A stretch of DNA of 64,000 bases, taken from IMG/VR virus record IMGVR_UViG_3300032287_001974, positions 21,633-85,632 of that record; one strand, given 5' to 3'. Under the pieces are notes generated by a model, which was not told the DNA's origin, made no database searches, and saw only the letters and a list, made by a program, of their open reading frames with translations. Shown one piece after another: positions 1 through 64,000 of this stretch; within the stretch, counting starts at the first letter, position 1, and each line of letters opens with the position of its first letter. The translations under genes were made by a program, and so were the position numbers. Source of the stretch: a virus.

Positions 1-2
1 CA

Positions 3-164
3 GGCGCTGGACAGACAAGCTTTGCAGTTACTGCTGGTGTGACTCTTAACGCTACCCCACAAGCAACCGCAAACACCGCAAAGCTTCGTGCCCAATGGTC
101 CTCAGTAACCCTACTCAAGCGTGACACAAATATTTGGGTTGCCATGGGCGATTTGACGTTCTAA
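3..164 (+). CDS. 3' end of a tail fibre-like/structural protein (partial)
   Basis: Open frame from the window edge (GAGQTSFAVTAGVTLNATP...KLRAQWSSVTLLKRDTNIWVAMGDLTF*); TAA overlaps the next ATG. Confidence 0.6.
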   Translation, partial: GAGQTSFAVTAGVTLNATPQATANTAKLRAQWSSVTLLKRDTNIWVAMGDLTF

Positions 165-700
165 TGGCTATAAGTGGCGGTATTGCCGCGGGAGCAGGGA
201 AAGAGCCTGACAGGCCTACGTCTGTGTCAGCCACGGCCGGTAATGCCTCAGCAACCGTCTCCTTTACAGCTTCCACCCATAAGGGCAAAGGAAACTCAAT
301 TGCTACGTATGTAGCTACCTCTTCCCCTACAGGAATAACTGGCACTAGCTCAACTTCACCAGTTACTGTTAACGCTCTGTCTAACGGTACTGCCTATACT
401 TTTACTGTTGTAGCCAATGCAACCTACGGGGCTTCAACTATAACTAGTGCGGCATCAGTTGCAAGCAACTCTGTTACCCCAGTAGCCCCAACTACCACTA
501 CTACCACTACTACCACGACAACTACAACCACCACAACCACCACAACCACTGCGGGAACTACCGCAGCCCCTAACTACAAACGTTGTACTTCTGCCCAAGT
601 TTCTGTGGGTTGTTGTACGAGCACAAGCTGCTGTGTCGTAGGTGGTGGCGGTGTTTCTTGTGCTACCCCATCTTGTGGTGGTACGCTAACTTGTTTCTAA
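164..700 (+). CDS. Fibronectin type III domain protein with a 20-Thr tract and Cys-rich C-terminus (probable virion/fibre protein)
   Basis: FnIII pattern PDRPTSVSATAGNASATVSFTA...LSNGTAYTFTVVANA; ATG164 coupled to upstream stop; poly-Thr 491-550; 8 Cys in tail. Confidence 0.75.
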   Translation: MAISGGIAAGAGKEPDRPTSVSATAGNASATVSFTASTHKGKGNSIATYVATSSPTGITGTSSTSPVTVNALSNGTAYTFTVVANATYGASTITSAASVASNSVTPVAPTTTTTTTTTTTTTTTTTTTTAGTTAAPNYKRCTSAQVSVGCCTSTSCCVVGGGGVSCATPSCGGTLTCF

Positions 701-717
701 GATGTTAGGATTTATAT

Positions 718-1107
718 ATGCTTACTGATGCTGATCTAGAGTTTGTGCACCAAGGCACTAATGGGGTTGCACTAGTTTGGGTTATTGACGAACAGTGCCT
801 CTATGATTTGCCGCTATCTGTAGAGCACGCGTTTATCTTTCAAGAAGCGGACGAGGTGCTGGACGTATCGGAAGACTACTCAGACCACGACGGCATTACA
901 GTGGAGTTCCGTAAAAATGGCGTGACCCTAGAAACCCTGCAGACAGGTGAGTACTTCGGCAGTATTTTGCTAAGTAACCCTTTGGTATTAGACCTGCATC
1001 AGTACCCTTACGGACTGTACGTAAGCTCCCCAGACGCACTATTCCAAAACGGTGAGTTTGTTATACTTGACCACGACGTAACAGGAGAGGACCCTTTCTA
1101 TGAGTAA
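718..1107 (+). CDS. Hypothetical acidic protein
   Basis: 129 aa ORF with AGGA RBS, tightly packed. Confidence 0.65.
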   Translation: MLTDADLEFVHQGTNGVALVWVIDEQCLYDLPLSVEHAFIFQEADEVLDVSEDYSDHDGITVEFRKNGVTLETLQTGEYFGSILLSNPLVLDLHQYPYGLYVSSPDALFQNGEFVILDHDVTGEDPFYE

Positions 1108-1330
1108 GAGTCGCTGGGAGCAGTACAAAGAAAAAAATGGCGTTACTCCTCTAGATTTGTTAAACCCTAAAACCATAAAAATTGATCTCACTGCCGCAAC
1201 CGCGCGAATGGATATCTGTAAAAGTTGTCCAGAACTTATAGGTCTTACCCACCAGTGCAAAAAGTGTGGGTGCTTCATGGACGTTAAAACTAAGCTAGAG
1301 GCGGCTAAATGCCCTCTCGGCAAGTGGTAG
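1100..1330 (+). CDS. Small Cys-rich protein (DUF6171-like)
   Basis: RMDICKSCPEL...QCKKCGCFMDVKTKL...CPLGKW pattern. Confidence 0.7.
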   Translation: MSKSRWEQYKEKNGVTPLDLLNPKTIKIDLTAATARMDICKSCPELIGLTHQCKKCGCFMDVKTKLEAAKCPLGKW

Positions 1331-2376
1331 CGACTACTCGCTGGGACGAGTATAAAAAGAAGCACGGCGTTACGTCGCCTCTTAAGTACCCAATTGCAAT
1401 GGCGCAGATTGACCCTAATGGGCTCTGCAACGTTGGCTGTTGGTTTTGCCCTGTAGGCTACGCGCCTAACCCCGAAGTAGGCAAAAAGAACATGCCCATA
1501 GAGGTTCTTGACAGCATCCTTAAGCAGCTACACGAGGGCAAAGGTAGTTTTGTTTCTCGCGGCTTTGATTTTATATACACCGCTCATTACAACGAGGTCC
1601 TGCTGTACAGGCACTTTGAAGAGATGTTGGCCCTCTTTCGAAAGTACGGGTTTAAAACAATGATCCTTACTAATGGGACCCCCCTTACCCCGGCTAAGAC
1701 AGACATCATAAAACAGTACCCTGATGTCGTATATGGTATTTGCTTTAATACTCCCTCAGCAAACCAAGAACGCTGGTCCAAGGCTGTAGGAATGAACGAA
1801 AAGATATTTGCCAAGCTTCTTTCTAATATTAGCTACGCTATCGAACAACTCCCTGAGATGTTTGAGACCAAGCGCCTATCGATCCAAGTAAACGGCCTCA
1901 ATAAAATGTCGTTGTTTGAGTATGGTGGTTGGATAGATAAACTACAGAACGCTCCAGAAATAGACCTAGACCCAGAAACGGGCTCCCTTGCTACAGAGGT
2001 TGCTGAATTTGAATCCCTATTCCCAGGCATGCAGGTGTACGGTATGCCAAGCCTTATTGATCGAGCAGGGCACCTAGACAAACATGGGGTTATAACTAAC
2101 GCTCGTGCTATTGAGTCCTACAGCAAGGGCGACAAGACTCGTGTAGTGGGCTGTGGCAACGGCAAGGAGGTCGGCGGTAGACCTAATGGGTGGCTGCACG
2201 TAAACGCTAATGGTGACGTATTTATCTGCTGTAACGATTATGACTTTGAAAGTACATTTGCTAACGTTGCAGATAAGCCTTTAAAGGATATCTGGCACGG
2301 CTCAGAGCACACCACTATGATACAGCAAGCCTACGACACTATATGTAGGACCTGCTCAGCTGCAATTTGGGAGTAA
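1324..2376 (+). CDS. Radical SAM protein with SPASM/twitch domain
   Basis: CNVGCWFC (CxxxCxxC), ILTNG motif, C-terminal NANGDVFICCND...CRTC; GTG1324 start preferred. Confidence 0.9.
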   Translation: MVATTRWDEYKKKHGVTSPLKYPIAMAQIDPNGLCNVGCWFCPVGYAPNPEVGKKNMPIEVLDSILKQLHEGKGSFVSRGFDFIYTAHYNEVLLYRHFEEMLALFRKYGFKTMILTNGTPLTPAKTDIIKQYPDVVYGICFNTPSANQERWSKAVGMNEKIFAKLLSNISYAIEQLPEMFETKRLSIQVNGLNKMSLFEYGGWIDKLQNAPEIDLDPETGSLATEVAEFESLFPGMQVYGMPSLIDRAGHLDKHGVITNARAIESYSKGDKTRVVGCGNGKEVGGRPNGWLHVNANGDVFICCNDYDFESTFANVADKPLKDIWHGSEHTTMIQQAYDTICRTCSAAIWE

Positions 2377-2377
2377 C

Positions 2378-3349
2378 GTGGCAAGCATATTTATTCAACT
2401 AGCTTCATACCACGACTATGAGCTCCCCGGCACTATCTTAAACGCGCTAGAGATGTCATCGGGTAATCACCAGATTAACTTTGGGGTTCACCACAACTAC
2501 TACGAAGTAGACGATATCTTGATTCCAAATATCTCTAACGTAAAGGCCACTATAAGCAAGGCCCCCCACAATCTAGGTATGGGCATTAGCAGAGAGATAG
2601 CGCATAACTTCTACTGCGGTGAAGACTACTATATGCAAGTAGATGCTCACACTAGGTTCAGAGAGAACTGGGACAATAACTACATAGTCGAGATTGATTA
2701 CTACAGGTCATTAGGGTTTGAGAAGCCGCTGCTGACAACCTATCCCAGAAACTACTGGTACACAGACGGCAAGATGGAGCACGATGAGGGCTGGGCAATC
2801 AGCTGCATTAGCTTTGAGGAAGATAAAGAACGGTTTGCAACCTTAAGGGTTCCTTCTCAAATGGCCTGGAGCAACCCCAAGGGAAACGTATTTAGTCGGT
2901 CCGTGTCGGGCGGCTCCATATTTACTGTAGGGCCCTTCTTTGTCCCCAACAGGCGCACACACTCAGTTGGTGAAGAGATTTTAATAGCTGCAAGGGCTTA
3001 TACCCACGGGTATGACTTGCTCGTACCGAGACAGAACCAGTTGTCTCACCTTTATTACGACCACACTAAGGCGGGCGTAAACGGGCGACGTTTGGTTTGG
3101 CAAGACTTTCCTGAGAAGTCAAGTGACTTTGAAAAAATAGGGCTTGAGGAGGTTCAGTCCATATTTAAAAACAATGTCATAGGCGACCAAGGGTTTGGTA
3201 CTGAACGAACTCTAGAAGAGTTTGAGGTGTTTGCTGGGTTGGATTTTGCCTCGGGAGCAGTAATTGCTAGGGAGGACGCCGGGGTTGAGACCAGACTCGC
3301 TGAGCTTTCTTGCCCAGTAGGGTTTTGGAACCCACTCTTGCGTCAATAG
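2378..3349 (+). CDS. GlcNAc-transferase family (GT60 / Skp1-GlcNAcT-like) glycosyltransferase
   Basis: SIFIQLASYHD, EDYYMQVDAHTRF (DxH), LTTYP, GEEILIAARAYTHGYDL, G(F)GTERTLEEFE motifs. Confidence 0.8.
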   Translation: MASIFIQLASYHDYELPGTILNALEMSSGNHQINFGVHHNYYEVDDILIPNISNVKATISKAPHNLGMGISREIAHNFYCGEDYYMQVDAHTRFRENWDNNYIVEIDYYRSLGFEKPLLTTYPRNYWYTDGKMEHDEGWAISCISFEEDKERFATLRVPSQMAWSNPKGNVFSRSVSGGSIFTVGPFFVPNRRTHSVGEEILIAARAYTHGYDLLVPRQNQLSHLYYDHTKAGVNGRRLVWQDFPEKSSDFEKIGLEEVQSIFKNNVIGDQGFGTERTLEEFEVFAGLDFASGAVIAREDAGVETRLAELSCPVGFWNPLLRQ

Positions 3350-3446
3350 CCCTGATTTTTTTGGCAATATGCGAGACACTATAAGTGATCAATAGACTTA
3401 CCTGGTAGCAGGTAGGAACAAAAAATACCCGACAAGGTACTAGGGT

Positions 3447-3477
3447 AAAGCCCCCAGCAGAGGTGACTGGGGGCTTT
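3447..3477 (+). terminator. Intrinsic terminator-like hairpin
   Basis: AAAGCCCCCAG / CTGGGGGCTTT inverted repeat. Confidence 0.6.
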
Positions 3478-3534
3478 ACTAATTAATTACCCGACAAAGA
3501 TAACAAAATACCAGTATACTAAAAAAAGGTAATC

Positions 3535-4125
3535 ATGAGAGCACATACACCTGGCGGTAGATTTGATGCGGACTTTGAGTCCGATCGTATCAGTGAGGGA
3601 ATCACTGAGGATTTAGCCAATCCCGCAGGTAACTCAGCGGACTGGTGGAAGTTCGACTCCGTGAACAACAAGGTAGACCCTATCTATGACGTAGAACCTA
3701 TCGGCACCGGAAGAACCTGGACCGGCCCGAGCGTTCTTCGAGTTATCCGCTCTACTATTACTGAGGGTTCTAACCCACTTAACCCACGTGGTTTCTACAA
3801 CACAGACACGTTGCACCTTACAGTCAACATTGATGACATGTACGATGTAAGTTCAGAGCTATTCTTTGATCGCTCTAAAATTAAACCGGCCCTTGACCTT
3901 GCAAACAAATACCGCGTTGTGTGGAAAGGGCAAGTTTACCGCCCAATCCGAACTCAACCAGCGGGCCTAGTGGCTACCCGCCACACCCTAATCGTTATTG
4001 ATCTTATACAGCTAGCTCCGGATGAGCTAGTCAATGACAGTCAGTTCCTTGACTACGCTGCACCTGGCGTAGTGGGAATAGGCTATGGTAATGCACCATT
4101 CGGAAACAACCCTTACGGAGATTAA
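3535..4125 (+). CDS. Putative head-tail connector/neck protein
   Basis: 196 aa, DPIYD...GFYNTDTLHL...RVVWKGQVYRP; lies upstream of tail genes. Confidence 0.5.
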   Translation: MRAHTPGGRFDADFESDRISEGITEDLANPAGNSADWWKFDSVNNKVDPIYDVEPIGTGRTWTGPSVLRVIRSTITEGSNPLNPRGFYNTDTLHLTVNIDDMYDVSSELFFDRSKIKPALDLANKYRVVWKGQVYRPIRTQPAGLVATRHTLIVIDLIQLAPDELVNDSQFLDYAAPGVVGIGYGNAPFGNNPYGD

Positions 4126-4347
4126 ATGCCAGTTCCAAATAAACCTGTAGTTGGAGAAACCAACTGGGGAGACAAACTTAATACTGCTCTGGACTACTTA
4201 GATAATAAAGTAGGTCCTTGGGTAGCCGTTCCTGCAACTGCTACTTCCACCGGCACTGCCGGTCAGATAGCCTATGCTTCTGGATTTTTGTACGTATGCG
4301 TTGCTACTAACACCTGGCGTAGAACCGCCCTAACCACCTGGAGTTAA
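4126..4347 (+). CDS. Small virion-associated protein
   Basis: PVVGETNWGDKLNTAL N-terminal motif plus GQIAY..FLYVCVATNTW fibre-type repeat. Confidence 0.55.
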   Translation: MPVPNKPVVGETNWGDKLNTALDYLDNKVGPWVAVPATATSTGTAGQIAYASGFLYVCVATNTWRRTALTTWS

Positions 4348-4350
4348 CCC

Positions 4351-4590
4351 ATGGCTAAAGTAAGAACTAAAGACGGCGTCGGGCACGTAGTCACTAAAAA
4401 GAAGTCTGACAAAGGTATTGGCAAGAAGGGCGACATTATTGTTGACCACACCGCCACCTCAAAAGGCAAGTACGACAAGATGAACTTGACCAAAGTAGCT
4501 AAGGCTAAAACTGTTAAAGAAGGCGTTGCTGGAACTCGTAAGTGGCACGCAGAGAACCCCCAGAAGAAAGCGAAGAAGAATGGCAAGTAA
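4351..4590 (+). CDS. Small Lys-rich hypothetical protein
   Basis: ORF track; part of coupled array. Confidence 0.65.
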   Translation: MAKVRTKDGVGHVVTKKKSDKGIGKKGDIIVDHTATSKGKYDKMNLTKVAKAKTVKEGVAGTRKWHAENPQKKAKKNGK

Positions 4591-4756
4591 GAAGCCGGTC
4601 TGGGAAAAGCCAGACCCTACTAAAAAAGACAAGCCGCTCAGCAAAGGCCAAAAGTCCTCTGCTAAAGCTAAGGCTAAGGCTGCTGGTCGTCCGTACCCTA
4701 ATTTGATTGATAACATGGCTGCTGCCAAGAAGGCGAAGAAGAAAAATGGCAAGTGA
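4580..4756 (+). CDS. Small Lys-rich hypothetical protein
   Basis: MASKKPVWEKP...AGRPYPNLIDNM; ATG4580 overlaps upstream gene end. Confidence 0.65.
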   Translation: MASKKPVWEKPDPTKKDKPLSKGQKSSAKAKAKAAGRPYPNLIDNMAAAKKAKKKNGK

Positions 4757-5063
4757 AGCTTGGCAGAAAAAATCTGGCAAAAATGCTAAAGGCGGCCTGA
4801 ATGAAAAAGGCCGCAAGTCTTATGAGAGGGCTAACCCTGGCTCAGACCTAAAAGCCCCAGTAAAGTCTGGCGACAACCCTCGCCGCGCTTCGTTCCTAGC
4901 TCGAATGGGTGGAAACCCAGGCCCAGAACGTAAGCCCAACGGAGACCCTACCCGCCTGTTGCTATCGCTACAGGCGTGGGGAGCATCATCCAAAGCTGAC
5001 GCTAAAAAGAAAGCAGCCGCCATGTCTAAGCGTCTCGACAACAAGAAGAAAGGCACTAAGTAA
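4746..5063 (+). CDS. Basic phage protein (DUF6321-like)
   Basis: AWQKKSGKNAKGGLNEKGRKSY...RRASFLARM motif. Confidence 0.65.
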   Translation: MASEAWQKKSGKNAKGGLNEKGRKSYERANPGSDLKAPVKSGDNPRRASFLARMGGNPGPERKPNGDPTRLLLSLQAWGASSKADAKKKAAAMSKRLDNKKKGTK

Positions 5064-5287
5064 TGCCACTAGCACCAAAGGGCTCTAAGAGCTCAATCAA
5101 CAAGCAGTCAAACGCTGCTCCTAAGTACGCACCAAACAACCCTGTAGACCGCCAAGCAAAGAAGGCGTTGTCCAAGGGATCTGTGGCTAAGGGTGGTACA
5201 ATTAAAGCTCCAGGCGAGATCATTGCCATGGCATCTGATAAGACGCGTAACAAAGCAAACGCCATCTCACAGAAAAGAAATAAGTAA
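5063..5287 (+). CDS. Small basic hypothetical protein
   Basis: TAATG coupling on both sides. Confidence 0.6.
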   Translation: MPLAPKGSKSSINKQSNAAPKYAPNNPVDRQAKKALSKGSVAKGGTIKAPGEIIAMASDKTRNKANAISQKRNK

Positions 5288-5352
5288 TGTCTGATTGCAA
5301 GTGCGGCAACTGCGGTTGCGGAAAGAAGGACCCTAATGGCCCTAGTTCATAA
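5287..5352 (+). CDS. 21-aa Cys-rich micro-ORF (MSDCKCGNCGCGKKDPNGPSS)
   Basis: ATG overlaps upstream TAA; fills the gap exactly; below the ORF-track size cutoff. Confidence 0.5.
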   Translation: MSDCKCGNCGCGKKDPNGPSS

Positions 5353-5632
5353 CTCATATACCCTAGCGGCAACAACGCCTACCGCTATTGCTACCATCCC
5401 GTTGAACAACCCTAGAACCTCAGTTGTTGTTACTAACGTGGACACCGCCTCGGTATACCTTGGCGATTCTTCTGTTTCTACAGGAGCTAACGTAGACCGC
5501 GGAATTAGGGTTGCTACCAACACCAACCAGGAAATCTGGCTAAATGGTGGCGAGACCCTATATGCCGTTTCTCTAGCCGGAACCGCAGCCTACGCAGTTG
5601 CAGTTCTATACTCAACCGTTATCCCAGCGTAA
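5336..5632 (+). CDS. Small beta-rich hypothetical (possible decoration protein)
   Basis: AAGGA RBS; VYLGDSSVS...GETLYAVS pattern. Confidence 0.6.
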   Translation: MALVHNSYTLAATTPTAIATIPLNNPRTSVVVTNVDTASVYLGDSSVSTGANVDRGIRVATNTNQEIWLNGGETLYAVSLAGTAAYAVAVLYSTVIPA

Positions 5633-5641
5633 GGAACGTAA

Positions 5642-5941
5642 ATGAATAAGAAACCAGCGTACGAAAAAGGCAAGTACACCGAGGCCAAGGACGAGAAGAA
5701 GGACGCGGCAATGCTTAAGAAACGCGGCCTAACCTCTAAGTCTGACAAGTCTGAGTGGAAGAAGAAAGACGACGCCCACGCCGCTAAGAAGAAGCCAAAG
5801 ACTATGGCTGAAGACAAGAAGATTGACGCCAAGATGATGAACTCTATGGCTGCCAAGAAGCACTCTGCTCATGAGAAGGCTGAAGGCAAAAAAGGCGAAA
5901 AACTCGAAAACAGGATGGAAAAGAAGCCAGGCCGTAAGTAA
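5642..5941 (+). CDS. Highly charged Lys-rich protein
   Basis: AAGGA RBS; EDKK/DAK repeats. Confidence 0.65.
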   Translation: MNKKPAYEKGKYTEAKDEKKDAAMLKKRGLTSKSDKSEWKKKDDAHAAKKKPKTMAEDKKIDAKMMNSMAAKKHSAHEKAEGKKGEKLENRMEKKPGRK

Positions 5942-5943
5942 CA

Positions 5944-6312
5944 ATGGCTAAAACCGACAAGGAACTTAGGCAGGTTAAGAAAGACTCTGCCACCTCTGCG
6001 CGCGTACTGCGCGTCAAGGTCCCTCAGCAACCTGGTTACAACGGCGTTGTTACCAAAAAAGAGGGTAAGAAGACGGTAAGCACTAACGCCGTAAGGGCTG
6101 TTAAGCGAACCGACGACCGCCTTGCGGACAACAGCGCTAAAGGCTTTGACCAGTCTCCTCGCGATAAGCAGTTATACAAGGCTATCGGCGCTGGTAGAAG
6201 TCAGCAGTTTAAGTCTGACTTGGAGCGCTCGCGGGTTGGAAAGCTAGAACGCGGGGTTGACATGCCAAGGAAAGGCATTGTAGGAGCACCCAAGGGCTCC
6301 GGCACAGTTTAA
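5944..6312 (+). CDS. Basic hypothetical protein
   Basis: ORF track; ends just before a terminator. Confidence 0.6.
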   Translation: MAKTDKELRQVKKDSATSARVLRVKVPQQPGYNGVVTKKEGKKTVSTNAVRAVKRTDDRLADNSAKGFDQSPRDKQLYKAIGAGRSQQFKSDLERSRVGKLERGVDMPRKGIVGAPKGSGTV

Positions 6313-6325
6313 ATATAAAAGGTTT

Positions 6326-6352
6326 AGCCCTGCGAAAGCGGGGCTTTTCTTT
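6326..6352 (+). terminator. Intrinsic terminator
   Basis: AGCCCTGC-GAAA-GCGGGGCT stem followed by T-run. Confidence 0.75.
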
Positions 6353-6425
6353 TATCCTGTAAGTGGCCCTATGCGGGGGCTGCACCAAACTTGCGCTGTA
6401 CCTTGCTTATTTAATGGAGACACTC

Positions 6426-6593
6426 ATGTCTAGCCTTGACAGAGACCAACACAGATCGGTCTCACAATTTTCCGAGATGGATTTCATCCGCGGAATGGCT
6501 GACAGCGCTACTAAGGGCCACGGCACAGCAAACTTGCTGGCGGGTCTAGCAATAGGGTTTCTAGTAAATAAAGCAGTACGGTGGTACAAGTAG
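6426..6593 (+). CDS. Small hypothetical protein with hydrophobic C-terminus
   Basis: GGAG RBS before ATG6426. Confidence 0.5.
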   Translation: MSSLDRDQHRSVSQFSEMDFIRGMADSATKGHGTANLLAGLAIGFLVNKAVRWYK

Positions 6594-6919
6594 TGGCGAC
6601 AACTTTTAAAGATACCGCAGCCAACTCACTTAAGACTCTCCAGTCATCTTTGACTAAGGAGATACAGTCTGACGCCCTATCTGCCGGGTGGCCTAAAATG
6701 TACGCTAACTCGCTAAGTGTTCGAATCGATAAATCAAACATTTATATCGATTACCCAGAACAGCTAGCTCAAGACATCGAGGACTTGGAGTACGGGTCTG
6801 AGTCTCAGCCGCCTAAGCCGATCTTGCGCCTATTCATAGACCGCCACTCAGAGGACTTTCAAAACATTTTTGCCGAGTCCTCGGTCAACTATCTATTTGA
6901 TTCGGGGGTACTTCCTTGA
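6593..6919 (+). CDS. Putative neck/tail completion protein
   Basis: DLEYG...PPKPILR motif typical of HK97 gp10-like neck proteins; position. Confidence 0.55.
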   Translation: MATTFKDTAANSLKTLQSSLTKEIQSDALSAGWPKMYANSLSVRIDKSNIYIDYPEQLAQDIEDLEYGSESQPPKPILRLFIDRHSEDFQNIFAESSVNYLFDSGVLP

Positions 6920-7527
6920 GTTTTCTATTTAGCGAAGATGAGGCCCTAAAGACTCGACTTAAGGGAATCATTGTTTACGACGAGAAGAACAACAACCGCG
7001 AAGTAGGCGTTTGGTTTGCTAACCCTGACATTGAACAGCGCGCCCAGTCTTACCCCTACATTACTGTTGAGCTAATTGACACTGTGTGGGCTAGCTACCG
7101 TCAGGCTTCTGGCTTGATTGTGGACAACGACGCCCAAGGAACAATTGCCCCAGTAGCTGGAAAGCTATACACCTACGAAGTACCGGTTGCTTGGGATTTA
7201 ACTTACCAAGTTACTACCTACGCCAGACACCCGCGACACGACCGCGCTATGCTGGCCCACCTGCTTAATAAGGTATTCCCGTCAAAGCGCGGGTACTTGC
7301 CTATTAAAAATGATCTGGGAACAGAAACGGGCTATCGCCACTTGTTCCTCGATGAATACACAAAGCGAGACACTATTGAGGATGGCCGTCGGCTATACCG
7401 CAACGTGTTCACTCTCACAGTTACAAGTGAGGGAGCTGCTCTGCTTCCAACGGATGCGCCGGAAGTTGAACAAGTACTCATTAACGACACTACACAAAAT
7501 ATCCCGACTGACCTACAACCTCTGTAA
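6916..7527 (+). CDS. Putative tail terminator protein
   Basis: YPYITVEL...LTYQVTTYARHP; immediately upstream of sheath. Confidence 0.6.
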   Translation: MSFLFSEDEALKTRLKGIIVYDEKNNNREVGVWFANPDIEQRAQSYPYITVELIDTVWASYRQASGLIVDNDAQGTIAPVAGKLYTYEVPVAWDLTYQVTTYARHPRHDRAMLAHLLNKVFPSKRGYLPIKNDLGTETGYRHLFLDEYTKRDTIEDGRRLYRNVFTLTVTSEGAALLPTDAPEVEQVLINDTTQNIPTDLQPL

Positions 7528-7562
7528 TATACCGCTACCTCTAACTATCAAGGAGAAAACTA

Positions 7563-9086
7563 ATGCCGTACCTACGTCCCGGTGTGTACATTGAGGAAAC
7601 CCTCAATCCAAACCCACCTATCGTCGGTCCTAACTCTGACTCAGTTGCAGCCTTTGTGGGCACTTCTGACAAGGGCCCAGTGGCCGCAACTCTAGTGACC
7701 TCATGGTCACAGTTCACAAGCCTTTATGGCTCATGGAGCACAACTGCTAGCCGTAACAAGCTAATTACAGCTGTATACATGTTCTTTGCAAACGGCGGAA
7801 GCCGCTGCTACGTCAAGCGCGTTACTGCTGGAACCCCTGTTGTTGCTACCAGCACCTTCCTAGACAGCACCTCTCCAACAGCAGCCAATACTTTAACCGT
7901 AAACGCGCTTAACGCTGGTGCTTGGGGCAACGACATCTGGATTGGTATCAACACCTCATCACTTGGCTCTAGCTACTTTGATCTAACTGTCTACTACAGC
8001 AGCACTGCCTCTGCAGGTAATGCAGTTGAGCGATTCACTGACATTACTATGCTAAACAGCGACCCACGTTACGCTATCTCAGTTATTAATGGAAGTTCTG
8101 CTTACATCACTGTAGTTGACGCAAGCCCATCGGACAGCCACACAGCGAGCGACAACCCAGCCCCTACTGGAGCTGGTGGAAGCGTTCCTGTAGAGCTAGC
8201 CTCTGGTGCAGATGGCACCGCCCCTACAGATGCTAACTTGGTTTCTGCGCTGACTGCTTTTGACACCATTACTCAGAGCCTAATCCTGAACCTTCCAGGT
8301 GTTACAGGCACAACTGATGTAAACGGTGCAATCACTTACGCAGCCGGCCGTGGAGACGTGTTTGTAGTTATCGACCCTCTTGTTGATACTGTGTCAGCTC
8401 AGCTAACTCGTGCGGCTGCTTACACCAGCACTTCGTACGCAGCCGTGTACTACCCTAGCTTGGTTATTCCAGACCCAGTTAGCTCTGCACCTAACGCAAT
8501 TACAACTGTCCCGACCGGAGCCGCTGTTATGGGCCGCTATGTTGCAACAGATGCTTCTCGCGGTATTTTCAAGTCTCCTGCTGGTCTAGATGCTCGTCTT
8601 TCTGGAGTTGTCTCAGTAGCACAGTTGACTAACAGCGACCTTGACGCACTAAACAGCGCCTCGGCTCCTGTAAACGCAATCCGCTACGTACCAGGTTCTG
8701 GCATCGTGGTTATGGGTGCCCGTACCCTAAAGCCAGGATACGCAGACCGTTATGTATCGGTACGCCGTAGCCTAATCTACTTAAAGAAGAGCTTGGAAGA
8801 CCTAACTGGTTTTGCAATCTTCGAGCCAAACGACGAGCGTCTATGGAATCGACTAACTTCTACAGTAGAAACTTTCCTCACCGACTTCTGGCAACAGGGC
8901 GGTCTCCGCGGTCTAACCCCGGCAGACTCGTTCTACGTCAAGTGTGACGAGGAGAACAACACTACCAACCAAATTGACAATGGAAACGTAGTGGTCGAGG
9001 TAGGCGTTGCTCTCCAGCGTCCTGCTGAATTCGTAGTTATCCGCATTAGCCAGTACGACAGCGGCGCTGTTGTAACTATTTCCTAG
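7563..9086 (+). CDS. Contractile tail sheath protein
   Basis: YLRPGVYIEE, FFANGG, GARTL, YVSVRR, FEPND, PAEFVVIRI motifs. Confidence 0.95.
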   Translation: MPYLRPGVYIEETLNPNPPIVGPNSDSVAAFVGTSDKGPVAATLVTSWSQFTSLYGSWSTTASRNKLITAVYMFFANGGSRCYVKRVTAGTPVVATSTFLDSTSPTAANTLTVNALNAGAWGNDIWIGINTSSLGSSYFDLTVYYSSTASAGNAVERFTDITMLNSDPRYAISVINGSSAYITVVDASPSDSHTASDNPAPTGAGGSVPVELASGADGTAPTDANLVSALTAFDTITQSLILNLPGVTGTTDVNGAITYAAGRGDVFVVIDPLVDTVSAQLTRAAAYTSTSYAAVYYPSLVIPDPVSSAPNAITTVPTGAAVMGRYVATDASRGIFKSPAGLDARLSGVVSVAQLTNSDLDALNSASAPVNAIRYVPGSGIVVMGARTLKPGYADRYVSVRRSLIYLKKSLEDLTGFAIFEPNDERLWNRLTSTVETFLTDFWQQGGLRGLTPADSFYVKCDEENNTTNQIDNGNVVVEVGVALQRPAEFVVIRISQYDSGAVVTIS

Positions 9087-9097
9087 GAGGAACCTAA

Positions 9098-9697
9098 ATG
9101 GCAACCACCCAAAACGCCAAGAGTAGCATTCAACGCTTCTCTAAACTGGCTACTGATCCAATCCGTAATTTTAGATTCCTTGTGGAATTTCAGACTACCG
9201 CGGATGGCAACCCAGCTGCCAACACCTTCATGAACTTCAGTGGAGGCTTCACTCAGATTTCAGGTCTGAACATCACTACCCAGAGCATCAGCTACCGCGA
9301 AGGCGGCATGAACACGACTCTGCACCAGGTTCCTGGTCAGACCTCGTTCCAGCCAATCACCCTTCAGCGTGGTGTTATCTACGGTAAGGATGAGTCAATC
9401 AACTGGATGAAGACCCTGTTCGCAGCTGCTGCTGGCGAAGGTATCCCGGGTTCTGGCGGAAAGAACTTCCGTTGCAACCTAGTCATCTACGTCCTTGACC
9501 ACCCAATTACCGCTGACCCGCTAATCACGGCTAATGACATCGTGTCTACAAAGGCATTTAAGATGAAGTTTAAGGTACACAACGCTTGGATTCAGGCGCT
9601 GAACTTTACTGACCTTAACGCCCAAGACAACGCGCTTATGTACGAGACCATGACTCTTGTGCACGAGGGCCTTTCGGTATCTTTCGTAACTCAGTAA
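9098..9697 (+). CDS. Tail tube protein (T4 gp19-like)
   Basis: DPIRNFRFLVE, YREGG, ITLQRG, ETMTLVHEG. Confidence 0.92.
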   Translation: MATTQNAKSSIQRFSKLATDPIRNFRFLVEFQTTADGNPAANTFMNFSGGFTQISGLNITTQSISYREGGMNTTLHQVPGQTSFQPITLQRGVIYGKDESINWMKTLFAAAAGEGIPGSGGKNFRCNLVIYVLDHPITADPLITANDIVSTKAFKMKFKVHNAWIQALNFTDLNAQDNALMYETMTLVHEGLSVSFVTQ

Positions 9698-9739
9698 TAA
9701 ATTCTGGTAAACTAATAAATAACTAATTAGGAGCATTAC

Positions 9740-10543
9740 ATGTCTGAAGAGATTTTCACAAGCAATACAACGGCAATTGAATCAGCTATCGCTGAGGTCA
9801 ATGATACGCCGGAAGTAGAGATCGAAACCGTTGCACCATCTAATACTGACGTGCTGCTCCCCGGCGGATTCATCGCCGGGGACGGCTCGGTAGTAAAGTA
9901 CGCAGAAGTGCGTGAACTTAACGGAGTTGACGAAGAGGCAATTGCCAAAACCGGAACTCCAGGCAAGGCTCTCATGGCTATGCTACAGCGAGGTCTAGTG
10001 TCTCTTGGCGGCGAAAAAGCTACCAAAGAGGACCTAGACAAGATGCTTAGCGGAGACCGTGACGCAGTGCTTATTGGTATTCGTCGAGTAACCTTCGGTG
10101 ACACTATTGACTTTGAGTTCCCTTGCGAAAACTGCAAGACAGACTTAAACGTAACCGTGAACTTAGGAACTGACGTCCCTTACAAGAATCTTGAGGACCC
10201 TCAAGAGGGACGCACGTTTGTGTACCAGTCTAAGACCAGCGGTGAAATTAAAGTCTCTTTGCCTACTGGCCTTGTGCAGCGAAAGCTTCTTGAGAACATT
10301 GATAAGAGCCGACCTGAACTAAACACCATCCTTTTGGCTGGCTGTGTAGATTCAATTAACGGCAATGGTTCTCTGGGAGCTAGCTCTGTTCTAAAGCTTG
10401 GTATGAAAGACCGAGAGCAACTTGTCACTGAGATCATTACCAGAACCCCAGGCCCACGCCTTGGGGAGGTGAAGACGACCTGTGAGGCATGTGGCGAGGA
10501 TATTCCTATGCCACTGTCGTTGGCAGATTTGTTTCGTCTATAG
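9740..10543 (+). CDS. Tail assembly chaperone / baseplate hub assembly protein (T4 gp26-like)
   Basis: VRELNGVDEE, GDRDAVLIGIRRVTFG, two CxxC motifs; between tube and TMP. Confidence 0.75.
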   Translation: MSEEIFTSNTTAIESAIAEVNDTPEVEIETVAPSNTDVLLPGGFIAGDGSVVKYAEVRELNGVDEEAIAKTGTPGKALMAMLQRGLVSLGGEKATKEDLDKMLSGDRDAVLIGIRRVTFGDTIDFEFPCENCKTDLNVTVNLGTDVPYKNLEDPQEGRTFVYQSKTSGEIKVSLPTGLVQRKLLENIDKSRPELNTILLAGCVDSINGNGSLGASSVLKLGMKDREQLVTEIITRTPGPRLGEVKTTCEACGEDIPMPLSLADLFRL

Positions 10544-10691
10544 AGACGAAGATTACGAAGCACTACTCGACCAGTATGAAGCACTAACCAGATCATTTCC
10601 CGGATGGACGCTCTCTGACATCAGAGAGATGTCTGTAAGAGAACGTTTAAATTGGTTGTCTCGTGCATCCAGAAATAGGATAGGTCAGTAA
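10536..10691 (+). CDS. Small tail chaperone segment (T4 gp51-like); start uncertain
   Basis: YEALLDQYEAL..FPGWTLSDIREMSVRERLNWL; stop coupled to the TMP ATG; no convincing canonical start. Confidence 0.6.
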   Translation, partial: VYRDEDYEALLDQYEALTRSFPGWTLSDIREMSVRERLNWLSRASRNRIGQ

Positions 10692-13066
10692 TGTTAGGTT
10701 TACCGGTAGGCGGTAGCAGCCCTAAAAAGGCTAAGCTAGTCGCTGACCTTGCCGTTGAGTATACCAAGCTCAACGCTATCCTTGAAAAAACGGCAACGCT
10801 TTCTGGCACCATCTCTAAAAACCTTAAAAATTCTAAAGGTGGCGGCCCCGGCGGCGGCGCTATGCAATTTGGCAGCAGCCCGCCCCCTCCTATAGCCGGT
10901 GGCTCTCCTCCCCCAGGCAGCTCTGCTGTAGTCGGTACCGGCCCTGGTGGCGGTGGCTTAACCACTCCTGTAGGAAACACTCAATTTAAGAGCCCTGGCG
11001 CTAGCAGCATGAGCTGGAGCGAAGTAGGCAAGAATGCTATGCGCTCTGTTGCCGAGGGTATTCCCGGCGCACTTGCCGCAGGTGGCTCAGGATTTTTACA
11101 GGCTATTAACCCTAGCGATTTTGTTGCCAACGATATGGCTCGTCGATCAATGGCTTTTTACCAGGGAATGGGCGGACAAACAGGGGCCGATAAAGCCGGC
11201 AAGCAAATTGAAAATATGATGAACGCTGGAACCGCTACCAGCGCTCTAGATGGTGCTAACGCTGCCATGATGGGTGCCAGTAATGGCCTTATGCCAGGCA
11301 TAGGTGGTGGAGCATACAGTGGTGCTGCTGGCGTTTCTAACATTATGCCGGGTGTTGGCCTTGAGGGCGGTATGGAAGCTCAGGCTGCCCTTAATAAAGC
11401 TAGTTCTGTAAACAAGCTTCGTATGATCGGCATTCAAGTTCGTGACGCTAACGGTTTGCCTAGGGCCGTAGAGGATGTTGCACGTCAGCTTTGGGGCCAA
11501 CTAAAGGGCATGACCGGCGGCGACGGCCAGGGCTCTATTACTGAGGAAGACCTTACCTTTGCTTTGCAATCAGGTAACTCACTTGACTCAATGCTTAACC
11601 AATACTTTGGTAATGACCCAATTCTTCGTCAGTCAGTTATCCGCTACCTGTACCAGTTTGCTTCAGGAAAAGGCACAAGTAAAAAAGACCTAGAAAAAAC
11701 TAACGCTAACCCCGCTGTATCCCAATCAGCAGGTAGACGAAACGCTGCCGCTTACGGCGCTATTAATGCTTACACTACCAAGGGCGCGCAGGGGGTTACA
11801 GACGCTAACGATATGGTCGCTCAGCTAGCTAGAATCGCAACTTCTTTGGAATTCCTGCTGGGCCCTGTAGTCCAGTTTACTACGTTTATGCAGACGCTTA
11901 GCGGCGGAGCCAACGGCGGTATCGGAAACCTAATCGGTGGTCTTGGAAACCTAGTTGGTCCAGCCATTGGAATGGCGCTTACAAAAGCATTTGGGCCTGT
12001 AACTAACTTTTTTAAAGGCATGTTTGGCGGTGGCACGGCTGCTGCCGGAACAACTGCTGCGGGCACATCCGCTAAGGCTGGTACAGCTGCAGCCAGTAAA
12101 CTAGGCACTAGGGCAGCGGGTCTTGCGGCTGCGCCATTTATTACTAACGTCAGTAATATGATTGGCCTTGCTACTAGAGACAAGAATGTTCCGCTAACTG
12201 AAATCGAAAAAGCTACGCTACAGCATGAGTCTGGAATTAGAGCCGCAGATGCTATGTATATACCTTCGGGCAAAGATGGCAAGCCTTGGTGGGAAGACTT
12301 TGGCGGCGGCGAGGGCGGCGACGGCCAGCTTTACGGCATGGGCGATGGTGGCACCCTTGCAAGCCCTACCGATGGATACAGCAACAACATTACTAGTCGC
12401 TGGGGCGAGATCCGCCACCTAGTTATTGACGGCAAGAAGGTCACTACTAAGCCGCACGGCGGCATGGATATTGGTGTTCGTGAGGGTACATCTGTAAAGG
12501 CTGTTAAAGACGGAACAGTTATTCACACCGGATATAACCCAGACGGCTTTGGTAATAACGTTATTATTCAGCACGACGATGGTTACCAAACTGTTTACGC
12601 CCACCTTAGCTCTAAGTCAATGCAGAAGGGTGACAAGGTAACTGCTGGTCAACTTGTTGGGTTGAGCGGTAACACCGGTTTCTCTAGCGGCCCTCACTTG
12701 CACTTCCAGGTACAAAAGAACATTAATGGTAAAACTTATGACCCCGCTGCTTACCTATCCGGGTCTAAGGACGTAACGGCTTCTGGCGTACACTCAGGCA
12801 CTCCGGAAGACGCGGTTTCTAACGCGTTGTTCAGCTCTAGCGCCGGGTCTCTATTCTCTGGAGTAAAGCCCAAAGATGGCGGCGGTGGGTCTGAGTCTAG
12901 CGACCCTACTATCCTTCCAGTCGGGTCTGGCAGCCGTGGAGGAAATAACGTTACGGTAAACATCAACGTACCTGCCAGCGCTTCAATTAACGAGCAGACA
13001 CTGGCTCGGGAAGTAAAAAGAATTCTTCAGGAAGATGAACGAGTAAAGATGGCGGTAAATAGATAA
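10691..13066 (+). CDS. Tape measure protein with C-terminal M23 peptidase
   Basis: Ala/Gly-rich helical body; HGGMD, YAHL, GPHLHF M23 motifs. Confidence 0.85.
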   Translation: MLGLPVGGSSPKKAKLVADLAVEYTKLNAILEKTATLSGTISKNLKNSKGGGPGGGAMQFGSSPPPPIAGGSPPPGSSAVVGTGPGGGGLTTPVGNTQFKSPGASSMSWSEVGKNAMRSVAEGIPGALAAGGSGFLQAINPSDFVANDMARRSMAFYQGMGGQTGADKAGKQIENMMNAGTATSALDGANAAMMGASNGLMPGIGGGAYSGAAGVSNIMPGVGLEGGMEAQAALNKASSVNKLRMIGIQVRDANGLPRAVEDVARQLWGQLKGMTGGDGQGSITEEDLTFALQSGNSLDSMLNQYFGNDPILRQSVIRYLYQFASGKGTSKKDLEKTNANPAVSQSAGRRNAAAYGAINAYTTKGAQGVTDANDMVAQLARIATSLEFLLGPVVQFTTFMQTLSGGANGGIGNLIGGLGNLVGPAIGMALTKAFGPVTNFFKGMFGGGTAAAGTTAAGTSAKAGTAAASKLGTRAAGLAAAPFITNVSNMIGLATRDKNVPLTEIEKATLQHESGIRAADAMYIPSGKDGKPWWEDFGGGEGGDGQLYGMGDGGTLASPTDGYSNNITSRWGEIRHLVIDGKKVTTKPHGGMDIGVREGTSVKAVKDGTVIHTGYNPDGFGNNVIIQHDDGYQTVYAHLSSKSMQKGDKVTAGQLVGLSGNTGFSSGPHLHFQVQKNINGKTYDPAAYLSGSKDVTASGVHSGTPEDAVSNALFSSSAGSLFSGVKPKDGGGGSESSDPTILPVGSGSRGGNNVTVNINVPASASINEQTLAREVKRILQEDERVKMAVNR

Positions 13067-14520
13067 TGTCTGACGCAGGACTATATAATCTTCAGAGCTC
13101 CGCAGCTAAAAGATCTGCTAACTCTAATGACAGGGACCTAAGCCCTGCACAGTACTACGCTAATCTTGGTGTAGATCCGTCGGTAAAGCCGGGAACTCCG
13201 CAGCCAAAGATTAAGGCGGGAACGATTATTACCACAGTCGGCCCGGCAAACAACTCTATTTGGGCACTCCAGACATCAAGACACGCCGCCGGCATTCCTG
13301 TAGTACCTGCCGCTTGCTACCCAAAGGGGCATAAACTTGCTGGCGGAGTCAGCATGGGAGTTACTAAGGTCCTGTCTTACGCTGACACGCAGAACCCTAG
13401 CGTCACTAAAAACTACACCTTTGTTAACCAGTCTGTTAAGATTAAGGGCCCTGACGGCGAGTGGCTGTACTACCGCGGTTACTACATTCCTAAAGTTAAG
13501 ACTGTTGTTGCCAAGCCGAGCGTAGACAATAAGCCTATTCCACTAAAGCCAAGCAGCCCTAATGAGTATAGGTGGAACTTACCGCCTCACAAGTGGAGCC
13601 TTCCTGTACTGCCGTCTAGTGACCCTAACTTTATGCCAACTGGTTACAACCGACCTCCGTCACAAGACCGATACCGTCGTGGCCGTTTGTGGTGGAAGTC
13701 TAGTGACCCTAACCTGTCTATCGGTACCAGCACTGACAATAGCAAAAACTCTAGTGTTGCAGGAAAAGACGACGCTCACAAATACGGGTTTCAGTTCCTG
13801 TGGAACCCGGAAAAGTTTACTACCTCAGTTCAAGTAAACATGGATGCTACCCCCTCTGCACAAGACCGTTTTATTGGTGGCCCTGGTTACTTCCCAGCTA
13901 CTGAAGTTCTCTCACTGACTATCAGGATTGACAGAACTAATGACTTTGCTTGCGCAGCTAGCATGTTTGATCGCCCCACCTGGTCGGCTCCTCCTACCCT
14001 ACTTAAAAGAGATTCGGGACTGTCTCAGGACATTATTAATTTAACCAACGCAGGGCTTCTTGCAAATAACTTTGCTAAACACCAAAACTTTGTCGATAAG
14101 TCACAAGTAGCGCAGTTTATTCAGTACTACCGCGTCAACGGCAGCTTTGCTCAAGACGAAACAAATGCGTCTATCGAAGCAAAACTTATTGACCTGTATC
14201 AGCGCGGCACTTTGGCTGATATTGAGTTTTTGCTTAGAGCTATTAACGGCTCTGGACCGGGTAGCGGTAGAAACGGTAAACCGGTTACGTGGGCCAATGG
14301 TCGAGGTATTTCTACCGCCGACATTGGGTTTCTTGTTCCTACCGTTCTAAACATTGACGTTGGTCCGTTGTCTTACCAAGGTTACGTAACTAGCTTGTCA
14401 ATCGAACACGGGGCTTTCACTCAGGACATGATTCCTATTCGTTCTGACCTTACTGTTTCATTTAACCTACTGGCTACAGTCGGCCTTACCGCACCTGAGT
14501 TGGCAGGAGGAACTAAATAA
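13066..14520 (+). CDS. Putative baseplate/tube-initiator protein
   Basis: FQFLWNP and FTQDMIPIRSDL motifs of contractile-system tube initiators; position. Confidence 0.55.
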   Translation: MSDAGLYNLQSSAAKRSANSNDRDLSPAQYYANLGVDPSVKPGTPQPKIKAGTIITTVGPANNSIWALQTSRHAAGIPVVPAACYPKGHKLAGGVSMGVTKVLSYADTQNPSVTKNYTFVNQSVKIKGPDGEWLYYRGYYIPKVKTVVAKPSVDNKPIPLKPSSPNEYRWNLPPHKWSLPVLPSSDPNFMPTGYNRPPSQDRYRRGRLWWKSSDPNLSIGTSTDNSKNSSVAGKDDAHKYGFQFLWNPEKFTTSVQVNMDATPSAQDRFIGGPGYFPATEVLSLTIRIDRTNDFACAASMFDRPTWSAPPTLLKRDSGLSQDIINLTNAGLLANNFAKHQNFVDKSQVAQFIQYYRVNGSFAQDETNASIEAKLIDLYQRGTLADIEFLLRAINGSGPGSGRNGKPVTWANGRGISTADIGFLVPTVLNIDVGPLSYQGYVTSLSIEHGAFTQDMIPIRSDLTVSFNLLATVGLTAPELAGGTK

Positions 14521-14801
14521 TGACTATTCACATTGGTTCTCGATACGAAGACTCAGTAGTAGATTTTGTAGCGTTCTCTCAAGACGGGGACGCCGCTCCT
14601 ATTGTCTTCTACGAGTTTTCTGACATCGGTCAGATTCAGTACGTTGAGTACACGTGGAAAGAGGGAGACCGCCTAGACCAGGTAGCAGCTAAGTTTTACC
14701 AGTACCCCGACCACTGGTGGATCATTGCTGAATATAACCCCAACGTTACTGACCCGCAAAATATTCCCGCTGGAACAAAGTTAAGGATACCTAGTGTCTA
14801 A
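14520..14801 (+). CDS. LysM-like baseplate protein
   Basis: EGDRLDQVAAKFY..WWIIAEYNP...GTKLRIP. Confidence 0.85.
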   Translation: MTIHIGSRYEDSVVDFVAFSQDGDAAPIVFYEFSDIGQIQYVEYTWKEGDRLDQVAAKFYQYPDHWWIIAEYNPNVTDPQNIPAGTKLRIPSV

Positions 14802-16107
14802 CTTTGTAAGGCTTGATTTGCCTAATAACCAGTTTAAATTTAAGCGTGTCTACAAACTTAGTTACATGCAGGAAAACTACCACCATGATTTTGCCCGTGT
14901 CTACTTTAGAGACTGGGCAATTAGCCCTACTCAACTGAGGTCCGGTTCTCCGATGGTAATTCAGTTGCACGGTAAAAAGTTCTATGGGTATGTGCACGAC
15001 GTGCGCTCCCACCAAGATAACAACAGCAACTTTACTGAGATCGGTTTTATTGGCGCATCTTGGGTGATGAGACAGGCTAGCCAGCAAGTATACAATGACG
15101 TTACAGCTGACCAGATCGTTGTGCAAATTGCTAAGAAATACAACTTTGGATACAAAGTTACTGCGCACCCACGCGTGTTCCCGCACATTTCTCAGGGCGG
15201 GTTAACTGACTGGGAGTTCATGGTAAAGCTAGCAAAGCAGTCTGGGTATTTCTTGCGCGCCGAAAACACAGTTCTGTACTTCCAGCCCCTGCTAGAGGAC
15301 TTTGACGGCCTGATCAACGAAGCTAAAGATTTTATTAAGGCTGACGCTGGTGTTAAGTCCGGCCCCCCTTTGTATTACTTTAAGCCAATTGTAGGGGAGA
15401 CACTGGTGCACCACGGTGCAGATAAGTCAGCTGTATCAATTGCAGGTGTTAACCCAGAGACTGGTAAACTATTTAAATACACTAAACAAACCCGATCAAA
15501 GTCCACCAGAGCAAAATCTAATCCTGAAATGTTTGATAAGCACGCCACCAACGTTGTAGCTAACAGCTATGAGGCCGCCGTGTCTGAGGCAGTAGCTGCC
15601 GACAATAAAAGCCTTTTTCCTTATCAGGCTGACGCTCAGGTTATCGGTACCCCATCTTTGCGCCCCGGCATGCCTATACACCTATCTAATTTAGGAAAAG
15701 ACTTCTCCGGCTATTGGACCATTCTTCGGGTAGAGCACGAGGTTCTTGAGGAATCTCTAAACGTTCAGGTTTACAGCACTACCCTGAGCCTAGGCACAGA
15801 CTCACTTGGAGAAACCTCTAAGCCTCAATACCCTAGGCGTCCGGCCGCTAAACCTGCCCGCAACATTGTCCCTAACGTTAGGAACACCAGACTTAAGCCA
15901 GAAACCAAACTTAAAAGCAGCGGGCTCCACGTGCAGCAAACTAAAACGACTGCTTTAGTCGGACGTGTTAACCGCGCTGACCTAAAATCTAAATCATTAG
16001 TTAAGGCGGCGTGGACCTCTGTTCAGGGAAATCTGAACACCAAACAGCCGTCTCCTACATCTCCAGTGCAAAGGTTTAAGGTGAACGCTAATGCAGCACG
16101 AGGTTAG
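14794..16107 (+). CDS. Baseplate hub protein (gpD/gp27/VgrG-like)
   Basis: QGGLTDWEFMVKLA, GTPSLRPG, FSGYWTILRVEH. Confidence 0.8.
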   Translation: MSNFVRLDLPNNQFKFKRVYKLSYMQENYHHDFARVYFRDWAISPTQLRSGSPMVIQLHGKKFYGYVHDVRSHQDNNSNFTEIGFIGASWVMRQASQQVYNDVTADQIVVQIAKKYNFGYKVTAHPRVFPHISQGGLTDWEFMVKLAKQSGYFLRAENTVLYFQPLLEDFDGLINEAKDFIKADAGVKSGPPLYYFKPIVGETLVHHGADKSAVSIAGVNPETGKLFKYTKQTRSKSTRAKSNPEMFDKHATNVVANSYEAAVSEAVAADNKSLFPYQADAQVIGTPSLRPGMPIHLSNLGKDFSGYWTILRVEHEVLEESLNVQVYSTTLSLGTDSLGETSKPQYPRRPAAKPARNIVPNVRNTRLKPETKLKSSGLHVQQTKTTALVGRVNRADLKSKSLVKAAWTSVQGNLNTKQPSPTSPVQRFKVNANAARG

Positions 16108-16798
16108 GTATCCAGGTTTCTATCGGGCCGTTGTAGTAGACAATAACGACCCAAAAAACTTAGGCCGTATTAAAATGATGGTTCCGCAAGTCTCTGGCGA
16201 GAGCGTAACTGACTGGGCATGGCCTGTGCTAGGCGGCATTTCTGGGTTTAACCCTGTCTACGGTGAGTGGCAAGCAGACTACGCTCAGACGGCCGCGAGC
16301 ACTACTGCAGCCTACGCTGTGACCTTTGGGACTAATGATGGCGCATACGGCATAGACCTGGAAAACAACAGTGAAATTCACTTTAGTTTGGCCGGTATAT
16401 ACAATATCCAGTTCTCGTTTCAGTTTGAGAACACTGCTGCAGCTGACCACGATGTGACTATTTGGCTTCGTAAAAACGGCGCAGACGTGCAGGGCTCTGC
16501 CGGATTTGTAGCGGTACCCAGCAAACACGGCAGTATAAACGGGCACACAATTGCTGCGTGGAACTACGTGCTTGAGTTTGCCGCCAATGATTACTTTGAA
16601 ATTATGTGGCACGTAGATAATACTGCTGTGAGTATGCCGTACTACCCGCCCGGCACCTCGCCTACCCACCCTTCTGCAGCCAGCTCCATCCTTACCGTAG
16701 CTGCCGTAGGTAAGGTAACCCCAGCTGCCTCCGGCGGGGTTTGGGCGGCTTACGAAGGCGGAGACCCTAATTTCCCACTATGGATTGGAACATTTTAA
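16091..16798 (+). CDS. Baseplate spike (gpV/gp5 OB-fold) with inserted domain
   Basis: YRAVVVDNNDP..GRIK..VP..WAWP at N-terminus; VWAAYEGGDPNFPLWIG at C-terminus. Confidence 0.8.
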   Translation: MQHEVRYPGFYRAVVVDNNDPKNLGRIKMMVPQVSGESVTDWAWPVLGGISGFNPVYGEWQADYAQTAASTTAAYAVTFGTNDGAYGIDLENNSEIHFSLAGIYNIQFSFQFENTAAADHDVTIWLRKNGADVQGSAGFVAVPSKHGSINGHTIAAWNYVLEFAANDYFEIMWHVDNTAVSMPYYPPGTSPTHPSAASSILTVAAVGKVTPAASGGVWAAYEGGDPNFPLWIGTF

Positions 16799-17205
16799 TG
16801 GCCGGATCAGTATTTACTATACCGTTTAGCTTTAACAACATTGGCCAGACCTCGGCCACTGAGGACCCAAAGCAGTACTGGAAACAGCGAATTGTTCTGG
16901 TCTTGGCTACCCGCTTTGGTGAGCGAGTGATGCGACCCGACTTTGGCAGTGACCTGTACACCGCCCTCTTTGAAAACGAGGCTATGGCCGCTGACATAGC
17001 CCAGAGAACTATTAATATCGCCTTTAATACTTGGCTCCGTGAATTACAATTAATAGAGGTTATACCTAGCTACGACTACACCACCGGCTACCTGGATGTT
17101 TATGTCAGATACAACTTGCCTACTGGGGACGAGGACAACGTATCTATTAGTACAGCTATATTCAACCGAACCGGAGACTTGATCCAGGAGATAACTAATG
17201 GCTAA
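16798..17205 (+). CDS. Baseplate wedge protein (gp25-like)
   Basis: TRFGERVMRPDFGS. Confidence 0.9.
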   Translation: MAGSVFTIPFSFNNIGQTSATEDPKQYWKQRIVLVLATRFGERVMRPDFGSDLYTALFENEAMAADIAQRTINIAFNTWLRELQLIEVIPSYDYTTGYLDVYVRYNLPTGDEDNVSISTAIFNRTGDLIQEITNG

Positions 17206-18904
17206 TTCTGTAAACTACATACCGCAGGTAGACTATACCTCCCGCGACTACTCCGCTATTCGTGACGATCTGCTTAATCTTATTAACCAGTACAATCCTG
17301 CGTGGACAAGCCGTGACCCATCTGATTTAGGTATGACACTTGTAGAACTGTTTGCCTACATGGGCGACCTTATGAACTTCTACACTGACCGTGCCGCAAA
17401 CGAGGGATTCCTAGCCACCGCTAGCCAACGTGACAGCATCTTGCAGATGGCTGCAATGTTGGGCTACGCGCCTACAAAAGCAGTAGCCGCTACTACTACA
17501 TTGACGCTTACTAACTCAACCGCCTCCGCAGTTACTTTTCCGGCCAAAACTCAAGTAGCTACTACGGCAGTAGTTAATGGTTTAAACACTCAAGTTGTGT
17601 TTGAAACAGACGTCGCAGTTACCGTTGCCGCTAAAGTTTCCGGAGTTAACGGAACCGCCTCAGTAGCGGCTACCGAAGGTGTCACTACTACTCTTGAAGA
17701 CCTGGGGCCATCTACTGGATCGCCAAGTCAGGTATTTAGACTTGCAAACACAGGTGTAATTAACGACAGTATCACTGTGACCGTTAACAATGTTGTTTAC
17801 ACTTACCTGACCTCAATGGTTGAGAGCAACAGCTTTGACACTGTGTTTACTACAATAAACGATGCCGATGAAAACACTTACATCATCTTTGGTGACGGAG
17901 TTATGGGACGAGTCCCAGCAGCTGGAAATACTGTCTACGCCACTTACCGCACCGGTAATGGGCACGCAGGAAACGTACCAGCACAGACGCTAAAAAGTTT
18001 CCTAACTAACTCTGCGGCTGGTGTTACCGTAACTAACGGTTCTGCGGCTACTGGCGGCGCTGATGAAGAGTCTTCTGACTCTATTCGACTGAACACCCCT
18101 AGGGCCCTTAAGTCCCTAAACCGAGCTGTATCGCTTAGGGACTACGCCTACCTAGCTTTGCAGGTTTCAGGCGTAGCAAAAGCAAGCGCGGACGCAAACT
18201 CGTTTAACAGCATTATCCTGTACATGGCTCCTTCCGGAGACCCTGGAGTAAGTGCGGGTGTTGCTACCCCAGCCTTTACTGCGTTAGCGGACAAGGTAGC
18301 GGCCTACTTCATGGACAAGACGGCTCCAAACGTATCGCTGACTATTCTTCCGCCTACTTACGTCCCTGTGAACTTAGAGATCACTGTGCGAGTGCTGCCT
18401 CAGTACCAACAGAGCGTTGTAGTTGGTCAGGTCAATACTGCGCTTTCACAGCTCGTTTCTACTGATAGCTCATTCTTTGCGGACTTGATTCCAGTGCAGT
18501 ACTTACTTACCAGCGCAAGCACAGTAAATGGCGTTGACTACATCACTGTAGAGCACCTACGCAAAAACACAAGCGAGCAATCTTTCACCGTCTCTAGCTA
18601 CACCAGAACATCTAACGTGGCACAGCTAACTACAAGTGCTACGCACAACATTACTGTTGGCCAGACAATTAAAGTCACCAACTCAGCTAACGGTGGAAAC
18701 AACGTAGATACCGCTGCAGCCGTAGTAACCGCTGTGGGCGCAACTACTATCTCGTTTGCAAACACAGGCGGCAACTTGGGCGCTACTACGCCAACAGTTA
18801 CATCCACTGTACGAGCCAACGTCGTTGAGACAATCTCGTGCGCAGTCAACGAAATCCCATCAAAGGGCACCTTCACCCTAACCGGTGTCGGTGGTATTCA
18901 GTAA
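17198..18904 (+). CDS. Baseplate J-like wedge protein
   Basis: DYTSRDY, FGDGVMGRVP, GGADEES, RAVSLRDY. Confidence 0.9.
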   Translation: MANSVNYIPQVDYTSRDYSAIRDDLLNLINQYNPAWTSRDPSDLGMTLVELFAYMGDLMNFYTDRAANEGFLATASQRDSILQMAAMLGYAPTKAVAATTTLTLTNSTASAVTFPAKTQVATTAVVNGLNTQVVFETDVAVTVAAKVSGVNGTASVAATEGVTTTLEDLGPSTGSPSQVFRLANTGVINDSITVTVNNVVYTYLTSMVESNSFDTVFTTINDADENTYIIFGDGVMGRVPAAGNTVYATYRTGNGHAGNVPAQTLKSFLTNSAAGVTVTNGSAATGGADEESSDSIRLNTPRALKSLNRAVSLRDYAYLALQVSGVAKASADANSFNSIILYMAPSGDPGVSAGVATPAFTALADKVAAYFMDKTAPNVSLTILPPTYVPVNLEITVRVLPQYQQSVVVGQVNTALSQLVSTDSSFFADLIPVQYLLTSASTVNGVDYITVEHLRKNTSEQSFTVSSYTRTSNVAQLTTSATHNITVGQTIKVTNSANGGNNVDTAAAVVTAVGATTISFANTGGNLGATTPTVTSTVRANVVETISCAVNEIPSKGTFTLTGVGGIQ

Positions 18905-18913
18905 GGAAATATA

Positions 18914-19399
18914 ATGCCATTAGCAAACGCTTATTACCCCGGGAACATTAAGACGGACTTTACTACAAAGGTAAACAACACCGACATCGTAGATGCGTCG
19001 CACCCTAACATCTTGCAGGATGAGGTGATCGCTATTGAGACATACCTTGGAGTTAACCCGCACGTAGGAACAAGAACCTACACCACGTCAGGCTTTACGA
19101 CTGGTACCAGCCACGCCTCCGTAGCGGCTCGCCTTACCAACCTTGAAGTTGGTATCACAGGAGACGTCCACACCCAGTACGTGAAGATTGTCGGCGGAAG
19201 CACAATTACTGCGGCTACTTCAGGTACTAAAGGTTTGGTAGTCAAAGCTGCAGCTAGCCAATCAGCTAACCTGTTGGAGTTCCAGCCTAGCGGGTCAACC
19301 ACTCCAATTGCTTACATCACCGCAGCTGGCGGGCTGGTGGACACACGAGTCACCGAAGACATCGACAACTTACACGTACTTACTTACGTATTTGGCTAA
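18914..19399 (+). CDS. Putative minor tail/fibre protein
   Basis: HPNILQDEVIAIETYLG; AASQSANLLEFQ fibre-type motif. Confidence 0.55.
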   Translation: MPLANAYYPGNIKTDFTTKVNNTDIVDASHPNILQDEVIAIETYLGVNPHVGTRTYTTSGFTTGTSHASVAARLTNLEVGITGDVHTQYVKIVGGSTITAATSGTKGLVVKAAASQSANLLEFQPSGSTTPIAYITAAGGLVDTRVTEDIDNLHVLTYVFG

Positions 19400-19411
19400 T
19401 TAGGGATTTAA

Positions 19412-21421
19412 ATGGCGCTCTACGGCAGTAATTTTTATAACCTCTTCACCTATGGTGCGGAGACGCTCGCTGACTTTGACGCCAGACCTATCTTCTCTAA
19501 TCCTACTGATTACAAAACCATTTCTGTCTGGTGGACCAAACCGTCGGGTGACTGGTCACAGCTCGTTCTAGTTAGAAGCAGCTTGGGATTCCCAGTAACT
19601 CCAGATGATGGAATTACTCTTCTAACCACAACCTTTGCTAACCACGACTCTTTGCAGCTTCCGTTTGTAGACGTTGGTGCCGACTTTGTTGGCGGACAGG
19701 GATTGGCCGAAGGCCAGACGTACTACTACTCTGTATTTGTAAAGCGCACCTCAGATAGTTTGTGGTTTAGGGCCGGTAATACACTTTGCATTTCTGTAAA
19801 AGATTATGGAACTGCATCTTTGATGTACAACTACATACCGACACCATATAAAGTTACAGACTTTAATACTGCGTTGACCCCGTCACCAGGAACTAACAAC
19901 GACCTATATAACTTCCTAAAGGTCTTTGCTTTTGAGTACGACCTCATTAAGACAACCGCCGAGAACGTTAAAAACAGATACAACATCAGACTTTTGGATG
20001 GGCGACTTATCCCACTAATGATGGACCAGTTTGGCTGGACCTACGAGTCTGAGATGGGTATTGCCCAAGGTAGACGACTGCTTCAGTACGCAGCCCAAAT
20101 TTACATGACTAAGGGCTCAGTGTACGGAGTCAAAGCTTTTGCTAAAGCGTTCTCCGGCTACGGGGCTTCTTTGGGCACTGCTGTAAACCTCATGCTTACA
20201 CAGGATGACTCGTCGTTTGAAGACACAGTCGGCTCTTGGAACACCGTGACTAATGGAACAGCTACGGCTATTACTGGATTGGCTGAGTCGCCTGTAGTGC
20301 CTCCGTACGCAGAGTCAACTGCGCCTTCTAATTTCCCTAACCTGCAGACTGGTATTCTCAAGATTGCCGCCAGTGCTTCTGGCGGAACCGTATCTACTTC
20401 GTGCGGTGCGTCTGCGCCTGTTACTAAAGGCATTCCAGTAACGGCAAGCACAGCGTACACCTTTAGCATTTACGCTAGGTCTAAAACTACCGCCCGAGCA
20501 GTTTCTATAAATATTAACTGGTATGACAGAGACGGCACCCTCCTTGGCCAAGGCACGGCAGCTACCACTACTACTTCAACTAGCGCCTGGGCTCGATTGA
20601 CAAAGATCACGGCTACTGCCCCTAGCACTGCGCAGTTTGCCGTACCTACTATCTCTATCGCGAGCACCGCGGCTAACGAGGTTCACTACTTTGACGCAGC
20701 TCAGTTCCAGCTAGGGTCTTCCGCAACTGACTTTGTAGATGCCCGACGCGTAGATATTTACCTACAGCCTAACCGCATCAACTACATTAAAAACCCAAGC
20801 TTTGAGTCGGTGACTACTAACTGGTCTGTCTCTGACGCTACGGCTACTGTGTTTGCTGACGGTGCAACTACAGGAAGCACAAACTGCCTAAAACTTGCAG
20901 TAACAGCGGCAAGCCCTACGGCCACTACTTCTTCCTATAGCAACGTGACAGCCGGCAAAGACTACACCGCGAGCGCTTACGTTAAAGGCACAGCCGGAAG
21001 AACCTCTCACATACGAATTTATTGGTATGACTCGTCTAACACATTGTTAAGTTTTTCCGCGGGTAGCGACGTCACCTTAAGCGCTACGGCATGGCAAAGA
21101 GAAACGGTAACTGGCCTTGCGCCAACCGGTGCTGCTAAAGCTAAGGTATCTATTCGATACTCAGCAAGCACCGTGTCTGGAGACACAGTTTACGCAGACT
21201 CTGTTTTATTTGAGCCAGGTAACGTAGCTAACCCATATTTTGATGGCAGCAATGGGTACAAACAAGCCACTGATTTGTTATGGGAAAGTAACGACACGGT
21301 CAACGGTCTGTCTATGTACTACAAGAATAGGACTAACACTACCCTGCGTTTAAAGAACATTATGGGCGACTACATTGACGTCGGATCCCCGTGGGCACTA
21401 TTTACTGGAACCATTATTTGA
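19412..21421 (+). CDS. Baseplate/tail protein (P2 gpI-like) with carbohydrate-binding modules
   Basis: IYMTKGSVYGV core plus two NPSFE/DSSFE CBM4/9-like repeats. Confidence 0.7.
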   Translation: MALYGSNFYNLFTYGAETLADFDARPIFSNPTDYKTISVWWTKPSGDWSQLVLVRSSLGFPVTPDDGITLLTTTFANHDSLQLPFVDVGADFVGGQGLAEGQTYYYSVFVKRTSDSLWFRAGNTLCISVKDYGTASLMYNYIPTPYKVTDFNTALTPSPGTNNDLYNFLKVFAFEYDLIKTTAENVKNRYNIRLLDGRLIPLMMDQFGWTYESEMGIAQGRRLLQYAAQIYMTKGSVYGVKAFAKAFSGYGASLGTAVNLMLTQDDSSFEDTVGSWNTVTNGTATAITGLAESPVVPPYAESTAPSNFPNLQTGILKIAASASGGTVSTSCGASAPVTKGIPVTASTAYTFSIYARSKTTARAVSININWYDRDGTLLGQGTAATTTTSTSAWARLTKITATAPSTAQFAVPTISIASTAANEVHYFDAAQFQLGSSATDFVDARRVDIYLQPNRINYIKNPSFESVTTNWSVSDATATVFADGATTGSTNCLKLAVTAASPTATTSSYSNVTAGKDYTASAYVKGTAGRTSHIRIYWYDSSNTLLSFSAGSDVTLSATAWQRETVTGLAPTGAAKAKVSIRYSASTVSGDTVYADSVLFEPGNVANPYFDGSNGYKQATDLLWESNDTVNGLSMYYKNRTNTTLRLKNIMGDYIDVGSPWALFTGTII

Positions 21422-21447
21422 CAAACGTCCTGACTCGGACTTAGTAT
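21418..21447 (+). promoter_or_regulatory. SigA-type promoter of replication block
   Basis: TTGACA-N18-TAGTAT upstream of GGAGG and ATG21474. Confidence 0.55.
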
Positions 21448-21473
21448 GGGATCTCCGTTCATAGGAGGCAAAC

Positions 21474-22058
21474 ATGAGACGAGTAACCATCGCGGTTATA
21501 GGTAACGCAAAAACAACCCGAGCCAACCTAGAGGCTCTAATCAGCGACGTAGTTGAGTCAGTAGATGAGGCTACCATCGTAACTGTGTACAACGAAGCTC
21601 CGTCTGAGGGGCTTATCTGGGCAACCCAGTACGCGCAGGACAAGGGCATAGAGTCCCTACAGTATCCAGACAACAACTATGAAACTCTAGTGGCTGACCA
21701 CAAGCGGGACGAACTTCGCTTTTTTATGCTTTGGTCCGATGAGGACCCTGAGTGCCAACTAGCTGCTTCTATGGCCCAGGAGCACAACATCCCAGCATAT
21801 GACCTAACTGATGGTCTTATGTTAATTTCCCTAAATCAAGCCCCAATCTCCAGGCCGGCTAAGACTGAACCGCCAGTTATTGAGGCTGTTGTAAACCCCG
21901 CACCAACCCAACAACCGGAGCCTGATGTAGAAGAACCTGTAGAGGAAGGGCTTGAAGAGTATGATCTCGGAGAGGTCATGACCCTGGCTCTTGAAGAGGC
22001 TGGTAAAATATTTGCTCGGTCATTTGCTGCCGAGTTCATGAGACTTCTAAAGAAGTAG
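21474..22058 (+). CDS. Hypothetical protein (SLOG/DprA-like fold possible)
   Basis: TIAVIGN N-terminus; GGAGG RBS. Confidence 0.55.
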   Translation: MRRVTIAVIGNAKTTRANLEALISDVVESVDEATIVTVYNEAPSEGLIWATQYAQDKGIESLQYPDNNYETLVADHKRDELRFFMLWSDEDPECQLAASMAQEHNIPAYDLTDGLMLISLNQAPISRPAKTEPPVIEAVVNPAPTQQPEPDVEEPVEEGLEEYDLGEVMTLALEEAGKIFARSFAAEFMRLLKK

Positions 22059-22059
22059 C

Positions 22060-22941
22060 ATGGAAGAGCTAAGCACGTCAGCGCAACGCTGGCTACGTTT
22101 CTTTACCCAAAACCCAGAGCTGCCTTTAAATTACCTTACAATTATGAGCATGGACGTTAGTCGTGCTCGCAGTGTGGCAATCCTAAAAGAACTAAAGGAA
22201 TTTGGTTTTGTTCAGGTGGTCAAGCGTATTGGTGGAGGTTCTTCACTTAAGCTTGCACGCAACGGAGCTTCCAATGCGGTAGGCTCCGGAGCTTCCAATA
22301 CGGTAGGCTCTGGTTATAGCTATACAGCTAGTAGTGCTATTTCCAATAGCTATACAGCTAGTACTGCTAATAAAGCTACAAATAAATTCCTCGACGGGGT
22401 CGAGGGAGAGGAAAATAAAATGGGTGACGATTGGTTTGATAGAACCTACGGCTCTAGCGATGACCTTGCTCGTGACCGTAAGCGGCACATGGAGCAGAAG
22501 AAGGCCGAGTACACAGAGGCCCGCGAAGTCAAAGCAGCACAGCGCAAAGACAAGCACCGCTCAAACATTGATCCGGTCAGCTGGACTTGCAAAGACGTTG
22601 CGTACGAGTTCTCTGACCGCATGGCAAACATCTGGAGCATCAAGCCGTTTAGCGTTACCCAGTCTAGGTTTGTCCAGGCACTTGCAGTATTCCGCAAACA
22701 GCACGATACCGACGGCGCGCTAGAGCTTGCTATTGTAGATCTTTTCTTCAGCACCCTGCAGCACGACAAGTACACCGATGGCAACCACCTGTGGAGAGCG
22801 TTTTTGTACAAGGCTCCGTCTCTAATCCAGACAGCACGCGAGCGCACAATTTCAGTTGAACAGCGCGAGACCGATATCATTAAGGACCAAGAGCTAACTT
22901 CTAAGAAGCTTTCACTACTAGACGAGGACGACGATGTATAA
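22060..22941 (+). CDS. Putative replication initiator
   Basis: N-terminal wHTH-like segment, internal DNA repeats, directly upstream of a DnaC-like ATPase. Confidence 0.55.
   Translation: MEELSTSAQRWLRFFTQNPELPLNYLTIMSMDVSRARSVAILKELKEFGFVQVVKRIGGGSSLKLARNGASNAVGSGASNTVGSGYSYTASSAISNSYTASTANKATNKFLDGVEGEENKMGDDWFDRTYGSSDDLARDRKRHMEQKKAEYTEAREVKAAQRKDKHRSNIDPVSWTCKDVAYEFSDRMANIWSIKPFSVTQSRFVQALAVFRKQHDTDGALELAIVDLFFSTLQHDKYTDGNHLWRAFLYKAPSLIQTARERTISVEQRETDIIKDQELTSKKLSLLDEDDDV
22263..22369. repeat. Two pairs of 24-bp direct repeats (iteron-like)
   Basis: CGGAGCTTCCAATRCGGTAGGCTC x2 (22263, 22287); ATAGCTATACAGCTAGTASTGCTA x2 (22316, 22346). Confidence 0.85.
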
Positions 22942-23620
22942 GCCAGACGAACTTCCGGCCAGACGCCGTACCTGGGTAAAGATTGCCAGCCTTCCACCAG
23001 CCAAAATTGGCTGGACTCTAGAGGACTGCAAGGATGTGCCCGCAGAAACACTTGGCCATATAAACAAGTGGATGAAAGCTGTAAGCGCCGATAAGGTAAT
23101 TCGTGCTGAGGGCAAAGAGACCTGTGGTCTTGGATTGATGCTGTACGGCCTTCCAGGGCGCGGTAAGACCACGGTTGCCAATACCATACTCCAGGAGGTT
23201 ATCCGCACCATAGACCCCGCTGTGCTCGGTATGGAGCCGGGGAAGGCCGTTTCTCGTCCTTGCTACTTCATCACCTACAACGGCCTACTGGACCTAAAAG
23301 GTTCCATTATGGAGAACCACGACAACACTGAGGAACTGCTGTACAACAGCATTTTGGGTGAGGCTGAGGATGACGCCTACAATGTCAGGCTGCTAGTTCT
23401 AGATGATGTAGGCAAGGAGCACGCCAGCGCATCAGGGTGGCAAAAGAACATGCTGCACCACGTATTGCGTACTAGGTTTAACAATGGTTTGCCAACTATT
23501 GTGACTACCAACATCCGCCTTGATGACTGGGAGGCCCACTACGGGTCCGCTACCCAATCGTTTGTTCATGAGGCGTTTCTGTACATCAATATGGACTCAA
23601 TTACGGATCTGAGGAAGTAA
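22934..23620 (+). CDS. DnaC/IstB-like helicase loader ATPase
   Basis: GLPGRGKT Walker A, LLVLDDVGKE Walker B, R..NGLPTIVTTN. Confidence 0.88.
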   Translation: MYKPDELPARRRTWVKIASLPPAKIGWTLEDCKDVPAETLGHINKWMKAVSADKVIRAEGKETCGLGLMLYGLPGRGKTTVANTILQEVIRTIDPAVLGMEPGKAVSRPCYFITYNGLLDLKGSIMENHDNTEELLYNSILGEAEDDAYNVRLLVLDDVGKEHASASGWQKNMLHHVLRTRFNNGLPTIVTTNIRLDDWEAHYGSATQSFVHEAFLYINMDSITDLRK

Positions 23621-23916
23621 TGACTGTCAGACTTATTCAAGTCTTTCTTAGCCACAAGTCAGATGCCCCAGGGCCAGGGATATTCGAGGTCAGCGCGGAT
23701 GAGGATAGAAACCTAACTTGCACTTGCCCTGGGTTTATGTCTAAGTCTGTGTGCAAACATACAAAGCTTGTTACTGAGCGGATTGAACGAAACAACGGCA
23801 TGTACCCATTTGATTTTGTTGACGAGACTAACCAAAAAGAAATTAAGCTAGCGATGACAGACGAAAACCTTTTTAGGGAGTTCATAATTAAACACGCTAA
23901 GATCGAGGTCTACTAA
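23620..23916 (+). CDS. SWIM zinc-finger protein
   Basis: CTCPGF....CKH. Confidence 0.75.
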   Translation: MTVRLIQVFLSHKSDAPGPGIFEVSADEDRNLTCTCPGFMSKSVCKHTKLVTERIERNNGMYPFDFVDETNQKEIKLAMTDENLFREFIIKHAKIEVY

Positions 23917-24323
23917 TGCAGAACGGCGATATTAGCAATGCAATGCCTAAGCGCATACTAGTAACGACTGACGTTATTACCGATGAATATGAGGACAAGA
24001 AAAAAGTGCTAGGATTTGTCCCAGTAAGGTCTAAGAAGATTGAGTACAACAGGCTCGTTCTTAGTCATCTGTATATGACCACGTTAAAGCGCGGCATTAC
24101 TATGGAGTTAATCAGCTATACTCGCTCTGAAAAAGAGATGGTAGATTTGATGCTCTACTTAGACAAGATCGGTACGAACCCGTTTCGTTATGGATCTGCT
24201 TACAAGTCGGTCGACAAGTTAGTTGCAGAACTACCTTTTAGACCAGAGGTTATCGGTGTAATAGATATCCCAACGCGACTACTTCGGTATGGTCGTTGGG
24301 GATTGGACTTTCCTTCATTATGA
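23916..24323 (+). CDS. Hypothetical protein (degenerate HAD-like)
   Basis: Coupled ORF; MQNGDISN start. Confidence 0.55.
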   Translation: MQNGDISNAMPKRILVTTDVITDEYEDKKKVLGFVPVRSKKIEYNRLVLSHLYMTTLKRGITMELISYTRSEKEMVDLMLYLDKIGTNPFRYGSAYKSVDKLVAELPFRPEVIGVIDIPTRLLRYGRWGLDFPSL

Positions 24324-25546
24324 GTACAGAAGCAAAACTACTAAGTGCGGTCATAGCCGTCCGCGACTTATCCCCGCTTTTTGAGCGCAATGTCGCAGAT
24401 CAGTGGTTCCCCGACGAAGAAGACCGCCGTGTGTGGACCTTTATGCGTACGCACTTCTCTAAATATGCAGAGTGCCCAAGCGCAGAGGTCATATCGGCTA
24501 ACTTCCCTACCTACGTTCTTCAGCCAATCACCGACTCGATTGACTATCTGCTTGACGACCTGCTAGATAAGCGACGTAAGAACTCGATTACGACGACGCT
24601 ACGTGCTGCTGTAGACGAGATTCAAAACAATAAGAACCACGAGTCTGCGCTGATGATTATGCAGGGCGGCCTTATCCGCCTTGAAGAAGAGGGACTTAAC
24701 AACACCTCTGACGTTAACCTTATCCAGACCACAGAGTCTCGATGGGAAGACTACATCTTCCGTAAGAACAACCCAGGTTTGCTGGGCGTTGCTACCGGCT
24801 TCCCTACTATTGATGCTGTGACTAACGGGCTACAAAAGGGCCAGTTGATTGTGGTAGTCGCCACACCAAAGACCGGTAAGTCAACTCTGGCCTTGCAGAT
24901 TGCAAATAACATTCACAAGCAGGGGCTATCACCAATGTTCCAGTCGTTTGAGATGACTAACCGTGAACAGCAAGACCGTTACGACTCTATGCGCGCCTTG
25001 GTTTCGCACAATCGACTTATTACTGGTGCTCTTACTTCAGACGAAGAAAAACGATACAAAGAGTCGCTAGACAAAATGTCTGAGGATGAGGCTAATTTTT
25101 GGCTAGTGGACTCGGCACACGGCATTACTACCTCAGCCATCCACAGCAAGATTCAGACTCTACAGCCAGACGTTATCTTTATTGACGGTGTGTACTTAAT
25201 GCTTGACGAGCAGACTGGTGAGTCAAACACTCCACAGGCCCTTACTGGAATCACCCGTTCCCTAAAGCGACTAGCCCAGAAAACAAATAAGCCAGTTGTA
25301 ATCACTACACAAGCACTTAACTGGAAGTCTAAAAAGGGAAAGGTAACCACTGACTCGATCGGTTACTCATCCTCATTCCTCCAAGACGCAGACGTTGTGT
25401 TTGGCCTTGAGCGCGAAGATGAGAACGTAGATGATACCCGTATCCTAAAGGTCATGGCAGCCCGTAATAGCGGTAACGTAGAGGCTACACTTATGTGGGA
25501 TTGGGCATCAGGTCTATTCCGTGAAATGAACAGCGACGACGTATGA
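24320..25546 (+). CDS. dnaB: DnaB-like replicative helicase
   Basis: ATPKTGKS, SFEM, IFIDGVYLM, LKRLAQ, QDADVV. Confidence 0.92.
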   Translation: MSTEAKLLSAVIAVRDLSPLFERNVADQWFPDEEDRRVWTFMRTHFSKYAECPSAEVISANFPTYVLQPITDSIDYLLDDLLDKRRKNSITTTLRAAVDEIQNNKNHESALMIMQGGLIRLEEEGLNNTSDVNLIQTTESRWEDYIFRKNNPGLLGVATGFPTIDAVTNGLQKGQLIVVVATPKTGKSTLALQIANNIHKQGLSPMFQSFEMTNREQQDRYDSMRALVSHNRLITGALTSDEEKRYKESLDKMSEDEANFWLVDSAHGITTSAIHSKIQTLQPDVIFIDGVYLMLDEQTGESNTPQALTGITRSLKRLAQKTNKPVVITTQALNWKSKKGKVTTDSIGYSSSFLQDADVVFGLEREDENVDDTRILKVMAARNSGNVEATLMWDWASGLFREMNSDDV

Positions 25547-26496
25547 GACTAGAAGAAATGGAGCGCGTACTAGAACGCCTCAACATTGACCCTATAAACA
25601 TCCGCGGGTCAGAGATTCTTGCACTATGCCCAGGCCACAAGGAGATGACCGGCAAAGAAGACCACCACCCATCTTGGTGGATTAACGCTGAGACAGGTGC
25701 GCACATCTGCTTTTCCTGCGGGTTCAAGGGAAACATCTGGTCGCTAATTGCTTCAGTGCAGGGTCTCAAGGACGCCAACGGGCTTCTAGACTACGCAGAT
25801 GCTAAGGACTGGCTATACCTTTCATTCGACAACATTTTACTTGGCTCACCTGACGAAGAAGAAACTGAAGAGTCAATCTTTAAAGAGGTAGTCGAGGTTG
25901 GTGAATCTAGACTAGCTTTGTTTACTATGCCGCCCGCTAGCGCACTAAAAGCTAGAGGCTTTACGCAGGAAGCTGCTCAGAAGTACGGGCTTATGTGGGA
26001 CCCTAAGTATTCAAACTGGATAACCCCAATTCGCAACCCCTATTCAAATAAATTGCTCGGTTGGCAGGAGAAGGGCTACAAGCGACGTTATTTTAATAAC
26101 TACCCGCAAGGCGTGGAAAAATCGACTACATTATTTGGGTTCAAGCAATATACAGGCGGTCGCATGATTGTGGTCGAGTCTCCGCTCGATGTGGTTCGCT
26201 TAGAGGCCGTCGGTATCACTGGCGGAGTATCCACCTACGGTTCCATTATTTCCGCTACTCAGGTAGGCTTGATCAGAGAAGCAGACGAGATTGTGTTTGC
26301 TTTGGACAACGACGAGTCAGGAATCAACTCATCTAAGAAAATGCTGGAACTTAGCATCAAGCTCGGATTTGAGGCCTGGTTCTTTAGCTACTCACACACT
26401 GAAATGAAAGATGTAGGCGGCATGAGCCGTAGCGAAATACTTATGGGGCTAGACAACGCTAAGCACTCCGTACACGGATTAGGAGCTATTCAATGA
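25543..26496 (+). CDS. DNA primase (zinc finger + TOPRIM)
   Basis: CPGH...CFSCG; VVESPLD; LDNDESG. Confidence 0.88.
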   Translation: MRLEEMERVLERLNIDPINIRGSEILALCPGHKEMTGKEDHHPSWWINAETGAHICFSCGFKGNIWSLIASVQGLKDANGLLDYADAKDWLYLSFDNILLGSPDEEETEESIFKEVVEVGESRLALFTMPPASALKARGFTQEAAQKYGLMWDPKYSNWITPIRNPYSNKLLGWQEKGYKRRYFNNYPQGVEKSTTLFGFKQYTGGRMIVVESPLDVVRLEAVGITGGVSTYGSIISATQVGLIREADEIVFALDNDESGINSSKKMLELSIKLGFEAWFFSYSHTEMKDVGGMSRSEILMGLDNAKHSVHGLGAIQ

Positions 26497-26789
26497 GCGC
26501 ACCAGATTATATGGCACAGGTTGAAAAAAACGCCAATGAGGAATGGGTAGGCGCAGCTGCCGACATTGTAGCGCGCCTAGCCGCCGCTAAAAAAACATTT
26601 ACCACAGACGACGTGTGGGAAGAACTAGCCAAACTAGATGTTAGAACGCACGAGCCGCGGGCTATGGGCGCAGTCATGTCAGCCGCAAAACGTATGAAAA
26701 TGGTCTCATCAACATCAACTTACGTCATTAGCACTAGACCTGAATGCCACAGCCGACCAATACGTGTTTGGGAATCATTAGTAATATGA
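26493..26789 (+). CDS. Hypothetical protein
   Basis: FTTDDVW...EPRAMGAV; coupled on both sides. Confidence 0.65.
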   Translation: MSAPDYMAQVEKNANEEWVGAAADIVARLAAAKKTFTTDDVWEELAKLDVRTHEPRAMGAVMSAAKRMKMVSSTSTYVISTRPECHSRPIRVWESLVI

Positions 26790-28369
26790 GTTTTGTAGGC
26801 ACGCTACTTCCATACCAGCCCGAGGCCGTAGACAAAATGTGCGAACGAGGCAAGATGTTGGTCGCCTACGACCTAGGACTTGGCAAGACTGTTTTGACTA
26901 TTGCCGCTGTAGAACGCCTAATGGACGAACAAAAGGTTACAGAACCCGGTCTAATTATTTGCTTGTCTAGCCTTAAGTACCAGTGGGCAGCTTCTATTAA
27001 GAAGTTTACTAATGGCTCTAACCCAATTGTGATTGATGGCTCTCCTGAACAGCGTAAGCGCCAGTACGACCGCGCTATGAAGTGGCGCACTACCGGAATC
27101 GACTACATCATTATGAATTACGAGCAGGTAGTAAATGATTGGGAGTTTGTCAGCAAACTACCTCGCGGATTTGTAGTCTTAGACGAGGCAACAGCCATTA
27201 AGTCATTTAGATCTAAGCGAGCCAAGGCCGCTAAAAAGCTTGCAACTTGTGAGTACCGGTTTGCTTTGACGGGTACCCCTGTCGAGAATGGCAAGCCAGA
27301 AGAGCTTTACAGCATTATGCAGTTTGTTGACGACAGCGTGCTCGGCAGGTTTGACAAATTTGACGCAACTTTTATTGTACGTAACGCTTGGGGCGGCGTA
27401 GACCGCTACCGTAACCTGCCTACTCTTCATGAGCGTATGAAAGAAGCTTCTGTGCGTAAAGCTCAGAAAGACGCAGACGTAGCGCCGTTCCTTCCCGGGA
27501 CAATTCATAAAGACCCTGTCTATGTGACGTTAGACAGAAAAGCAGCTAAGTTATACAAGCGCATCTCTGACGATCTTTTGCTAGACCTAGACAACGCCCA
27601 GACATTGTTCGGTGGTTCGTTTAACATTATGGCGCACTACGGGTTTGAGAAATCATGGGGCGGCCCTGAAGATGAGCTGCGCGGTCAAGTAATGTCAAAG
27701 GTTGGCGCACTTAAGATGCTTGCTTGTTCTCCACAGTTGCTTAAGACTAGCGCTAAGAAATTCCACAGCGGTAATGGCGAAGGTTCTGCTTATGCCGCTC
27801 AATTGGATGACGAAGGGTTGCTAGAGGCAATGCCCAATACAAAGCTAGACGTTTTTACTGCTTATGTAAAAGACTTTTTAGAACAAGACGAGAAGAATAA
27901 GCTGGTGGTATTTTGTTCCTACGTAGACATGGTGGATCTTATAGCAGACCGCGTTGGACGCGATATAACCGTTACCTACACTGGTCAATTAGACGCTAAG
28001 ACAAAGGAGAAGCATAAGAATGCTCTTAATAACGACCCTTCTGTTCGTGTTTTCGTCAGTTCTGATGCTGGCGGCTACGGTGTTGATTTACCAGCGGCGA
28101 ATATGCTCATTAACTATGATCTCCCTTGGTCTTCTGGTCTTGCTACTCAGCGTAACGGCCGTATTCGTCGGGCTTCTTCTGAGTGGAAAACTATAGTTAT
28201 CCAGGACTTCCTAATTGCCGGCTCAGTAGAAGTTAGGCAATTTGAGGCACTTCAGCAGAAAAATGCTATTGCAGCCGCTGTTATAGACGGCGAGGGAATC
28301 AATAAAAACGGCGGGGTAGACCTAACTATTGGCTCACTACGCGGATTTTTGCTAGACACATCGGTATAG
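26786..28369 (+). CDS. SNF2-family helicase
   Basis: DLGLGKT, LDEA, LTGTPVEN, QRNGRIRR. Confidence 0.9.
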   Translation: MSFVGTLLPYQPEAVDKMCERGKMLVAYDLGLGKTVLTIAAVERLMDEQKVTEPGLIICLSSLKYQWAASIKKFTNGSNPIVIDGSPEQRKRQYDRAMKWRTTGIDYIIMNYEQVVNDWEFVSKLPRGFVVLDEATAIKSFRSKRAKAAKKLATCEYRFALTGTPVENGKPEELYSIMQFVDDSVLGRFDKFDATFIVRNAWGGVDRYRNLPTLHERMKEASVRKAQKDADVAPFLPGTIHKDPVYVTLDRKAAKLYKRISDDLLLDLDNAQTLFGGSFNIMAHYGFEKSWGGPEDELRGQVMSKVGALKMLACSPQLLKTSAKKFHSGNGEGSAYAAQLDDEGLLEAMPNTKLDVFTAYVKDFLEQDEKNKLVVFCSYVDMVDLIADRVGRDITVTYTGQLDAKTKEKHKNALNNDPSVRVFVSSDAGGYGVDLPAANMLINYDLPWSSGLATQRNGRIRRASSEWKTIVIQDFLIAGSVEVRQFEALQQKNAIAAAVIDGEGINKNGGVDLTIGSLRGFLLDTSV

Positions 28370-28376
28370 TAATAGA

Positions 28377-28550
28377 ATGCCAACTTATCAATACAAATGC
28401 CCGCTCTGCCAGGCGGCTCTAGAGGTTACCAGGAGTATTCACGAGGACGACCCAGGCTACGAGTGCAGCAACTGTAAAGTTCCGTTTACCCAGGTGCTCA
28501 GCGGCATCTCACTATCATTTAAGGGGTCAGGGTGGGCGCACAAGGAGTAA
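28377..28550 (+). CDS. FmdB-family zinc ribbon protein
   Basis: MPTYQYKCPLC...CSNC...FKGSGW (57 aa; not in ORF track). Confidence 0.85.
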   Translation: MPTYQYKCPLCQAALEVTRSIHEDDPGYECSNCKVPFTQVLSGISLSFKGSGWAHKE

Positions 28551-28555
28551 TAAAG

Positions 28556-28894
28556 ATGCCAACTAAAATTAAGGTTGGCTCCCAGATTTGGGATATAGTA
28601 GAAAAACCTCGTAAGGGTGACCTAAGCCTTTCCGAAGACAGCTTTGGCTACACTTTGGCTCGTGAAAATCTAATAATCCTAGATAACAGCATGTCAAACA
28701 GCCGTAAGCGCCAGACTCTCTTGCATGAGATTCTTCACGCAATTAAGTTTTCTTTTGGCAGCCCGGTCACACCAAAAAAGACTGACGAAGCCGAAATTTG
28801 GGAGCACTACTACATAGCAATGTACGAAGAAGGGCTGCTTTTAGTTCTTCGGGATAACCCGGGGTTACTTGCATACCTATTAAAGGAAGATTAA
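28556..28894 (+). CDS. HExxH metallopeptidase-like protein
   Basis: TLLHEILHA. Confidence 0.65.
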   Translation: MPTKIKVGSQIWDIVEKPRKGDLSLSEDSFGYTLARENLIILDNSMSNSRKRQTLLHEILHAIKFSFGSPVTPKKTDEAEIWEHYYIAMYEEGLLLVLRDNPGLLAYLLKED

Positions 28895-28903
28895 GGTTAA
28901 ACA

Positions 28904-29161
28904 ATGGCAGCAGGAGAATCATTTAAAATGACATTTGATGAATGGCTACAGATTGGCCTTGACAACGCCTGGGTAGGGCCATCCGTGTGCTCTACGCACG
29001 ACGGCATTCCAATGACTGGTGAAGAGGAAGAAGAAATGTACGAAGGGGACCCTTGCGTACACATTCTTAGACTTTACGAGGACGAGGAAACTAAGAAAGC
29101 TGTAGAGGAAAACCACTCTCCTAGCGTCTGGCGTGCAACCAACTCCGGTTTTAGTGTATAG
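28904..29161 (+). CDS. Hypothetical protein
   Basis: VCSTHDG..GDPCVHILRLY. Confidence 0.6.
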   Translation: MAAGESFKMTFDEWLQIGLDNAWVGPSVCSTHDGIPMTGEEEEEMYEGDPCVHILRLYEDEETKKAVEENHSPSVWRATNSGFSV

Positions 29162-29173
29162 TTGTACCTACAT

Positions 29174-29247
29174 CGCGGTGTGGGGCAGCTCGGTAGTCCG
29201 CTAGGCTCATAACCTAGAGATCGCAGGTTCAAATCCTGCCACCGCAA
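29174..29247 (+). tRNA. tRNA-fMet (CAU), initiator type
   Basis: Cloverleaf; C1:A72 mismatch, G11:C24, loop CTCATAA, TTCAAAT T-loop; no encoded CCA. Confidence 0.92.
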
Positions 29248-29263
29248 CGAAAGAAAGTGCAAT

Positions 29264-29401
29264 ATGGCAAAAGGAAAGGGCGGAGGCCCAAAGCCACCTG
29301 TTAAGGGCGGTAACTCAGACCGCAAGAACGGTAAAGCTGACAAGAAGTCTCCAAAAGTCTTTGACCCAGTAAAGCGCCGTCTTGTAACTAAAACTAAATA
29401 G
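29264..29401 (+). CDS. Small basic protein (MAKGKGGGPKP...)
   Basis: 45-aa ORF between tRNA and tmRNA. Confidence 0.5.
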   Translation: MAKGKGGGPKPPVKGGNSDRKNGKADKKSPKVFDPVKRRLVTKTK

Positions 29402-29407
29402 TGACTA

Positions 29408-29738
29408 GGGGATGATCGGTTTCGACGGTCATTCGTAAATTGGTGAAGCAAGCAGAGATAGCGGAGTCTCTTAAAACCGCTAAAAAAATAAATGCTGAAT
29501 CTCGTTCTGCATTCGCACTAGCTGCCTGATCGTAGTTAGTACCCCCAGGAAAGCAGCAGTTCTAGCTGGGCACTTGGGTTTTAAATAAATAGAACAACTT
29601 GTATCACGTCCATGCTGGAGACGTAAAACTGAAGCACCACAGGATGTGGCAGTTCGGTCCTGGAAATATAAACTGCCTAAGCTTGTAGAAGAACAACACA
29701 CTAATGATCGGACCGGGGTTCAATTCCCCGCATCTCCA
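29408..29738 (+). ncRNA. ssrA: tmRNA
   Basis: GGGGATG..GGTTTCGAC 5' end; GGGGTTCAATTCCCC T-arm and CATCTCCA 3' end; G3:U pair; tag ORF 29494-29529 AESRSAFALAA*. Confidence 0.95.
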
Positions 29739-29800
29739 CGCTTGCAGATAAAGGGAGCGCCCAGCGGTCTGCCCGTCCTAGGCAACGGAATTCTCCCAAT

Positions 29801-29872
29801 TGATCACTAGCTCAACGGCAGAGCAACGAGCTGTTAACTCGAAGGTTCCTGGTTCGAATCCAGGGTGGTCAG
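29801..29872 (+). tRNA. tRNA-Asn (GUU)
   Basis: Cloverleaf, loop CTGTTAA, G73. Confidence 0.92.
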
Positions 29873-29874
29873 CC

Positions 29875-29948
29875 CGCGGGGTAGGGTAGTTAGGTAATCC
29901 GCCAGCTCGACTAGCTGGAAATCGTGGGTTCAAATCCCACCCCCGCAA
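29875..29948 (+). tRNA. Atypical initiator-type tRNA with GAC (Val) anticodon
   Basis: CGCGGGG/CCCCGCA acceptor (C1:A72), GGGT/ATCC D-stem, CCAGC/GCTGG stem with loop TCGACTA, GTGGG-TTCAAAT-CCCAC, A73. Confidence 0.8.
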
Positions 29949-29949
29949 C

Positions 29950-29984
29950 AAAAAAGCCCCAGGCTATAAACCTGGGGCTTTTTT
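29950..29984. terminator. Bidirectional intrinsic terminator
   Basis: AAAAAAGCCCCAGG / CCTGGGGCTTTTTT between convergent units. Confidence 0.85.
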
Positions 29985-29993
29985 ATTTAGTTA

Positions 29994-30347
29994 TTACTTG
30001 ACGTTGTCGTCGTCATCAAATAGATCAGAGAGGTCTCCGAAGTCGTCTAGCTCTGAGGTTTCTTTGGCTGAGGCTTTTACAGCTTCTGCAACATCCTTAT
30101 TGTCAGCGGCTTGTTTAGCAACAGCAGCGCGGAAGCCTTTTTCGATGTCTTCGTCTGAGATATTTGCATCCCAAGCTAGCTGAACACCGAAGAAGATAAT
30201 AATTGATGAGAACACTGTTGCAACACCGATAAGACCACCAGCAACCCATCCAACTGACGAGCTACCACCAACGGCAGCACCAGGGATAAACGCAAACATG
30301 ACTACACCAATGGAGCGAACAATAATTTGTTTTAATTGCTTAAGCAA
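29994..30347 (-). CDS. Holin-like membrane protein
   Basis: Two hydrophobic segments; TTG start with GGAG RBS; next to endolysin. Confidence 0.55.
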   Translation of the reverse strand: MLKQLKQIIVRSIGVVMFAFIPGAAVGGSSSVGWVAGGLIGVATVFSSIIIFFGVQLAWDANISDEDIEKGFRAAVAKQAADNKDVAEAVKASAKETSELDDFGDLSDLFDDDDNVK

Positions 30348-30873
30348 GCGGGGTCTCCTTCTTAGGGGCTTTAGAAGTTGGAGCAGGAGCAACTACTGGA
30401 GCTTCTGCAGGGGCAGCGGTTTTTGCAGCAGCTTTAGCTGCAGCGGCTTCGCTCTTAATCATTTTTTCTAGGAAAGTGTGGGCGTCGTATACCTTGCCAG
30501 TAATGCCTCCACCGCTGGTTAGCGATAGGGTAAAGTGCAGGTGAACCCCGCTACTGGCGCTTCCAGATGTTCCAGCCCCACCAACTGAAGCACCAGACTT
30601 AACTTTGGTGCCTACTTTAAGAGGAGACTGCTTGTCCATGTGGCAGTAGATGAAATAGTGCTTCCCAACCTTAAGCTCAACAACCCAACCAAGGACGTCA
30701 GTCCATTTGTTTAGGGTAATCTGACCATCTCCAACAGCTGGCAGCGGTGTGCCAGCTTTGAAGCCGTTGTAGTCCACGCCTCGGTGAGGGCCTAGGCCCA
30801 TAGCCTTGCGCTGAGGTGAGTGCGAGCCAAATGGGTCAGCAACCTTTTTGAACGGCAAACGGTAGTTGTACAT
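30340..30873 (-). CDS. M23 peptidase (probable endolysin)
   Basis: HRGVD, YCHM, GVHLHF. Confidence 0.85.
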   Translation of the reverse strand: MYNYRLPFKKVADPFGSHSPQRKAMGLGPHRGVDYNGFKAGTPLPAVGDGQITLNKWTDVLGWVVELKVGKHYFIYCHMDKQSPLKVGTKVKSGASVGGAGTSGSASSGVHLHFTLSLTSGGGITGKVYDAHTFLEKMIKSEAAAAKAAAKTAAPAEAPVVAPAPTSKAPKKETPLA

Positions 30874-30904
30874 TGTAGTCCTTTCAGTACTTGTCTATTG
30901 TCTC

Positions 30905-31072
30905 TTATTCGTCGTGGTTTCGCAGGGGAAACGTAACGACCCAAGCAATAATTGCACCAATAATGGCCCAACCAACTACCGACTTAGCCGAGCCCTCAAG
31001 TACGATCCAGGCCACAAACATACCCAGAAGGGTCCATAGTTGGCCCAGCATGTCGTTAAAAAACTTTTTCAT
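30905..31072 (-). CDS. Small 2-TM membrane protein
   Basis: MKKFFNDMLGQLWTLLGMFVAWIVLEGSAK...PLRNHDE (55 aa; not in ORF track); coupled to upstream stop. Confidence 0.65.
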   Translation of the reverse strand: MKKFFNDMLGQLWTLLGMFVAWIVLEGSAKSVVGWAIIGAIIAWVVTFPLRNHDE

Positions 31073-31308
31073 TAGTCCTCATCCTCCTTACTGTTCTTAT
31101 TAGATGCCTTAGCGCCAAAATAGCCGCCGAGAATACCTATGATTCCACCTAGGGCAGTCTGCACCAAGGTCATAACGTCCGAGGAGACCTCTACAGGTTC
31201 CCCAGTGGTTTGGGTCTCAATGGCTGCTACAACATAGTCGCCAACGATTGCAAATAGAATTGCAACCATAACGCCAGCCGCAAGGATTAGCATTGTTTTT
31301 TCTTTCAT
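31072..31308 (-). CDS. Small 2-TM holin-like protein
   Basis: Two TM helices, GGYFG, charged C-terminus. Confidence 0.6.
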   Translation of the reverse strand: MKEKTMLILAAGVMVAILFAIVGDYVVAAIETQTTGEPVEVSSDVMTLVQTALGGIIGILGGYFGAKASNKNSKEDED

Positions 31309-31310
31309 TG

Positions 31311-33152
31311 TTAGTTCTTTCTACTAGAAACGGAACTGGCAGCAGCGGCTGCTGCGCTAGTGGCTGCTCCCGTTGCCGCTTGTACTGCTGCTCCAACAGC
31401 AACTACAGCCACAACTACTTGCTTTTCCGCTAATTCACGGACTGCGGGGGACATATCAGAACCGACGTTGCCCATAAAGTTAATGGCGTCAGTAAGGGCG
31501 ACTACGGCGGCTCCAAGTACAGGAACAGCAGCCAGTTCAGGATCTACCTCAATGTCGTCTGCTTGGGCAGCCACAAATAGGGCTTCAAGAGCCTGAGTAT
31601 ATTCAGGAGAGCCTTGTTCAGTATTTTCAAGTACCGTGTAAGCGGCTTCTACTAGCTCTTCTACCTGAGCTTCGCTAAGTTCTTGCGGATCAATCTCAGT
31701 TAGGTTTTCCATTACAGCTAAAGATTCTTCGGTGGCTGCTGCTTCGTCTGGAGGCTGTACCGGTTCGGGCTGTACCGGTGTTGGCTCTTCAACAGGTTCC
31801 TCGCTAGGCGAAGGTTCAGATGCTGGCTCTTCCTCAGATGGAACGGGGTCAACTGGCTCCTCTACTGGGGTAGCGTCTATTACCGCCTGAGTAAGGGCAG
31901 GGATAGCCGCCACAGCTGTGTTTAATCTATTGTCCGCGTTTTCTTGGTCAATAACTGCTGAATCATAAATAGATTTAGATGCTAATTCCGCCGCTACTTT
32001 ATCAATTAAAATGGCCTGAAGTGTAGGGTCATGGATCAAAGGGGCCGTGGCATCCATCACCGGTTCTTCGGTAAAGAACGTTTCTGTTTCCCAAACGGTG
32101 ATGTCTTCGGACGTAACCACGTCCTCGTACGTGACGACGTCTACCCAAACAATTACCTCTTCAAACGTAGTCTCAGTAACCCAAGTGACAACATCTTCGT
32201 AAGTTGTTACCGCCTCATACGTAGTCTCTGTTATAGTCTGCTCACCAAACCAGCTTGGCGGGACAATAGTGTTGGCTGTGCCAGCGGTTGAATAAAACAG
32301 CTGTACCCATGCGCCACCGCCATTTTCGTAGTAGTACAGGGTAGTTGGGTAAAGAATGCCCGCTCTAATCCACATTGGCTCAGAGATAGTTCCACCGCCA
32401 CCTTTGTCGTACCAGTCATTAATAAGCGACATACCAGCGATGGTTAGTTTGATCCCATCGTCGCCCGGGGCGTAAAACGTGTACCAACCGTCGGAAGGGA
32501 CCATAATATTGCCCTCAAATGCGACAAGAACGTCCTCTGCCTTGCCCGAGTTAAGCACCAAACCGCCGCCCCACTGGAAGTCAATGTTTTGTACATTTTG
32601 TACAGAAAGCGGGGTCTCGTTAGCCGTTGGTAGCGGCGGAGCATTGTTGTACCCCTGGCGATTATAGGACTTAGCCATTAATCCGCCAGGAACTACTGTT
32701 GTTGTAGTGCGGGGAACATAGGTCGTAGTAGCAACTTGAGTCACTACCGGAACTTCCTGTGTGTGCGTCACAATCTCTGTGTGCGGGGTAGGAGTAACAT
32801 GCTCAACAGTTGTGGTCGTAGTAATGGTTTCAATGTGTGAAACCTCACGAGTGTGGGCTACCTGCTCAGTAGGCCTTACCCAAGCAGGGTCAGGTATTAA
32901 CTCGTTGTCGTATTCGCTTTGGGCGTTTGCACGGTTAACTTGAGACGCCTCATACTCAGCAAGGGTTGAGGATACTTTTTGATCTGCGGTTTCTTTTGCT
33001 AGGGTAGCGTCAGTTACCTCTTGCTGACCTGCAGCAAGAGCTAATTGTGCCTCTTCAAAACTTTGGGCGTAGGCTGGTGACTGAAATAGTAGCGGACTAA
33101 AGGCTACAAAGACTATTCCGATTGATGCTGCGATTTTTCGCAGTTTTTGCAA
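31311..33152 (-). CDS. Exported/membrane-anchored PA14-domain protein
   Basis: Signal peptide; IDFQWGGG, GDDGIKL, YYENGGGA PA14 motifs; Pro/Glu linker; hydrophobic C-terminus. Confidence 0.8.
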   Translation of the reverse strand: MQKLRKIAASIGIVFVAFSPLLFQSPAYAQSFEEAQLALAAGQQEVTDATLAKETADQKVSSTLAEYEASQVNRANAQSEYDNELIPDPAWVRPTEQVAHTREVSHIETITTTTTVEHVTPTPHTEIVTHTQEVPVVTQVATTTYVPRTTTTVVPGGLMAKSYNRQGYNNAPPLPTANETPLSVQNVQNIDFQWGGGLVLNSGKAEDVLVAFEGNIMVPSDGWYTFYAPGDDGIKLTIAGMSLINDWYDKGGGGTISEPMWIRAGILYPTTLYYYENGGGAWVQLFYSTAGTANTIVPPSWFGEQTITETTYEAVTTYEDVVTWVTETTFEEVIVWVDVVTYEDVVTSEDITVWETETFFTEEPVMDATAPLIHDPTLQAILIDKVAAELASKSIYDSAVIDQENADNRLNTAVAAIPALTQAVIDATPVEEPVDPVPSEEEPASEPSPSEEPVEEPTPVQPEPVQPPDEAAATEESLAVMENLTEIDPQELSEAQVEELVEAAYTVLENTEQGSPEYTQALEALFVAAQADDIEVDPELAAVPVLGAAVVALTDAINFMGNVGSDMSPAVRELAEKQVVVAVVAVGAAVQAATGAATSAAAAAASSVSSRKN

Positions 33153-33346
33153 TCAAATCCTTTTAGATAAGGGGGGTAGCTCAATTATCGCCGATATGCT
33201 AGCATTTTTCTCTATAAACCGACCGTAGCTCCCAAGAAGCTCTCTCGGGTTGTGTTATAGTGGCTCTTACAACTAAATAGTGGTAACAATGTCACTTTGA
33301 CAATAAACGACCGAGTACTAACTACCAAGGAAAGGTAGGTCGCTAA

Positions 33347-33916
33347 ATGAAGAAGATCATTGCAATCGGTGCTATCGCACTAGTAATGACAAGCTGCAGT
33401 TCATCAGCATCTGCAGTGGAAACAAAGGCTAGTGCAGTAGCCGTCGTACGGGTTGTGGAACCCGTCAGCTTTCTAACGAAAGTTAAGCACAAGCAGTTGG
33501 ACTTTAAAAAAGAAATCAAACTGCGCGGCATAACTAACAAAATGGAAAGTGTAGTAAACCAGGTAAAGAGCCGTGTCGGCAAGACATGGTACGTTTTCTC
33601 TGGCGCATCGCCTAGAGGCTGGGATTGTTCCGGCCTTACATACTGGGCGTATGAACAATTAGGAATAGAAATCCCTCACTCTGCTAATAAGCAGGGCCAC
33701 CTTAATAAGGGTGTAAAAGACCCAAAGGTTGGCGATATCGTGCTGTTCGGTTACAAAGGAACACGCACTTACTACCATGCCGCACTCTACATCGGTAACG
33801 GAAAAATAATCCATGCAGGATTCCGAAAGGGTACATCTACACAGATATTAGATCTGAATGACCCTTCACTCAAAGGCAGCAAAGTTAAATTTGTTCGTCT
33901 CGTAGAAACACTATAA
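33347..33916 (+). CDS. NlpC/P60 peptidoglycan endopeptidase, possible lipoprotein
   Basis: WDCSG, HAALYIG, IIHA; N-terminal lipobox-like VMTSC. Confidence 0.9.
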   Translation: MKKIIAIGAIALVMTSCSSSASAVETKASAVAVVRVVEPVSFLTKVKHKQLDFKKEIKLRGITNKMESVVNQVKSRVGKTWYVFSGASPRGWDCSGLTYWAYEQLGIEIPHSANKQGHLNKGVKDPKVGDIVLFGYKGTRTYYHAALYIGNGKIIHAGFRKGTSTQILDLNDPSLKGSKVKFVRLVETL

Positions 33917-33968
33917 ACTAGACCAGTAACGGCTGGGGGCGTGCGTAAAGTGCGCCCCCAACTTTAAT

Positions 33969-34041
33969 GCCTCAATAGCTCAGTTGGTAGAGCGCCATAC
34001 TTGTAATATGGATGTCGCGGGTTCGATTCCTGCTTGGGGCT
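33969..34041 (+). tRNA. tRNA-Thr (UGU)
   Basis: Cloverleaf, loop CTTGTAA. Confidence 0.92.
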
Positions 34042-34061
34042 CTCAATAACTAAGGAGAACC

Positions 34062-34292
34062 ATGTCTGTCGTTGTTTACAGCAACCCTAACTGTGTCCAG
34101 TGTGAGCAAACTAAAAGATTCTTAACCCTTAAGGGCATTGAGTTTGAGTCTAAGATGATTACCGATAGCCCGGAGGTCATGCCAATTATTGAGGAGAACG
34201 GCTACAAGTCCGCCCCAGTAGTAGTGGCTGGAGACAACAGCTGGTCCGGATTTAGACTTGACAAGTTAAGCTCGCTTGTCAACGTTAAGTAG
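34062..34292 (+). CDS. nrdH: NrdH-like glutaredoxin
   Basis: CVQC, APVV, WSGFR. Confidence 0.9.
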   Translation: MSVVVYSNPNCVQCEQTKRFLTLKGIEFESKMITDSPEVMPIIEENGYKSAPVVVAGDNSWSGFRLDKLSSLVNVK

Positions 34293-34395
34293 TGTATCCT
34301 TGACATAGACACGCCAATCGGGTGTCCTATAAAAATACTGTGCTGCGGGCAGTTATATAACTAACTAAGGCACAGTTGTCGTCTAAGGAGACAAC

Positions 34396-34941
34396 ATGAG
34401 TAGAAATCCGTACGAAGAGTACGATAACTTCAAAAAGGGCAAGGGACAATTCCCGCCAAACCCCTACGAGCCACATGATCCGTGGCCAAAGCATCCGGAA
34501 TGGAAAATTCCGGAAAAACCAAAAGTAATTACCATTTCCGACCTATTCCCGCGCATTGACCGCTGGGGTATTGGCTATCTCCCACTGCTAGAGCAGCTCA
34601 AGCAAATCGCTAATGAAAAGCCGTCGTACCCTCCGTATGACATCATTGACAATAAAAACGACACCACTACGGTATCAGTTGCTGTTGCCGGCTTTACCAA
34701 GAAAGAGCTTGAGGTCAGCATCCACGAAGGTGTGCTAAAGATCGAAGGTAAGAAGAAGGCCAAGAAAGAAACTGGCGAGGTTGTCTACCAAGGCATCGCT
34801 GCCCGTGACTTTACGCTGACCTTCGCGCTTGCAGAGTACTTCGAGGCCCAATCAGCTTCGGTAGAGGACGGCATGCTAACTATCACGCTCTTTAAGAACG
34901 TGCCTGATGAAAAGAAACCAAAGGTAATTGACATCAGCTAG
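34396..34941 (+). CDS. Hsp20 small heat shock protein
   Basis: YPPYDI, AVAGF, GIAARDF, DGMLTI. Confidence 0.9.
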   Translation: MSRNPYEEYDNFKKGKGQFPPNPYEPHDPWPKHPEWKIPEKPKVITISDLFPRIDRWGIGYLPLLEQLKQIANEKPSYPPYDIIDNKNDTTTVSVAVAGFTKKELEVSIHEGVLKIEGKKKAKKETGEVVYQGIAARDFTLTFALAEYFEAQSASVEDGMLTITLFKNVPDEKKPKVIDIS

Positions 34942-34961
34942 GTAATTTGGTAACCTAGAAC

Positions 34962-34999
34962 AAAGCCCGGGATACACAGATGATGCGTCCCGGGCTTTT
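34962..34999 (+). terminator. Intrinsic terminator
   Basis: AAAGCCCGGGA / TCCCGGGCTTTT. Confidence 0.7.
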
Positions 35000-35013
35000 G
35001 CTATACTTGGTAT

Positions 35014-35178
35014 ATGCCTAACGCACCTAAAACCCCAACCAGGACCATTCGTGTTTCTGATGACCTATGGACCGCCGCTCAAGCTCAGGCCGCCGAGCAG
35101 GGGATCACGGTAACTAGTGTGCTCATTGAGGCCCTAGAAAAATTTGTTTATCCTGAACTTGACAACCGGGAGAAATAA
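35014..35178 (+). CDS. Ribbon-helix-helix DNA-binding protein
   Basis: TPTRTIRVSDDLW..AQAQAAEQGITVTSVLIEAL (54 aa; not in ORF track). Confidence 0.75.
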   Translation: MPNAPKTPTRTIRVSDDLWTAAQAQAAEQGITVTSVLIEALEKFVYPELDNREK

Positions 35179-35187
35179 CCTTACGTT
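35159..35187 (+). promoter_or_regulatory. SigA-type promoter
   Basis: TTGACA-N17-TACGTT. Confidence 0.55.
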
Positions 35188-35240
35188 TGTATTGCTAAGA
35201 GTTAGCAAACCCCAAGGGGTTTTAGACTAATAAGGAATAC

Positions 35241-35675
35241 ATGCCAATCATCACTAACGAGCCAGCACCAGATCTGGACCCAATCCGCCGCGAAGTTCAG
35301 CAGTACGTTACCCTAAAGGACGAGGCTGAAGCAATCACTGAGCGTGTTAACACCATCAAGAAGCGCCTAACTGGTTACATCGAAGACCTAGGCGAGCCAA
35401 ACGAAAAAGGCAGCATTGTTCTTACGGTTGATGATGACCGCACCGGAACCCGCTCAATCGTAAAGCAACGTCGAGTCTCAAAGCAGTTTGACGAGGACAA
35501 GGCAAACACCATACTCCAGTCAAAAGGTGTTTTTGAAACCTGCACCAAGACCATCACCGTTCTAGATCAAGACGCAGTAATGGCCGCCTACTACGAGGGC
35601 AAGCTTACCGATGACGACATTGACACCATGTTCCCTGAAAAGGTGACCTGGGCTATCGTTTTGGAGAAGAAGTAA
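35241..35675 (+). CDS. Hypothetical coiled-coil protein
   Basis: AAGGA RBS; 144 aa. Confidence 0.65.
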   Translation: MPIITNEPAPDLDPIRREVQQYVTLKDEAEAITERVNTIKKRLTGYIEDLGEPNEKGSIVLTVDDDRTGTRSIVKQRRVSKQFDEDKANTILQSKGVFETCTKTITVLDQDAVMAAYYEGKLTDDDIDTMFPEKVTWAIVLEKK

Positions 35676-35887
35676 TGTCCAAAATGGCCGAGCTACATGC
35701 TCGTGGCATCTCCAACCTGCGCGACTACGTTCTTGGTCGCCAGGACGAGCGCGAGGAACTGCTACGCATTTTGGAACAGGAGCTAACTGCCGCTGACAAA
35801 ATGTACGACACCGACATGGTGGAGATATGCACTCACCTAATTCAGGCGCTTAACGTTTTCCCTGTTGAAACAGAGGAGCCGGTATGA
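35675..35887 (+). CDS. Hypothetical protein
   Basis: Coupled ORF. Confidence 0.55.
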   Translation: MSKMAELHARGISNLRDYVLGRQDEREELLRILEQELTAADKMYDTDMVEICTHLIQALNVFPVETEEPV

Positions 35888-36120
35888 GCAAATCATTTTC
35901 AGAAATTTTTGCAAAGTTTAACCCTCTAGAGATACTTAAAGAAGAAATGCGGGTAGACATAAATAACCCGTCTCCGGCCGTTGAAGAGATACTTGCATTA
36001 GGAGCACAGGCAGAACGTGTGCGAATCCACAATGCAGTATCTAAGCTTAATGTCGACTCGTTTGATGACATCTGTTACAAAGCAGACGTGCTCGCGCTTC
36101 TAGAGGCAGACAAGAAATGA
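35884..36120 (+). CDS. Hypothetical protein
   Basis: Coupled ORF, GAGGAG RBS. Confidence 0.55.
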   Translation: MSKSFSEIFAKFNPLEILKEEMRVDINNPSPAVEEILALGAQAERVRIHNAVSKLNVDSFDDICYKADVLALLEADKK

Positions 36121-36293
36121 ACGAAGACATAACTAAGCAAGAGATACTTGTTTTTGTGGCTATTTTTCTTGTTATGATTGGCACCCTAGTTTATGGTTTC
36201 TTTTTTGCTGGGGTCGGAAAAGTAGATAGCTGCTGGGATAAGTACTCTACGGAAGAAGAAGCCATACTTAATTGTGAGGGAGAAAACAAGTGA
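36117..36293 (+). CDS. Small membrane protein
   Basis: ATGA overlap; one TM segment (not in ORF track). Confidence 0.5.
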   Translation: MNEDITKQEILVFVAIFLVMIGTLVYGFFFAGVGKVDSCWDKYSTEEEAILNCEGENK

Positions 36294-36457
36294 GCATTAT
36301 TGCTTATGACGCAGGTCTTAAAGACGGCAAATCTGAAACCATCCAAAAAGTGCTTGACAAAATCAGCGATATGATGGTTGACCCGCCCATGCGCGGGGAC
36401 ATAGCGCTGTCAGATCTTCGCCGGTTCATTGACTCCGAGTTTTTAAAAGATAAGTAA
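36290..36457 (+). CDS. Small hypothetical protein
   Basis: GTGA overlap with upstream gene; GAGGGAG RBS. Confidence 0.45.
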   Translation: MSIIAYDAGLKDGKSETIQKVLDKISDMMVDPPMRGDIALSDLRRFIDSEFLKDK

Positions 36458-36467
36458 CAGGTTCACC

Positions 36468-36938
36468 ATGGCATCAGACTTTTTTGACGAAACATTCGCT
36501 GACTTGGATAAGTTCTATCCAAACAGCAAGCGTAAGCGCCGTGAACCTGTCGCACCTAAAGCACCAGTTGTAACTAGCTGGGAAGACACATACTTTGAAA
36601 AAACTTTGCCAAATGGTAGACAACTTCAAATGTATACACTAGGCTCTTTAGCTAAGGCCCTAGGACGTTCAACCAAAACCATGAGGCAATGGTTGGACAA
36701 AGGAATACTTCCATCATCTCCTTACCGACTCCCCTCCAAGCAGGGAGCCAATGGTAAGGAGTATGCTGGGAGGCGCTTGTACAGCAAGGCTATGGTGGAG
36801 GCCGCGGTAGTGATTTTTGCTAACGCTGGACTTATGGACACAGATCGTGTAGACTGGTCTATACACCGGAATCTTGTTGACAAGATCGCCGAGGCGTGGG
36901 AAACTATCCGCGCAAAAGAAATGCAAACAACTAATTAA
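36468..36938 (+). CDS. MerR-like HTH DNA-binding protein
   Basis: YTLGSLAKALGRSTKTMRQWLDKGILP...RRLYS. Confidence 0.75.
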   Translation: MASDFFDETFADLDKFYPNSKRKRREPVAPKAPVVTSWEDTYFEKTLPNGRQLQMYTLGSLAKALGRSTKTMRQWLDKGILPSSPYRLPSKQGANGKEYAGRRLYSKAMVEAAVVIFANAGLMDTDRVDWSIHRNLVDKIAEAWETIRAKEMQTTN

Positions 36939-36946
36939 GGAAAAAC

Positions 36947-37606
36947 ATGCCAGTACAGCAAAATGCCCCAGATGCCGCCAGCTACGTTGCCGACGACATT
37001 GACAACCGTCCAGAGCAGAACACTGCTACATCGACCTCAGTCCTTTCGGGCTGGGATGCCGCGGACAGCATTACCACTACGAGCGATTACCCAACTGAGG
37101 TAAAGTTCGAAGAGAACAAGCACCAGGTTTTTAAATTCCTGGACGAGAGTGGCCCATTCGCCATCTACAAGCAGCACTTCCTAAAGCAGAAGACAAGCGG
37201 TAAGCGCTCGTACGTCTGCATCGGTGCTGATTGCCCACTATGCGTTAAGCTCCAGGACCGCCCGGAGAACAAGCGCGCATTCACCGTTGTTACCCTCAAC
37301 TCACCAGAGGGAATGCAGCGTCAGATGCTCATCTCAGGTGCACGCCTTTACCAGGCTTTGCACGCAGCTCACTACTCACCACAGGGCCCGCTTACCAAGG
37401 GCTACTGGGCGATTGTGCGCCTCGGTAAGGGTCCACAGACCACTTACACGGTAACTCCTATCAAGGAGCGCGACCTCGACGAAGACTGGAGCATCAGCCA
37501 GGAAAAGGCTGCCTCAGTAGTCTCTTCTTCAGAGGTTTACACTCGCGGACTCATCAAGGAACACTCGCTAGAGGAACTTGACGAGATCGCGGACTCGCTT
37601 ATCTAG
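36947..37606 (+). CDS. Single-stranded DNA-binding protein (gp32-like)
   Basis: QH...C....CPLC Zn site, GKGPQTTYTV, acidic end; upstream of polymerase. Confidence 0.7.
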   Translation: MPVQQNAPDAASYVADDIDNRPEQNTATSTSVLSGWDAADSITTTSDYPTEVKFEENKHQVFKFLDESGPFAIYKQHFLKQKTSGKRSYVCIGADCPLCVKLQDRPENKRAFTVVTLNSPEGMQRQMLISGARLYQALHAAHYSPQGPLTKGYWAIVRLGKGPQTTYTVTPIKERDLDEDWSISQEKAASVVSSSEVYTRGLIKEHSLEELDEIADSLI

Positions 37607-37620
37607 ATAACCCAGCGATT

Positions 37621-37648
37621 GGCGGGGGACTAACCTCCCCCGCCTTTT
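37621..37648 (+). terminator. Intrinsic terminator
   Basis: GGCGGGGGA / TCCCCCGCC plus TTTT. Confidence 0.7.
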
Positions 37649-37670
37649 GCGTCAATGCCAGGATGCCAAA

Positions 37671-39653
37671 ATGAATATCATCACCACTGCTGAACAACTA
37701 TCCGAGATGGTAGACCACTACCTAACTCAAGACGCGTTTGCGTTTGACGTAGAGACCGTAGGACCACGCCGAGGCATGACCCCGGTGAACGAGGTCTTAT
37801 GGATCACACTAGCCACACATGGCCGATGCGATGTTATCCCTATGGGTCACCCTAATGGTGATTTTGTAGAAGAGGTATTTCCGCTCACCGGCCAGGGTGA
37901 AATAAGAAAGCAAAAAGGGCTGCCACTGCGCCCTAGCGACTACAGCCGAGACAGCAAGAAAGCCACTAAGGTTTTTGGTCCTGCCCCCCAACAGCTTTAC
38001 CCAGCTGAAGTCTTTAAGGCCCTAGAGCCTCTCATGTTCAACGAACAGATTTTAACTATTGGTCACAACCTTGTGTTTGATGTCACGTCTATCTCTAAGT
38101 ACTACGCCGGTCGCATACCTACCGCACCCTACTTCGACACCATGGTTGCCTCATTTGTAGTAGACAACAGAAACAAGAACAAGTGCGGACTTGCAGACTG
38201 TCTTAAGCGCGAGTTTGGTTACGAAATGGAAAAGGGCGTTGGTAAGGAAGTTGAGGTCTACGACTTTGACACTGTAGCCAAGTACGCTTACCTAGACTCT
38301 AAATACACGTTCTTGCTATGGAAGTCCTTAGTGCCAAAGCTACAGGTTGCTGATCTTGACCGAGTTATGTCACTTGAGATGGATGTGCTAGGTGTGCTTT
38401 GCGACATGAAGCTTACCGGCGCAACGATTGACATCGAGTCTCTCAAGCAACTCAAGGAAGACCTAGAGGCAAAGGTAGAAGAAGCCAAGGGCAACATCTA
38501 CAGGGCTGCTGGGCGTGAGTTTAACATTAACTCTAACCAAGAAAAGCAAGCCCTACTGTATGGGGCTAAAGAAGACGGCGGTCGCGGACTAAAGGCTAAG
38601 GTCCTTACCCCAAAGGGTAACCAGAAAGACCGAGACAACGTAGACCTATCATCCTCCGACTACTCTGTGTCAGCTGAGGCACTGGAGCCCTATCGTGACA
38701 AAGACCCGTTGGTAACCGCACTTCTGGAATACGCAGATTACAACAAACTTTTGTCTACCTACGTTATCCCATACCTAGGCGGCGACATCGAGAGAACTAC
38801 AGCGGGAAAGACCCGAACTGAGACCAAAGAGACCATGCTGATTAATGGGCGACTCCACGGTGACTTTATTCAGATCGGTGCTGAGACCGGACGCTTCTCT
38901 AGCCGAAACCCTAACCTACAGAACGTCCCTGCTCCGCACACGCCTCACGGTAAAGCGATTCGTAACTTGTTCGTAGCCCCTCCAGGTCACAAGCTAGTGG
39001 TCGCCGACTACTCGCAGATTGAGCCTCGCGTTATCGCCTCGTTCTCAGAAGACCCAATTATGATGGACAACTATCTAAACGGTAAAGACATCTACACCAC
39101 CGTGGGTGAGACTATGGGCGTAGATCGCAAGGCTGGCAAGGTGCTTGTCCTGGCAATGGCTTATGGGGTTGGCCCAGACAAAATTGCCGCAAGCATCGGG
39201 TGTACTAAGACTGAGGCTAAGGACCTACTGGACCGATTTGCGCATGAGTTTAGCTCAATATCTAAATACCGAGCAAAGGTACTAGGCGCAACTCGTCAAG
39301 GTAAGCCTGTCCCACACATCAAGACCATCACAGGACGCCGCCGTTATTTACCAGAGATCCTGTCTAGGGATAACGGGTTCAGGGCCGGTGCAGAGCGCCA
39401 AGCGTTCAACACCAAGATTCAGGGCAGTGCTGCAGACATCATCAAGATAGCCATGGTCCGTGCGCACAAAATGATTCCAAAAGGTACTAAGATTATTCTT
39501 ACGGTCCACGATGAGTTGGTACTCACCACTCCAGCAGAGACCGCTGATCAAGCAGCAGAAGCGCTGCGCGAAGCGATGGAGGACATCCAAGTGCTAAAAG
39601 TACCGTTGATTGCAGACGTAAAGGTAGTAGATAGATGGGGCGAGGCAAAGTAA
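37671..39653 (+). CDS. polA: Family A DNA polymerase with 3'-5' exonuclease
   Basis: FDVET, GHNLVFD, TGRFSS.NPNLQN, DYSQIE, QGSAAD, VHDE. Confidence 0.95.
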   Translation: MNIITTAEQLSEMVDHYLTQDAFAFDVETVGPRRGMTPVNEVLWITLATHGRCDVIPMGHPNGDFVEEVFPLTGQGEIRKQKGLPLRPSDYSRDSKKATKVFGPAPQQLYPAEVFKALEPLMFNEQILTIGHNLVFDVTSISKYYAGRIPTAPYFDTMVASFVVDNRNKNKCGLADCLKREFGYEMEKGVGKEVEVYDFDTVAKYAYLDSKYTFLLWKSLVPKLQVADLDRVMSLEMDVLGVLCDMKLTGATIDIESLKQLKEDLEAKVEEAKGNIYRAAGREFNINSNQEKQALLYGAKEDGGRGLKAKVLTPKGNQKDRDNVDLSSSDYSVSAEALEPYRDKDPLVTALLEYADYNKLLSTYVIPYLGGDIERTTAGKTRTETKETMLINGRLHGDFIQIGAETGRFSSRNPNLQNVPAPHTPHGKAIRNLFVAPPGHKLVVADYSQIEPRVIASFSEDPIMMDNYLNGKDIYTTVGETMGVDRKAGKVLVLAMAYGVGPDKIAASIGCTKTEAKDLLDRFAHEFSSISKYRAKVLGATRQGKPVPHIKTITGRRRYLPEILSRDNGFRAGAERQAFNTKIQGSAADIIKIAMVRAHKMIPKGTKIILTVHDELVLTTPAETADQAAEALREAMEDIQVLKVPLIADVKVVDRWGEAK

Positions 39654-40129
39654 TGTGGCCGTTCTCTAAAGGGCCTTCAGACGAAGGCGACGATTCAGAG
39701 CAAGGGGTCGAATACGTCATGGATAAAATTCCACTGACTACACTTTTTCGTTGGTACATGTACGACATGAATGTAGATGAGCCAAACAAGCACACTAAAG
39801 TTTTTGATCTTACTCCAGTAAGCCCAGAGGGTGACGAAAAAGAAAGACAAGAGTCTGAGGCTCGCTCTGACCAGATAGAGCCTCTATTGTCGTTTCTAAA
39901 CTTGTACGCTAATATGAACGCCCGATACATATTTGAAATGCAAAAAGCTGACCTATTAGATGCTCCCGACATGACTGAAGCAAAGCTTAAAAACGAGTCT
40001 GCAACGATTCAAGCATTTTATAGGCAAATCACTTTTGCTGGATTAGTGACTACTTTTTCAAGCGCATTAGAACTCGGGCTGGTTACAATTAACGGCTCGT
40101 ACACAGAGATAGATGAAGGAATCCTATGA
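39653..40129 (+). CDS. Hypothetical protein
   Basis: TAATG-coupled ORF. Confidence 0.6.
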   Translation: MWPFSKGPSDEGDDSEQGVEYVMDKIPLTTLFRWYMYDMNVDEPNKHTKVFDLTPVSPEGDEKERQESEARSDQIEPLLSFLNLYANMNARYIFEMQKADLLDAPDMTEAKLKNESATIQAFYRQITFAGLVTTFSSALELGLVTINGSYTEIDEGIL

Positions 40130-40509
40130 GTAACTCATGGTGGGCTGACAAGCTCGGAAATCAACAAGCACCTGCACAGAGACCGGCAGCACAGCCCTAC
40201 GCAGCTCCCCCAAGCTATCCGTCGCAGACACCGCCGCCAATCGCTCAGGCGACTGCTGAGGGCCACAGGCTTCCAGCTAGCGCTGTGTCGTACGACCGCT
40301 GCCCAAACTGTTCTAGCGGTAACTACGGCAAGATGCCTGGCATGCCTGAAGCTAAGGCACGCTGCTACGACTGCGGATATCCAATTACTCAGTCAGGGTC
40401 TGGCATGCCCGGAATGCACATCCCATCTAACGGTAATACCGAAGCTGCAAAACAAATCAGCACCAGCAATAACTTCAACCCCGGAACTATCATTGATCGG
40501 ATTGGCTAA
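40126..40509 (+). CDS. Zinc-ribbon hypothetical protein
   Basis: CPNC...CYDCGYP. Confidence 0.65.
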   Translation: MSNSWWADKLGNQQAPAQRPAAQPYAAPPSYPSQTPPPIAQATAEGHRLPASAVSYDRCPNCSSGNYGKMPGMPEAKARCYDCGYPITQSGSGMPGMHIPSNGNTEAAKQISTSNNFNPGTIIDRIG

Positions 40510-41528
40510 TGTCTAAAGCAGTAGAAGCCCTAGCGGCAAAGTTAAATAAAAAACTGGGCGACAACACTATTGTCAGAGCTTCTGAGATTGTACCTATGAC
40601 TCGGTTTACATCCGGCTCACTATCACTCGATATGATTTTGGGCGGAGGCTGGCCAACGAACCAGTGGCATGAAATTATTGGCGAGGCAAGCAACGGTAAG
40701 ACTGCGCTAGCCCTAAAGACTATTGCAGCCAATCAAAAACTTAACCCTGACTTTACTACTATTTGGGTCGCCGCAGAAGAATGGGTGCCCGAGTACGCAG
40801 AGATGTGTGGCGTAGACGCCAGTCGTGTCCACGTGTTTACTAGCAATGTCATGGAGATTGCCTTGAGTGCGGTCCTAGAGTTTGTAGAAACCAAAGAGGT
40901 AGACTGCGTAGTTATTGACTCCCTACCCGCTCTAGTACCTGCTGCGGAAGACGAGAAAGAAATGGACGAGTTCACTGTCGGTCGTGGCGCTATGCTCATG
41001 GGCAAGTTCTTCCGTAAGATGGAGAAGGCTGGTAAGCGTAGCATGCTAGGCGAAGACCGACCATTTATCGGTCTAATCATCAATCAGTTCCGTATGAAGA
41101 TCGGCGTAATGTACGGCGACCCACGCACCACCCCTGGCGGAGAAGCTAAGAACTACTTTTTCTTCACACGCATTGACGTAAAGCGCGATGAGTGGATTGA
41201 GGTCGGTACTGGCCAGGACAAGAAAAAAGTCGGCCAAACTATTAAGTTCCAAACCCGTAAGAACAAGTCATCCCCTCCGGGGCAGTCAGCGTTCGTAGAC
41301 TTCTACTTTGACGACGGTTCGGGCATTGACAAAGGCGAGTACGACTTTGCTAAAGAGATTGTATCCCTAGCCATCATTAACAAGCTAGTTACTCGTGCAG
41401 GTGCTTACTATCGGTACGCTGATCGACAGTGGCAGGGCGCAGACGCGCTGCTTAATTCCATTCGCGAAGAGGTAGATTTGCAGGAGCAGTTAACTACCGA
41501 CGTTATGGGTACACTTAAGCTGGCATAA
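40509..41528 (+). CDS. recA: RecA/UvsX recombinase
   Basis: GEASNGKT, VIDSLPAL, INQFRMKIGVMYGDPRTTPGG. Confidence 0.95.
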   Translation: MSKAVEALAAKLNKKLGDNTIVRASEIVPMTRFTSGSLSLDMILGGGWPTNQWHEIIGEASNGKTALALKTIAANQKLNPDFTTIWVAAEEWVPEYAEMCGVDASRVHVFTSNVMEIALSAVLEFVETKEVDCVVIDSLPALVPAAEDEKEMDEFTVGRGAMLMGKFFRKMEKAGKRSMLGEDRPFIGLIINQFRMKIGVMYGDPRTTPGGEAKNYFFFTRIDVKRDEWIEVGTGQDKKKVGQTIKFQTRKNKSSPPGQSAFVDFYFDDGSGIDKGEYDFAKEIVSLAIINKLVTRAGAYYRYADRQWQGADALLNSIREEVDLQEQLTTDVMGTLKLA

Positions 41529-41740
41529 TGCAACGGGCAAAGAGGAACGTACAAGCTGTATGCAACACTTGCGATAGGCCTTTTTATTCTAAAGGGATGT
41601 GTAAAAGATGCTACATGGCATTGTACAGAAGCCAATTAAGCAAACCAAAGCCAGACCGAATCACAAACCGCAATTATGTACCAGAAACTGATGCAGAAGA
41701 CCTCTGGCTATTTGTAAAGAAAGAGTTAAATATTGGCTAA
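41528..41740 (+). CDS. Small Cys-containing protein
   Basis: CNTC..KGMCKRCY. Confidence 0.55.
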   Translation: MQRAKRNVQAVCNTCDRPFYSKGMCKRCYMALYRSQLSKPKPDRITNRNYVPETDAEDLWLFVKKELNIG

Positions 41741-42077
41741 GTCAGAGGGGCAAAAACAATCCCTTAAGCACGAGAAAAGACTAGCTAAGGCAGTCGGAGG
41801 TCAGCGTAATGTTGCCTCCGGCGCGTTTTGGTTTCGCAAAGGCGACGTCCGCTCTCAGGACCTGTTGATTGAGCATAAGTGGACGGGTAAGAAGTCGTTT
41901 ACCCTTAAGTCTGACGTCTTAGAGAAGATCACTACCGAGGCCCTTCTTGACAGCCGTACGCCAGTCCTGGGGATTAGCCTAAACAACGTAAACTACGTGG
42001 TCATGGACGAAAATGACTTCTTGACTATTCGCGAATATTTGATAGACTGTTTAGAGGAGCACACCGGAGAGAAGTAG
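41733..42077 (+). CDS. PD-(D/E)xK Holliday-junction resolvase-like nuclease
   Basis: HEKRLA..SGA..KGDV..LIEHK. Confidence 0.75.
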   Translation: MAKSEGQKQSLKHEKRLAKAVGGQRNVASGAFWFRKGDVRSQDLLIEHKWTGKKSFTLKSDVLEKITTEALLDSRTPVLGISLNNVNYVVMDENDFLTIREYLIDCLEEHTGEK

Positions 42078-42099
42078 GCCCGACTATTTTTGGAGCCAC

Positions 42100-42462
42100 T
42101 TGTCTGACGACGACTTTCAATTCCAGTACTTTCCATGGATGGATGACGCTAAATGCGCCGAGACTGTCCCAGGTACTAAGCCCCCGGTATCTAAGTACGA
42201 TCCAGACATCTGGTTTCCCCCTCGCGATAAGAACTTGTACAAACCTATCGCTGATAAAGCTAAGTCCATTTGCTTTGGTAAAGACGGCAAGGGCGAATGC
42301 CCTGTTCGTATGCAGTGTCTATTGAGCGCAGATGAGCGAGACGAAGTCCACGGCATCTGGGGCGGCATGAGCCACCGCGAGCGCGCTGCCTTAAAACGCA
42401 AGGCTATTAGGCAGGGAACTACCTTAGAAGAGTTGGCAAAAAAGACGAGTAGACAACCGTAA
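42100..42462 (+). CDS. whiB: WhiB-family transcription factor
   Basis: Four Cys (C..C..CPVRMQC), GIWGG, ER. Confidence 0.9.
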   Translation: MSDDDFQFQYFPWMDDAKCAETVPGTKPPVSKYDPDIWFPPRDKNLYKPIADKAKSICFGKDGKGECPVRMQCLLSADERDEVHGIWGGMSHRERAALKRKAIRQGTTLEELAKKTSRQP

Positions 42463-42498
42463 AATTATGTGCTACGTTCTTACTAAAGGACGGAATAC

Positions 42499-43374
42499 AT
42501 GCCAGATAAAAAACTAAAAAAGATACCAGCCGGCGCACTAAAGAACTTTGTGAGCGCAGGGAAGTCAACTAGCCGAGTGATCGGTAAGGTAGAGCGACAC
42601 GTTCTATCTCAGCCTATCGACAACAGCAGATCATTTGATGGGCTTCACCCATCAGCCATGGTGAGTAAGTACTGGTGCCATCGTGCATCTTATTTCCACC
42701 TACAAGGAAATCACCCAACCGCAGAAGACCGCAACTTTAAGCGCGAGCTTATTTTTGCTCAGGGCCACGCTATCCACGACACGTGGCAAAACTGGTTCCG
42801 AGACATGGGCAAGCTTTACGGTGTGTGGGAGTGTAAGTCGTGCAAGACTCGCGAGTGGAGCACCAGCCCACAGGGTTGCAATTCCTGCGGCACCGAGTTT
42901 TCTATGCGATACAAAGAGGTGCCGGTAGAGCACGCCCCACTTATGGTCACAGGCCACGCAGACGGCTGGCTAAAGGGATTTGACGATGACCTGATGCTAG
43001 AGATTAAGTCAGTCGGCGCAGGTACATTTATGTGGCTAGACAAGAGCACATGGTTTGCTAATGACGGTGATTTTGATAAAACATGGCGAGCACTTAAGTC
43101 GCCATTCGAGTCACACGTGGCCCAGGTGCAGTTGTACATGAAGATTCTAGAGCTATCTGGTCGCACAGACGTGCCACAGGAAGCCGTGCTTATCTACGAG
43201 GCAAAGCCTACGCAGGAAGTAAAAGAGTTTTTTGTGCGCAAGGACGATTGGGCAATTCAGCCGATCATTGACGGCGCACAACTTGTGGTAGACTCATTAT
43301 CCAAGAATGTAGCGCCTGACTGCAATGTCGGTGGAGCGCTAAAGTGCAAACAATGCGAAGGGTTTAACGAATGA
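42499..43374 (+). CDS. Cas4-like exonuclease
   Basis: C-x-R, GHAIH, GHADG, EIKS, QVQLY, C-terminal CxxC. Confidence 0.8.
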   Translation: MPDKKLKKIPAGALKNFVSAGKSTSRVIGKVERHVLSQPIDNSRSFDGLHPSAMVSKYWCHRASYFHLQGNHPTAEDRNFKRELIFAQGHAIHDTWQNWFRDMGKLYGVWECKSCKTREWSTSPQGCNSCGTEFSMRYKEVPVEHAPLMVTGHADGWLKGFDDDLMLEIKSVGAGTFMWLDKSTWFANDGDFDKTWRALKSPFESHVAQVQLYMKILELSGRTDVPQEAVLIYEAKPTQEVKEFFVRKDDWAIQPIIDGAQLVVDSLSKNVAPDCNVGGALKCKQCEGFNE

Positions 43375-43871
43375 GAGCCGAACTAATCACCAACAGCGTC
43401 AGCAAGTACGTGCTAGACGAGATGGACAAGCAGGGCCTACTGGTCGACCGTGAGGTAGAGCTAGACCGCCCATCCATGCCCGCCGACATCACAGACATTA
43501 ACGACGAAGACTTAATGATTTTGTACACTAGGTTTTCCGCGTACAGCGACTTTGTTAACACCCAGCTGTCGTGCGCAATCGTAGACGAAAAGGACCTAGA
43601 GCGCCAAGTTGACTACGAAGAGTCAATGTCTATGCTTCGCCTACAGGCGAACAACCCTAAGACCACAGTGACCGCGCTAAAGGCAATGGTTGACTCAGAC
43701 GACAAGATCCGCAACTTGAAGCAAGACCACCTGAACAAGTACGCCTACCGCAAGATGCTGGAGACTATGGCAAACAACTGTGAACGTAGCAGTTCCGTGT
43801 GCAGTCGAGAACTGACGCGCCGCACTTCTGGCGACAACTTCAAGACTAGAACGAGGAAGTTCACCATCTAA
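43371..43871 (+). CDS. Hypothetical protein (possible recombination mediator)
   Basis: Helical; SRELTRR C-terminus. Confidence 0.55.
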   Translation: MRAELITNSVSKYVLDEMDKQGLLVDREVELDRPSMPADITDINDEDLMILYTRFSAYSDFVNTQLSCAIVDEKDLERQVDYEESMSMLRLQANNPKTTVTALKAMVDSDDKIRNLKQDHLNKYAYRKMLETMANNCERSSSVCSRELTRRTSGDNFKTRTRKFTI

Positions 43872-44458
43872 TGGCTGCTAAGAAGGGGCCAAAAGTATTT
43901 GGCAAGCCACTACCCGCCACAGTAAAGCGCGTAGCAATTGGTATTGACCAGTCATACTCGGGCTTTGGCGTGACCCTAATGGATATGGATTCAGACGCAT
44001 ATCACACCACAGTATTTAAAGGCGAAGGCATTGGCGTAGATCGACTGCTGGATATCCAAGAAAAGCTGTGGGCAATTATTGAAGCGGTAGCCGCCACACC
44101 CTCCGAAGTAAAGGTAGCTATGGAAGGCTACGCCTTCGGATCACAGATGGCAAACATGGCCGGAGAACTGGGGGCAGTTGTAAAACTAACCCTGCACGAT
44201 CTACTATATAAGTACAACGGAAAATACCCGTACATTATTCCCCCAACAGTACTAAAAAAGTATGTCACCGGTAAGGGAAGCGGTGTACAAAAGAACCAGA
44301 TACTGCTCCAGGTGTACAAGAACTGGGGCGTAGAGTTTAACGATGACAACGCCGCTGACTCATACTCCCTCGCACACCTAGTGTCAGGTAAAGGAACACT
44401 TACGCACCAGCGCGAAATTTACCACAACATTCAAGACCCTAAGTACCGCGAAGCATGA
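43871..44458 (+). CDS. RuvC-like resolvase
   Basis: IGIDQS, AMEGY, LKKYVTGKG, DNAADS. Confidence 0.85.
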   Translation: MAAKKGPKVFGKPLPATVKRVAIGIDQSYSGFGVTLMDMDSDAYHTTVFKGEGIGVDRLLDIQEKLWAIIEAVAATPSEVKVAMEGYAFGSQMANMAGELGAVVKLTLHDLLYKYNGKYPYIIPPTVLKKYVTGKGSGVQKNQILLQVYKNWGVEFNDDNAADSYSLAHLVSGKGTLTHQREIYHNIQDPKYREA

Positions 44459-44791
44459 TCTACGGGTACCAGGAACCAAAACAGTCCCGCTTTACCAGAC
44501 TAAAAAGAAAGATAAGAAGATGGTTGAGATGCTACTAATAGCTATCGCTGTATTGTTTGTACTTGTTTTCCTAGCCGTTGTCACAATAATTGTTTTGCTC
44601 GGCTCCGCTATGCAGCTAGACCTGCACGATATGGACTACAACTACGATGACTAGATTTATGATCAAGTGCATTGGTGTCGGGGTGCTGTTCGTTGGCCTA
44701 GGGGGTATGGTAATTAATGGGCTAACCCTGACTAATCTAATATTAGACGCCGTAGGTATTGCCTTTATTATTATCGGAAGAGACGCGCCGG

Positions 44792-44950
44792 ATGGGGACT
44801 AACCACTCAGGATGGTGCATGACCAACTACCACAGCACCTGCCCTCACAAGTTCACCGACCACACCTGTGGGTGCCCGTGCCACAGCAATGAGATTCCAG
44901 AAGCCACCCCTACAATCCCAACCCCTAAGAAACCACGAGGTAAAAAATAA
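44792..44950 (+). CDS. Small Cys/His-rich protein
   Basis: SGWCMTNYHSTC..CGCPCH; GGAG-like RBS. Confidence 0.5.
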   Translation: MGTNHSGWCMTNYHSTCPHKFTDHTCGCPCHSNEIPEATPTIPTPKKPRGKK

Positions 44951-45285
44951 TGCTAGAAACAGAACGACTAAAGCAAATAGTAATTGATGCCGATTTTGAA
45001 GCCGCGCTCGCCGAACGGTTTAAAGAGGCCGAGGAACTGCTAGTTAAGAAGCACCGAGATTACGGGCCAAAGAACATCAGCCACAGCCCTGGCGGACCAC
45101 TAAATGGGCTACGAGTCCGCATGCACGACAAGCTAGCCCGGATTAACCACCTGTACGACAGCAACGTAGCCCCTGCAAACGAGAGCCTCCGAGACAGCTT
45201 TATCGACATGGCTAACTACGCAATCATCGGGCTAATGGTTCTGGACGAAGTCTGGGAAAAAGAATTCCCACCATTTAAGGCGTAA
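44950..45285 (+). CDS. Nucleotide-modification-associated domain 1 (Nmad1/DUF1599) protein
   Basis: KHRDYG..RMHDKLAR..ESLRDSFIDMANYAII. Confidence 0.8.
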   Translation: MLETERLKQIVIDADFEAALAERFKEAEELLVKKHRDYGPKNISHSPGGPLNGLRVRMHDKLARINHLYDSNVAPANESLRDSFIDMANYAIIGLMVLDEVWEKEFPPFKA

Positions 45286-45346
45286 ATAAGTATTAACTAC
45301 CTTTATAGTAATAGTATCGGGAGATCCGTATACAAATAGAGGTATT

Positions 45347-45628
45347 ATGTCTGAAACACCAGAAGAGCAATTCCTACGCGTAGGAGCAGGAAGTAACCCA
45401 CAGTCGGTTGCCTCGGCTATTGCGCACGCCATTTATGAGAATGGCACCTGTAAACTACGCGCTGTAGGCGCGGGAGCAGTAAACCAGGCGGTAAAGGCTA
45501 TAGCCATTGCCAGCGGGTACACAGCCCCTCGCGGAATTAGCCTAGTTTGCATCCCAGGCTTCGCATCCGTAGAAAGCAACGGAGACACAATCAGCGCGAT
45601 TGTGTTTAAAGTAAATTCAGTTAGCTAA
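45347..45628 (+). CDS. SpoVS-family protein
   Basis: SNPQSVASAIA...AVGAGAVNQAVKAIAIASGY.AP.G...PGF. Confidence 0.88.
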   Translation: MSETPEEQFLRVGAGSNPQSVASAIAHAIYENGTCKLRAVGAGAVNQAVKAIAIASGYTAPRGISLVCIPGFASVESNGDTISAIVFKVNSVS

Positions 45629-45690
45629 GACTAACGGGGCTTACACGCTGTATCGTTGAAGTACTAACCCTTTAGGCCAAAGAGGTAATC

Positions 45691-46008
45691 ATGGACCAAC
45701 CAAAAAGCAAGTTCCCTACCATGGGAACCAGCTCAGCTAACGCTAAGAACGCGTCGGCTGAGGGAACCACAGGCAAGATGATGAAGAAGACCGGTAACGC
45801 TAAGGGTGGAACTGACCCTTACGTACAGGCAAAACCATCTCGTGCCAACGTCAAGGCTACTGGCGGTGCCGCATACGGCATCAAGACCAAAATGCCTTCA
45901 TACGTAGACCCACAGATCGGTGCCACACAGGGCAACGGTCGCCTGTTTACTGCAGCAGTTAACCGCACGAAGCCAAACTTCGAAGCTGGAATGACCAACT
46001 ATAACTAA
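45691..46008 (+). CDS. Hypothetical basic protein
   Basis: GAGG RBS; followed by terminator. Confidence 0.6.
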   Translation: MDQPKSKFPTMGTSSANAKNASAEGTTGKMMKKTGNAKGGTDPYVQAKPSRANVKATGGAAYGIKTKMPSYVDPQIGATQGNGRLFTAAVNRTKPNFEAGMTNYN

Positions 46009-46025
46009 ATAGTTTTAAGCAAATA

Positions 46026-46050
46026 GCCCGCCAGAAATGGCGGGTTTTTT
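46026..46050 (+). terminator. Intrinsic terminator
   Basis: GCCCGCCA-GAAA-TGGCGGGT plus T-run. Confidence 0.8.
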
Positions 46051-46157
46051 GTTGCCTTGACAAGATAGAATTATTGCCGGATAATCGTGTCATAGCGCGA
46101 TAATGCGTGTTACAGTATAACTAAGTGGCATTTGCCACCCTATGAGGAGAGACCATA

Positions 46158-46400
46158 GTGCTACTAGACGAACTAAAGGACCTGGTCAAAAGGTCAGAAC
46201 TACAAGGATGCGTAGTCGGTGTATGGGTAGTCACCCAAGAGCCCGAATTTCAAGAGGTGTTTAGCCTGTTGCGCCACAGGCCCAATTTAAATCTAACCGA
46301 GGCGCTAAACCTAATTAAAAAGTACCAGTCAGATCTACCATTCAAACGAACGTCGTTTGTAATGCACATGAGAGGAAGCTGCACTTGTCCGATAGCTTAG
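46158..46400 (+). CDS. Hypothetical protein
   Basis: GAGGAG RBS; H..G.C.C C-terminus. Confidence 0.6.
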   Translation: MLLDELKDLVKRSELQGCVVGVWVVTQEPEFQEVFSLLRHRPNLNLTEALNLIKKYQSDLPFKRTSFVMHMRGSCTCPIA

Positions 46401-47395
46401 CCGCCCAATTAAAGGCGTTACTGCAAGAAGATCCATACGCACCATTCCCAATTCGCCAGGCTGAGAAGATGACAATCAAGCCATCTACCACCAAGCCTAG
46501 CAAAAGTAAGAACGGCTGGAAGTTAGCAGCGTTGCTACCCGACACCCAGATTGGTTACCGCGTTTACGAAGACGGTTCGGTAATTGAGTTCCACTCAGAG
46601 CCAGCAATTGATATCGCCCTACAAATTGTTAAGTACGCGAACGAAGAGTTTGGCGTAGACACGATTGTAAACTTGGGCGACACCCTTGACCTACCGGCGC
46701 AGAGCCGCCACCACCAGGAGATCGCGTTTCAGAACTCGACTAACTTGGCAATCCAGCGTGCGTACGAGTACCTAGCAGCCCAGCGAGCCACCGCTCCGGA
46801 TGCTCAAATCGTATTTTTGGAGGGAAACCACGATTGCCGTATTTATAAATACTTGTCAGAGAACGCCCCGGCCGTAGCAAACATGCGTCAGGCCGGTACT
46901 ACTTCAAGTGATTGGCCGGTTAACAGCCTACCGCACCTACTGCGCATGGACGAATTAAAAGTAGACTACGCCAGTGGTTACCCGGCCGGCGAGTTCTGGC
47001 TGAACGAGAACCTACGTTGCATCCACGGCGACCGCGTTAATTCCGCAGGTAGCACAGCCATGAAGTACATCAATTCTAACCACCACGTATCCGTAATTTA
47101 CGGGCACATCCACCGTATTGAGATGCTATACCACACGAATCATACAAGCACAGGCCCCGCTAGAAACGCCGCGTTCAGCCCTGGTTGCCTGTGTAGAGTA
47201 GATGGGTCAGTTCCAAGTGTAAAGGGTGGCATCACCCCTAATGAGAAACCAGTCAAGTATTGGGAGAACTGGCAGCAGGGCGTCGGCTTCGCGTGGTATA
47301 AAGACACAGGCGAATTTACCCTTCTGTCAGTCCCAATCCTTGACGATTGGGCAGTATTTATGGGACGCGAGTTTACCGCAAATAATCTTAAATAA
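46385..47395 (+). CDS. Calcineurin-like metallophosphoesterase
   Basis: PDTQ, LGDTLD, EGNHD, IHG, GHIHR. Confidence 0.85.
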   Translation: MSDSLAAQLKALLQEDPYAPFPIRQAEKMTIKPSTTKPSKSKNGWKLAALLPDTQIGYRVYEDGSVIEFHSEPAIDIALQIVKYANEEFGVDTIVNLGDTLDLPAQSRHHQEIAFQNSTNLAIQRAYEYLAAQRATAPDAQIVFLEGNHDCRIYKYLSENAPAVANMRQAGTTSSDWPVNSLPHLLRMDELKVDYASGYPAGEFWLNENLRCIHGDRVNSAGSTAMKYINSNHHVSVIYGHIHRIEMLYHTNHTSTGPARNAAFSPGCLCRVDGSVPSVKGGITPNEKPVKYWENWQQGVGFAWYKDTGEFTLLSVPILDDWAVFMGREFTANNLK

Positions 47396-47412
47396 CTAAC
47401 TACACTGGACTT

Positions 47413-47940
47413 ATGTCCAATCCAAATCAGAATACCCAGAGCCTAGGTGCAGGTGGCCTTTACGGTACCTACACTAACTACGGTGGTGGCGGTACTCCAG
47501 TTGCGCGTTCTGAGATGGACTTCATGCGCATGGGTGTTGGCCGCGAGCCTAGCGCAGAGTACCCAAACGGTTATCTAGGTACAATTCGTTCACGCCGTGA
47601 CGACCGTGGTCGCCCTAACAGCGTATCTGAACAGGTATTGCAGGGCCTAAAGGTTCGCCAAACCCAGCGTGGTTACCAGCGCGGTGTTCACCGTGGTGAG
47701 CGAATTGATCAGAACGATTACTACCTACCAACAGAACTAAGTGCTGACCGCGGAATCCGCAGACAAATGTCAGCTGCACGCAAGGGCGTGCCAACCCCAA
47801 GATTTGCACCAGTGTTTGCGCTTGCCCCTGCCCCACACCTAGTGAATGACGGCAAGGCAAACATGCGTTCAAATGAGCCGTTTGAGATGAACAAAGTTCG
47901 TCAGTCACAGCTCGCCAACATGAAACCAAACTGGAGGTAA
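47413..47940 (+). CDS. Hypothetical Arg/Gly-rich protein
   Basis: PSAEYPNGYLGTI..YQRGVHRGERID. Confidence 0.65.
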   Translation: MSNPNQNTQSLGAGGLYGTYTNYGGGGTPVARSEMDFMRMGVGREPSAEYPNGYLGTIRSRRDDRGRPNSVSEQVLQGLKVRQTQRGYQRGVHRGERIDQNDYYLPTELSADRGIRRQMSAARKGVPTPRFAPVFALAPAPHLVNDGKANMRSNEPFEMNKVRQSQLANMKPNWR

Positions 47941-47943
47941 ATA

Positions 47944-48225
47944 GTCCCAGCATTAGTAGGATTGCTAGCACGAGGTGCAGCAGCAGTAGGACTCCGTGGC
48001 GCAGCCGCAGGAGGAGGAGCAGCCGCGGGCGGAGCAGCTGCAGGTGGCGGAGCCGCATCTGCAATCGGTACTGCGTCACGCGTCGCTATGTTTTCCAGCG
48101 CGCTTGGCGGCGGAGACGATAAGGAATCAAAAGCCCCGCCCTCAGATGCGGAACAGTACACAGCATCGGAACAAAACTCGGCAATTAGCCGTTCATCAGA
48201 GTTTAAAACGGGCGGAACTTATTAA
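47944..48225 (+). CDS. Ala/Gly-rich hypothetical protein; proposed GTC start
   Basis: GGAGG at 47933-47937, 6 nt before in-frame GTC47944; TAA coupled to next ATG. Confidence 0.55.
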   Translation, partial: VPALVGLLARGAAAVGLRGAAAGGGAAAGGAAAGGGAASAIGTASRVAMFSSALGGGDDKESKAPPSDAEQYTASEQNSAISRSSEFKTGGTY

Positions 48226-48581
48226 TGCCTAATACCCCAAACGGTAAGTATGGAATGCGTGCCTGGGACAAGCCAGTAGGCGTCCCAGCTCAAGCTGCAT
48301 ACCCGCCCCAGGCATACATCGGTCCTTTTGCGTCTAACCAAGAGCGTTTATTGTCACAATCAATGGAGATTGGTAATATGACCGCAGCAGAAATACAGCA
48401 ATACGTACGACCACCGCTGCCACAGGTGGAGCTATTCCCGGATCGTTATGGCTATACCCCGTTTGAGTACAGCATTGACGACATTGTAAAGGTAACTGGT
48501 CGTTCTAACGAGCGCACGGATTACTCGCAGATCCCAAACCCGTTGCAGTCTACTAGCCGCAACACGCTGGGTCAGGTGTAA
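48225..48581 (+). CDS. Hypothetical protein
   Basis: Coupled ORF. Confidence 0.6.
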   Translation: MPNTPNGKYGMRAWDKPVGVPAQAAYPPQAYIGPFASNQERLLSQSMEIGNMTAAEIQQYVRPPLPQVELFPDRYGYTPFEYSIDDIVKVTGRSNERTDYSQIPNPLQSTSRNTLGQV

Positions 48582-48590
48582 AATATTTAA

Positions 48591-48803
48591 ATGGTCCAGT
48601 TAAATTACGTAGATCCAACAGGCGACGGTACGCCGTACCCTACACCATACCCAGCCGGCCTGGACAAGACGATTTACAACGGGTCAGCCAACTGTAACGG
48701 CTGCGGAATCATCATGAACCCAGTTCAAGTATTAAATTCGGACATTTGCCCATCGTGCTCGCGCGAAAAAGCAGCCCGACGAGTCGCCAACAAGATGGCA
48801 TAA
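48591..48803 (+). CDS. Small zinc-finger protein
   Basis: CNGCG..MNP..CPSC. Confidence 0.6.
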   Translation: MVQLNYVDPTGDGTPYPTPYPAGLDKTIYNGSANCNGCGIIMNPVQVLNSDICPSCSREKAARRVANKMA

Positions 48804-48811
48804 GGAGAATT

Positions 48812-48970
48812 ATGGCAGCCCCAGACCGCGCTAAAGACCCAAAGCGTACGTTTAATCACCCACTTGACGCCCTGCGTTACCACGTTTCTGGTGCCGTAGA
48901 GCGCGGGGAAAAAGAACCTATCGTCGAGGTTCCCGTTTCAAAGAGCCCGAAAGGGAAAAAGGACAAATAA
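48812..48970 (+). CDS. Small hypothetical protein
   Basis: AAGGAG RBS; LRYHVSGAVERGE. Confidence 0.6.
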   Translation: MAAPDRAKDPKRTFNHPLDALRYHVSGAVERGEKEPIVEVPVSKSPKGKKDK

Positions 48971-48972
48971 TC

Positions 48973-49179
48973 ATGGCAGTAAACAAGTCGCGTTCGGAGA
49001 ACGCAAGCCTACTAGAAGGCGCAACTGACGGTAAGTACCGCAAGGCACGCCCTAACACTACTGTCGCACCAGGAATGGGCGACCAGCTAGTTAAGCAAGA
49101 TCGCTCGGGCCTACACCCGTACTGGAACTACGGTTTTGTAAACAGCGAAGCACCAGACAAGCGCAACCCAGGAAAGTAA
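48973..49179 (+). CDS. Small hypothetical protein
   Basis: AAGGA RBS; GATDGKYRKARP. Confidence 0.6.
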   Translation: MAVNKSRSENASLLEGATDGKYRKARPNTTVAPGMGDQLVKQDRSGLHPYWNYGFVNSEAPDKRNPGK

Positions 49180-49181
49180 TT

Positions 49182-49547
49182 GTGGAGCCCCAAGAACCTC
49201 AGCTAGACCCTAATAGCAAGGACAAACGGGCACAACCTGATCCAATTACAATGAGGTTTGAGAAACCAGAGCCAACAACTTTAGCAGACCTAAAAGTTGA
49301 TTCTGTTACAGGCAACTACAAGGGAACCAAGTCTACTGAGGCCGGAAAAGAAGTTGATACTAAGGCTGAAATTTCTAAAATTAGGGCAGATAGAACAAGA
49401 AACGCCGAGGCTTCTGCATCGGCTAGACAATTTATTCAGGAACACTCAGACGAAATAACAGCAATGCGAGCCCCTAAACCAAGCAAAAGATATGTTAACT
49501 ACATGAAAAAGAAACTTGCCGCAGAAAAAGCGGCACGTGAGAAGTAA
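49182..49547 (+). CDS. Hypothetical protein
   Basis: ORF track. Confidence 0.55.
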   Translation: MEPQEPQLDPNSKDKRAQPDPITMRFEKPEPTTLADLKVDSVTGNYKGTKSTEAGKEVDTKAEISKIRADRTRNAEASASARQFIQEHSDEITAMRAPKPSKRYVNYMKKKLAAEKAAREK

Positions 49548-49579
49548 ACTGAATAAGCACCAAATAAAGGAAAGTAATC

Positions 49580-50272
49580 ATGCCACAGCCAGGTAGACAA
49601 GAATTAAGCCGCGTAGAAGTTAACAAGGCTAAAGCGGACGGAACTAAAGACAACCGTCGTAAGAGCCCGCTTCGTGTTGAAACCCAGACTAAGACCGCCG
49701 CTGAAAAAGTAATTAAGGCCGGTAAAAAGCGCGCTGAAATGACTGTCGATCCTAATCTGGGGTTGGACCTACAGCCAGCTAAGCAAATGAGTGCCGCTGC
49801 CGCTGCTAAAGCCGACATGAAAGCCGCTGGCTGGACACGCGTTACAACACGCGAAGCCGTAGCAAAGACCATGGCAGACACCGCTGCATCAAAACCAAAA
49901 CGCGTTACAGAAGCCGCTGACATGGTACAGATGCGCGAACTACAAGGCCGTCAAGTAGGCCACCTTGAGCAAGCCCAGAAGCGTTTTGAGTCGGCCCCGG
50001 CTGGCGCAGACAAAGAAAAATTGCGCAGACAAATTGGTCGTTCCATGCAGTCGGGAATTGTCCCTCACACCTCAAGCATCACCCAACTAGCGTGCCAAAC
50101 CCCTAATTGTGATAAAAGCGTTAAACTTGCTGGAGACATTAACGACCAGCCTAACGGCGACGTGGTATGTAATGACTGCTACAACAAGGGCGACAAGGCC
50201 GGTGCAGAGTACCGTGACCGCCCTGAGAACGTAGCCGGCAGCGTCAGTGGATCACGCCGTAGCCGCGGCTAA
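49580..50272 (+). CDS. Basic protein with C-terminal zinc finger
   Basis: CQTPNC...CNDC. Confidence 0.6.
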   Translation: MPQPGRQELSRVEVNKAKADGTKDNRRKSPLRVETQTKTAAEKVIKAGKKRAEMTVDPNLGLDLQPAKQMSAAAAAKADMKAAGWTRVTTREAVAKTMADTAASKPKRVTEAADMVQMRELQGRQVGHLEQAQKRFESAPAGADKEKLRRQIGRSMQSGIVPHTSSITQLACQTPNCDKSVKLAGDINDQPNGDVVCNDCYNKGDKAGAEYRDRPENVAGSVSGSRRSRG

Positions 50273-50327
50273 CATTACAATTAAAACAATTATGATAGGC
50301 TAAACACCTATTTACTAGGAGCATTAT

Positions 50328-50840
50328 ATGAGCAACCTTGCTGAACAAGAACCGCATTTCCGCTTACTCGTTTGCCGTACCTGCAGCACCATCGAAGAGC
50401 TACCAGGTGCAGACGAAGACCCAGGCGATACCCTGCTAACCATAGCAGCAGAGCGTCACAGCGACACCCACTACGGAGTTCTATGGAACGTGCCAAAGGG
50501 TATTTGGATGGCCCCAAAGATGAAAGAAGCCGTAATCGAGCAGATTCACGGCAAGATTGGTTCGGGCCTTGATTCGTTTGGAACTAAGTTCTATGAAACA
50601 AAGAGTCAGTTTAGCGAAGACGCTATGACCTGTTTCAGCCTCCACAATCGTCCTGCTGGTCAGTGCTATGACTACAAGACTGAGAAGAAGTGGCTATCCC
50701 CAAAGACCGAACAAGAGCGCCGCGCTGCGGGCCTACCGGTAGAAGCACGCGGCCCTAAGATTTATCTATGCGACTTCTGCCCAGTTAAATCCTTTAATAT
50801 GAAAAAACACAACGAAGCAACAGGAGCGTACAACGACTAA
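50328..50840 (+). CDS. Cys/His-rich hypothetical protein
   Basis: CRTC, CFSLH..C, LCDFCP; AGGAG RBS. Confidence 0.65.
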   Translation: MSNLAEQEPHFRLLVCRTCSTIEELPGADEDPGDTLLTIAAERHSDTHYGVLWNVPKGIWMAPKMKEAVIEQIHGKIGSGLDSFGTKFYETKSQFSEDAMTCFSLHNRPAGQCYDYKTEKKWLSPKTEQERRAAGLPVEARGPKIYLCDFCPVKSFNMKKHNEATGAYND

Positions 50841-51139
50841 TGGAACACGAAAACACCCCCGAAGAGGCAGTAGAAACTTTCGAAACCGCCTTTATCCTTA
50901 TGAAGTCGGCCGACGGTAACTGGCGCGTGACCAGCGACCTGGCCACACCCTTTGCCATTTCAGAGAGCCCAAGCCGGTCAGATGTTCGAATCGGGTGCCT
51001 AGAGATTGCCAGAATCATTGACCAGCAGGACATGGCTACTTTGGTTCTAGAAGCGCTTGAGCAAAATTCGATGACGGATAGCCAGCGGATCAGTGCCTCA
51101 ATGAGAGATGCTGTATCTAGGAGAACTTCCACCGAATAA
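50840..51139 (+). CDS. Hypothetical protein
   Basis: Coupled ORF. Confidence 0.6.
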   Translation: MEHENTPEEAVETFETAFILMKSADGNWRVTSDLATPFAISESPSRSDVRIGCLEIARIIDQQDMATLVLEALEQNSMTDSQRISASMRDAVSRRTSTE

Positions 51140-51149
51140 GGAGTCCACG

Positions 51150-51353
51150 ATGTTTGTTGAAATGTCATGCGCATGCGGCGCTGCACTGCAGGTTGATGGG
51201 CTTGAAGACACTTACATAATGCTTATGGGCAATCGATTCGCAGAATCACACACCGGGTGTGGGTTTGTAACTCCGCTAAACGGAGATGGGCCCAAAGTTA
51301 CCCGACGTGAGCCAATCAGGCCACGAATTTTTTTAGAAGACGACGAGGATTAA
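51150..51353 (+). CDS. Small metal-binding protein
   Basis: AAGGAG RBS; CACGA..HTGCG. Confidence 0.55.
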   Translation: MFVEMSCACGAALQVDGLEDTYIMLMGNRFAESHTGCGFVTPLNGDGPKVTRREPIRPRIFLEDDED

Positions 51354-52244
51354 ATGTTAGAACCAGCAGAAACTTCCTATTTCAGCCGCCCGTCGGCCGG
51401 ATTAGACCCGCGCCTGTTCAAAAGCGGAAGGTTAGATTCATCTATTAGATCCGCTATCCTACAATTGCTATTAAACCACTTAAATAGCCTCTATACGGGC
51501 GCTGAAGGCTGGTCTGAGGCATGGTTGGCCGGATCTGGTGTGTCGTATCAGTGGGCCGCTCAGCGCGAGCCTGGTGACCTTGACTGCTTGGTGGGTGTTA
51601 ACTTCCCTCGGTTCAGAGAATCAAATACACAATACCGAGGACTAAGCGATAAAGAAATTGCTGAAACCATAAATGAGGGGTTCAGAGACAGCCTACAGTC
51701 AAAGACTGAGCTATTTATGGGTACATTTGAGCTTACTTTCTATGTCAATGTCAGTTCAAATATTATCGACATCAAGCCGTATGCAGCGTACTCCTTGACA
51801 AATGACGACTGGGTTGTTACACCAAGCCCATTTGGTCAGGAAGTAGTGCCTGAGTGGGAAAAAGCCGTTGAGCGTGACCGCATGGATGCAATCGACATCC
51901 TAACTAGGTACACAACTGCTAAGAATCGCTACGAACAAGCCACAAATGACGCACTAAAAGCCAACGCACGCTCAGAAATGCGGGTAGCACAGGCTCAAGG
52001 CGTAACTTTATACGAGGGAATCCACTCAGAAAGAGCCAACGCGTTCAGTTCTAGTGGTGAGGGCTATGGCGACTTCTATAATTACCGCTGGCAATCAGGT
52101 AAAAGAACAGGCGTTGTTCAGTCACTTCGCAGCCTTAAAAAGGAAATGGAAGAGCAAGACCAAGAAATGCTATCTAAGACGTATGGTGTTGAGCTACCGG
52201 ATGCTAACACGCTCATACGTCGTGCCGCACTGCGTAAAAATTAA
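51354..52244 (+). CDS. Pol-beta superfamily nucleotidyltransferase
   Basis: LAGSGVSYQW....GDLDCLV..ELTFYV. Confidence 0.7.
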   Translation: MLEPAETSYFSRPSAGLDPRLFKSGRLDSSIRSAILQLLLNHLNSLYTGAEGWSEAWLAGSGVSYQWAAQREPGDLDCLVGVNFPRFRESNTQYRGLSDKEIAETINEGFRDSLQSKTELFMGTFELTFYVNVSSNIIDIKPYAAYSLTNDDWVVTPSPFGQEVVPEWEKAVERDRMDAIDILTRYTTAKNRYEQATNDALKANARSEMRVAQAQGVTLYEGIHSERANAFSSSGEGYGDFYNYRWQSGKRTGVVQSLRSLKKEMEEQDQEMLSKTYGVELPDANTLIRRAALRKN

Positions 52245-52260
52245 TTAGAAGGACTATATC

Positions 52261-52722
52261 GTGGCAATTGTCGTATTTATGGACGGCGTACTTCGCTCAG
52301 AACACCGTGTGCCGATCTTTGAAGGCATCATGTTATACAAGTCTGTCAATGTCAATGGCATTGTCATGGTTGCGTGTGATGACCAGGAGGAAGCGGCGCG
52401 CTGGTGCAAAGAGCACCGTATGAACGACATAGATGGGTTTATATCTAATAAAACCGTCGGAGAATACGAAAATAAAGATTTTTTAAAGGTACAGCACCAG
52501 CAGTCTACGGGCCCAGTGCACCTGGTTATCACGGCCGACGTAGAACTAGCCAAAACTTTGCTAGAAAAAGGTATTAAAACACTACTATTCCTGCACCCTA
52601 TTTATTTAAGTGCTAAGTTTAGACCTGATGGTAGAAGCGGGCGCAAGAGTTGGGGCGACTTGGTCGGTGAACTAGACCACCAAGTAGAAATGCTATTAGA
52701 CGACAAACGAATCGATAACTAA
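52261..52722 (+). CDS. Degenerate HAD-fold protein
   Basis: VVFMDGVLR (first Asp of DxD missing). Confidence 0.55.
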   Translation: MAIVVFMDGVLRSEHRVPIFEGIMLYKSVNVNGIVMVACDDQEEAARWCKEHRMNDIDGFISNKTVGEYENKDFLKVQHQQSTGPVHLVITADVELAKTLLEKGIKTLLFLHPIYLSAKFRPDGRSGRKSWGDLVGELDHQVEMLLDDKRIDN

Positions 52723-54173
52723 TGAACATTGTTTATCTGGGCGCAGATGTGCCTAGCAATCGCCTCATCTTAGAGAATATGTCGGCCACCCATGTTGCAG
52801 TAAGTGTTTGGGGTTTGATTCGCCGAGGGCTACCTAAAAATAAAAAATACCTGCTAGAAAACTATTTTCTAGACGGAGTTGAGATACATGTATACCCAGG
52901 CATCCCGGCGGCCAGCAAGCTCAGCGCGCAGGAACTGGAGGACTTTTGTGTCGAATACGAGTCATTTATTGCGGATAATCTGCACAGAATAGCATTATTT
53001 AGCGAAATTCAGCGCCCAGACCTACCTGAAGGGTTCGTAGATGCGCAGCGGATGAGCTGCTGGTCGGAAGTTCCAGAGGAAAAGTTTGCGGCGGTGTATG
53101 TAGATGGCGATTTAGAAAGCCTTGCTACCCGCTACTTAAATGTTTGTATACCGGGTGCTACCTTAGAGGCGCGGCCTGAACTTATCAGCCAGATCCGTCG
53201 CTTCGCGGACAGGCACGGAACTAAATTCCACGCTCTCGGGGTCGCTAAACCCGATTTAATGCGTAATACGCCATTTGAAACCATGTCTACCCTTGCTTGG
53301 CTGTCGCCTATGATGAGGGGCGAAACTATCGTGTGGCACGCAAACACCCTTACTCGCTACCCTAAACGCATGAAAGAGCAAGCGCGCTCGCGGTATAAGG
53401 CTGTTTACGAGCAAGCAAACTTAGACTTTGATAAGATTCTGGCTGATGACGCTACCGAGATAACTAAACTTGCTATCTGGTCGTATCAGCAGTTAGAAGC
53501 ATGGAATAACCGAACGGACGTAGTAACTATGAGTGAGCAATCATTACCCCCCGAAAATGCGGAAACACCCCCCTCTGATGTTGCTACGAGTGGTACTAAC
53601 ATGCGGAAACTTCAGGCACGAAACCCTGACGAAATTCGCACACTTCCAGTCTTAGGTGTCGAACTAACTAGGTCAATTGAAACCGACGAGAACGGCGTTG
53701 ATGTTCTGCGTGATGTGCCGATTATTAAGTCAAACAGCACTAGCCTACGAGTGTGCAACACTTGCTTTGTTAAGGATAACTGTCCTGCGTTCAAACCCGA
53801 CAACGCCTGTGCGTTTAATCTACCTGTCGAACTAAAGACCAAGGAACAATACAAGGCGTTTATTAACGCTTTCCTTGAAATGCAAGGGCAACGGGTGGCA
53901 TTCGCTAAGTTTACAGAGGACTTAAACGGCGGATATCCCGATCCTAACGTGGGTCAAGAGATGGACCGTTTCTTTAAAATGCTCAAGACAATTAAGGAAC
54001 TAGACGATTCTAAAGAAATGATTAGGATGACTGTCGAACGCTCTGGCTCGTCTGGTGTGCTGTCTGCTTTGTTCGGAGAAAGGGCCCAAAACCTTAACGA
54101 ACTTCCTAACGGCGGAGTGTCCGAAGAACAGCAAAAACAAATGTTTAAACGCATAGAACCAGACGACTCGTAG
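52722..54173 (+). CDS. TGT/DpdA-like TIM-barrel protein with Cys-rich C-terminal domain
   Basis: KFHALG..PF.TMSTLAW resembles HxLG/DSTSW of transglycosylase-like barrels; CNTC..CPAF..CAF. Confidence 0.45.
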   Translation: MNIVYLGADVPSNRLILENMSATHVAVSVWGLIRRGLPKNKKYLLENYFLDGVEIHVYPGIPAASKLSAQELEDFCVEYESFIADNLHRIALFSEIQRPDLPEGFVDAQRMSCWSEVPEEKFAAVYVDGDLESLATRYLNVCIPGATLEARPELISQIRRFADRHGTKFHALGVAKPDLMRNTPFETMSTLAWLSPMMRGETIVWHANTLTRYPKRMKEQARSRYKAVYEQANLDFDKILADDATEITKLAIWSYQQLEAWNNRTDVVTMSEQSLPPENAETPPSDVATSGTNMRKLQARNPDEIRTLPVLGVELTRSIETDENGVDVLRDVPIIKSNSTSLRVCNTCFVKDNCPAFKPDNACAFNLPVELKTKEQYKAFINAFLEMQGQRVAFAKFTEDLNGGYPDPNVGQEMDRFFKMLKTIKELDDSKEMIRMTVERSGSSGVLSALFGERAQNLNELPNGGVSEEQQKQMFKRIEPDDS

Positions 54174-54315
54174 TTACTACGAGTGCTGTTTTTTATATGA
54201 AACGGCATAGTCGCAAATTTATCCTCCAGAACAGGCCGCTGAGCCGCAGCTCAGCCGGTATACTAAATCTTCTACCCCCGCCAAAAACCCCAAAAAAGAA
54301 TAGGATGTGCTATTA

Positions 54316-56352
54316 ATGCCATTATCATTTAAATTAACCACCGACTTTGTAGACGGATACCGAGGTAAAAAAGTACCGTGGGGATACGCGGATGCTGCGG
54401 GAAACTCGGTGGGCGAGATTACCTTTATGAGAACCTACTCCCGTAAAAAAGAAGACGGAACTAAAGAAACTTGGGTAGAAGTATGCGAGCGTGTTATCAA
54501 CGGCATGTATTCGCTACAAAAAGACCACTGTAAGAACGCTCGACTCCCTTGGAATGACGCTAAGGCTCAAGCCTCTGCTAAAGAAGCATTTGACCGCCTG
54601 TTTAACCTGAAGTGGACTCCCCCTGGCCGCGGGCTCTGGGTGATGGGTACTCCGCTTGTAAATGAGCAAAAGAATAGCGCCGCTTTGCAGAACTGTGCAT
54701 TTGTTTCTACTAATGAAATGAATAAGAACAACCCTGCCAAGCCATTTGCGTTCCTTATGGAAGCGTCGATGCTGGGTGTAGGCGTTGGCTTTGACGACAA
54801 GGGCGCAGATAAAGGTTTTACTATCTACGAACCACAGGGCTTCCAGGAATACGTGATCCCAGACACGCGTGAAGGCTGGGCTGAATCTACTTCGGCTCTA
54901 ATCAATTCCTTTTTAAAGCCCGAACAACCAATTTGGGAGTTCAACTACGACCAGATTCGCCCCTTCGGAGCTCCTATCTCGACCTTTGGCGGCACAGCAG
55001 CGGGTCACGAACCGCTATTTAAATTGCATACTCTTATTAGAAACCTGTTTTGTAAGCGTGCTGGAGAATCTCTCACTCGTAAAGACATCGCCGACATCGG
55101 TAACATGATTGGTGTCTGCGTGGTATCGGGTAATGTTCGCCGTTCGGCTGAACTCTTGCTTGGTCGAATTGACGACAAAGACTTCTTGAATCTCAAGAAC
55201 CCTGCTGTGTTCCCAGAGCGTAACTCGTACGACCCAGAGAACCCAGGCTGGGCTTGGATGTCTAACAACTCGGTAGAGGTATCTGTCGGAACTGACTTTG
55301 ACCCAATCGTAGAGGGTATCGCTCTAAATGGTGAGCCTGGGGTTATCTGGATGGACACCACACGCAAGTATGGTCGTCTAGCCGACCAACCTAACAATAA
55401 AGACTGGCGTGCTGCGGGCTATAACCCATGTGCCGAGCAATCGCTTGAGTCATTCGAAATGTGCACTCTCGTAGAAACCTACCTGAACCGCCACGATTCT
55501 CTAGAGGACTACAAACGAACCCTTAAGTTTGCTTATCTCTACGCTAAGACAGTAACTCTACTGCCTACGCATTGGGAGGAAACAAATGCTATTATGCAAC
55601 GAAACCGCCGTATTGGTACTTCGATGTCTGGCGTTGCGAACTTTGCCGATCTAAACGGGCTTCCTGTACTGCGTGACTGGATGGATTCTGGCTACGCTAC
55701 TGTAATCAATTACGATAAAACCTATTCCGAGTGGCTAGGTATTCGTGAATCTATTAAGACAACCACAATTAAACCATCGGGAACTGTGTCGATTCTCTCT
55801 GGAGAGAGCCCTGGCGTGCACTGGACACCGGGCGGAGAATTCTTCCTGCGTGCCATCCGCTTTGCTAATGATGACGCTATGTTGCCTCTCTTTAAAATGG
55901 CTAACTACCGCGTAGAACCTGCGAGTGAATCTCCAAATACTACATCTGTGGTCTTTTTCCCTATTAAATCTCTCGCAAAACGCTCTGAGAAAGATGTTTC
56001 TATCTTCGAGAAGGCTTCTCTCGCAGCGACGGCTCAGCGTTACTGGTCAGATAACTCTGTTTCTGTTACAGTTTCGTTCGATTCAAATACAGAAAAAGAC
56101 TCTGTTGGAACTGTGCTACACATGTTCGACGGCCAGCTCAAGACTGTATCTTTCTTGCCTATGGGTAACCATGTGTATCCTCAAATGCCATACACGCAAA
56201 TAACTGGCGAGGAATACGAGGAATACGCTAAGGAACTGTTCCCTATCGACTTCGCTGGTATCTACGCTGGCTTGGGTAGTGACGCTATCGGCGAGGCTTA
56301 TTGTACGACTGACGCTTGCGAGATTAAACTAATCACCGAGAACCAAAAGTAA
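54316..56352 (+). CDS. nrdJ: Class II (adenosylcobalamin) ribonucleotide reductase, monomeric type
   Basis: PPGRGLW, LQNC, NPCAEQ, TIKPSGT, C-terminal YCTTDAC. Confidence 0.93.
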   Translation: MPLSFKLTTDFVDGYRGKKVPWGYADAAGNSVGEITFMRTYSRKKEDGTKETWVEVCERVINGMYSLQKDHCKNARLPWNDAKAQASAKEAFDRLFNLKWTPPGRGLWVMGTPLVNEQKNSAALQNCAFVSTNEMNKNNPAKPFAFLMEASMLGVGVGFDDKGADKGFTIYEPQGFQEYVIPDTREGWAESTSALINSFLKPEQPIWEFNYDQIRPFGAPISTFGGTAAGHEPLFKLHTLIRNLFCKRAGESLTRKDIADIGNMIGVCVVSGNVRRSAELLLGRIDDKDFLNLKNPAVFPERNSYDPENPGWAWMSNNSVEVSVGTDFDPIVEGIALNGEPGVIWMDTTRKYGRLADQPNNKDWRAAGYNPCAEQSLESFEMCTLVETYLNRHDSLEDYKRTLKFAYLYAKTVTLLPTHWEETNAIMQRNRRIGTSMSGVANFADLNGLPVLRDWMDSGYATVINYDKTYSEWLGIRESIKTTTIKPSGTVSILSGESPGVHWTPGGEFFLRAIRFANDDAMLPLFKMANYRVEPASESPNTTSVVFFPIKSLAKRSEKDVSIFEKASLAATAQRYWSDNSVSVTVSFDSNTEKDSVGTVLHMFDGQLKTVSFLPMGNHVYPQMPYTQITGEEYEEYAKELFPIDFAGIYAGLGSDAIGEAYCTTDACEIKLITENQK

Positions 56353-56374
56353 GCCCAACCTAACAAGACGCAAA

Positions 56375-56404
56375 AGAGCCCCTAGCAAAACTGCTAGGGG
56401 CTCT
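56375..56404. terminator. Terminator hairpin between convergent blocks
   Basis: AGAGCCCCTAGCA / TGCTAGGGGCTCT. Confidence 0.75.
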
Positions 56405-56441
56405 CTGCCTTTTCTATCTCTCTACTTACAGAATAAGTTTA

Positions 56442-56870
56442 TTAAACAGGCCAGTAGTATTCCATGTCGTCAGGCACTCCAGCAAATAGGCTCTCATAAT
56501 GCTCGGGTAGTTTCCTAATAAGATTGCTCTGGTGCGACAAATGGACTCTCTCGTCGGCGATCCAGTCTGGCGGCAGGGCTGAGCATGCGTCGAAACTCTC
56601 TCTCATTTCGCCGATTTTAATTAGGCAAGTGTCCTTATAACCTCTTTTAATCCACTCTCTACAAACGGCTTGTCCGTAGTCGATTAACGCGAGTTCGTGA
56701 CCTCTCCACATCTTAACCGCAGGGTGGCTCTGCCAGCCGTTAGTAATCCCAGCCAGCACTCTTAGAATCTGGTAGGTTTCTACTCTCTGCTTGCCAAGCC
56801 TTTTATTGTCTAGCGATTCGGCTGACTTGTCGTAGTCAGCGTAGGGCAGGAATGTCTGAATCTCACTCAC
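56442..56870 (-). CDS. Pyrimidine-dimer DNA glycosylase family (MSMEG_6728-like) protein
   Basis: QTFLPY..LDNKRLGKQRVE..HPAVKMWRG..SHQSNL. Confidence 0.85.
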   Translation of the reverse strand: MSEIQTFLPYADYDKSAESLDNKRLGKQRVETYQILRVLAGITNGWQSHPAVKMWRGHELALIDYGQAVCREWIKRGYKDTCLIKIGEMRESFDACSALPPDWIADERVHLSHQSNLIRKLPEHYESLFAGVPDDMEYYWPV

Positions 56871-57048
56871 CGCCAATCTCAAAGGCGGTCGCCTCGGTCG
56901 TGCCACAACTCTCGGTGTCGTAGGAATGGTCAGCCGTTTCGTTCATCACGACATCATAGGCTTTCTCAATCGCACTCTCTCGGTCGTCAGCCTCAACCTC
57001 TACTGTGTGTTGTAGCGTTTCGTAGACATTAACAAGATACTTAGGCAT
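56863..57048 (-). CDS. Small acidic protein (DpnD/PcfM-like)
   Basis: Y.V.V.ET...VEVEADDRESA. Confidence 0.65.
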   Translation of the reverse strand: MPKYLVNVYETLQHTVEVEADDRESAIEKAYDVVMNETADHSYDTESCGTTEATAFEIGGE

Positions 57049-57243
57049 TTAATCCCACTCTCCGTTCTCTATCTCCTCTAGGTATTGCCCGAGAATCTCG
57101 TCTAGGAAGTTGGCGGTTCTGCCGTCAATCTCGTCTACGAGGCGTTCCCATAGGTCGTCAGTCAGGGCAACGCTCGGTAATGCTCGCTGTATGTCCTCTC
57201 GGGTGAATACGAGCGACTCCATAGCCTTTAGTTCTTTAGACAT
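57049..57243 (-). CDS. Small acidic protein
   Basis: Packed ORF. Confidence 0.6.
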   Translation of the reverse strand: MSKELKAMESLVFTREDIQRALPSVALTDDLWERLVDEIDGRTANFLDEILGQYLEEIENGEWD

Positions 57244-57414
57244 TTACTTTTCTACTTCCTCTAGGATTTCGACATCAAGGTCGCTCTCGGCAAACTCGCT
57301 GTCGAAGTATTTATCGATACTAGCCTTGATAACTTCTCTGGGGCTCATGGGCTCAGCGGAAAACTCGACAATCAGGGTGCGTGATACTTTTACAATGTAG
57401 GTGTAGTTAGGCAT
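57244..57414 (-). CDS. Small acidic protein
   Basis: MPNYTYIVKVSR...; GAGGAG RBS (not in ORF track). Confidence 0.55.
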   Translation of the reverse strand: MPNYTYIVKVSRTLIVEFSAEPMSPREVIKASIDKYFDSEFAESDLDVEILEEVEK

Positions 57415-57418
57415 TTGA

Positions 57419-57586
57419 TTACTCCTCGTCTATCTTGTTTAGCATGGTAACGACTATCGCGTATGCGTCTGTGAGCCCCTCGTAGTAGTCGTAGTCGTTG
57501 TCGCCGTCAGCCTCGGCTCGTTCCATAGCCTCGCTGTGGTCGATAAGGCGTTGCTCTAGTTCGGCTTTGATTTCGTCAATGGTCAT
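57419..57586 (-). CDS. Small acidic protein
   Basis: MTIDEIKAEL...DYYEG (not in ORF track). Confidence 0.55.
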   Translation of the reverse strand: MTIDEIKAELEQRLIDHSEAMERAEADGDNDYDYYEGLTDAYAIVVTMLNKIDEE

Positions 57587-57766
57587 TTAACTATCCTGTT
57601 CTGTTTCGATTTCGATTACATCTATGCTGACCCATTCGTCAGCGTTGTTGGGCTGGTCAGCGAATCGCTGGTCAAGCATGCGTGAGGCTTGGTTGAGGTC
57701 GTCAGCCTCAACCTCACCTACCTCTAGTTCGACACACTTGACGGCTCGGAATACGAATCGGCTCAC
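57587..57766 (-). CDS. Small acidic protein with EVEADD motif
   Basis: GTGA overlap with vWA gene (not in ORF track). Confidence 0.55.
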   Translation of the reverse strand: MSRFVFRAVKCVELEVGEVEADDLNQASRMLDQRFADQPNNADEWVSIDVIEIETEQDS

Positions 57767-59826
57767 GACCGCACCACGCCTTTAATCTGGGCACGCACCA
57801 CATCTTTAGCGACCTTAACAAGATCGATAGGTTGTGTAATGGCTCGGAAGTCGTGAGCACCATGAGCGTAGGCGTTTTGCTGTTCCTCGTCTGCGAGAAG
57901 TTGCTCAATCCAACGCTCGCTACCAAGGAATACGACCGACACATAGACACCCGAGTTCTTGAGTTGCTCAATCACTAGGTCGTTGCCCTTGTCGAATCCG
58001 CCGTCAGTCAGCAGGAATACCAACTTAGTCTTGGCTTGCGACTGGCTCATAATGCGAGCCGTTTCGACCAAGGCGTAGTAAGGGTCAGTTCCGCCGTTAG
58101 CCTCTACAATGTTCACCTCGCCAGCGAGAGCCCTGTCGTCACGCTCGTAGAGCATGCGACTGACTGTGCTAAAGGTCATAACCGACACCTTGCCGTTGAT
58201 ACGCTCAATGCCACGCTTGATTACCCAAGCCGAGCGACATGCCGAGCCTATTTCGCTATACATAGAGCCCGAGCGGTCAATCAGGATACTCGCCTCAATG
58301 TCGTAGTCGTCATTCCCAAGTTCCCAGCGGTCGAACAACTTACCAATCTCATTAACATCAGCGTTCATGGCTCGGCGAACATTCAGTTTGCCAGTCGGCT
58401 TTTCGAGATTCCAAGCAGGGTCGCTATCAATCCTGATACGCTCTAGTTCCTGACCGAACAGACGGCTTGCCGTAATCTCGGTCTGCGTAGGCGTTTCTTT
58501 CGACCGAGCAGACTTGCCGAGAATCGACTTGGTAGAGCCGTCTTTCAGAATCGCCTTGCCTGTGTCTTGGACTTTCTTGCGTAGGGCAGGGTCGGCTTTC
58601 GCACGCTGAACCGCTTGCTCAAGGGTGTCGGCTAGTTCTTTATTTGTTTCGGTATTAAAATCCTTTGTATCAGGATTGATAATACCTGTATTGCTGTCGC
58701 CCTCGTTCGACCAGCCGAGCACCGAATCGCTGTCGTTAGTCTTGTCGTTCTTACCAGCCTTGTTATCGGGATCGTTGCCCAGCAGGGTGTCCTGCTCCTT
58801 TTCGCTTAGGGGCTTGCCGTTACGCATGACTGGTCTGTGACCGCACCCATTCGGGCTGTTCACGCTGTCTGGCAGAATGGTCATAAATTTCTCAATGAGT
58901 TCTTGAGCCCGAGAGTAATCCCGAGGGAATACCAGCGTGCGATACTCGTTCGTGATGTTGTAAACGAGTTCGGCTTGCTCACGCCCATACTGCTTTTCGT
59001 AGAGAGCACCCGACATACGCCGAGCGTTGAGCGAGAAGTATCGGCGACCAGCGAGCAGGGTGAAGTTCTCGTTCATCTGTTCAGGGTGCTCAATGAGATA
59101 CTGACCAATCAGGCTTACCAAGAATGGTCGCACGCTCGGATACTTGAGGGTCAGGTAATACTCGGCACGACAGTCCTCAAGAATGTTAAACGCTTGCTGG
59201 CGTTTCTGGTCTGGCATGTCCTTAGTTTCCCAAGTCTGCGTGGTCGTAGTTCCGTCAGGCAGGTCGTAGGTATGCTCGTTCGTAACAGTCTTGCGTTCTG
59301 CTACCCACTTGCCCAATGCCGTTCCCACTCTCGGCGTGAATAGCAGGTGAGCGATTTCGTGGTAGTTGAGCCCATGTAGCGATTCGATAGTCGATTCGTC
59401 AATGGTCTTAATAGCCTTGGCATTAAAGGTAATGTTTTTGCCGTCATTCCACGCTGGGGCTTGCTCTTGCCCCTCAACCTCGTCATTCAGGTAAACGACT
59501 ACTGGTAAGCCTGTTAGGATTCGGTCGGCTCGCTGATACACCGAGCACGCACTATCTAGTTCGTTGTTACGAATCAGTAGCACCTGTTCCTTATCAGCCT
59601 TGACGACATTCATGTCCTCGCTGAATCGCTCACGCATGGCGTAGTAAGCCTGATAACGCTCGGACTGGACTTCATCTCTGGGGCGACCAGTTTCCTTAAC
59701 AAGCCTATCGATCGTTGCTGACGAGGTATCCCACTCGCTCTGCTCAATCTGGTTGTCGGCAAGCCACTTGTTCCATGTGGCGTGGTAGTCGTAGTTCCAC
59801 TCGGTAACTCTGTTGTGTTTAGCCAT
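57763..59826 (-). CDS. vWA domain protein with N-terminal HExxH metallopeptidase-like domain
   Basis: HEIAH, NILEDCR, DRSGSM MIDAS, GGT, LTDG. Confidence 0.88.
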   Translation of the reverse strand: MAKHNRVTEWNYDYHATWNKWLADNQIEQSEWDTSSATIDRLVKETGRPRDEVQSERYQAYYAMRERFSEDMNVVKADKEQVLLIRNNELDSACSVYQRADRILTGLPVVVYLNDEVEGQEQAPAWNDGKNITFNAKAIKTIDESTIESLHGLNYHEIAHLLFTPRVGTALGKWVAERKTVTNEHTYDLPDGTTTTQTWETKDMPDQKRQQAFNILEDCRAEYYLTLKYPSVRPFLVSLIGQYLIEHPEQMNENFTLLAGRRYFSLNARRMSGALYEKQYGREQAELVYNITNEYRTLVFPRDYSRAQELIEKFMTILPDSVNSPNGCGHRPVMRNGKPLSEKEQDTLLGNDPDNKAGKNDKTNDSDSVLGWSNEGDSNTGIINPDTKDFNTETNKELADTLEQAVQRAKADPALRKKVQDTGKAILKDGSTKSILGKSARSKETPTQTEITASRLFGQELERIRIDSDPAWNLEKPTGKLNVRRAMNADVNEIGKLFDRWELGNDDYDIEASILIDRSGSMYSEIGSACRSAWVIKRGIERINGKVSVMTFSTVSRMLYERDDRALAGEVNIVEANGGTDPYYALVETARIMSQSQAKTKLVFLLTDGGFDKGNDLVIEQLKNSGVYVSVVFLGSERWIEQLLADEEQQNAYAHGAHDFRAITQPIDLVKVAKDVVRAQIKGVVRS

Positions 59827-59830
59827 TTGA

Positions 59831-61216
59831 TTATGCCTCTACTTCTGATTCGTCTGCTTGGAAAATAGTGGTTTCGACTTCGATACCGAATCCCTGACCG
59901 ATACCATGCTTGGCGGTGTCCATGACCAACTTGACTGCCTCACGCTCGTCATCTAAGAATCCGTTGATGTAGGACTTAATAGCGTAGTCAAGACTTACAT
60001 TCTCAACATTCTTGACGAACGACATGAGCCCTCGGGTTGAGATAGGCGTGTCGATTTCGCCCTTGTCGGCACTCGCACGCAACTTGTCGGCGACCTCAAG
60101 CAACGCCGAGTTCTTAATAAGTTTGCGTTCGATTGTCTTGTCGTAGTCGAATTCTAACTTGTGAGCGAATCGGTCTTTCCACGCTTGGTTCATAGGGCGA
60201 GCACCTCGGTAGTTCGGGTTGTGGTCGCCGATTACAACTAGGTCAGGGTGAGCCTTGATTACCTCGCCACCATTCTCTAGCAACTGGATTTCTCGGCGGT
60301 CGTCTAGCAAGCCAAACAAGACTGTTGTGATACGCTCTGGCATGAAGTCGATTTCGTTGAGCAAGAGCACGCCACCATGTCTTACCAAGTCTGTTACAGG
60401 TCCGTCTTGCCAGCGGAACACACCAGCGGTTTCGGTCGGTGTCCAAGCACCGAACAGGTGGCTCGGCTCAAGCCCGACATTCGCCGAGATGTTGTAGTAG
60501 CGGTAGCCACGACTGCTTGCCCATGCGAGAACACACATGGTCTTACCCGAGCCAGCGTGACCACGAATCAGAACATTCTGGTTCTGGCTCATGGCGACAT
60601 CAAGAATGTCGAAGTCGGTTTTCTTGCCGTCAATCTTGCGGTTGAGGTAGGTGTCTGCCCACTTGCGGTCAGGCACGCATGCGAGTTCGGTCGGCATTAG
60701 AGCCGAGGTTGGGGTTACTGGTAGCGGAACAACCTTGTTATCGGTGATCGATTGGTTCTCTACTGCTGGTGCGGTGGCAGGGTAGAACGCTGGCTCAAGG
60801 GTCTTAATCGGCTTGAGGATTACAGGGTTAGAGCGTCTGCCGTCACGAACATAGCGGTTGAGGTCTGAATCACCAGCGAACAACTGCTCACGCAAGCGAG
60901 CGACCAAGGCGTAGTGCGGTAGGTCGAAGTCGGCAGGGATAGCAGGGTTGGTAAGAGCCTTGACCGACAGGTTGGTAATGTTGCCGATTGAGGCGTTGGC
61001 GACATCACGCTCGGTGATAAGAACGCCGTTTGGCTGACTGGTAACAGGATAGTCAGGCAGGGTATCAACATCAGATACGAGTTGCCATGCTTGACCACGA
61101 CCACGCTGTCCGTTGGATAGGCGGTGGAACATCAGAACATCACTCTCGCTTGGAACGAGAAGTGTTTGGGCTTTACCTGAATCGGTAACGCTTTCTACGA
61201 ATAGAGAGATAGACAT
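59831..61216 (-). CDS. MoxR/CbbQ-type AAA+ ATPase
   Basis: GHAGSGKT, WQDGP, LLNEID, NPNYRG, DRF, STR. Confidence 0.9.
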   Translation of the reverse strand: MSISLFVESVTDSGKAQTLLVPSESDVLMFHRLSNGQRGRGQAWQLVSDVDTLPDYPVTSQPNGVLITERDVANASIGNITNLSVKALTNPAIPADFDLPHYALVARLREQLFAGDSDLNRYVRDGRRSNPVILKPIKTLEPAFYPATAPAVENQSITDNKVVPLPVTPTSALMPTELACVPDRKWADTYLNRKIDGKKTDFDILDVAMSQNQNVLIRGHAGSGKTMCVLAWASSRGYRYYNISANVGLEPSHLFGAWTPTETAGVFRWQDGPVTDLVRHGGVLLLNEIDFMPERITTVLFGLLDDRREIQLLENGGEVIKAHPDLVVIGDHNPNYRGARPMNQAWKDRFAHKLEFDYDKTIERKLIKNSALLEVADKLRASADKGEIDTPISTRGLMSFVKNVENVSLDYAIKSYINGFLDDEREAVKLVMDTAKHGIGQGFGIEVETTIFQADESEVEA

Positions 61217-61690
61217 GTGTATTGCTTTCTGTGAGATGTGCCTCGGGCTTGTCCGTTGGCTACCCCTCAATTCTATACCCCATGCCTGACCAGACTAAAT
61301 AGCATTTCCCTATTTGTTACCAATCCGTTATCAAAAAATAGGGTCGCATGCGTAGCGGATTACCCGCAAAAAATCGGGGCTTGACTGATTCGACCTCTAC
61401 ACCTCATAGAGAGTAATCCTATTAGAGAGAGTTCTATTGGTTGTAGCGGAACAAGCCTGATAGTAACTACTTCCAGCGAGCATGCCTCTCACATCTGGGC
61501 GTATCCCTGCGTGCTTAATGGGCTTATTAGGCAGTAGCCTAAACGGGGCTTAGCATAGTTCTCTCTCTAGCACAATAGGCGTTACCAGATCGTTATACTC
61601 TCCTCTCTCTATGCTTCCTTAGCAGAAACCAAGCAAACAGTCAAGGCCGGCTCTCTCTTCGTTACGCAATCGTTATAATCTCCTAATAGG

Positions 61691-61780
61691 CTTGTTGGGT
61701 TGGTAGCCTTTAGCCTATATAGCTATTCGGGAAATCCGTCCGTCCGGCCGGCTTAGGCTAAAGGCTACCAACCCAACAAG
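61691..61780. repeat. 27-bp perfect inverted repeat element, copy 1
   Basis: CTTGTTGGGTTGGTAGCCTTTAGCCTA at 61691-61717, reverse complement at 61754-61780. Confidence 0.9.
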
Positions 61781-61909
61781 TTTGCTAAGATTGTCGCCAA
61801 AAATGGGGAAAGCCCCGAGCGGATGATGACTCGGGGCTTTCAGCAGGGCACAGAAAGGGGAAGAAGCCCTGCTTGTTGGCGGGTGGGAAGGAGATCCCGC
61901 CAAGTTTAT

Positions 61910-62113
61910 TTAGTCGTCTAGGGCTTCCGCAATGGTATCTACCTCTATGAACTCAACATCTGCGTCTAAGTCCGTGAAGTCATACCCTTTTCCCTCGTAT
62001 TCATCCTCGTCTGTGTGACCATTAGCCACGTGGAACTTCGCAAGAGCCTCATCCTCGCTGCGTGCCTCTACCTCAAAGGCTTCACCCGATAGAATTCTGT
62101 ATTTCTTTGGCAT
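61910..62113 (-). CDS. Small acidic protein (EVEA motif)
   Basis: AGGAGG RBS; FEVEARSEDEA. Confidence 0.65.
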   Translation of the reverse strand: MPKKYRILSGEAFEVEARSEDEALAKFHVANGHTDEDEYEGKGYDFTDLDADVEFIEVDTIAEALDD

Positions 62114-62273
62114 TTTATGCCTCCTTTTCTTTATTTGATTGTAGCACAGGTAGCACTACTTGTTTTTCTTTGCCTGGAACATAATGAGCCAAGCCTGGAA
62201 TGACGCGAGAGCCATAATAAGTTTGCTTAGTGTTCGTATAGACGACCCTAGGAACGTAATAGGCTTACGGTGT

Positions 62274-63056
62274 TTAGACATTCTCCGCCTCAATCCCAGC
62301 CGTGGCTGACACTAAACAGCCTAGTTCCTCTCTGTGTTCCTCTAGGTCAGGGTCAGCCATAGCACCCTCACCCTCGTCACACGCCCAGCAGTAGCCTCGC
62401 AGGTCCACATAGACCTCGTGGGTGATAGGCAAGTCAAGGTCGTAAGACCGCTCTCCGCTTGTCCAGCCTATTTCGCACGCAAAGCACGAGTTCTCGTCAA
62501 GGCTCTTGATAAGGAATGTTAGGGTTGGATACTGCTTAGCAAGACTATCTATTGCTGATACAGGTGGCGACCACGCACTCTCGAACTCATAGGTTAGTTC
62601 CCTATCAGTCCTGCTAACGTGAGCCTCGCTGATTTCCCATTTTGTGCCCCAGTTACGCACATTCCAGTTATACCAGTCCATACCGACAGCCATTTCAGCC
62701 ATAATGCTCGCCATACTGTCTTGGAACTGCTCTGAACCCAATGGTGGCATTTCAGAGATAGCCTCTTTGATTTTCTCCACAACTACCTCTGGGGTGAGTT
62801 TGTTCTCATCCTCAATAGGATTGTTGCGGTCGGCTATGCGTTGTTCGGTCTCGGCACGCTGGTAGTAGGTGTCAAGGTCAATCGGGCGAATGGCGTTCCA
62901 CAAAAGGAACTCTCCCGAAGTGATCGACTTATCAACCCTATTTTCTACATAGTTGTAGTGTTCAGAGTCATAAGGCGTAGCCATTTGGGCTTGGAGTTCA
63001 TCTAGGGTCTCTTTGTCACCAGAGATAACAAGTCTGTTAGTTACCCAGTTAGGCAT
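62274..63056 (-). CDS. DUF1281/YubB ferredoxin-like domain protein
   Basis: MPNWVTNRL, DWYNWNVRNWGTKW, FESAWSPP. Confidence 0.85.
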   Translation of the reverse strand: MPNWVTNRLVISGDKETLDELQAQMATPYDSEHYNYVENRVDKSITSGEFLLWNAIRPIDLDTYYQRAETEQRIADRNNPIEDENKLTPEVVVEKIKEAISEMPPLGSEQFQDSMASIMAEMAVGMDWYNWNVRNWGTKWEISEAHVSRTDRELTYEFESAWSPPVSAIDSLAKQYPTLTFLIKSLDENSCFACEIGWTSGERSYDLDLPITHEVYVDLRGYCWACDEGEGAMADPDLEEHREELGCLVSATAGIEAENV

Positions 63057-63422
63057 TGGTGTCCTCGCCGTCCTCGTAGTAAGAGATGAAGTTGTCTAGG
63101 CAGTTGTCCAACGCACTACACAAGTCCTCCCACTTGTCGTCTGACCAGCCCTCGGGCTTGTCGAAAAGGTATTGTTCCATTATGATGCCCTTCCATCTAG
63201 TTTGGTTAGTTCTCTCTCAAACCAATCGTCGAACGAGTGCTCGCACGATTCGCATAGAGGGTGAACAGTTGTGATGTCAGCGACTTCCATTTCGGCTTGA
63301 CATTTGTAGCACTCTGTCTTTTCCATAATCTCTCCTTCCAAAGAGGTAATACCAGACTACAGGATAGCCTCTCTCTCCTGCACCACTCTAGATAACATTT
63401 GAATAACGATTGCCTATCAGGC

Positions 63423-63506
63423 TTGTTGGGTTGGAAGCCTAATAGCCTATGCGGGATAGATCCGCATAAAACAGCTGCTTAGGCTATTAGGCTTCCAACC
63501 TAACAA
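63423..63506. repeat. 27-bp inverted repeat element, copy 2
   Basis: TTGTTGGGTTGGAAGCCTAATAGCCTA at 63423-63449; partner arm 63480-63506 with one G:T pair. Confidence 0.9.
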
Positions 63507-63756
63507 AACAAATAAGCCCCAACACCTCACGCACAACCTTCGCACGAGGTCAGGAACCAAAATGGGCTGAGCGTCTGCTCGGGGCTGTGTGGCGGGTGTT
63601 GGGGCTTATCTGGGTCTTGTTAGTCGTCTATGTCTTGACCGCACTTGGAACAGGTAGCGAAGTCATGGTCATCACCAGACACCTCGCACTCGTCACAGGT
63701 TAGCCATAGATACGGCTCGGAACAACAGGGGGATAATGGCCTTGCGGTTTTCCCGT

Positions 63757-63960
63757 TCATTGCTCCTCCTCCCACTCATCTAGGGGTTCGCCAGCCATAA
63801 TAGCCTTGACATAGTCAAGCCGGCTGTTGTCACCCAAGTTGCTGAGCGTTTCGTGTTGCTGTTCGGTCAAGTCGTCATAATCAAATAGGATTACCTCGCT
63901 TGTTCCGTATGAGCCGTCAGTTTCTACCCACGACACATTCTTGTAAACTTTCATTGCCAT
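63757..63960 (-). CDS. Small acidic hypothetical protein
   Basis: GAGGA RBS; DGSYG motif. Confidence 0.6.
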   Translation of the reverse strand: MAMKVYKNVSWVETDGSYGTSEVILFDYDDLTEQQHETLSNLGDNSRLDYVKAIMAGEPLDEWEEEQ

Positions 63961-64000
63961 TGTTCCTCCTAATAGACTTGTTATCGGTGAGGCGTATCAC

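What the first reader, a model, noticed from the sequence alone, without database searches (positions are those of the whole stretch)
29875..29948. Initiator-type tRNA with a Val (GAC) anticodon: candidate phage-encoded alternative start-codon system
Seen: a complete cloverleaf with the bacterial initiator signatures C1:A72 mismatch, G2:C71, C3:G70, purine11:pyrimidine24, A73 and TTCAAAT T-loop (acceptor stem CGCGGGG/CCCCGCA as in tRNA-fMet), but anticodon loop UCGACUA (GAC; atypical C33 and U37) and only G30:C40 of the three G:C pairs. A normal tRNA-fMet(CAU) is 700 bp upstream. Known: ValRS reads A35, C36 and A73; Fmt reads the acceptor stem; engineered E. coli tRNA-fMet with a GAC anticodon initiates at GUC with formyl-Val. 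Inference: a natural fVal initiator that licenses translation of GUC-start phage genes (candidates at 47944 and 10536), or a decoy for tRNA-fMet-targeting defence toxins.
Basis: partly seen in the sequence, partly recalled or inferred. Interest (0 to 1): 0.92.

Follow-up and report, generated by a model that had tools for sequence, protein, structure and literature searches.

The report
Phage initiator tRNA reading GUC
A freshwater phage carries a start-of-translation (initiator-type) tRNA whose anticodon reads the valine codon GUC instead of AUG, and one of its genes seems to begin on exactly that codon, so the phage probably has a private start codon, something published only for engineered systems.

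Summary
ARAGORN and Rfam both call a cloverleaf tRNA at 29875-29949. It has an initiator body (C1xA72, G2:C71, C3:G70, G11:C24, A73, G30:C40) and the anticodon loop UCGACUA (GAC, C33, U37).

It is not a decaying copy. Three other environmental contigs carry it with only two changes, although their flanks differ by 11-19%. One change is in the variable part of the D loop. The other is C1 to A1, which keeps the 1:72 mismatch.

A genome-wide scan finds one good cognate start, GTC at 47944:
- It lies 6 nt after GGAGG and directly after the stop of the upstream gene.
- Eleven relatives without the tRNA have ATG, GTG or TTG at that gene's start; in L240 the ATG sits on the same spot.
- Close homologues translate the same N-terminal VPAL... 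segment.
- Bases -2 to +3 (UAGUC) pair with loop positions 34-38.

The second proposed start (10536) is not supported.

Independently, I found about 52 Bacteroides-type phage contigs with initiator-type tRNAs (loop UUGACUU). They sit next to an Arg-rich gene that opens on GTC. The one phage with anticodon AAC opens it on GTT. This scan had already noted that system on other DNA.

Charging, formylation and initiation are inferred, not shown. I could not test whether the tRNA and the GTC start co-occur across this phage's own lineage.

The parts
29875..29949 (+). Initiator-type tRNA with anticodon GAC (loop UCGACUA; C1xA72, G11:C24, G30:C40, A73). No CCA is encoded.
   Evidence: ARAGORN; Rfam 52.3 bits; fold; near-identical copies in L001/L081, L218 and L223
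29800..29875 (+). tRNA-Asn(GUU), directly upstream. The Asn-GAC pair is kept in all four lineages.
   Evidence: compensatory changes in its anticodon stem between the window and L001
29950..29985 (.). Hairpin (GCCCCAGG...CCUGGGGC) flanked by an A run and a T run. Probable two-way terminator that closes the tRNA/tmRNA cluster.
   Evidence: sequence; matched as terminator-like stems by Rfam leader models; conserved in L001
29174..29248 (+). Ordinary initiator tRNA(CAU) of the phage (C1xA72; A29:U41, G30:C40, G31:C39). Absent from L001.
29408..29741 (+). Phage-encoded tmRNA (tag AESRSAFALAA) in the same RNA gene cluster.
47933..47937 (+). Shine-Dalgarno GGAGG, 6 nt before the GTC. It overlaps the end of the upstream gene (stop TAA at 47938-47940).
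   Evidence: Spacing lies in the main 4-7 nt range of this genome's canonical starts (34 of 51).
47944..48225 (+). ORF of 93 codons that opens on GTC. It is the proposed target of the tRNA and encodes a small Ala/Gly-rich protein (VPALVGLLARG...). The first canonical start is TTG at 47962.
   Evidence: relatives have ATG/GTG/TTG at this gene's start; close homologues start MEVVVPAL...
47413..47940 (+). Upstream gene (175 aa, unknown function). Its stop lies 3 nt before the GTC, so this is a coupled or re-initiation context.

Best explanation
The gene at 29875-29949 encodes a working tRNA derived from a bacterial initiator tRNA, with the anticodon changed from CAU to GAC.

Proposed mechanism, all steps inferred:
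1. It is transcribed with the tRNA/tmRNA cluster, and the host adds CCA.
2. Host valyl-tRNA synthetase charges it (A35, C36, A73).
3. Host formyltransferase formylates it (C1xA72, G2:C71, C3:G70).
4. IF2 places it in the 30S P site, where G30:C40 lets it pass the IF3 check.
5. It pairs with a GUC start codon.

Its most likely target is the small gene at 47944, which opens on GTC 6 nt after GGAGG and 3 nt after the stop of the upstream gene. U37 and A38 can extend the pairing to A(-1) and U(-2), giving UAGUC against GACUA. C1xA72, C33 and U37 should keep it out of elongation. The phage would thus tie translation of this gene to its own tRNA and give the protein an N-terminal (formyl-)valine.
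For: Shown here:
1. It is a real tRNA with an initiator body. Part of that set had been fetched by shared T-arm sequence.
2. It is under purifying selection. L001, L218 and L223 differ from the window by 11-19% in the flanks. The 75-nt tRNA has only two changes in total: one extra U in the variable part of the D loop, and C1 to A1, which keeps the 1:72 mismatch. The neighbouring tRNA-Asn changed more, with compensatory pairs. Twenty sequencing runs from 12 studies were flagged as holding the tRNA on only 4 sampled words; four of them were laid.
3. There is one strong cognate start, GTC 47944. Eleven relatives without the tRNA have ATG, GTG or TTG at the start of the gene at that position. In L240, TAAATA-ATG aligns exactly on the window's TAAATA-GTC.
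4. Close homologues begin MEVVVPALIGLVARG, so the VPAL... segment upstream of the internal TTG is coding.
5. An unrelated family of about 52 Bacteroides-type phage contigs has initiator-type tRNAs with loop UUGACUU. An adjacent conserved Arg-rich ORF opens on GTC with no upstream ATG. The one member with anticodon AAC opens it on GTT. All 18 distinct GAC/AAC initiator-type tRNAs have U37.

From papers:
- The E. coli initiator with anticodon GAC is charged by ValRS, formylated, and initiates and re-initiates at GUC (PMC2268962).
- G30:C40 alone is the essential one of the three G-C pairs, and cg/GC/cg mutants sustain E. coli (PMC5389676).
- An A37U initiator favours mRNAs with the complementary base at -1 (PMC10018350).
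Against: - Only one candidate GTC start exists. GTC is not enriched among Shine-Dalgarno-preceded codons genome-wide (1 hit; other non-start codons give 1-7).
- I could not test co-occurrence of the tRNA and the GTC start within this phage lineage.
- At 47944 other routes exist: AUA at 47941 (3-nt spacing, seen in 5 of 51 canonical starts); re-initiation after the TAA; in-frame TAA read-through; or a one-base error in the AAA run, which would restore the relatives' frame behind a CTG.
- The -2/-1 bases UA are also present in L240, which has ATG, so they did not evolve for this tRNA.
- C33 is untested in bacterial initiation.
- No expression, charging or formylation data.
Confidence: 0.55

Rival explanations
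1. The tRNA is a decoy or sponge that is not used for decoding. It would be an initiator look-alike that soaks up a host factor or toxin recognising the initiator acceptor stem or elbow (aminoacyl-tRNA acetyltransferases, acceptor-end nucleases or nucleotidyltransferases), and so protect the real initiator pool.
For: The initiator acceptor stem and elbow are strictly conserved while the anticodon arm is altered. Phage tRNAs are known to carry anticodon-loop changes linked to host tRNA-targeting defences (PMC10264068, listed). In L001 it is present without a phage CAU initiator.
Against: - A decoy for VapC-type toxins should keep the initiator anticodon stem-loop, which is what changed.
- A decoy has no need for a precise Val-type anticodon (A35, C36) plus A73.
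- It does not explain convergence on GAC plus U37 with the Bacteroides-phage family, where the anticodon tracks a start codon.
- It does not explain the GTC at 47944.
Confidence: 0.12
2. The tRNA is an unusual elongator tRNA-Val(GAC) that supplements GUC/GUU decoding. Its loop changes (C33, U37) would be selected to escape a host anticodon nuclease.
For: A35, C36 and A73 are the ValRS identity set (my knowledge). Two elongator-type phage tRNA-Val(GAC) genes with C33 (loops UCGACAA and UCGACAC) turned up in L144 and L174, so C33 recurs in phage Val tRNAs.
Against: - C1xA72 is kept as a mismatch even when position 1 mutates (A1xA72 in L223).
- It has purine11:pyrimidine24.
- It is 76-81% identical to initiators but at most 62% to Val elongators.
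- The 1:72 mismatch weakens EF-Tu binding, and a pyrimidine at 37 is seen in only about 2.6% of phage tRNAs, several of which are themselves initiator-type.
Confidence: 0.08
3. The tRNA is charged but used outside ribosomal decoding, for example as an aminoacyl donor for a transferase or as a regulatory RNA. The 1:72 mismatch, C33 and U37 would keep it away from EF-Tu and the A site.
For: The combination of ValRS identity elements with several features that disfavour elongation. Strong conservation without many visible target codons.
Against: No aminoacyl-tRNA-dependent transferase, Fem-like or cyclodipeptide-synthase-like gene was seen among 58 window proteins scanned against Pfam or next to the tRNA. 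The GTC-start gene and the covariation in the other phage family are explained better by initiation.
Confidence: 0.1
4. The tRNA is a non-functional relic of a duplicated initiator tRNA gene.
For: The loop is aberrant by tRNA rules (C33, U37). The gene is rare among relatives: 1 of 80 IMG/VR loci.
Against: - All stems are perfectly paired and the tertiary-contact bases are intact.
- There are 0-1 changes per copy against 11-19% flank divergence in three other lineages.
- The gene is followed by a conserved terminator.
Confidence: 0.05
5. This rival concerns the target only. Gene 47944 does not use the tRNA. It starts at AUA 47941 or at the internal TTG 47962, is re-initiated or read through from the upstream gene, is dead in this genome, or the extra A at 47939-47941 is an assembly error.
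For: - Close relatives start the gene 4 codons earlier on ATG or GTG in another frame relative to the upstream gene (inferred ATGGAGGTAGTAGTC). The window differs by CTG for ATG and by one extra base.
- The ORF is in frame with the upstream gene behind TAA.
- AUA lies 3 nt after the Shine-Dalgarno.
Against: - Other assemblies (P0133, P0136; P0133 is 88% identical to the window's protein) are also called only from the internal TTG, so the lack of a canonical start is not unique to this assembly.
- No fused 270-aa forms appear among the 120 listed homologues of the upstream protein, although lengths up to 307 aa were searched.
- The ORF stays open for 93 codons, and VPALVGLLARG matches the relatives' VPALIGLVARG at 9 of 11 residues.
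- GTC has the typical 6-nt spacing.
Confidence: 0.25

Closest known systems
Engineered E. coli initiator tRNA anticodon mutants: G34C36 (GAC) reading GUC, and i-tRNA(AAC) reading GUU (PMC2268962; bioRxiv 10.1101/2021.05.25.445580)
   Same: Initiator body with a Val anticodon. In the engineered case it is charged by ValRS, formylated, and starts and re-starts translation at GUC. The window's candidate start is also tightly coupled to an upstream stop.
   Different: Natural and phage-encoded. The anticodon arm is rebuilt (au/GC/cg instead of three G-C pairs) and carries C33, U37 and A38. No function has been shown.
Bacterial initiator tRNA-fMet, including the phage's own CAU copy at 29174-29248
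   Same: C1xA72, G2:C71, C3:G70, purine11:pyrimidine24, A73, G30:C40 and A29:U41 (the last shared with the phage's CAU copy). 76% identical to that copy.
   Different: Anticodon GAC instead of CAU; C31:G39 instead of G31:C39; C33 and U37 instead of U33 and A37.
Initiator-type tRNA(GAC/AAC) of Bacteroides-type phages with GTC/GTT-start Arg-rich genes. Unpublished as far as I could find. Noted earlier by this scan and re-found here, for example in Bacteroides phage BS-TP2, PQ571275.
   Same: Initiator acceptor stem and purine11:pyrimidine24, anticodon GAC, U37, and a small low-complexity gene that opens on the cognate codon right after a stop. Extended pairing of 37/38 with -1/-2 is possible (GAGUC with GACUU there, UAGUC with GACUA here).
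   Different: - Phage and host groups differ: here a WhiB-encoding myovirus of a presumably actinobacterial host that uses Shine-Dalgarno sites.
- Different D, anticodon and T arms.
- C33 and A38 here, U33 and U38 there.
- G30:C40 here, C30:G40 there.
- Here the tRNA sits in a tRNA/tmRNA cluster 18 kb from its candidate gene; there it is a lone tRNA about 0.45 kb upstream of its target.
- One candidate target and no covariation data here.
Phage tRNAs with anticodon-loop changes that evade host anticodon nucleases (PMC10264068)
   Same: A phage tRNA with non-standard anticodon-loop bases.
   Different: Those are elongators that keep their anticodon and decoding role. Here the body is an initiator and the anticodon itself is changed.

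Membership tests
Bacterial initiator tRNA | Mismatch or weak pair at 1:72 | tested here: met
   C1xA72 in the window, L001 and L218; A1xA72 in L223
Bacterial initiator tRNA | G2:C71 and C3:G70 (formyltransferase determinants) and A73 | tested here: met
   Acceptor stem CGCGGGG/CCCCGCA followed by A73
Bacterial initiator tRNA | Purine11:pyrimidine24 | tested here: met
   G11:C24 (D stem GGGU/AUCC)
Bacterial initiator tRNA | Three consecutive G-C pairs 29:41, 30:40 and 31:39 | tested here: not met
   The pairs are A29:U41, G30:C40 and C31:G39. The middle pair, the essential one in E. coli (PMC5389676), is kept. The phage's own CAU initiator also has A29:U41.
Bacterial initiator tRNA | Anticodon CAU read at AUG/GUG/UUG | tested here: not met
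   The anticodon is GAC
Bacterial initiator tRNA | Formylation of the attached amino acid and IF2-dependent P-site binding | not testable with these tools
   Needs biochemistry. Inferred from the acceptor-stem determinants and from the engineered GAC mutant (PMC2268962).
Elongator tRNA-Val | A35, C36 and A73 (ValRS identity; my knowledge, and PMC2268962 for the GAC initiator mutant) | tested here: met
   Loop UCGACUA and A73
Elongator tRNA-Val | Paired 1:72, pyrimidine11:purine24, U33 and purine 37, as in elongators | tested here: not met
   C1xA72, G11:C24, C33 and U37. The background is 97% U33 and 97% purine 37 in 538 phage tRNAs. Identity to Val elongators is at most 62%.
Phage private-start-codon system (initiator-type tRNA with a changed anticodon plus genes opening on the cognate codon) | Gene(s) with the cognate codon at the start position and no canonical start | tested here: met
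   There is one gene, GTC at 47944. 10536 is rejected.
Phage private-start-codon system (initiator-type tRNA with a changed anticodon plus genes opening on the cognate codon) | Presence of the tRNA and the cognate start codon go together among relatives | tested here: inconclusive
   Eleven relatives lack both, and the window has both. The three other tRNA-bearing contigs do not reach the gene. In the Bacteroides-phage family the covariation GAC-GTC and AAC-GTT is seen.

The most novel reading that the evidence does not exclude
This is a second, separately evolved lineage of natural private-start-codon systems, in a Shine-Dalgarno-using phage of freshwater Actinobacteria. A formylatable Val-tRNA with a rebuilt anticodon arm (au/GC/cg, C33, U37, A38) initiates at a single coupled GUC site through a five-base loop-mRNA pairing (UAGUC with GACUA). 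It would act as a phage-controlled switch for one small protein that receives a formyl-valine N-terminus.
Probability: 0.45. Interest if true: 0.88.

Novelty: new variant of a known kind. Interest (0 to 1): 0.82.

Why it matters
Start codon choice in bacteria is thought to be fixed by one initiator tRNA (CAU). Initiators with changed anticodons are known only as laboratory constructs for orthogonal translation.

A natural, phage-encoded GAC initiator would show that viruses can define their own start codon. That would have several consequences:
- Some genes become translatable only in infected cells.
- Gene callers, which allow only ATG, GTG and TTG, would miss or truncate such genes.
- It would supply ready-made orthogonal initiator parts for a Shine-Dalgarno context.

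Finding the same solution (GAC plus U37) in phages of two distant host phyla argues for function rather than accident.

Tried and rejected
- 10536 as a GUC start: rejected. It has no Shine-Dalgarno, -1 is C, and its ORF has a GTG at 10482 behind GGGGAGGTGA.
- Genome-wide search for more GTC or GTT starts: nothing beyond 47944. The GTT hits lie antisense to long genes. No GTC candidate in L001, L218 or L223.
- Homologues of the tRNA: none in the other 79 helicase-anchored relatives. Exact-pattern scans gave only L081 in IMG/VR and L218 and L223 in metagenomes.
- Scan of GTDB genomes with the 5' 20-mer: only two archaeal initiator tRNAs and one unrelated hit.
- IMG/VR scan for GAC+U37 initiators with a UUCAAAU T loop: only ours and one member of the Bacteroides-phage family (L246).
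- Linking the tRNA to the GTC start in other lineages failed. L001's contig ends 10 kb short and L218 and L223 are not held. Logan contigs of four runs were too short to bridge the two places and showed nothing usable there. Relatives cannot be drawn for a virus record.
- The 'phages' collection has no close relative. The best is Streptomyces phage BRock-type at 40% aa in the helicase.
- Pfam scan of 58 window proteins and 8 neighbours: no formyltransferase, deformylase, ValRS or initiation-factor gene.
- A first crude scan for GTC-start ORFs in the gut-phage loci was too noisy. The targeted look at Arg-rich ORFs downstream of the tRNA worked.
- Reading the loop as 9 nt (CUCGACUAG on a 4-bp stem) or as a minus-strand tRNA: considered from the sequence and dropped. 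The 5-bp stem is perfect and the minus strand lacks T-loop features.

Full report
**Context.** The window is part of an 85.6-kb virus record with 49% G+C. It encodes a contractile tail and baseplate, DNA polymerase A, RecA, ribonucleotide reductase and a WhiB-like protein, which points to a myovirus of an actinobacterial host. The nearest cultured relatives are remote: Streptomyces phage BRock-type at 40% aa in the SNF2 helicase. IMG/VR holds at least 130 uncultured relatives.

**The object.** An RNA gene cluster on the + strand reads in this order:
- tRNA-fMet(CAU), 29174-29248
- a small ORF
- tmRNA, 29408-29741
- tRNA-Asn(GUU), 29800-29875
- the tRNA in question, 29875-29949
- a hairpin terminator, 29950-29985

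ARAGORN and Rfam (52.3 bits) both accept the tRNA, and the free-energy fold is the cloverleaf. 29:41 is A:U, as in the phage's own CAU initiator, and 31:39 is C:G. The tertiary-contact bases (U8, A14, G15:C48, G18, G19, A21, U54, A58) are intact.

The body is initiator-derived. Part of that set had been fetched by shared T-arm sequence.

**It is under selection.** Three other contigs carry the tRNA: L001/L081 (IMG/VR) and L218 and L223 (metagenomes). In each it sits directly after tRNA-Asn.
- Their flanks are 81-89% identical to the window.
- The tRNA has only two changes in all: an extra U at the variable D-loop site (L218) and C1 to A1 (L223), which keeps position 1 unpaired with A72.
- The anticodon loop is invariant.
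- The adjacent tRNA-Asn diverged more, with compensatory stem changes.
- L001 lacks the CAU initiator, so the GAC tRNA does not depend on it.
- Twenty sequencing runs from 12 studies (freshwater, wastewater, shale gas, aquaculture) were flagged as holding it, on only 4 sampled words; four of them were laid.

A pseudogene is therefore unlikely. The sample is shallow, because all copies are near-identical. The refutation test 'the loop varies randomly among homologues' is answered only weakly.

**Is there a cognate start codon?** I scanned the whole genome for non-canonical codons that lie behind a 5-6-nt Shine-Dalgarno match, upstream of the first canonical start, in ORFs of 60 codons or more. 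GTC is not enriched: it scores one hit, where other codons score 1-7. A looser scan added nothing credible.

That one hit, GTC 47944, is good:
- GGAGG lies at 47933-47937.
- The spacer is 6 nt, inside the main 4-7 nt range of canonical starts in this genome (34 of 51).
- The frame is closed by the upstream gene's TAA at 47938-47940.
- The next canonical start, TTG 47962, has no usable ribosome binding site.

Eleven relatives that lack the tRNA have ATG, GTG or TTG at the start of the gene at that position. In L240, GGGGATAAATA-ATG aligns base for base on the window's GGAGGTAAATA-GTC.

In the protein database, the closest homologues begin MEVVVPALIGLVARG, with ATG or GTG starts. One of them (P0139) appears to share a 2657-nt contig with P0001, which is 99% identical to the window's upstream protein; I infer this from matching contig lengths. 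So the VPALVGLLARG segment upstream of TTG 47962 is coding. Two further assemblies (P0133, P0136) are called only from the internal TTG, as in the window. The missing canonical start is therefore not peculiar to this assembly.

From the protein overlaps I infer that these relatives read ATGGAGGTAGTAGTC. The window has CTG for that ATG plus one extra base, which moves the ORF in frame behind the stop. This leaves several rivals open: an AUA start at 47941 (3-nt spacing), re-initiation, TAA read-through, a dead gene, or a one-base assembly error. No fused forms were seen among the 120 listed homologues of the upstream protein, although lengths up to 307 aa were searched.

**Fit to what is known about initiators.**
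- The E. coli initiator mutant with anticodon GAC is charged by ValRS, formylated, and initiates and re-initiates at GUC (PMC2268962).
- Of the three G-C pairs, only G30:C40 is essential in E. coli. Variants such as au/GC/GC occur naturally, and cg/GC/cg mutants sustain growth (PMC5389676). The au/GC/cg stem here is therefore not disqualifying.
- Initiator position 37 pairs with mRNA position -1, and an A37U variant favours complementary mRNAs (PMC10018350). Here U37 faces A(-1) and A38 faces U(-2), so UAGUC can pair with GACUA. The UA is also present in L240, however, so it is not an adaptation to the tRNA.
- From my own knowledge, C33 is normal in vertebrate cytoplasmic initiators, and the 1:72 mismatch disfavours EF-Tu.

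**An independent parallel.** A pattern scan of IMG/VR looked for initiator-type acceptor stems with a non-C at position 34.
- Their tRNAs have C1xA72, A11:U24, A73 and the loop UUGACUU.
- They are lone tRNAs inside phage gene blocks. One lies unannotated in the cultured Bacteroides phage BS-TP2.
- About 0.45 kb downstream, at least 20 of the loci have a conserved Arg-rich ORF that opens on GTC in the context GA-GTC, with no upstream ATG. BS-TP2 annotates it from an internal ATG.
- The single member with anticodon AAC (L132) opens the homologous ORF on GTT.
- All 18 distinct GAC/AAC initiator-type tRNAs have U37, against 2.6% pyrimidine-37 in other phage tRNAs.

This scan's earlier notes describe the same Bacteroidota system. 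I re-derived it before reading them and checked the Arg-rich GTC genes and the AAC/GTT case myself. The window's tRNA differs in all arms and probably arose separately, so GAC plus U37 looks convergent.

**Literature.** Four full-text searches found only engineered non-AUG initiators and no natural phage case.

**Verdict.** The most likely reading (about 0.55) is a natural GUC-reading initiator whose target is gene 47944. The tRNA's reality and conservation, the anomalous start of 47944 and the parallel system are shown. Charging, formylation, P-site use and the tRNA-gene link in this lineage are inferred. Compared with the Bacteroides-phage cases, the evidence here is thinner: one target and no covariation. 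The case is still valuable, because it extends the phenomenon to a Shine-Dalgarno-using host group.

Noticed in passing
window 29408-29741; also L001 4291-4624 and L004: Phage-encoded tmRNA (tag AESRSAFALAA, Rfam 138 bits) inside the tRNA cluster. It is 93% identical in L001.
   Followed up: partly
window 29159-29263 versus L001 4133-4142; L001 4625-5395: The tRNA cluster is fluid. L001 lacks the CAU initiator tRNA, a clean presence/absence of about 100 nt. It has a tRNA-Trp(CCA) plus about 0.7 kb with two small ORFs inserted between the tmRNA and tRNA-Asn.
   Followed up: partly
L102 and L170 (Arg CCU, loop UUCCUUA); L105 (Asn GUU, loop UUGUUCA); L110 and L190 (Met CAU, loop CUCAUUA): Other IMG/VR tRNAs with the initiator-type CGCGG...CCGCAA acceptor stem carry non-CAU anticodons and/or a pyrimidine at position 37. 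They may mark further private start codons (AGG, AAC).
   Followed up: no
L144 and L174: Elongator-type phage tRNA-Val(GAC) genes with C33 (loops UCGACAA and UCGACAC). UCGAC recurs in phage Val tRNAs, perhaps a nuclease-evasion change.
   Followed up: no
L245 (Bacteroides phage BS-TP2, PQ571275) 30195-30266 and 30718-30912: The initiator-type tRNA(GAC) is not annotated in the GenBank record. The Arg-rich gene gp53 is annotated from an internal ATG (30751), although the ORF opens on GTC at 30718, right after a TGA.
   Followed up: partly
L242 and L243 (archaeal MAGs): The 5' 20-mer of the tRNA (GCGGGGTAGGGTAGTTAGGT) is shared exactly with two archaeal initiator tRNAs (Crenarchaeota, Thermoplasmata). 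This is probably convergence of a G-rich D arm.
   Followed up: no
window 29265-29402: A small Lys/Gly-rich ORF (45 aa) lies between the CAU initiator tRNA and the tmRNA. The stretch is 92.5% identical in L001.
   Followed up: no
window 47944-48225 versus L210-L214 and L236-L241: The slot after the conserved 175-aa gene holds very fast-evolving small Ala/Gly- or Pro-rich proteins that share only a C-terminal SR..F..G motif. The GTC-start targets in the gut phages are also small, low-complexity (Arg/Gly-rich) proteins.
   Followed up: partly

Follow-up and report, generated by a model that had tools for sequence, protein, structure and literature searches.

Where does translation of the small open reading frame (ORF) at 47944 begin, and with which tRNA? 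The window analysed here is a stretch of 64,000 nucleotides (positions 21,633 to 85,632 of IMG/VR virus record IMGVR_UViG_3300032287_001974), in which an in-frame GTC stands just downstream of a Shine-Dalgarno (SD)-like motif, at the place where a start codon would be looked for. On the prevailing view, start-codon identity in bacteria is set by a single initiator tRNA with anticodon CAU, and the only known initiation at unrelated sense codons is that achieved with engineered anticodon mutants. GUC has two mismatches to the CAU anticodon and, to our knowledge, is not a recognised natural start codon in bacteria. The same 85.6-kb phage contig carries both this GTC and a tRNA gene of initiator type with the anticodon GAC (Table 1). 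Initiation at GUC through that tRNA is, in our judgement, the best single explanation of the locus, and we give it about an even chance of being right.

The start region reads AAC TGG AGG TAA ATA GTC CCA GCA TTA GTA GGA TTG, and re-reading it bore out the anatomy described in the first-pass annotation: a strong ribosome-binding site aimed at an in-frame GTC, a frame closed by TAA, an ATA too close to the binding site at 3 nt from GGAGG, and no ATG until far downstream. The 6 nt between GGAGG and GTC, and the 5 nt found at the same place in the related sequences called clade B below, lie within the 5–9 nt that separate (A)GGAGG from ATG in the window's own genes, including the two put forward for comparison (7 nt at 9098 and 5 nt at 21474). 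The codon so placed is GTC instead of AUG, GUG or UUG; the only canonical starts of the ORF are TTG47962 and ATG48088. As had been claimed, TTG47962 has no properly spaced binding site, with an AGGA directly abutting it (0 nt) and GGAGG 24 nt away, unlike TTG starts elsewhere in the phage (e.g. 46385), which do have an SD. RNA folding of the start region revealed no significant structure (z of +1.2 in the window and −0.6 in clade B). The encoded protein is hydrophobic at its N-terminus and acidic in its C-terminal part. That earlier reading was nonetheless incomplete, missing the codons of the upstream gene, the hypervariable slot and a GTG in clade B, each of which is taken up below.

Table 1. 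Features of the small ORF, its start region and the two initiator-type tRNAs (window coordinates).
Feature	Position	Strand	Remarks
Conserved 175-aa gene	47413..47940	+	Function unassigned by searches; last codons TGG AGG TAA
GGAGG, Shine-Dalgarno-like motif	47933..47937	+	Built from the W-R codons of the upstream gene
Spacer TAAATA	47938..47943	+	Upstream-gene stop TAA (47938-47940) plus ATA (47941-47943)
GTC, proposed GUC start codon	47944..47946	+	6 nt after GGAGG; GTC in all relatives
Small Gly/Ala-rich ORF	47944..48225	+	93 codons plus stop (48223-48225)
TTG, rival canonical start	47962..47964	+	Codon 7 of the open frame; without usable SD
First in-frame ATG	48088..48090	+	Codon 49; start in one public annotation
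tRNA-Met(CAT), same initiator-type body	29174..29248	+	Comparison copy; missing from the relative L066
Initiator-type tRNA, anticodon GAC, proposed decoder of the GUC start	29875..29949	+	Identified by ARAGORN

The upstream gene is strongly conserved, with proteins 79–82% identical in six IMG/VR contigs and a dN/dS of 0.01–0.02 against clade B. Because TGG AGG TAA are its last codons, GGAGG and the closing stop are partly imposed by this gene; that GGAGG is dictated by a Trp-Arg pair, and that most GGAGG motifs in the genome are not ribosome-binding sites, both count against the GUC reading. On the other flank lies a conserved 118-aa gene (48225-48581). Searches of Pfam, PHROGs and the Atlas returned no function for the small protein or for these two conserved neighbours.

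The small ORF occupies a hypervariable slot. Across 58 related IMG/VR loci, the 175-aa and 118-aa genes lie directly side by side or flank unrelated inserts of 40–550 aa, the ATG of which usually follows 4–8 nt after a GGAG or GGAA derived from W-K/R codons, as in TAA ATA ATG (locus L005) and TAA CTC ATG (locus L058). At the position of the insert ATG, the window has GTC. Viewed across loci L007–L064, the slot (47940-48225 in the window) is a hot spot of gene turnover, holding Gly/Ala-rich small proteins, Cys-rich proteins of ~300 aa, a 557-aa protein or nothing, and nearly all of these inserts take their SD from the last codons of the upstream gene.

Homologues of the small protein are few (P0001–P0016). 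Clade A comprises the window and P0001/P0006 (87% identical), clade B comprises P0002, P0003 and P0007–P0014 (81–84% identical), and a distant type (L022, P0004, P0015 and P0016) is 23% identical. Scans of viral contigs with the window junction and with a profile of the small protein found nothing further, and by blastn the locus had no relative among cultured phages. An ATG opens the distant homologues, whose hydrophobic N-terminus (A-L-P-I/L-A-A) has about the length that a GUC start would give, and their 43.7-kb contig (G002) encodes no tRNA at all, not even where it is syntenic with the tRNA cluster of the window. Public annotations disagree over where these proteins start, with TTG called by JGI and ENA (P0001/P0006), the ATG at codon 49 in the Atlas and GTG in clade B (e.g. 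P0002).

For the junction itself, the window was aligned with three metagenome contigs of clade B (L075–L077; clade B contigs are 1.3–2.2 kb long), in which it reads CAG TGG AGG TAG TA GTC CCA GCA TTA ATA GGA TTA. These independent contigs all carry GTC CCA GCA TTA, which disposes of the possibility, raised in the first-pass annotation, that the GTC is a sequencing error. The clade B spacer, TAGTA, is 1 nt shorter than that of the window; the corresponding 1-nt gap at 47940 recurs in three runs from three studies (X2, X3 and X4), as read in their contigs. The stop codon consequently ends 2 nt before the GTC in clade B and 3 nt before it in the window. Four codons before the GTC and in frame with it, clade B has a GTG, which overlaps the TGG and lacks an SD. 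All pipelines annotate clade B from this GTG (M/V-E-V-V-V-P-A-L), and since that standard annotation makes the GTC Val5 of a GTG-started ORF, the clade B GTC needs no special explanation. In the window, a CTG that is also out of frame takes the place of the GTG; TTG47962, for its part, is confined to the window's clade, and clade B has TTA there. The two clades have no canonical start in common, but both have GGAGG-N5/6-TAGTC. A single indel between the window and clade B breaks the frame of the locus, and it falls between GGAGG and GTC, as expected if the stretch before the GTC is untranslated. Against a dS of ~0.4, the two sequences differ at 4 of 18 nt across the junction (47926-47943) and at 1 of 18 nt immediately after it (47944-47961). 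This pattern is the one expected under a GTC start with everything before it untranslated, and it is compatible too with a shift of the start from GTG to TTG in clade A.

Such a shift is the strongest alternative, possible but in our view rather doubtful. After terminating at TAA47938, ribosomes would reinitiate at TTG47962 or reach it by 70S scanning, and the protein would lack six residues of the GUC form and ten of clade B's GTG form; the GTC would then be the leftover of a former Val5 codon, its match to the phage tRNA a coincidence. TTG47962 is the first canonical start in frame, is the codon called by the JGI and ENA pipelines and belongs to a class of start that this phage uses elsewhere. 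It occurs in both known clade A proteins and so in the very clade without the GTG, as would be predicted of an enabling or compensating change. Set against this are its want of a usable SD, in which it differs from the other TTG starts here; the loss that it would entail of the hydrophobic N-terminus, which is kept in all homologues, the ATG-started distant ones included; the conservation of the 18 nt before it, which exceeds that of the junction; and the coincidence that it requires between GTC and tRNA(GAC). The GUC start proposed in the first-pass annotation stands as the best single account, one that several of the comparative data fit, but a shift to TTG47962 would predict this distribution of starts between the clades as well.

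The substitution pattern indicates that the small ORF is a real protein-coding accessory gene. Against clade B, its dN/dS is 0.12–0.17 in frame and >1.6 in the other two frames, and its internal indels (15, 42 and 3 nt) are all multiples of three. In the second clade A lineage, P0001/P0006, JGI and ENA assemblies show the ORF intact and unchanged in length. Constraint extends to the part before ATG48088 (47944-48087), with a dN/dS of 0.18–0.27 and an excess of synonymous changes (p = 0.006–0.012). Because this half evolves as coding sequence, translation must start well upstream of ATG48088, and we rejected that codon as the sole start, even though the Atlas annotates the protein from residue 49. 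Together with the two other ways of producing the protein with an ordinary initiator tRNA or with none of its own—a start at AUA47941 or a read-through fusion across TAA47938—we consider it very improbable. AUA is a known weak near-cognate start, but here it lies next to the binding site, as described above, and the codon is GTA in clade B. Fusion is suggested by the shared frame of the upstream gene and the small ORF in the window; we rejected it on finding the two in different frames in clade B, and no suppressor tRNA is encoded. About as improbable is a start lost in the window lineage, by a GTG-to-CTG change and the insertion of 1 nt, that left a decaying or barely expressed remnant: four changes within ~12 nt of the junction relative to clade B, among them the frameshift relative to GTG, and the turnover of genes in the slot speak for it, but the ORF is intact and constrained and its equal-length counterpart persists in the P0001/P0006 lineage.

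The first-pass annotation had also called for a genome-wide count of ORFs in which an SD precedes GTC. In the 85.6-kb genome, only one coding-strand ORF, the one at 47944, opens with a GTC that follows a strong SD after 4–9 nt, so the count yields a single good candidate, but SDs show no enrichment of GTC behind them (3 of 72). Orphan SDs stand before non-canonical codons in 27 cases, distributed over 12 ORFs. Among the 39 GGAGG motifs on the locally transcribed strand, a canonical start 4–9 nt downstream opens a frame of at least 40 codons in eight; 30 have no such start, and the remaining motif, at 31087, leads an ATG at a distance of 10 nt. The probability of an SD-GTC coincidence by chance is ~0.03–0.3, varying with the strictness of the criteria, and the coincidence exceeds chance only modestly. 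The weight of the case for GUC comes from the SD-GTC arrangement in combination with the tRNA and the comparative data, not from the statistics alone.

One weaker lead emerged at GTC 44484 (ORF 44484-44654), where AGGA is followed after 9 nt by GTC CCG and a Lys-rich leader precedes a 44-aa ORF with a single transmembrane segment. We set it aside as a second GUC start, given an adequate ATG at 44520 (itself without an SD) and no comparable relatives; five related contigs do not conserve the DNA of this ORF.

No gaps are needed to align the tRNA(GAC) gene with the tRNA-Met(CAT) of the window or with tRNA-Met genes of actinophages. Its best full-length matches in phages are tRNA-Met genes, at 76–80% identity over 95–99% of the length, one of which, in phage A3Wally, is annotated tRNA-fMet(cat). 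The acceptor stem, which starts CGCGGGG and ends CCCCGCA-A, has the unpaired C1×A72 seen also in the window's tRNA-Met(CAT), together with G2:C71, C3:G70 and A73, the determinants of formylation. In the D stem (GGGT/ATCC), G11:C24 provides the purine11:pyrimidine24 pair, as in the CAT copy, and the T-loop, TTCAAAT, is the same as in the matching tRNA-fMet genes. The anticodon arm departs from this pattern: the stem, CCAGC/GCTGG, contains A29:U41, G30:C40 and C31:G39, so that two of the three canonical G:C pairs are missing (the phage's CAT copy has two of the three), and the loop is UCGACUA, with an unusual C33 and U37, not CUCAUAA with its CAU. Positions 34–38 of the tRNA (GACUA) are complementary to UAGUC, at −2 to +3 of the mRNA, in both clades.

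In one relative, L066, all 75 nt of tRNA(GAC) are identical, while its flanking genes are 81–94% identical to those of the window. This contig has lost the CAT copy and kept tRNA(GAC), which points to selection on tRNA(GAC) for a function that the host does not supply; it stops short of the small ORF. Viral-contig scans with the 5′ half of the tRNA and with a generic initiator having three G:C pairs and a GAC anticodon gave nothing beyond L066, a scan with the anticodon arm gave L066 and three chance matches that are not tRNAs, and a scan of genome contigs for tRNA(GAC) gave no match. The region concerned (8273-9526 of L066, compared with 29174-29949 of the window) differs further in an extra tRNA-Trp(CCA) in L066, which keeps the tmRNA with the same AESRSAFALAA tag. 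Directly after tRNA(GAC) in the window (29950-29990) is a strong hairpin resembling an intrinsic terminator (AGCCCCAGG...CCTGGGGCT, then a T run), from which the tRNA/tmRNA cluster looks like one transcription unit.

From these features we infer how a GUC start might operate. GGAGG, which the upstream gene supplies in its final two sense codons, would place a 30S subunit 6 nt before the GUC; alternatively, the ribosome would be one that has just terminated at TAA47938. The tRNA(GAC), presumably charged with valine by the host ValRS and formylated by way of its tRNAfMet-type acceptor stem, would pair with GUC in the P site, perhaps aided by contacts of U37 with A−1 and of A38 with U−2, so that codon and anticodon loop would be joined by an extended 5-bp pairing (UAGUC with GACUA). 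Experiments support a pair between tRNA position 37 and position −1 of the mRNA (PMC10018350). Translation from the GUC would give a protein that begins (f)Val-Pro-Ala-Leu and whose production relies on the phage tRNA. The sequences establish the layout of the locus, the coding constraint, the differences between clades at the junction and the conservation of the tRNA, whereas charging, formylation, use in the P site, the N-terminus and the tRNA dependence proposed in the first-pass annotation are inferred.

The closest known system is the E. coli tRNAfMet mutant G34C36, with anticodon GAC, which is charged with valine, formylated, and both initiates and re-initiates at GUC (PMC2268962); re-initiation is efficient at a GUC just after an upstream stop codon (PMC2268962; Yoo and RajBhandary 2008). 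G34C36/GUC reporters are ascribed to earlier work (Wu and RajBhandary 1997, as cited in PMC2268962). The phage arrangement resembles this system in combining an initiator body with a GAC anticodon and in placing the GUC just after a stop. G34C36, however, is man-made, and its anticodon stem and loop are otherwise the native ones, with three G:C pairs, U33 and A37, whereas the phage tRNA(GAC) is natural and phage-encoded and has A29:U41, C31:G39 and the loop UCGACUA. Our literature searches turned up no phage precedent for a natural initiator tRNA that reads a codon other than AUG.

Ordinary non-AUG starts (GUG, UUG and rarely AUA, AUU or CUG), read by tRNAfMet(CAU), are likewise led by an SD, and TTG47962 belongs to that class; at the GUC, unlike those starts, a cognate tRNA is proposed instead of wobble. 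Translational coupling by termination and reinitiation offers a second likeness, in the stop codon a few nucleotides before the proposed start and in the SD inside the upstream gene, but known cases restart on AUG, GUG or UUG, not on GUC. A third is with phage suppressor tRNAs, which recode stop codons in late genes and act in elongation. There, as is proposed here, the meaning of a codon is changed and some genes are readable only with the phage tRNA; unlike them, tRNA(GAC) would act at initiation and on a sense codon.

That GUC naturally serves a freshwater actinophage as a private start codon, for an accessory protein of membrane type whose expression is gated by tRNA(GAC), is a proposition that in our estimate could equally well prove true or false. 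If true, it would be the natural counterpart of the engineered G34C36 initiator system and would mean that viruses can carry orthogonal initiation systems. The odd tRNA(GAC) would gain a concrete target gene, and synthetic biology a ready natural pair of orthogonal initiator and start codon. Gene finders would systematically mis-start or miss such genes, as may be illustrated by the three starts that three public pipelines give here.

A further GTC, at 10536, was considered and rejected as a start. It lies in the +1 frame of the tail assembly chaperone gene (9731-10543) and has no SD. That frame is open without a canonical start from 10473 to 10691, just upstream of the tape measure gene (10691-13066), and looks like the product of a programmed +1 or −2 frameshift near TTG TTT CGT CTA TAG.
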